Shown piece after piece: positions 1 through 64,000 of a stretch of 64,000 nt of DNA. The DNA comes from Magallana gigas (lineage: Eukaryota), in NCBI RefSeq assembly GCF_963853765.1, contig NC_088855.1, positions 558,001-622,000 of the forward strand, given 5' to 3'. The notes beneath the pieces are model-generated. The model ran no database searches. It was not told where the DNA came from and saw only the letters and a program-made list of their open reading frames with translations. Numbering within the stretch: position 1 is the first letter of the stretch; each line of letters begins with the position of its first letter. The position numbers were made by a program, and so were the translations under genes.

Positions 1-377
1 ACACTATTTAGATGATTAAGGCAGCTACCGAATCCTATGCAAATACCGCTGTACCTAAGGGAAAGAGGGGAATCTCCACTTATGTCTGGGATTGCTGTAA
101 CAAAACACTGACCATGGCTCCGACCTGATAACCTGTCAATTATGGACCAGCTGCTGTTATGAATCTACATGAATGATGTTAGTCACTATGTATAGTAAGT
201 TTGACAGACATGCTAGTTAGTAAATGACTTTTACCAAGACCCCAGGGATCAAGGGATCACACGTCCCAACACATGCCTAGGGAGCATGTCCACACAAGGG
301 GATCATGCCCACATATGCCTAGGATTCATGCCTACATATGCCTAGGAATCATGCCCACTGTAGCAAACTCCTCCTAC

Positions 378-3300
378 CTTTATTTGTTACTAGCTGTTTC
401 AGACCAGATTTACATAGCGTCCTCAAGAAAACGTGTTCTAACTGTGATTTTTCTGACTTGTTGAAGTGTGTCACATTGTTAGCAATACTGGTTTTGTTTA
501 CTAAGGTGAAATTTTCAGCCTTCACATTGGAAGGAACAGGAAATGTCAGAAGACCTGTTAATGATATGGAAGCAATGAGAGATACAGCGAGATAATTGTA
601 TATGTAATGAGACACCAGGATGTGTGAATTCAAAATAGATGAATGAGATGGTGTCGCTTCGTTTGAGCATAATTTGTTATATCCTTCAAGTTTACAACAT
701 GTAATGAAGTTACAGGGAATGAAAATCACTTCTCTGTAAGTGTCAATTCATTAGAAGCTTGTCCGCTATAACCATGTTTCACTGTAAATGTATTGAAGAG
801 AAAATAAAACATACAGTGAGATAAATGTATTCATAGTGAAATAAAAACAAATTCAATAGGATAGTTCTAGGTAGATACACATATGTGCAAATGCATTGGA
901 AACAATGGATATGTAAAGAGATGAATGAAATAGAGATTAGCATAGAAGTTGTTATCAACAAGTGGATACTGTGTAATTAATATTGTTACAATAAGACCTT
1001 CAGAGATTACAGTTTACAATAAAATGTAAAAGAACATTATAGATGAAGTGTGATATTTGTAAATGCAGCGTAAGTATTTTGAATGTACTATGTTTATACA
1101 AAATCAATAATCTATAATTATATGAAATCATCTTTAAAAAAAATTTCCATTGCACCCTGTTTAAGGACAAAAACCATTATAAAACGATTATCTTGCACGT
1201 CATTATTAATTTTAAAGAATGAACATAAGCCAATATTCATTCACACTACTCAGAGTAATGAAAAGTTGAGCGTTCTAGAGTCAAGTCTCTCTAAGACAAA
1301 CCCTAGAGTCAAACAGTGCCATCCACTCCTTCTCTCGTTAATTTCACAAGAAAAGTGCTAGGGGTTGGATCTCCCTTATTATTCAAACATCTATTCCATC
1401 ACAAGCAACATATTGACTTAAAATATTTGAGGTTGATAAATGTTCAAATTTGAAAGATAATAGTCTCTAAATATTTAAGGGCTCATGATTATGAACTACA
1501 ATAACAACAATAAAGAGACTATTTCCTATTTTGATTTCCTGATAAAATGTTCAAATTTGAGAGGTAATGGTCAATTAATATTTATACAATAGCCTTTGAT
1601 AAGAAACAACAGTACAGCAGACCGTTTCCTACCTTTGATTTCGTCTTTGTTCCCCAGTAAGGGACCCAGGGTCTCTGCCCAGATTTTATCTCCACTCACA
1701 TCAGCCATATCAGCCACGGTCAGGGGCCAGACTACGGTGGGGGGAGTCTGGTACAGCTAAAAAATGCGAAACAAATTGTGAGACTCAGATCAAATATTTG
1801 GATATCTCAAAGTTTTTAAACAGTTTCCGAAGTTTGACTGTACTTATCAAAATTGAACTTGCATATTTTATACAAGGTGAACATTTACATATAAGCAGGG
1901 TTCAAAATAAAATTTGTCATCTAATAGAAAGAGATATTTATTTGTCCCTACACCCAGGATTCTATCCAGTTGATACTGAAGTAAGTGTGCAATGTGGTAC
2001 TGCGATGGTCCTTTCTCATACAGAAATACAGCCCTCTTCATCGGTTTCTCCAGGTTTGCTAGCTCGACCTCAAAACGAGCCCCCACCGTAGAGGTCAACT
2101 GGAACTTGTCAACTCCTGTGTGTCTAGTGATGCGCGACATCTTTACTTTCAGTTTCCAATTGTCCTCTGACACACCTAACAAACAAAGAGCGACCACATG
2201 ATCATTTTCTACCTGATTTTTAAAAGTCATGGAAAGTTTTACTCAGAATGTTGCTAACTATATCCTTTTTTAACAGCATTGAGAATATATGGATTCGTAA
2301 GCATTGACACAATTTAATGAAATCATCAAATTAAACATAAAAATACATTTGTTCCTAAAACACATATTTTCAGGAAACTTCTTTCTATTGCTTTTCAAGA
2401 AAGTTCAAAATGAAGAGAAAACCTTTGAGTCCTAGATGAGTCATTAATCGCCTTTCTCTCGAGATTCTGGCCTCTGTGTTTGCATTCCACGTTCTAGCTC
2501 GGCACTCTGACACCATCATCTCCGCAGATGCTGTGGTCTGGGTGTTAACTGCATTTACTGGAACCCCCTGTACTGAGGCTGCAGACCGGATGAACAGTGT
2601 GGCTCCAACGTTAGGCTGAGGTTTCCCAGTGCCAGAATTTTTTGCCACCATCGTCATCAGAGCTGTGAATTTGAAAAAGGGAAACAACTCTTAAAGAAGC
2701 AAACTTTACAATCCTATTTTCTTTTTCAAAAACTTAGTTTACTCTTAAATTACAAGACTAAATTGTCAGGAAAATATTGCTTTACTCTATATATTATTCA
2801 AATCAATGAAAGGAAGGGATTTAATTTCTTTAAATTCTCAATAACATTTCTTGGAATATGTTCCAGAGAAGTTATTATTGAAAAAATAAAATGTATCAAA
2901 TGTAGTGGCTTAAAATAGAAAAAAAATATACTGATAAGTTAAGGTCAAAGGTCATAAAAGAAATTTACACTTTCTAAGCCCCAATGAATACAGAATAAAA
3001 CAAACTGAATGTGTCATCACATGTGACTGACAACTCACAAAAAGAAGCGTACGGTGGATTATCTACAGACATGTGTTTGAAAGGACAAAAAGTGAAGTTG
3101 TGATAAAATGTACCGTTGATTTTCAACAGACATGAAGTTGTGACAAACTGTACAGTTGATTATCAACAGACATGAAGTTTTACCATCTCCATCAGGATTG
3201 GAAGCAAACAGGACGAAGGAGCGACACTGAGGGTCGGTATTACAGAAGTTCTTGGCCTCGCCCAGGCTGTGGACGGTGATGACACATCCCCACAGGACAC

Positions 3301-6300
3301 GCGACGACTGGCATGTATAGTCATACTGGCCGGGGAAGTTGGACTGTTCAATCCTCTGGTAGTCCCCACTCTGTAATTTCAATGCAGTCAATGAATTACT
3401 TCATATGTGTTGAGAAAACATTATACTGCCTATATTTTCAATGATCTAAACTAGACAGAATGCATGACTAGACATATGTAGACCTAACATCTCCCAAAAC
3501 ATCCTCCCAAGTATAGGACATGAAAGCTTAGCAAAGAACGGGAACCTTTTGTGACTCTGACACCATTTATTATTCTCTTATTGGACAGACAACAAGACTT
3601 AAACTTGAGACCTTTTTCTGTGGTAGGATGCGGTTGGCCATGATCTCCTCCTGGCGGTGCTGATCCTCCTGGCCGTGCTGATTCTCCTGGCGGTGCTGAT
3701 CTGCGTGGTGTCTCTCTACTCTCTCCTGTACCATCTCAACCTTAACATGACCCTGACCTTCGTTAGCATCGTAACCAACTCCGACTTGAGCTTAAGGGTA
3801 CAAAGAACAACATCATATTTATTATCAAATTGTACTCAATGTAAATATACATGTAGAAATCAAATATTTAATATGCATCATTCCTGCTAAGGTTTGTACA
3901 GGGAATATTGGATAAGGATAAATACAGAGAGACTCTCTAATGGGTAAAATTCACTCTAATGTATAATAAAACAGGGTTAAAACATGATAAAAGAATCTTC
4001 TATGATTTGTGATACTAGTATAAGTTATTTTCCCTACTCATTGTATGTTTTTTCTCACCTCGCTAAGCACCAAAGACTAAATAGACAACTGGCTTTATAA
4101 AATGTATTTATGTTATACACAATACCAAATAATGGGGGGTTCTATATTGGCATACTTTTCTATTTGATATCTCAATTTGCACATTTTTCAAAGCCCCTGA
4201 CATTTAAAGAGAGCCTTACCTGTTTCTGTCTGCATCCCTTTCAGTTTTGGAATGATTTGATTGGCTGTGATGTTGAGCAGCATAATGCTTTGTTTCAGTT
4301 CATTAATACCCCGAGATATAGCAGAGGGAGGATTACTCAACAGCTCATTGAACAGCGAGGCTCCCACCCTCTGCATATTATTTTTAGCATTCCAATCTTT
4401 ACAGCGACCACTTTCACAGGAAATGTCTGAAGGAAAAAAAATTCTATATTTAAGGATAACAGTTCTTCAAAATACATGTATAAGTATATTATGTAATGTA
4501 TTCTGGAGCATATTTATATATATAAAGTGCTTTCTGCAGTTAGAATTTTTTTTTGAATTTCTAGCAAATATTTTCACTTGAATTGCAGGAAAAAAGGTCC
4601 TGTTGCGCTAAGTAAAAAAACTAAAATTAAAAAGACAACTTCAAAAACTTACGTGCTAATGACGCAGTGGGGATTTTACAATCAGCATCGGACTGACACG
4701 TCTTCTCATCCAAGTTAACATCATCGAGGTCCACCAGTTTTAGTTTGTTCTCTCTGGTCGTGACAAAATCGTCCATTCTTATTCCTAGGAGCTCTACGCT
4801 ACCTAACGGACTTTCCTCTAAGTACTTCAACATCTCCGCCAGCTGAATGGCAAACTGTTGGAAAATTTATAAACATACAAAATGATTTTATATTATGATT
4901 CCCATTATGTATGACTTTGTGTAACACAACAAACTGTTTAAAAATTTATGAACATACAAATTGAAAATTTCATATTATGTTTTATGATATATTCAAATTA
5001 TGATTCCCTTGATTTATGAAATATTTTTCATCTTTGGCAGTTTGCACACATTTTTCAATATCGGTATAAAAATGAAACAAAGGGGCATGGTCACAATTTT
5101 GGTCAAAATAATTTTTTCCATTTAACATTTACAATGCTTCTCCGAGGCAATTTTAATAGGCAACTAAAATTTGAGTGTCATTTGTTGAGTTATATGTAAA
5201 CATGTAAATGTAAACAAAACTTTTGTTTACATTTTAAATGTTAAAGTGAAAATTCCAGTTTTAGACCTATCATGAATGTGTTAAACATTAGGAACTGTTT
5301 ATTTATGCTAAAAATGAATAAAAAGATAGACAAATCAGCATAAACAAGATTTTACTGGTATATTGAACCTATATAAACAAAAACAGGGCCAAGCCTTGTT
5401 TACATGACAAAGAATAGCAAGCCCAGCCCCTGTATCTTGCTAATAACTCTACAACTGACTCTCAATTTCATTTGATCATTAGAAATGCATCACTAAAGCA
5501 TTGTAAATAATAGATACAGAAAAATAGAATTTGACCAAAATCGTGACCATGCCCCTTTAAACTTAAAATGCTGACCCTCATGCGAGTGTCCCACTGTGTG
5601 TATGACAGGATCCCTGGGGTGACCGGGGTCCCCGCCTCTAGCACCAGTAACAGACCCTTCTTCTTTATATCGTAGTTAATGCTGTCCCCCCGGATACAGA
5701 ACCCGATCAGATTGACGATGCCTGGGTGTTTCAGGATGGACAGAAGGAGAATCTCCCGCATCAGGTGATAGTTCCCCATGTTGTGACACTTATCCGCATC
5801 GTAAACTCTCTTCATGCATTTGATTTTGGTTTCCTGATCATTCCCCTGACTCTTAATCACGACCTCCGTATTCTGTGGACGTAGTATGGCACGATCTACG
5901 TACTTCTTGCTGCCTACTTTTATTGCTTGTGAGATTCGAATATAATCAATGTCTTTGCAAGAGAGCCCACTCTCATAGCCCAAATCTGACAACTGAATTT
6001 TAATGTCGTATGCCATTTCATCCGCGTCTTTGGCAGTTCCCCAGTTGTCTGGATACAGATCCGATAACAACCTCCTTAAACGTACTGTCTTATCCTCATC
6101 CATAAGCGGGACGTCTTGGTTTACAGAGTACTGATTTGGATTCACGATTTGTTTCACTTTTTGGCGCATCTCCACCACATTGAGGCGGTGCCTCTCTTCT
6201 TTGTTCTGTCTGTCTGACTTGCTGTCGCCATCGTTGACTTGTTTATAGGTGAGGATCACTCCAATGATAGTGAATATAAAAAGGAAGGCTGTCCAGCCGG

Positions 6301-6334
6301 ACCGATACCGAAGTCTACACCTCATTGTTCTCAT
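378..6334 (-). CDS. Type II membrane secretory-pathway kinase-like protein: PKDCC/VLK-like domain fused to a C-terminal Fam20/Four-jointed/GASK1-like domain; 3' end not resolved
   Basis: Phase-compatible GT-AG exons: 5576-6334, 4653-4854, 4220-4426, 3612-3790, 3184-3370, 2423-2662, 1952-2175, 1633-1756, 378-554. The signal-anchor is WTAFLFIFTIIGVILTY. PKDCC-like segments: EVVIK, REILLLSILKHPGIVNLIGFC, YLEESPLGSV, KLVDLDD..DEKTCQSDADC, CESGRCKDWNAKNN, YTCQSSRVLWGCVITVHSLGEAKNFCNTDPQCRSFV. The downstream segments YQLDRILG|LYQTPPTV and GNKDEIKG|LLTFPVP resemble Fam20C HLDRILDFRRVPPV and GKPDQIEGSLAAFLP. The donors at 3611 (gtctca) and 2422 (gttttc) are weak. Confidence 0.8.
5081..5556. mobile_element. 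Non-autonomous TIR element (MITE), Kolobok-like, copy 1
   Basis: Inverted termini aggggcatggtcacaattttggtcaa and ttgaccaaaatcgtgaccatgcccct, with TTAA at 5557-5560. The same family occurs at 56780 and 58235. The superfamily is inferred from the TTAA flank and purine-purine ends. Confidence 0.75.
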
Positions 6335-6364
6335 TCCAGTCTTATGTCATTTTTATTGTGTGAC

Positions 6365-7779
6365 CTAAAATGAAATAATAATTAAAATTAATTCATGTAA
6401 GTACATATAAAACTCAAATTAATATTGGATTACAGAAGTTTTTCATCCCTTTATTGTAAAGTTGAGTTGATTTTTGAGAGTGAAAACCATTTAAAACAAC
6501 AAAATGTAATACATGACAGAAACCATATATTACTGTAAACGTACTACATTTGGCTGTGTACTCTATTTAATGCTTTTGGTGGAATGTGGCTTCCGCTAAA
6601 TACCATGCATATATGTATAAGAATAGTCACATCCAGGAATACTCTAATTCGAATCCATTTGACGAATTGTACCAAGGCATTTTGTTAAAATACACGTTTG
6701 AATTTGCCTGCCATTTTGTTGGAAATCGCACTTGGAATTTCTCCAATTTTACTGTTAACATGGCGACCATGAAAATTTAGGCGAGATACAGCGCGATATA
6801 ATTCTTTTATTTGCTACGAAGCGAGTATATGGGAGGAATTCTATCTTTAAACAGATTTTAACGATAGAACATTCTATCTAGGATTCCGGATCCGATTCCC
6901 GGTTCTGCCATAGATTTTCATTGTAATCATATGCTCATTCCTCCTTTCCTATTGCAAACAAAAATTAGCTGATGAAGCGAGGTGGTATCCAAGATGGCGT
7001 CCTCCTTTGTTAATTTTCCTCTGATGTTTCGACTTTTTTAACGATGATTTTTCTACATAAGCCCCTGTGCAGCAATCATAAATAAGCATCAAAATAGATT
7101 ATCTGCACCTTTGATCAGTTGAACTTTATGATATCCATCTGCATTTCTCCAAGTTGCAAAATGTAGAACATTAAAACTTTTAAGATAAATCATTTACTCA
7201 TATTCGGCTGAACACTTTAAAGCAAAAATGACAGTTAACATTCGGTACAATCTTAACAATTCCTACCGTTTTATGGCCTTTTTCTGATGCCTTCCTTTTC
7301 AGGTTTTGGTTACAAACAAAGGGGCATGCCAATTTGTTCATGAAATCATTCGACAAAAGATGGTATTAATTAATTCAAACTATAAACTCAAGGAGTTGAA
7401 TTAAAGGATCATTATATCTTAATAATGTACAATTTATCAACTTTAATAATTTTCTAATCATAGGTATCAGGGAGCAATATGTTTATTGATATCGGTACGA
7501 CGTTATTATGTACAACTTACTAAATAAAATTGCAAAAGGGGCTACTCGATTGCTTAGCAGAGTCTGTATAAAACACATACTTTGTAGTAAAACTATCAGA
7601 GAACAGAAAATATTATATCGTTAATTTTTTTAAAATTATAATTGTATAAAAGTTAATATCTTTAAATTCCAATATTGGCTATACTCTTTCATCAGAAAAT
7701 ACGACAATTTTAAGTAATTGGAGATCGTAGACGAATCAAACACACCTCCAATGCTTGTCAGCTCGGAAGATTGTGAAAG
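6365..7779. promoter_or_regulatory. Divergent promoter region between the kinase-like gene and POLR2J
   Basis: The genes are head-to-head. YY1-type motifs aacatggcg (6757-6765) and aagatggcg (6991-6999) are present. An acceptor at 6365-6366 just upstream of the kinase ATG implies a non-coding first exon within this interval. Confidence 0.5.
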
Positions 7780-10560
7780 ATGAATGCGCCACCGACATTT
7801 GAATCGTTTCTCTTGTTTGATGGAGAGAAAAAGTGAGCAATTTATTTTATAAAACGTTCTAAATTGCACGGGCATCTTACGTTGGTGACGTTTTTTTTTA
7901 AACTTCTTAGATCATTTGTTTCAAGTCTGTTTAATAACGTGCTTTAAACAGTTTAAAAGATATTTTTAATTTTTGTGTGAATATTTTGTAGAATAACAAT
8001 AGAGAAGGACACCAAGGTACCAAATGCAGCAATATTCACTGTGAACAAAGAGGATCATACCCTAGGGAATATGATTACTGCGTATGGATTAAGTATAGAT
8101 AAACTATTTGCAAAGCACTATGTTGATTATCAATATTATAGTTATACATCATTCATAGGATGCTTTCCATTAAACCGGCATTGCCAGATTTGTTGATGAT
8201 GCCTTCATTGCCAATTGCTGGAATGTGCGACATCGGCGAGTGATTGTGGCAATGCTTTTAACCATTGCCGATTAGGAAACAATATGACGTAAAACTTATC
8301 ATATACTTTTTATACCTAACTTTAAATACAAAACGGGGATTTCTGTTACTCCTATTTGTTCTACTACATTATATTGAAACTGCAAGAAACTTTAATATCT
8401 GGACCAAATATAAAGATAAGTATCAGTTTTAGGATACAATTGTTGTTGTTGAAGCATATTGATAATGCCAACCGTTCCATTGAATGCTGGAGAAAACGTA
8501 CCCAGGAGAAAACGTACCCAGGAGAAAACGTACCCAATTTATAGGGTACGTTTTCTCCAGGAGAAAACGTACCCGGGTACGTTTTCTCCAAGAGAAAACG
8601 TACCCTATGAAAAAAATGGTTTTCATAGATATTCTTAAATGAAACAAAATAAAATATACAATAAAAATTTGTATCATTTGTTGTTGTTGTTTTTAAATGC
8701 ATAGTCACGTACTTAAATTATTAAGACAATAATTTGTAACATACACATACACGAACATGGCCTGGGCAGTTTAATTAGTCGACAATTAATACACCATAAA
8801 CGAAACCGTTAAATAATAAGTTTTTATTGCAATCTCATTTGGATAACTAAATGATGAGTATGTCAAGAAGTCGATATCGCGTTATTTTTAACATTTTTTT
8901 TTAATTTTATCTATAGAACAAAGTTGCTTAATAAAACCAAGTCTACTGAAGTCTTTTGAATATTTGTTTGATTCATATATATGGAAACTACTACGAAATG
9001 TAACATTGAACAGTCAATATGCTTCCGACGCCACTGACATGTATAATGTGTGGAGAGTGAATATTTCTACCTCCTGCGCGGGGAGGCAATACATAATATT
9101 ACATAATAATAAATTAACTGCTTAGGTATTTAATTGATTATCACTATAATTAAAATCAGTGGATCTCGCATAGAGAAACTCAAATTGGTAAGGCTACCGA
9201 TAAATGGATAATTAGAAACACTTTATGACAGGTAATTATTTTGTACTAAAATAAAAGTTGCTACAATTATTATAAAGATATTATTCATAAAAGGAATATA
9301 TTTCTATACATCTATGCATTGAAATATGCATAAAAGTAGCTTTTGAAAATTATTTAATATGACCAACCCCTTTAAAATTATAAAGTATTACATTCATATA
9401 TGTATAAAACTCTTACATTTCTGTATATTTATAATGAAAATAGTATTTAAAAGTATTAAAAACTATTAAGTAGTATAATTATGATTTTCATAGGGTACGT
9501 TTTCTCTTGGAGAAAACGTACCCGGGTACGTTTTCTCCAGGAGAAAACGTACCCTAGAGATTGGGTACGTTTTCTCCTGGGTACGTTTTCTCTTGGGTAC
9601 GTTTTCTCCTGATACCGTTCCATTGACGTCACCATTTCTTGATAAGTTTGGACGAGGCAGTGTGAATGGAAAGCACCCATAGCGTGAATATAAAGCAAAC
9701 TTTCAATATATAAGTTACTGTGGTGGCCACTAGATAATTTGATTTCCAGCACAAGATAGCTCAGTAGGTAGAATACATGAATGAAGATTCAGAGGTCCTA
9801 CGTTAGAAACCTGGACTGGTCTGTCATTATTTCTCCCCTCTCGTTACATTTCATACCATAACCTGAACCATGACCATTTATTTTATTCTAGACTTTTAAA
9901 CTGTTAAGAAAGTATATCGGATCATGTCATGAACAAATCTGTCATTTTCTGAAGTTACATGTATTTGACACAAAGACAAATTGTAAACTGATGTTTTATA
10001 AATCTTTGCACAGCCAGCTCAGAAAAGACCCTCAGGTGCTGTTTGCTGGATACAAGAACCCCCACCCCTTGGAGCACAAGTTTGTCCTGAGGGTTCAGAC
10101 CACATCCGACTACAGTCCCCAGGAGGCCATAACTCACGCTATCACCGATCTCATCTCAGAGTTCTCCTTGCTGGAGGAGAGATTTAAGGTAAAACAGAAG
10201 AACGAAGTACATTGGTCTTAGTCTCGTCCATTTCATACTGTTAATAGAAGTGGCAGTTAATGGTTAATAGTTAAAATTAGTCTTCTATCACTGTGCATGT
10301 TGACATTTTGATATGCTTTCTGCTTTTATTAATTACATTTAGTCAAGTCAATCGTAAAGGTTGTTTTGTTATTGAATTTTCCATATCACTATGTATGTTA
10401 GCTTGTAGAGATACTACTTATTGATTCTTTTAGTTAAATCTGATAGTTCTTGCTTTATGTATAATTGTAGCCAGTTGATTATTTTAGTTTAATCTAATGA
10501 TCTTTGATTTATTTTTTGTAGGAGGCAGTTCGTGAGAAGCAAGAAGGAGACATGATATAG
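7780..10560 (+). CDS. POLR2J: DNA-directed RNA polymerase II subunit RPB11, 118 aa
   Basis: Exons 7780-7832, 7992-8081, 10014-10188, 10522-10560 (357 nt). Translation: [70 protein letters not shown]...[19 protein letters not shown], which matches the RPB11 signature. Confidence 0.98.
8484..9613. mobile_element. Foldback-like element with modular ~125-bp inverted arms, in POLR2J intron 2
   Basis: Arms 8488-8613 and 9485-9611 are near-identical inverted copies. Each holds seven GGAGAAAACGTACCC-type modules in mixed orientation. The direct repeat ACCGTTCCATTGA flanks the element at 8471-8483 and 9614-9626. Confidence 0.8.
9747..9849 (+). mobile_element. tRNA-derived SINE fragment
   Basis: A-box-like tagctcagtaggtagaa and degenerate B-box gttagaaacc, ending in ctctcgttaca. 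No intact cloverleaf. Confidence 0.5.
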
Positions 10561-11439
10561 GGAGTTAGCAGAAATAGATACAACAATTTTTAAATTGGAG
10601 TTCAAATAACAACTCACTCTTATAAGAGACTGATTGGTCTGACTTAGGTTTTGAGGACCAAGTATACTAGTTTGTGAATGGGGAACTCAAAGACTGTAAA
10701 ACTACACAAGTACAGGGTTCTAGATCTGGAATGTCCGTGTCATGTTTACAATACATGTTTGGATGTGATGACTTGTTGTGTTGTGAGTTTGTATCTGACA
10801 AAAGAGCTGAGGTTTTGTGTGTGTCTGATAAAAAGAGATACGAGCGTTGCAAGAACTTTGAGTCTGTTACAATATTGTAATATTGCAATTGTTTGTGTGT
10901 TTAATAATCTGTGTGTGTGTCTTGTGTCGGTGTGTTTAGATGGTTAAGAAATGTGAAAGAATTGATATGCAAAGTTTTGTATCTGAATAAAGGTGAGCAT
11001 GTTAACAAGAGTTTTTGTGTTTCGTTTTAAAAAGATAAATACAGGTACAATTTGGTGGTAGATTTGAAATTAGGACTTTAAGAAATCCTGAATGTTCTGT
11101 TACCAGAAAAGGTATCTGATATCCTATCAAATGCTGATGAGGTTAATAAACTATTGGAACATAGAAAATTTTTATAGTGTTTTACAATTTTTTTTTGGCG
11201 GGGGGGAGGGGGTTGATTTGAATTGAGAATGCTAAATGCCTGTATCAACAAGAACATTTTAAAATTTTGTATGCCTTATTATTATATTTGATTATGGTTG
11301 ACCAGAGTAATGTCATTTAATCATCATCATGACGTGAATTTGGTCCTTCTAAAGCAGTTTGATTTTTTTTAACAGGATGATTTTATAGTCATATCACGTT
11401 GGGTATTGTAGTTTTTAAAAAAGATCCTAAACAATTGTT

Positions 11440-11630
11440 TATATATGGGACATAAAACCTATATCAAACCTGAACCCCTTGTGAGGCCTAAGAATCGTCC
11501 AGGGGCCAAAGTCTAAACAATTATAAGGAATCGCCTGGCTGATAAGTTTCTTAGAGGATTTTTAAAGATTTACTCTGTATATTCCTATGTAAAACTTTGA
11601 TCCCCCAGTTTGGCCCCACCCTACCCCCTA
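11440..11630. repeat. Fragment of a bivalve Helentron/satellite-associated repeat
   Basis: gatttttaaagatt...tattcctatgtaaaactttgatcccccagtttggccccaccctacccc resembles, from memory, the oyster ~166-bp satellite/Helentron core unit. Not verified. Confidence 0.35.
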
Positions 11631-12084
11631 GAAAAGAAACGTTTGTTTTTTTCAATCCTATATAGCAACATGCATAATTATGATACTAGCACATTTTACG
11701 ACAAAATAACAACGGAAAAATACCGCGGTTTTCAAGATGGATATAGATAGTGGCTGTACTATTATAATAGCATTGTACAGGAATGAGTATGCATGGAAAT
11801 GTGCATGCAGCATCAAGCTACTAATCTTTCCAAAATACACACATAATACTAAAATTACGAATTATAAGAAAATAAACTTTAATAGAATGATTGCTGTAAA
11901 ACTTTTCTCCTTAGAGAACTCATTAGTAATAATTTACTGCCATATTGTACAGATTACAGGGTAGGTTTAAACATGTCGTTTTGTAAATTTAGCAGTAAAT
12001 TTACTAGGAGGGTGGAAATGAAATATTTAGAAATTTACAGTTAAGACATAATATACCTATATCGTAAGTGTAAAAACACATATT

Positions 12085-12461
12085 ATTATACTTTCATGTT
12101 AAATACTGAAATCTGATTGGTTTAGACGCAGTTGGTAATCAGTTCTATTACCCTCTGCGTTAGCAACACACTTGGCAACGGGTAACAGAACGAACTGTTA
12201 CATGCGCGTAAATTATGTGCGTACGGTTCGCCGTAGAATTCACTTCATTTCTATATATTTACATTTTCAACTGTCTTTGTCTGTGATATAAAAACAGTAA
12301 AATTTTCTTTAAAATTAAGACATTCAGTGTAATAAAATAAATAGTGCCTGTTTGGGAGGGTAACTGTTGAAATTGACACCCCTCGAAAACCAAAACAATG
12401 GTTGTCTCGGGGTGTCAATTTCAACTGTTACCCTCCCAAACTGGCACTATTTATATAATGT
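12085..12461 (+). mobile_element. ~375-bp hairpin-type repeat, Crypton-like, copy 1 with the hairpin tip deleted
   Basis: Starts ttattatactttcatgttaaatactgaaatctgattgg and ends with the palindrome aatagtgcctgtttgggagg...cctcccaaactggcactattt then ataatgtt. Homologous to 14126-14483 and 22026-22404. Confidence 0.7.
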
Positions 12462-13458
12462 TATTTTGTAAATTGTGTATTTATACCCAGATCAAGAAAA
12501 TTTACAACGTTATAATTTCAATTTCCTATAAGTAAAGTGAAAGATAAGTATAACTTCAAAATTAAACAATGTGATGCATTGTAAATTTCGTATACACCCC
12601 TCAAGAAAATATGAAGAAAGTATTTCTGGACTAAAAAGTACATGACTTTGTATTTCGTGAAACCATGTAAACCAATAAACAAAATTATTCTTATGTTTAA
12701 ACACAAAATAATCTAAAGAACAAATACAAATTAACTGTATTTTTTGTATTGAATAAATCAAATATACATGTATAAATATCAGTTCATTAATATGTGTTTA
12801 TTTGCTGTTGAATTTAGAACACCGTTTTCATGATCAAAACCCCACGATGCTGGTAAATTTTCAATGGACTTGGGTCTTTATTTGCCACCTTTGGTCTCAA
12901 TATTCAACGTTGAAAAATGACCCCGGCTCAATTTTCCACTTTGATCAAAATTCTTCGCTACAACGGCATTATAGGCAGCAACATTGATTTCATTTACACT
13001 CCTCTTAAATTGGATGAAATTGGCCAACTTGCAGAGTAATGACAGATTTCTATCATAAAAAAGGAACACCACCCCCCCCCCCCCCCAAAAAAAAAAGAAA
13101 GAAAAAAAACCCCACCATAATATATCCATTCCCCCCTTCCAAACCCCCCCCCCCCCAAAACAAAAGAAAAAAAACAAAACAGACGAACAAAAACAACAAA
13201 ATACGCATAAAGTTTTAATGCATTTGCCATGAAACAAAAACAAAAAATTCCAATATCATTGAAAATATTTTGAATCAAAATAAAATTAAGGCGTCATTCT
13301 TTACACTAGAAATAATTAACTGCATTGTTCCGCGCAGTTATATTGATTATGATATATATACATAATTACATATCATGCAGTGATGCCATCATGACATTTC
13401 ACGACTGGAGTAAGACAGAAACCAACTAAGGTACGAGTATTTTCATTGGTCATTATGG

Positions 13459-13992
13459 TTATTCCTGTAACAGTCGGAGGAATATTCCAACAGAACACCC
13501 CAGCACTACGATCTGTGCCAGGAACTTGGAGAGCGACACGAAGTAGTCCATGGCCCGCTGGGTTCTGTTAGAGAGAGAGCAGCAGAACACACACTGGGCC
13601 AGCGCCCGCACCGTGACCTCAAGGACGGCCCAGCCGGCCTTGACATACTGAATCCAATGAACAAGCTCCCGAGTGTTAACAGCGATAGCTAGGGCCACGC
13701 CCATCTGAGGAACATCCTCCACCCATGTGGATACCATGGACACGGTGTCCGCCAAAACACAGGACCCACTCTCCGTGAACATTTCTATAGCGAGGTTGAT
13801 GACCTCAAACACAAAGGTCAGTGACCCCAGAGCGGCGACCACAAGGATGACCCAGTGTAGATAGCCGTGGTTCACTATGTAAGAGTCGCTACTCTCCTTG
13901 ACCCGAGAATAGAACAACCAATCACAGGAAAGGTCAACTCCCTCAAGGACGAACACCACCACTAGCACGGCCCAATGGCGACAGGAGGCCAT
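13459..13992 (-). CDS. Uncharacterised 4-5 TM membrane protein, 177 aa, with XK-like motifs (paralog A)
   Basis: Uninterrupted GC-rich ORF from ATG 13992 (MASCRHW...). It carries DLSCDWLFY and WVEDVPQ motifs and aligns without gaps, ~46% identical by hand count, to 29658-30188. An acceptor (tttcag) lies at 14037-14038 and a candidate 5' UTR donor (AAG|gtaaga) at ~14740. Confidence 0.85.
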   Translation of the reverse strand: MASCRHWAVLVVVFVLEGVDLSCDWLFYSRVKESSDSYIVNHGYLHWVILVVAALGSLTFVFEVINLAIEMFTESGSCVLADTVSMVSTWVEDVPQMGVALAIAVNTRELVHWIQYVKAGWAVLEVTVRALAQCVFCCSLSNRTQRAMDYFVSLSKFLAQIVVLGCSVGIFLRLLQE

Positions 13993-14125
13993 CTTTCTTC
14001 TCCTTGGAAACAAAGCCTCAATCGTGTCAAGGTCACTGAAACATTGATGAGCGAAATATTAACGTAAACATTTCTCTTTATGTCAGAGTTTGATGGTACT
14101 GGTTTGTTATCTGCAAACATTCTCT

Positions 14126-14483
14126 TTTATTATACTTTCATGTTAAATACTGAAATCTGATTGGTTTAGACGCAGTTGATAATCCGTTCTATTACCCTCA
14201 GCATTAGCAACACACTTAACAACGGGTAGCATAACGAATTGTTACATGCGCGTACGGTTCGCAGTAGAATTCAAGTCATTTCTATAGAAAAGCATTGGAG
14301 TTTTCTTTAAAATTGACATTAAGTATAATAAAATAAATAGTGCCTGTTTGGGAGGATACAGTTAAAATCGACACCCCTCGAAAACCATTGTCAACCTCCG
14401 CTTCGCGTCGGTTGACAATAGTTTTCTCGGGGTGTCAATTTCAACTGTTACACTCCCAAACAGGCACTATTTATATAATGTTT
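14126..14483 (+). mobile_element. Hairpin-type repeat, Crypton-like, copy 2
   Basis: Same termini as the 12085 copy, with the intact central hairpin ttgtcaacctccgcttcgcgtcggttgacaa. Confidence 0.7.
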
Positions 14484-15198
14484 TGAGATATGAAAAAAAT
14501 ACTTGCAACACTCCGTTTAAATTGCAAATGCTTTAAAATATCACCACAGTAATATATCTCAGAGACCTTATTTCAGCATGACCCGCTGCCAGCTGTATTC
14601 AATACCGTTAGGTATACGCAATAAACCTCGATATGCCATGCCTTTAGCATAGATCTTTACGGTTGTTGAAATATTAGGGGTGTTCGAATTGGAAAGCACC
14701 AACACGCATCACCACCTCCGTGCAGTAGCCATATCTTACCTTGAGTGTGACAGTCTACACTGGGATATCAGCGGCCATTGTTACTCGGCCGGACTACCCC
14801 ATTCTACAGATAACAGCCGAGTACAAGTGTTGACATCCGTGTATAAACACAGGTACAGCAGGTGTTACTAAACACAGGTACAGCAGGTGTTACCGGCGTG
14901 TTATTGTCAGTAATTACAGGGACATCCTAGCGTTGACTTGAGGACCAGTCAATCGGAGACATATTGAATACATGTCACCGAGAGCTTTCGAGGAAATGAA
15001 TGAAAGGTACATGTGGTTACTTCACAGGAATATTTTTTTAACTTATCAATTCCAGTTCAAACAAAATTGGAAGCACATGATTCAGTGGTCATTGGCGTTT
15101 GGCCAGTAACCCAAAGGCTGCTTGTCGAAACTTCGCGCTCTGATCAATTGATGTTGTGTTTTGATGTTGAGTTTACCTGTGATGGACTGGTGTCCCAT

Positions 15199-16266
15199 GG
15201 GGGGGGGGGGGGTCAGTGAGTCCCATCAACCTAGCACCACTTACGGATACAGGGATAAGCACCGGCCTTATGCGTCGTCATACCTATTTTCTGAAAATCA
15301 GGAGGGTTTTTTTCATCCAACTTTGCTTTTTTTTCGCACATCTGACTTTTACATATGTAAATATACTTCTTATGCATCATGTCATCTTTCGTTATCAAGA
15401 AATTGTCTGCTGGTTTTGGTAAATTATTTCAAGGTGTAGTGAGCCACTTTAAAGAATTTATTTATTTTTTATGATATTATGATGTACATGTAAATACTTC
15501 GCATCGTACACCCCTATGTCATGATTGGAATGGAATTGTTTGCACATTGTTTATAGGCGTCGGAACGGGGGGGGGGGGGGGGCACTTTATTGCAAAGGTA
15601 TATATTACCATAATGAAAGACCCTATTTTAAGTCTACCCCCCCCCCCCCCACGTTCAATATGCTTCCAACGTCACTGTTGTTAACTTCTCCGAAGGTATG
15701 ACGACGCATAAGGCCGGTGCTTATCCCTGTATCCGTAAGTGGTGCTTGGTTGATGAGACTCACTGACCCCCCTTGTGTCTTTGTGTCACACAGTGAGTCC
15801 CATCAACCTAGCACCACTTACGGATACAGGGATAAGCACCGGCCTTATGCGTCGTCATACCTTCGGAGAAGTTAACAACAGTGACGTTGGAAGCATATTG
15901 AAAGTGGGTGGGGGGGGGGGGGTAGACTTAAAATAGGGTCTTTCATTATGGTAATATATACCTTTGCAATAAAGTGCCCCCCCCCCCCGTTCCGACGCCT
16001 ATAAACAATGTGCAAACAATTCCATTCCAATCATGACATAGGGGTGTACGATGCGAAGTATTTACATCATAATATCATAAAAAATAAATAAATTCTTTAA
16101 AGTGGCTCACTACACCTTGAAATAATTTACCAAAACCAGCAGACAATTTCTTGATAACGAAAGATGACATGATGCATAAGAAGTATATTTACATATGTAA
16201 AAGTCAGATGTGCGGAAAAAAAAGCAAAGTTGGATAAAAAAAACCCTCCTGATTTTCAGAAAATAG
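15199..16266. repeat. ~1-kb palindrome: a MITE with ~72-bp TIRs (about 15207-15772) followed by an inverted, end-truncated copy (15791-16266)
   Basis: 15284-15765 is the near-perfect reverse complement of 15791-16266. The unit cagtgagtcccatcaacc...gtcatacct occurs at 15214 (+), 15694 (-) and 15791 (+). Confidence 0.9.
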
Positions 16267-16296
16267 TTCAGTACTATTAGTAATATTGAGTAAAGC

Positions 16297-16362
16297 CCCA
16301 GTCGAGTTCTATCTCATGGTCTGCTGTTCACACAACCGACACTTTAACCAATGAGCTATGGT
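16297..16362 (-). repeat. Degenerate tRNA-derived (SINE-head-like) sequence
   Basis: Minus strand reads tagctcattggttaaagtgtcggttgtgtgaacagcagaccatgagatagaactcgactggggc, with a clear A-box and a decayed B-box. Confidence 0.4.
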
Positions 16363-17091
16363 GATATTCAACCAAATCGATTGATAAACTCCCACTGGTC
16401 CTCCTAACTCAACGCGAGTTATCTTCTTTTTAAGCGTGGCATTAAAAACAGGCTAAACAGAAAAAATATTCAGTCATTTTCCCTCTAGGCTAAAAAAGTA
16501 GCTCATATTTTGACACAATTTAACATTACAAAAACTTTAAATCGCCATCTTGTGACGTAGTTTGTTGAAAAGTATAAGCATCGATGTATCTTAAAAATAT
16601 TAAAACGACTCCTTATATAACACTGATGCGGTTTACGTATTTTAATGGTAATGCTCCAAACTTTCATAGCAGCATGAACCACCATAGAAAGCATTTCATT
16701 ATTTGAATGAAAGCAGCTGGTTGTTGTTTGTAATAGGGATATGGGTGACTATAGGTCCAGCAGCCCAAAGTCGAAGAATCGTTAGAACTTGGTAATAATT
16801 AAGACTTTGAGACTATAAAATACTAACTAATATCTTCTTAAAAACTTCGGTATAAAGAAAACAACACAACATCTTACTATTTAATAATGAAATAAAAAAA
16901 TAATCCAATGGTATTTTATGTAAAATAAATATGGTTAAACACTTCGAAAATATTCAAAGTTTTAAAAAGGAGAGAAGTTTTAAGAGAAAAGAATATTTCT
17001 GATTCATATAGTTAAAATGATGACGACGTGATTTTCAATCTGCAGGAAATTGTTCAAAGTGTGTTTAAAAGAGAATTGTTTATTGACATAT

Positions 17092-20000
17092 TTACATATG
17101 TAAAATAAGATAATTTAGATATGTTGCATAGACCCCAAATCCTAAACCGGAAGTGTGGGCGAGACAGTCGTCTGCAACGAAAAAGAAATAACAGATATGA
17201 AAAAAAACCAATGAATGTAAAATGATGTGAATTTAAAGCAAACAAGAAAATATACATGTTTATAGCGAAGTAAATTTGCAAGTCCCCAAAGCTTCGTCGT
17301 AAGCGGGTTTTACGGTAGATGTATACCAATAATATTAATTAATTTGACACATACATGAAAGTATAAATTTATCATAAATAACATTTTAAAAAACTATAAA
17401 GACAGATAGCTGATACTGGGAGCTAAAATTCGGGTCCTAGGACTGTAGAATCACTAGAATGGATCTGTTTTAAAATGATACGATAATTTTATCATTCAGT
17501 CTGTTTATCTTAATTATATTTTATGCCTGTTAATTGTCTGTCTTAATCATTTAATGTTCTGTACACCATAGATTTAATTATTTTAAGTTAAGCGCTTTAG
17601 AGTATATTTTATCATATCTAGAACTATATAACTTTTTTTATATAATAATCACAATAAACACACCAAGATAGCGTACATTCCAAAATGGGAACTTTTAGTT
17701 CATTTTTCCTGTAGAGGCAACATGAATAAAAACGTGCCTCATTTAAATCTGTCAGTTTTGAGCTGTAATGCATTCAATCATTTTCTCTGATAACACACGT
17801 GTTTATGACAGATCCAGAAAAAAAATATAATTTAAAAAAAAAATTGTTAACGTTGACTGCTTCTTGTGACGCAGTTTTGTTGATATACGTCTTTTTTTTT
17901 TTTTTAGAAATCCTAATTTTTTTTATAACGGACTAATTACAAACCAAATGTACATGTATATTGTGAGCAAGATATAAACTAGAGATGACGCATGGTGGCT
18001 ACACACAGAGAGACATGACGATATGTTACCTTTCATTCCCTTCTCTCTCATCAGCTTCCTCATGGTAGGACTAGAATTTGTCCTGAAAAATACAAAGTCT
18101 GTTTAATCCTCGTTTTGACTTAATAATTGTAAAAAATTGCCTTGAGCAGGAAGGTAGAACGACGTACTTTGTTTTGGTTGAATATAAATGTATATAATAC
18201 TAATAGTACCCAGAAAGATATCGGAAACTTTGGCCGGTTTCATACGCTAAAATTGTCTCGTTCTTATGAATAATTCATGCCCTAGTCCATAGGCTTCTTT
18301 ACACTTTCTTGACGGAAATGCCACTAGTCACGTTATAAAACCAAGGCATTCGTGTGTGTTATATAACAACGGCAAAGTTTCATTACATAATCATAATTTT
18401 CATACATCAAAAAGCTACTAAAAATTTTTTCGCTATCTCTGGGTTGAAAATATAATCATGAAAATAGAAAATTTCAATGGCTTGGCCTACACTAGCGTAG
18501 GCGACACTCATTGAGGGTTTACGAAGATGAAAAGATACAAGTTAAGTACAAATTGTAAGCTCACTCGGCCTTAAGCTCCTTCTCTTGCTGTTCCTCGTAG
18601 GACTCCTTCGATTCCTGCTCCGCTAGTTGTTTGGCCTTTTCTATCGTTTCCTTGGAGACGTTCATTCCCTTGTATACGTCATGCACCATCTCGTCGGTCA
18701 GCTGTTCAAGGTCGTCCAAGGTCATTCTGAAGCATCCATAGTGCGTGTCCATCCAGCGCAGGGTCATGGCCATCCAGTCCTCTCTCATGAAGCTCTCGTA
18801 TCCCAGGGGGCCACACAGCACGGCTAATACACACAAAACAAGACAAAAACCTTAGCGACCCCAGTCAAGGTTAGTCTATCATAGATTAAGCGAGTAATCA
18901 CTCGTCGAAATATATATAACTTACTTTGCTCCAAGAACAGATCTCTGTTTATGCTTTTCACATTTGTTTTCTTGACAAGACCTTCAGCCTCTTTATAGAT
19001 TTTTTCGCACATCCGTGATTGCACATCCCTTATTTTCTTCCCCTTTAGGTTTCTCTCCACGTCTTTTAAACAACCTACCTACAACAGAGTTCTTATATTG
19101 AAACTATGACGTTATTTTCAATTTAAACACCGAACAACATTAACATTTAGTGTGGTTTTTATCATTCCTTTGAACTTTTTTTTTCAGGTGCTACAGTATT
19201 GATGTTTCAAATTCTAACCATTTCAATGTACATTGCGATATTTGATTGAACTAATCTTTTATATATTTCTTTCTGTGTTTAAATCAATAGATCCAAATGC
19301 TAGAACCAATGATGTTTATAAATCAATAGATCCAAATGCTAGAACCACTTACGTGTTCTATGACAATGAAATACAGAAGCTGATGTGTGAGGGCGTATTG
19401 AGACGTGTCCGGTGACGTCATAAAATCCCAACATTCCGGCGTCACCGTGCAACGAGGTAGATTCCTTAAAATGATAGCAATAATAGGTCATATTTTGTCA
19501 ATATACCCCAACCCCTTCAATTAAGAAATGACCAACAATTCAAAAAGTTCACCAGGATATGAACTTGGTTGGACACGTATTAATCAAATCCCGTGAAGCC
19601 CGAAGGGCATCTCAGAAGATTTGGTCATGCACCAACCAAGTTCATATCCTGGTGAACTTTTTAACATTGATGTTTATTACTTACATTTACGTTTGAGAGA
19701 GGCAAATCGCCCAGAATTATCAAAATTTCAAATTTGTTTACAATGATTTAATCGTTAAACAATAAGCGCGCGCTGTAACCATTGTGATGCCATGAAAAAG
19801 TTCAGACATAATTTTGTTATTCTAAAGGTTCATATAAGGAAGTGAGTTTGATACAGTTAAGCATTGAGTTTTTACGCCATCCTTAGAGCCAAATATATCC
19901 TACTTGTCAAACGTTCCCATGACCCTGGCGTAACAAGCGTCCCCGTAATCTTCGTCATATGACGTATTGGTCCCCAGCTTGACGGATCCAAGTTCTGCTT

Positions 20001-21490
20001 TGTCAAACAACATGGCTTGGTAGGGGAGGATCCAGGCTTTTGCAATGGTTTGGTAGAAACGTTCGTAGTAGGCGGGGTCCGAATCTTTGACGTAAGGCAG
20101 GGCCTTGTCGGAGGTTTCCCCTACCTTTGATTCGAGGTCCTTTATTTTGGACAGGTAGCGTGCCGAACAGACTGGCCTCTTGTGGCATTCCTCCACCGCC
20201 GCCAAAATCTGACCTTAAAGTAAAACGTCTCAGTCAGACATTTTACACTGAATGAACTAGGAAGGAATTTGATTCCAATAACGAGAAATGATAGGTAATC
20301 TTTAAACCAAAGGGCAAAGTGTAGTTTGGAACGATGGTAACGGTGCACTTGAGAGCTAGCAAGGGTCAGCAAAGGTCGGACAAAAACAATGGTAAAAACA
20401 AGTATGTTTTCTAAATGTTATTAATGATCATTATGAATGTCGAATAACATTAATGTCTTCCATATGAAAATACGATGTAACTTAAAGTCTAATACACCTC
20501 CAGTTTTAGTGATCGAGATGACAAAATCGTCAAAACGTGAGCACATTTCATGATTTGTCAATGCCATACATATATATTTTTTATATGCTGCATTTATATC
20601 CCCAGAGAAATCGCGTGGCTCAGCCATGACATATTATCTATCATGCCTATATTGCCGAATACTGTGTAATACTTCCTCAAAACCACCCAGTTCAGACAAA
20701 ATCAGAAAGTTATCCAATTCACAAACAACCAATAGCTTGAATACGTTTAACAAAAGACTTTCATAAGTTAATTAATAAATAACAATTACTTGTTAATTAT
20801 CAGAGACTATTTTCAAAACTTTGGAGATGAAATACAGCATAGTTATTTAACGAATGTCAACTGCTACGAAATTTCCTCTTATTTTCAATTTTAAAAACCA
20901 TAGATCTTTGAATGTAGATACAAGGTGTTACAGTAACTAATCACGAACAATCATGATTCTATCAAAGCGATATACCATATTTTACAGATAAAGCTACACG
21001 TCTTTATTTATTTTCAAAAGGCCGGGTATTTTTTCTGCATGAAACTTCAATCTTAAGGAATCTATCCTTTTGAGAAAAAAGTCTTTTCATTCCTTCCTTT
21101 GAAAATGGAACATCGTGTGTAAGTATGGCGATATGTATATACCAACCTTTAAAGATAAAGTTTTTAAAATACGTAATCTATTATTCTATTCGTAGGCGAA
21201 TATCTATTATAAAATGTTTTAGCACTGTTTATGAAATATCCATCCCTTATAAACAAGTACCTGTTGCTTGATCCGCGCCCGTTCAAGATTTACGTAAAAA
21301 TTCCCCACGCACCTTGCGCCATTCTGAGACCAAACAGTCCGTCCACGTTGATGTCGCTGTAGTCGGAGCTGAAAAACTTCGACTGCTTCTCCAGATTGTC
21401 CAGGACCCTATCCAGAAGACCGTTTCCAGAATTCACCACGAAGCCCGAGGCCCCGAGCCCACAGAGGGCGATAAGTAGCGCCCTGATCAT
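17092..21490 (-). CDS. C16orf89: Secreted UPF0764/C16orf89-family protein, 381 aa
   Basis: Exons 21313-21490, 19904-20213, 19353-19464, 18925-19078, 18565-18823, 18030-18082, 17092-17171 (1146 nt, all phases match). Signal peptide MIRALLIALCGLGASG. Family motifs: INVDGLFGLR, LPYVKDSDPAYYERF, YALTHQLLYF, RDLFLEQ..LCG..G, W....YGCF, DCLAHTSG. Confidence 0.9.
19542..19662. mobile_element. Short palindromic element with a central C(GAA)G mini-hairpin
   Basis: Inverted arms aaaaagttcaccaggatatgaacttggttgg and ccaaccaagttcatatcctggtgaacttttt, with gcccgaagggc at 19598-19608. Confidence 0.65.
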
Positions 21491-21805
21491 TGCGCTGTGA
21501 AGTTATTGAGTGACGGGGTTAGGTGGTCTGCTGTCGTTATCTCTCAGATAGCGAGCAGTCGCGACCAACATTTAGTTCTCTCGATATACGAGTATTCTAG
21601 ACACATAGAGATTATACATTTCAAAAGAAAACGTTTTATACGTGATAATTTATCAAATGATACGCGAATAAAAATGTGCTCCCTGTTTTCAGTGTTAAAT
21701 TTAATACTTTAACAGACTCTTTAAAATTTGATTGTGCCTGTGTAACGATATATAAAACAAGTGTGAAAAAGCAATCGATATTTACTTAATTTAACAGTAT
21801 ATAAA

Positions 21806-22508
21806 TTGAAACCCCGAGAAAACCATTGTCAACCGACGCGAAGCGGAGGTTGACAATGGTATCGAGGGGTGTCAGTTTCAACCGTTATCCTCCCAAACAG
21901 GCACTATTTATTTTGTTATACTGAATGTCTTAATTTTGAAGAAAATTTTACTGCTTTTATATAGGAATAACGTGAATTCTACAGCGAACCGTACGCGCAT
22001 AATTTTCGCGCATGTAACAATTTTTATTGTTATACTTTCATGTTAAATACTGAAATCTGATTGGTTAAGACGCAGTTAATAATATTTACTATTACCCTCA
22101 GCGTTAGCAACGCACTTGGCAACGGGTAACATTAAAAAATGTTACATGCGCGAAAATTATGCGCGTACGGTTCGCTGTAGAATTCACGTTATTCCTATAT
22201 AAAAGCAGTAAAATTTTCTTAAAAATTTTAGAAAAGACATTCAGTATAACAAAATAAATAGTGCCTGTTTGGGAGGATAACAGTTGAAATTGACACCCCT
22301 CGAAAACCATTGTCAACCTCCGCTTTGCGTCGGTTGACAATGGTTTTCTCGGGGTGTCAATTTCAACTGTTACCCTCCCAAACAGGCACTATTTATATAA
22401 TGTTACCCGTTGCTAAGTGCGTTGCTAACGCTGAGGGTAATAGAAAGGATTATGAACTGCTTCTTAACCAATCAGATTTCAGTATTTAACTTGAAAGTAT
22501 AACAATAA
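21806..22508. mobile_element. Nested hairpin-type repeats: a full + copy (22026-22404) inserted into a - copy of the same family
   Basis: 21806-22025 and 22403-22508 join into one minus-strand copy, split at ...catgtaacaattttt | aatgttacccgttgc by an intact plus-strand copy. Confidence 0.8.
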
Positions 22509-22599
22509 AATTTGCCTACGTACAGAATATTGTGATCACAATATGGCCTTGAAAGTGATCAAATTGGAAAGGGGATCCAAATCTTACAAGTATTATCAG

Positions 22600-23295
22600 G
22601 GTGTTGCTAAAACGCGGAATGGAAAACGGAAAAAATACTATGACGTTGAAGGTGGCTCACTACACCGTGAAATATTTCATCAAATCAGCAGAAAATTACT
22701 TGATTATGATCATAATGAAGAAGTATTTAAGCCTAATAGATGATATGCGGTTCAGAAGCCCAATATTTTATCCACTCATCTACGACGATATACAACACAC
22801 TTGAACGATATAAACAGTTTAACAAAGCATTAAAATCGCCATCTTGTGACGCAGTGTCTTAAAAAGTATAAGGGTAGGTGTGTGAGGTGCACACACGATG
22901 ATTAAATAAGCTATTAATTTAAAAATAACTTTTGAATTATTTTCCATTTGTAATATTGTTGGAATGATAGTGTAGGGCAGTTAGTTGAGCGTTTGGTTGT
23001 GTTTTTCATGACTTCGAACCTTGTATTTTAGGCATGACATCTTCTTTACGTTTACCTACATGATTGTATAGTCCTGAAACTTAATCCGAATAGAGCGCTG
23101 GATATGTTGTTTAGTTTGATAAAATGGGACTAGTGGTCAAAGCATTTAATGTTAATTGAGAGAAAATCCTACACTTTCTAAATATATAAAATTGAATATG
23201 AATAAAAGTTTTAACAATATTAAGAATTTACAGTAAGTATAACATTTTCCGTATTCCATTCCGTTCCGCTTTCCGTTCCGCGTTTTAGCGACACC
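22600..23295. mobile_element. ~700-bp MITE
   Basis: Inverted termini ggtgttgctaaaacgcggaatggaaaacggaa and ttccgttccgcgttttagcgacacc. Confidence 0.6.
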
Positions 23296-24045
23296 AATAT
23301 TTTCAAAGGGCTAGATAAATAATGGCAGGATAAATAATAGCAACATAACAAGTAAAAAGGACATGCATTGCCAAAATATGGGGGATCTACCCTTCCCCTT
23401 TCTCATTTTCCACGACCCTTGCTGCAAAACCTGCCTTCATAGACGTTATGTATTTATATAAACGATAGTTAATCTGGCTGTAATGAAATGCTTGTTTTAT
23501 ATATCAAGGTACAAAGTGAATGTGCACACACATAAACAATTTTTTTTCTACGTAACAAATTTTACATAATAAAATTTTTATTTTATATCTTTATTTTTGA
23601 CCACATATGAAATCTGTTTTCATTCACAGTTATAAAAGAAAAATGCAATAAATGTGATACAATGTGAGCTACAGACTAGCCTGGCTTCTGTAGAAAGTTC
23701 TGCATTTAGAAAAAATCCCTGTGGACATTAGCTCTTACAAACAGTAATACTACAACATGTAAGGAAGGTCTACAAAGTAGGTCATCAGCTGTCCCACTCA
23801 TGGGTCAAGGTCATGATCAATCCCTGACCATCCCCACACAAAGCACTTCTCACCACAAGAGCTGACTAATCACCACAAGAGCTGACTAATCGCCCCCGAG
23901 GACTCAAGTATCCATTCCTCCTCCAATAGGGGAGGTCTTGTAGAAAACATGGCGGAGAGTTCTCTTTCACTCACTTCATGATTTCACATAAATATAACAC
24001 AATGTACAAATATCTGTTCTGTACAATACATCAGCCCCCCACAGA

Positions 24046-62300: not shown

Positions 62301-63636
62301 AAGAAATTCTATCATTGTTTTATCTTAACGTAATTAAAAGCCACTGAAAATCATAAAATGGTGTACCCGGCTTTAAATAGTCTCATGTGTAGTCGTCTCT
62401 TTCTGGTTGTAAGGTCTAATCGTTGCGTGCCTGATGTTTGGTGTCACGGCCAGTAACCTAGAGGACAGAGCTGAACCTTTCATCACGTTCTTCGACACTA
62501 TAGCGGTCATATTGATTCGTCTTTTGAACTGGATTATATGGTGAGTTTTCTTGACCTAGTGCTCGAAACTCGTGGCTAAAAAATGAGCTATTTAAAAATG
62601 AATTGTCGGAGATATCAACAACTTCATCAACTTGCAGAAATGTCAGCCTCTTTATAAACTGTCAGAAAGGTCAGCTTCTTTAAAAGCTGTCAGAAAGCTC
62701 AGCTACTTGATCAATTGTCAGGAATGCAGCTTCTTTATAAACTGTAGGAAATTTCAGTTTCTTTATCGACTGTCAGACATTTTAGATTCTTTATCAACTG
62801 TACAGTCAGTTCAAGCATATCATTTACAACATACACCATTGCATAGCATTTAAATCTCATACCATAGCATTGGAATCTCATACCATAGCATACAATCTCA
62901 TAGAATCTCATTCGTCATAGCATACTATAGCATAGCATACAACATGATTTTAACTCGGTTTTAAATGTTTTAATTTTAAAGATTTAATGTTCACATTGCA
63001 GAATAGTAGTAAACGTTGACATCTTATCATTTTACATCGAAATATATGGAACTCTTCTGTGTATGGAGGCGTTTTTGTTCAAATCTCATAACATAGCATA
63101 GCTAACCATATCATTAGGCCCTTTATTTCCATTTCTCCTGGCATACCATACAAATCTCATAGCATTGCATTGAAATCTCATAGCATATCATTAAAATCGC
63201 ATACCATATCATGCAATTGTAAAAGATATGCATGAAATGAATGTAAGAAGTTTTAGCTCTTATATAAACTGCCAGACAAATTTACTTACTTTCTTTTCGA
63301 CTGTCAGAAATTTCATTTTCTTTTTCGATTGTTAGGATTTGTTGTCAACTTTTAGTTTCTTTTTCGACTGTCATAAACGTCCGTGATTTGATTTATTGTT
63401 AGGTTGACTCCTGTTGGGGTGGCAAGCCTTATTACCACAGCCTTACTGAAAGTTTCCGACATTGAGAGTGTGTTCACCAGTATGGGGATGTTTGTTCTAG
63501 CACACTCCGTCGGCATCGCTTTCCATCAACTGGTTCTTATTCCACTCGCATACTTCATCACCACCAGAAAGAATCCACTGCATTTTATGGGCTACTGCTT
63601 GCGACCGTGTTTATCAGTGTTTGGACCTGCTAGCGT
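56307..63636 (+). CDS. SLC1 (EAAT/ASCT) dicarboxylate/amino acid:cation symporter, 5' part; continues beyond the window
   Basis: Exons 56307-56451, 57606-57680, 58800-58922, 59738-59825, 59897-59939, 61673-61784, 62414-62540, 63403-~63636. Motifs: GLPGEIFMRLLKMLILPLIVASIITG, DMIRNFFPDNVVTACFQ, GLNILGLIV, WLTPVGVASLI, KNPLHF. The paralog subtype cannot be assigned. Confidence 0.92.
56780..57245. mobile_element. Kolobok-like MITE, copy 2, complete
   Basis: TTAA|aggggcatggtcacg...tgtgaccatgcccct|TTAA (TTAA at 56776-56779 and 57246-57249). Confidence 0.85.
57672..58185 (+). repeat. ~28-30-bp minisatellite, ~17 copies, each with a consensus donor CAG|GTAAGT
   Basis: Unit atcacag|gtaagtagagaacatatgtctaa begins at the true exon 2 junction attatcacag|gtaaga (57680). 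Confidence 0.95.
58235..58726. mobile_element. Kolobok-like MITE, copy 3, with a decayed right end
   Basis: TTAA|aggggcatggtcacgattttggtcaa start; the internal sequence is shared with the 5081 and 56780 copies. Confidence 0.7.
60014..60312. mobile_element. MITE with poly-G/poly-C subtermini
   Basis: Inverted termini caggcaagtagca and tgctacgtgcctg. Confidence 0.55.
62620..63375. repeat. Degenerate simple repeats in an SLC1 intron
   Basis: ctttataaactgtcagaaa-type units (62620-62810, 63255-63375) flank atctcata(c/g)catagca-type units (62820-63220). Confidence 0.6.
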
Positions 63637-64000
63637 GTGAGATAATGATAATTTTACCCATATAAAAATGTTGTAGATTCCTAATTAAAGAAACTAATAT
63701 CTGCTTAAAATCACGAGATGCACATCTGGCGAATTTTTAAGACTTGTTTATCTTTTTTTGAGGAATGCAAACTAAATGAAACTATGATGAAAAAAATTCA
63801 ACGTTCGCGGTTTTATATTCTCGCAAGTTGATGCAATATAGTAGAAATGCAGAAATAAATACTTCCGTAAAATAAAGAGTCTACAGTACATCACATTTTC
63901 CATTCAGTATGTCGTCGGTTAACAAAAATGCACATGTTGTTTTTTTTAAGTGATAATGCATAACATTTTTCTATTGAAATGAAATAGACAGTTTAGTTTG

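What the first reader, a model, noticed from the sequence alone, without database searches (positions are those of the whole stretch)
378..6334. Two unrelated secretory-pathway kinase folds fused in one chain: PKDCC/VLK plus Fam20/Four-jointed/GASK1-like
Seen in sequence: the exon carrying the PKDCC-like C-terminus (ALMTMVAKNSGTGKPQPNVGATLFIRS, exon 2423-2662) has no stop. It splices in phase through three more exons giving YQLDRILG|LYQTPPTV...GNKDEIKG|LLTFPVP. Established knowledge: vertebrate PKDCC ends at the equivalent position. The LDRIL-x-x-x-x-PP and EG/KG-(S/L)L-x-x-F/P motifs characterise Fam20C, FJX1 and FAM198/GASK1. Inference: one >760-aa type II Golgi/secreted protein joins an ecto-tyrosine-kinase fold to a Fam20-clade fold. 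I know no description of such a fusion. It is of interest in a probable shell-forming animal, where Fam20-type kinases act on matrix proteins.
Basis: partly seen in the sequence, partly recalled or inferred. Interest (0 to 1): 0.78.

Follow-up and report, generated by a model that had tools for sequence, protein, structure and literature searches.

The report
Oyster PKDCC-like/Fam20-like double kinase-fold gene
This oyster gene really does encode one secretory-pathway protein joining a PKDCC-like kinase fold to a Fam20-like kinase fold; the same layout occurs in a sponge, molluscs and amphioxus, no paper we could search describes it, and both halves lack the usual catalytic residues.

Summary
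Nine minus-strand exons (6334-378) are all AG/GT and in phase. RNA contigs from three studies plus raw stranded reads confirm every junction from exon 1 to exon 8.

Most transcripts splice from 1633 to a paralogous exon "9b" beyond the window's left end, so 9a and 9b are mutually exclusive.

The full proteins are 859 aa (9a) and 876 aa (9b):
- signal anchor;
- PKDCC-family kinase-like domain;
- PAN-like module, where true PKDCC ends;
- a 315-aa C-terminal domain.

The C-terminal domain has a Fam20 fold:
- AF2 model: pLDDT 91.
- VIA-align: Z 19-21 to all nine Fam20 entries, against 13.8 for the next fold.
- Sequence profile against PDB: the top six hits are all Fam20, best E 1.7e-5.

- The N-domain is a paralogue of PKDCC, not its orthologue. 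Amphioxus has both. The long family lacks the HRD aspartate.
- The Fam20-like domain lacks the Fam20 catalytic residues, so both halves are probably pseudokinases.
- The architecture is ancient (Oscarella, molluscs, Branchiostoma), and nothing ties it to shell formation.

No description was found in the searchable literature. I rate it a new variant of a known kind.

The parts
5576..6334 (-). Exon 1. ATG at 6334, with a second in-frame ATG three codons on. Encodes the signal-anchor helix, a disordered stem and the N-lobe of the PKDCC-like kinase-like domain, including the beta3 Lys (VVIKS) and the alphaC Glu.
   Evidence: weak Pkinase and PK_Tyr hits; donor 5576 joined to 4854 in X1, X9, X3 and X21; helix at 8-34 of P0001.
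4653..4854 (-). Exon 2. Holds the catalytic-loop region of the kinase-like domain. It reads LLGIRMDDF where PKDCC has LLDFRPRQF, so the HRD Asp is replaced by Gly. It also holds the DFG-equivalent VDLDD.
   Evidence: PIP49_C, 2.3e-5; (joints 4854/5576 and 4653/4426).
4220..4426 (-). Exon 3. The Cys-rich C-lobe of the PKDCC/FAM69-type domain.
   Evidence: PIP49_C, 0.011; PIP49_C 1.1e-13 on the full protein; joints.
3612..3790 (-). Exon 4. A disordered His/Gln/Glu-rich linker containing an 18-nt tandem repeat (3646-3701) that varies in length between individuals.
   Evidence: period 18, 3.1 copies. (18 nt left out at 3666 in X1). P0001 is 12 aa shorter here. pLDDT is below 50 at 389-435.
3184..3370 (-). 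Exon 5. The PAN-like Cys module shared with the C-terminus of true PKDCC.
   Evidence: PAN_4, weak, 0.03. (colinear with the PKDCC C-terminus; four near-invariant Cys). (joint 3184/2662).
2423..2662 (-). Exon 6. Contains the end of the PAN-like module (where PKDCC proper stops), a short linker, and the first helices of the Fam20-like domain (ECRART...RERRLMTHLGLK). The junction of the two modules therefore lies inside this one exon.
   Evidence: (model residues 1-45 align to the Fam20 N-terminal helices). (joints on both sides; almost no depth in intron 6).
1952..2175 (-). Exon 7. The Fam20-like N-lobe strands and the alphaC-type helix, with the QYHIAHLLQYQLDRILG motif.
   Evidence: aligned to QRHNAEIAAFHLDRIL of Fam20A, B and C; joints 2175/2423 and 1952/1756.
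1633..1756 (-). Exon 8. LYQTPPTV...GNKDEIK, the continuation of the Fam20-like N-lobe and hinge.
   Evidence: the donor at 1633 goes mostly to off-window exon 9b and, as a minor form, to 554.
378..554 (-). Exon 9a, the minor member of a mutually exclusive pair. It encodes the segment from the hinge to the (lost) catalytic loop of the Fam20-like domain and carries four N-X-S/T sequons. Its partner 9b, which has no sequons, lies beyond window position 1.
   Evidence: joint 552-1631 only in X3; depth 13-25 against 85-203 in exons 7-8. (K1Q7J8 contains 9a then 9b; P0001 has 9a only; P0155 has 9b only). (9a and 9b share 17 of 60 residues; sequon counts).
1..377 (-). Intron after exon 9a. The gene continues off the window to exon 9b and the last 93 codons.
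   Evidence: no open frame. (P0001 has 93 more residues after 9a). (23-bp tandem repeat at 269-358).

Best explanation
**What is shown.**
- This is one expressed oyster gene, almost certainly from Magallana gigas.
- It encodes a single-pass type II secretory-pathway protein of 859 or 876 aa.
- From N to C it has a signal anchor, a disordered stem, a PKDCC-family kinase-like domain, the PAN-like module that ends true PKDCC, a short linker, and a 315-aa Fam20-fold domain.
- The gene belongs to an old animal family found in a sponge, bivalves, gastropods and amphioxus. That family is a sister lineage of PKDCC, not PKDCC itself.

**What is inferred.**
- Both kinase folds are probably non-catalytic.
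- The N-domain keeps the beta3 Lys, the alphaC Glu and (in molluscs) the DLDD metal site, but has lost the HRD aspartate.
- The Fam20-like domain has lost the two alphaC glutamates, the FKPMK lysine and the DRHH aspartate. It resembles the pseudokinase Fam20A.
- The most likely role is a lumenal or extracellular nucleotide- or ligand-binding scaffold or allosteric partner for active secretory kinases or their substrates.
- Mutually exclusive exons 9a and 9b swap the surface around the dead active site of the Fam20-like domain. Exon 9a adds four N-glycan sequons.
For: - **Gene model and splicing:**
- **Full-length transcripts:** P0155 and P0001.
- **One-exon junction:** the two modules meet inside exon 2662-2423.
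- **N-domain:** PIP49_C at 1.1e-13. It is colinear with seven PKDCC proteins, including the PAN-like end. The full model also matches tyrosine-kinase structures.
- **C-domain:** profile against PDB hits Fam20A at 1.7e-5, Fam20B at 5.7e-5, ceFam20 at 0.002 and FAM20C at 0.006, with three colinear stretches. The AF2 model has pLDDT 91.1 and pTM 0.91. Foldseek's top 28 hits are all Fam20. VIA-align gives Z about 20.
- **Catalytic positions:** tabulated. PKDCC's HRD-His is Leu and its DFG is DLD (bioRxiv 10.64898/2026.02.19.706771). Gln at the ceGlu213 position is part of why Fam20A is a pseudokinase (PMC5865150).
- **Taxa:**
- **Tree:**
- **Exons 9a and 9b:**
Against: - Loss of activity is inferred from sequence alignment only. 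Coordinates could not be inspected.
- The Fam20 catalytic-loop mapping rests on an ungapped extension of a weak HMM stretch.
- POMK, a relative, was called a pseudokinase and proved active (PMC5142810).
- Molluscan members conserve an Asp at the +5 position of the catalytic loop and keep DLDD. The C-domain keeps an Asp two residues after the DFG-Asp position in 15 of 17 members.
- The full-length AF2 model gives no confident contact between the two folds (pTM 0.44), so cis-regulation is not supported structurally.
- No partner, ligand or location has been measured.
Confidence: 0.72

Rival explanations
1. It is an active, atypical kinase, possibly a dual one. The N-domain would phosphorylate using a relocated catalytic base, namely the conserved molluscan Asp at +5 of the catalytic loop together with the intact Lys, Glu and DLDD. 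Alternatively or additionally, the Fam20-like domain would use its conserved AD-x-AF Asp and invariant His.
For: The beta3 Lys and alphaC Glu are invariant, and DLDD is kept in all molluscan members. An Asp is kept in 15 of 17 C-domains. There is precedent: POMK/SgK196 was thought inactive yet is a glycan kinase (PMC5142810, listed; PMC5865150).
Against: The HRD Asp is absent in all six long-family members aligned, while it is present in all seven PKDCC proteins. Amphioxus and sponge members have also lost DLDD, so catalysis cannot be the family's conserved function. The C-domain lacks four Fam20 catalytic residues at once.
Confidence: 0.22
2. The fusion is an artefact: read-through or chimeric assembly of two neighbouring genes, a PKDCC-like gene and a separate Fam20-like gene.
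For: Pfam and database annotation see only the N-terminal domain. The public K1Q7J8 model is visibly wrong at exon 9.
Against: The module boundary lies inside one exon, 2662-2423. Single RNA contigs in three studies span exons 3-8 or 1-8 at even depth, and raw reads cross the joints. No cluster of molecule starts was seen (table 6). The same continuous ORF occurs in at least 16 species from sponge to amphioxus.
Confidence: 0.02
3. The C-terminal domain is only a generic atypical protein-kinase-like fold (PI4K-II, CotH or HipA type), not specifically a relative of Fam20, Four-jointed or GASK1.
For: The Pfam Fam20C model gives no hit. Identity to Fam20 structures is only 13-17%.
Against: Fam20 entries stand 6 Z units above PI4K-II and 10 above CotH and HipA, and cover about 280 of 315 residues. 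The sequence profile alone picks out only Fam20 proteins among 177,635 PDB sequences, and the matching stretches are colinear. FAM198 is the only recurrent weak Pfam family.
Confidence: 0.04

Closest known systems
PKDCC / VLK (vertebrate lonesome kinase, SgK493), secreted tyrosine kinase
   Same: - Signal anchor.
- A Cys-rich kinase domain of the PIP49_C/Pkinase type.
- DLD in place of DFG (in molluscs).
- The same PAN-like Cys module after the kinase domain; PKDCC ends exactly there.
   Different: - It is a separate clade. Amphioxus has both a 491-aa PKDCC-like protein and the 875-aa long form.
- The HRD Asp is replaced by G, N, K or L.
- It carries about 315 extra residues forming a second, unrelated kinase fold.
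Fam20A (pseudokinase activator of Fam20C), with Fam20B/C and C. elegans Fam20
   Same: - Same fold: Z about 20.
- A shared H-x-A-x5-HLDR-L-x4-PP helix and strand.
- A similar LIHxD-type strand and a C-terminal Cys-containing helix.
- As in Fam20A, the ceGlu213 position is not acidic; it is Gln in the oyster.
   Different: - Only 13-17% identity.
- It also lacks the second alphaC Glu, the FKPMK Lys and the DRHH Asp.
- It is shorter: 315 aa against roughly 350-430 ordered residues in the solved Fam20 chains.
- It was never found as a stand-alone protein in our searches.
- It is covalently tethered to a PKDCC-like domain.
GASK1A/B (FAM198A/B) and FJX1 / Four-jointed
   Same: They belong to the same Fj/Fam20 superfamily of Golgi proteins. 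FAM198 is the only Pfam family hit repeatedly, in 3 of 17 members with best E 0.02. According to the review PMC7948968, no kinase activity has been ascribed to Fam198A/B.
   Different: All hits are below Pfam's threshold. No solved GASK1 or FJX1 structure appeared among the matches, and no sequences of them were in hand, so placement within the superfamily is open.
Tandem kinase-pseudokinase proteins such as JAKs (from general knowledge, not tested here)
   Same: Two kinase-type domains sit in one chain, with at least one degenerate domain. This suggests regulation in cis or scaffolding.
   Different: Here the two domains are of unrelated kinase lineages, both look degenerate, they are lumenal or extracellular, and no cis contact is predicted (pTM 0.44).

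Membership tests
PKDCC/VLK | Kinase domain homologous to PKDCC / PIP49_C | tested here: met
   PIP49_C at 1.1e-13 on P0001. A phmmer search with exon 1 retrieves named PKDCC proteins. The full model matches tyrosine-kinase structures.
PKDCC/VLK | PAN-like Cys module directly after the kinase domain, forming the C-terminus | tested here: not met
   The module is present and colinear (four near-invariant Cys). It is not the C-terminus: 315-340 more residues follow.
PKDCC/VLK | Catalytic-loop Asp (L-L/V-D in PKDCC) and DLD metal site | tested here: not met
   The Asp is present in 7 of 7 PKDCC proteins and in 0 of 6 long-family members (G, N, K, K, N, L). DLD is kept in molluscs and lost in amphioxus and sponge.
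PKDCC/VLK | Orthology: falls inside the PKDCC clade | tested here: not met
   The PKDCC clade (coral to vertebrates) has SH-aLRT 99. The molluscan long clade has 100. Amphioxus has a member of each. Deeper order is unresolved.
PKDCC/VLK | Tyrosine kinase activity on secreted proteins | not testable with these tools
   This needs a biochemical assay.
Fam20 / Four-jointed / GASK1 superfamily | Fam20-type atypical kinase fold | tested here: met
   AF2 model pLDDT 91.1. Foldseek's top 28 hits are all Fam20. VIA-align Z 19.2-20.9 with 272-286 residues aligned; the next fold scores 13.8.
Fam20 / Four-jointed / GASK1 superfamily | Sequence-level homology | tested here: inconclusive
   The profile against PDB gives Fam20A 1.7e-5, Fam20B 5.7e-5, ceFam20 0.002 and FAM20C 0.006, and the stretches are colinear. 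However, Pfam Fam20C gives no hit and FAM198 is only sub-threshold in 3 of 17 members.
Fam20 / Four-jointed / GASK1 superfamily | Fam20 catalytic residues: Glu at the ceE213 and ceE218 positions, the FKPMK Lys, the DRHH Asp and the DNG Asp | tested here: not met
   The oyster residues at these positions are Q, H, L, C or A, and M, and the positions vary across the family. Only the His of RHNAE is invariant. An Asp two residues after the DNG-Asp position is kept in 15 of 17 members. The mapping is by alignment only.
Fam20 / Four-jointed / GASK1 superfamily | Secretory-pathway targeting | tested here: met
   There is an N-terminal hydrophobic helix (8-34 of P0001) and no other TM segment. The protein has many conserved Cys and N-X-S/T sequons. 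The location itself is inferred.
Fam20A-type allosteric pseudokinase | Binds and activates an active Fam20C-type kinase | not testable with these tools
   Only the loss of the acidic residue at the ceGlu213 position is shared.
Mutually exclusive exon pair | Tandem homologous exons of the same phase, with one used per transcript | tested here: met
   Exon 9a is 177 nt and 9b encodes 61 codons, so both preserve the frame. They share 17 of 60 residues. K1Q7J8 lists them in the order 9a then 9b. P0001 has 9a only and P0155 has 9b only. RNA joints support this. The genomic position of 9b is off the window and was not read.

The most novel reading that the evidence does not exclude
The long form is the ancestral state of the PKDCC lineage. 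Early animals would have had a lumenal tandem protein in which a Fam20-type pseudokinase was tethered to a PKDCC-type kinase domain as a built-in allosteric or substrate-docking partner, a cis version of the Fam20A-Fam20C pair. Vertebrate VLK would be a derivative that lost this domain. Oysters would additionally tune the partner surface by switching between exon 9a (glycosylated) and exon 9b.
Probability: 0.2. Interest if true: 0.8.

Novelty: new variant of a known kind. Interest (0 to 1): 0.6.

Why it matters
**A possible new branch of the family.** Reviews list the Fj/Fam20 superfamily as six human members: FJX1, Fam20A/B/C and Fam198A/B. This finding adds a deeply divergent branch that standard domain models do not see, and it is always fused to a PKDCC-type domain.

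**A physical link between the two secretory kinase lineages.** One lineage is Ser/Thr- or glycan-directed (Fam20) and the other is Tyr-directed (PKDCC). This protein joins them in a single chain that dates back to sponges.

**A natural test case.** It can be used to ask how pseudokinases work in the secretory pathway, and whether Fam20A-style allostery is older and wider than thought.

**An annotation fix.** It corrects public annotation: the K1Q7J8 model, and the "uncharacterized" or "FAM69 domain-containing" labels.

**What it does not show.** Nothing found here links the gene to shell formation. The family was not found in vertebrates, so direct biomedical relevance is limited.

Tried and rejected
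**Searches that gave nothing useful**
- A Pfam scan of single exons gave nothing for exons 7-9.
- A single-sequence phmmer search of P0001 against PDB gave only weak canonical-kinase hits to the N-domain. The family profile was needed.
- The look-up of encoding contigs for the Saccostrea protein P0153 found nothing on record. The genomic order of 9a and 9b therefore rests on the K1Q7J8 model and on transcripts.
- A word-indexed search with the C-domain profile for stand-alone relatives of 173-551 aa found only fragments of the same family. This is a weak negative because of the word index and the huge database size.
- Earlier notes of this scan hold nothing on this locus.

**A model that did not resolve the question**
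- The full-length AF2 model gave confident domains but pTM 0.44, so it says nothing about inter-domain packing.

**Ideas rejected**
- A two-gene read-through artefact.
- Termination at the intron-6 stop near 2385.
- An independent start at exon 7.
- Orthology with VLK.
- A link to shell matrix: no evidence, and K1Q7J8 appears in no searchable paper.

Full report
**1. The observation**

On the minus strand, nine exons all have AG acceptors and GT donors and join in phase:
- 6334-5576, 4854-4653, 4426-4220
- 3790-3612, 3370-3184, 2662-2423
- 2175-1952, 1756-1633, 554-378

They give an open frame of 766 codons that is still open at 378.

**2. Transcript evidence**

The 6-kb stretch is held by many oyster RNA runs. 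Four were laid: Logan contigs of three RNA studies (X1, X9, X3) and raw stranded poly-A reads (X21).
- All seven joints from exon 1 to exon 8 are in contigs. Six of the seven are also in raw reads; the exception is 3612/3370.
- Single contigs span exons 3-8 (X1) and 1-8 (X3) at even depth.
- First mates lie on the + strand, which fits a minus-strand mRNA in a standard stranded library.
- Intron 6, which holds the read-through stop near 2385, has depth 0, 5.3, 0 and 0, against more than 100 in the neighbouring exons of X1 and X9.
- No pile-up of molecule starts or ends was reported.

**3. A correction: exon 554-378 is an alternative exon**

After the donor at 1633, the deep contigs of X1 (235) and X9 (121) continue into letters that are not in the window. 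Read in sense, those letters give G-LLTTSMPRVI. Only one X3 contig (depth 9.2 against 30.6) joins 1633 to 554.

Database proteins explain this:
- P0155 (876 aa, 83 member sequences from transcript assemblies) equals window exons 1-8, with 6 differences in 708 aa, followed by an exon "9b" beginning LLTTSMPRVIQ.
- P0001 and P0151 (859 aa) carry the window's exon "9a".
- The UniProt model K1Q7J8 of Magallana gigas strings 9a and then 9b together. Its 9a is identical to the window's, so the window is M. gigas or a very close relative.

The two exons compare as follows:
- They are homologous, sharing 17 of 60 residues.
- Both preserve the reading frame.
- 9b is the ancestral type. Pinctada, scallops and C. 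virginica isoform X1 have it.
- 9a occurs in Saccostrea isoform X2 and evolves faster: 35 of 58 identical between genera, against about 81-90% in the rest of the domain.
- 9a carries four N-X-S/T sequons (three in Saccostrea). 9b has none.

**4. Architecture**

Positions below are in P0001 numbering.

| Region (P0001) | Feature |
|---|---|
| 8-34 | Signal-anchor helix |
| 31-74 | Disordered stem |
| about 120-390 | Kinase-like domain |
| 389-435 | Disordered linker, encoded by an 18-nt repeat that varies in length |
| about 438-522 | Beta-rich PAN-like module |
| 525-545 | Short linker |
| 545-859 | C-terminal domain |

- Pfam sees only PIP49_C (1.1e-13) and weak Pkinase/PK_Tyr on the N-domain.
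- Seven named PKDCC or PKDCC-like proteins were aligned: two fishes, gecko, amphioxus, hemichordate, sea urchin and coral. Kinase domain and PAN-like module are colinear in six of them; the sea-urchin protein stops before the PAN-like module.
- The end of that module and the first helices of the C-terminal domain are encoded by the same exon (2662-2423). The fusion is therefore not a matter of exon choice.

**5. The C-terminal domain has a Fam20 fold**

- **Sequence profile.** A 17-sequence alignment of the domain (A3) was searched as a profile against all PDB sequences. The top six hits were only Fam20 proteins: FAM20A 1.7e-5, Fam20B-like Hydra 5.7e-5, C. elegans Fam20 0.002, human FAM20C 0.006 and zebrafish Fam20C 0.04.
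- **Colinear stretches.** Three stretches match in order: the RHNAE...HLDR-L...PP helix and strand, the LIHxD strand, and the C-terminal Cys helix.
- **AF2 model.** AF2 without templates gave pLDDT 91.1 and pTM 0.91.
- **Foldseek.** The top 28 PDB hits are all Fam20, with E from 8e-9 to 1e-4. The next hits (PI3K, CtkA) are at 8e-3.
- **VIA-align.** Z is 19.2-20.9, with 272-286 of 315 residues aligned, for all nine Fam20 entries. This compares with 13.8 for PI4K-II, 12 for CtkA, 9.9 for CotH and 9.6 for HipA.
- **Pfam.** Scanning every member found only one recurrent family, FAM198/GASK1, in 3 of 17 members at sub-threshold E 0.02.
- **Full-length model.** It matches both Fam20 structures and canonical tyrosine kinases such as FES, CSK and ABL. 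There are two different kinase folds in one chain.

**6. Catalytic residues (inference from alignments)**

N-domain:
- The beta3 Lys and the alphaC Glu are invariant.
- The catalytic-loop Asp is present in 7 of 7 PKDCC proteins. In PKDCC the HRD-His position is Leu and the DFG is DLD.
- In the six long-family members aligned, that Asp is replaced by G, N, K, K, N or L.
- DLDD is kept in molluscs but is EVGR in amphioxus and QVSQ in the sponge.

C-domain:
- The ceGlu213 position is Gln in Fam20A, which is part of why Fam20A is a pseudokinase (PMC5865150). It is Gln in the oyster and variable across the family.
- The ceGlu218 position is His or Tyr.
- The FKPMK Lys is a hydrophobic residue.
- The DRHH Asp position is C, A, G or T.
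- Only the His of RHNAE is invariant. An Asp two residues past the DNG-Asp position is kept in 15 of 17 members.

By canonical criteria both domains look like pseudokinases. There are caveats. POMK is a precedent for a misjudged "pseudokinase".

**7. Distribution and relationships**

A phmmer search with exon 1 against 1.84 billion cluster representatives found 152 hits. At least a dozen of them are proteins of 870-995 aa that share the whole architecture and end in the same VLY motif.

Their sources:
- Oysters, pearl oyster, scallops, unionids and ark shell.
- Gastropods: Haliotis, Patella, Aplysia, Elysia, Bulinus, Candidula, Babylonia and Bradybaena.
- Branchiostoma (875 aa, several isoforms).
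- The homoscleromorph sponge Oscarella pearsei (884 aa).

All are labelled "uncharacterized", "hypothetical" or "FAM69 protein-kinase domain-containing".

A tree of the N-terminal region (38 rows, quick IQ-TREE) gives these clades:
- A PKDCC clade from coral to vertebrates, SH-aLRT 99.
- A molluscan long clade, SH-aLRT 100.
- An amphioxus plus sponge long pair, SH-aLRT 94.

The order among them is unresolved. Amphioxus has both a short PKDCC-like protein (P0124) and the long form (P0044). The long family is therefore an old paralogue of PKDCC. Whether it is the ancestral form is open.

**8. Literature**

- The FAM69/PKDCC bioinformatics paper (PMC3696010) discusses PKDCC and FAM20 as separate Golgi kinase groups.
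- The two Fam20 structure and evolution papers (PMC5865150, PMC7948968) list FJX1, Fam20A-C and Fam198A/B as the family and make no mention of a fused form.
- Keyword searches and the accession K1Q7J8 found no description.

Absence from this library is not proof of absence.

**9. Mechanism**

Shown:
- A single expressed gene.
- The domain order.
- The two folds.
- The alternative exons.
- The conservation across phyla.

Inferred:
- A type II Golgi or secreted location.
- Loss of catalysis in both folds.
- A scaffold or allosteric role by analogy with Fam20A.
- Glycosylation of exon 9a.

The AF2 full-length pTM of 0.44 gives no support for a fixed cis contact between the two folds.

**10. Verdict**

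- Novelty: a new variant of a known kind, meaning a previously unrecognised Fam20-superfamily branch in a new fused architecture.
- Interest: 0.6.

Noticed in passing
window 5000-5600 (intron 1): RNA-contig depth runs from the hundreds into the thousands here (mean up to about 5,700; 21,000 at one site), on both strands. There are many loose ends at 5350, 5389, 5530 and 5560-5562 and several internal skips. This looks like a high-copy interspersed repeat, perhaps a MITE or other transposon fragment, and not part of the gene's mRNA.
   Followed up: no
window 601-800 (intron 8, around 666-705): A second short high-depth patch (230-466 against about 11 around it), with loose ends on both sides and a common T>G at 685. 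It is probably another dispersed repeat.
   Followed up: no
window 3646-3701 (exon 4): An in-frame 18-nt tandem repeat (3.1 copies) encodes the HRQE-rich linker. Run X1 lacks one unit, and the transcript protein P0001 is 12 aa shorter here. This is a length polymorphism in a disordered linker.
   Followed up: partly
window 3093-3179 and 269-358: There are tandem repeats directly after splice donors. One has a 40-bp unit (2.2 copies) just downstream of the exon 5 donor. The other has a 23-bp unit (4.1 copies) about 20 nt downstream of the exon 9a donor. Whether the second affects 9a usage is unknown.
   Followed up: no
UniProt K1Q7J8_MAGGI (P0152): This public gene model for the locus starts 55 residues late and includes both mutually exclusive exons 9a and 9b in series. 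No transcript assembly seen here has both.
   Followed up: yes
Haliotis asinina isoforms X1 and X2 (P0009, P0168): The two 943-aa isoforms are identical except for the last 50 or so residues, which are homologous but different. This suggests a second, independent case of alternative homologous exons within the Fam20-like domain, here at its C-terminal helix.
   Followed up: partly
window 1201-1400 (intron 8): Raw poly-A reads reach depth 4, as high as in the exons, and X3 has a 310-nt contig at 1155-1464. This may be an intronic transcript or a repeat.
   Followed up: no
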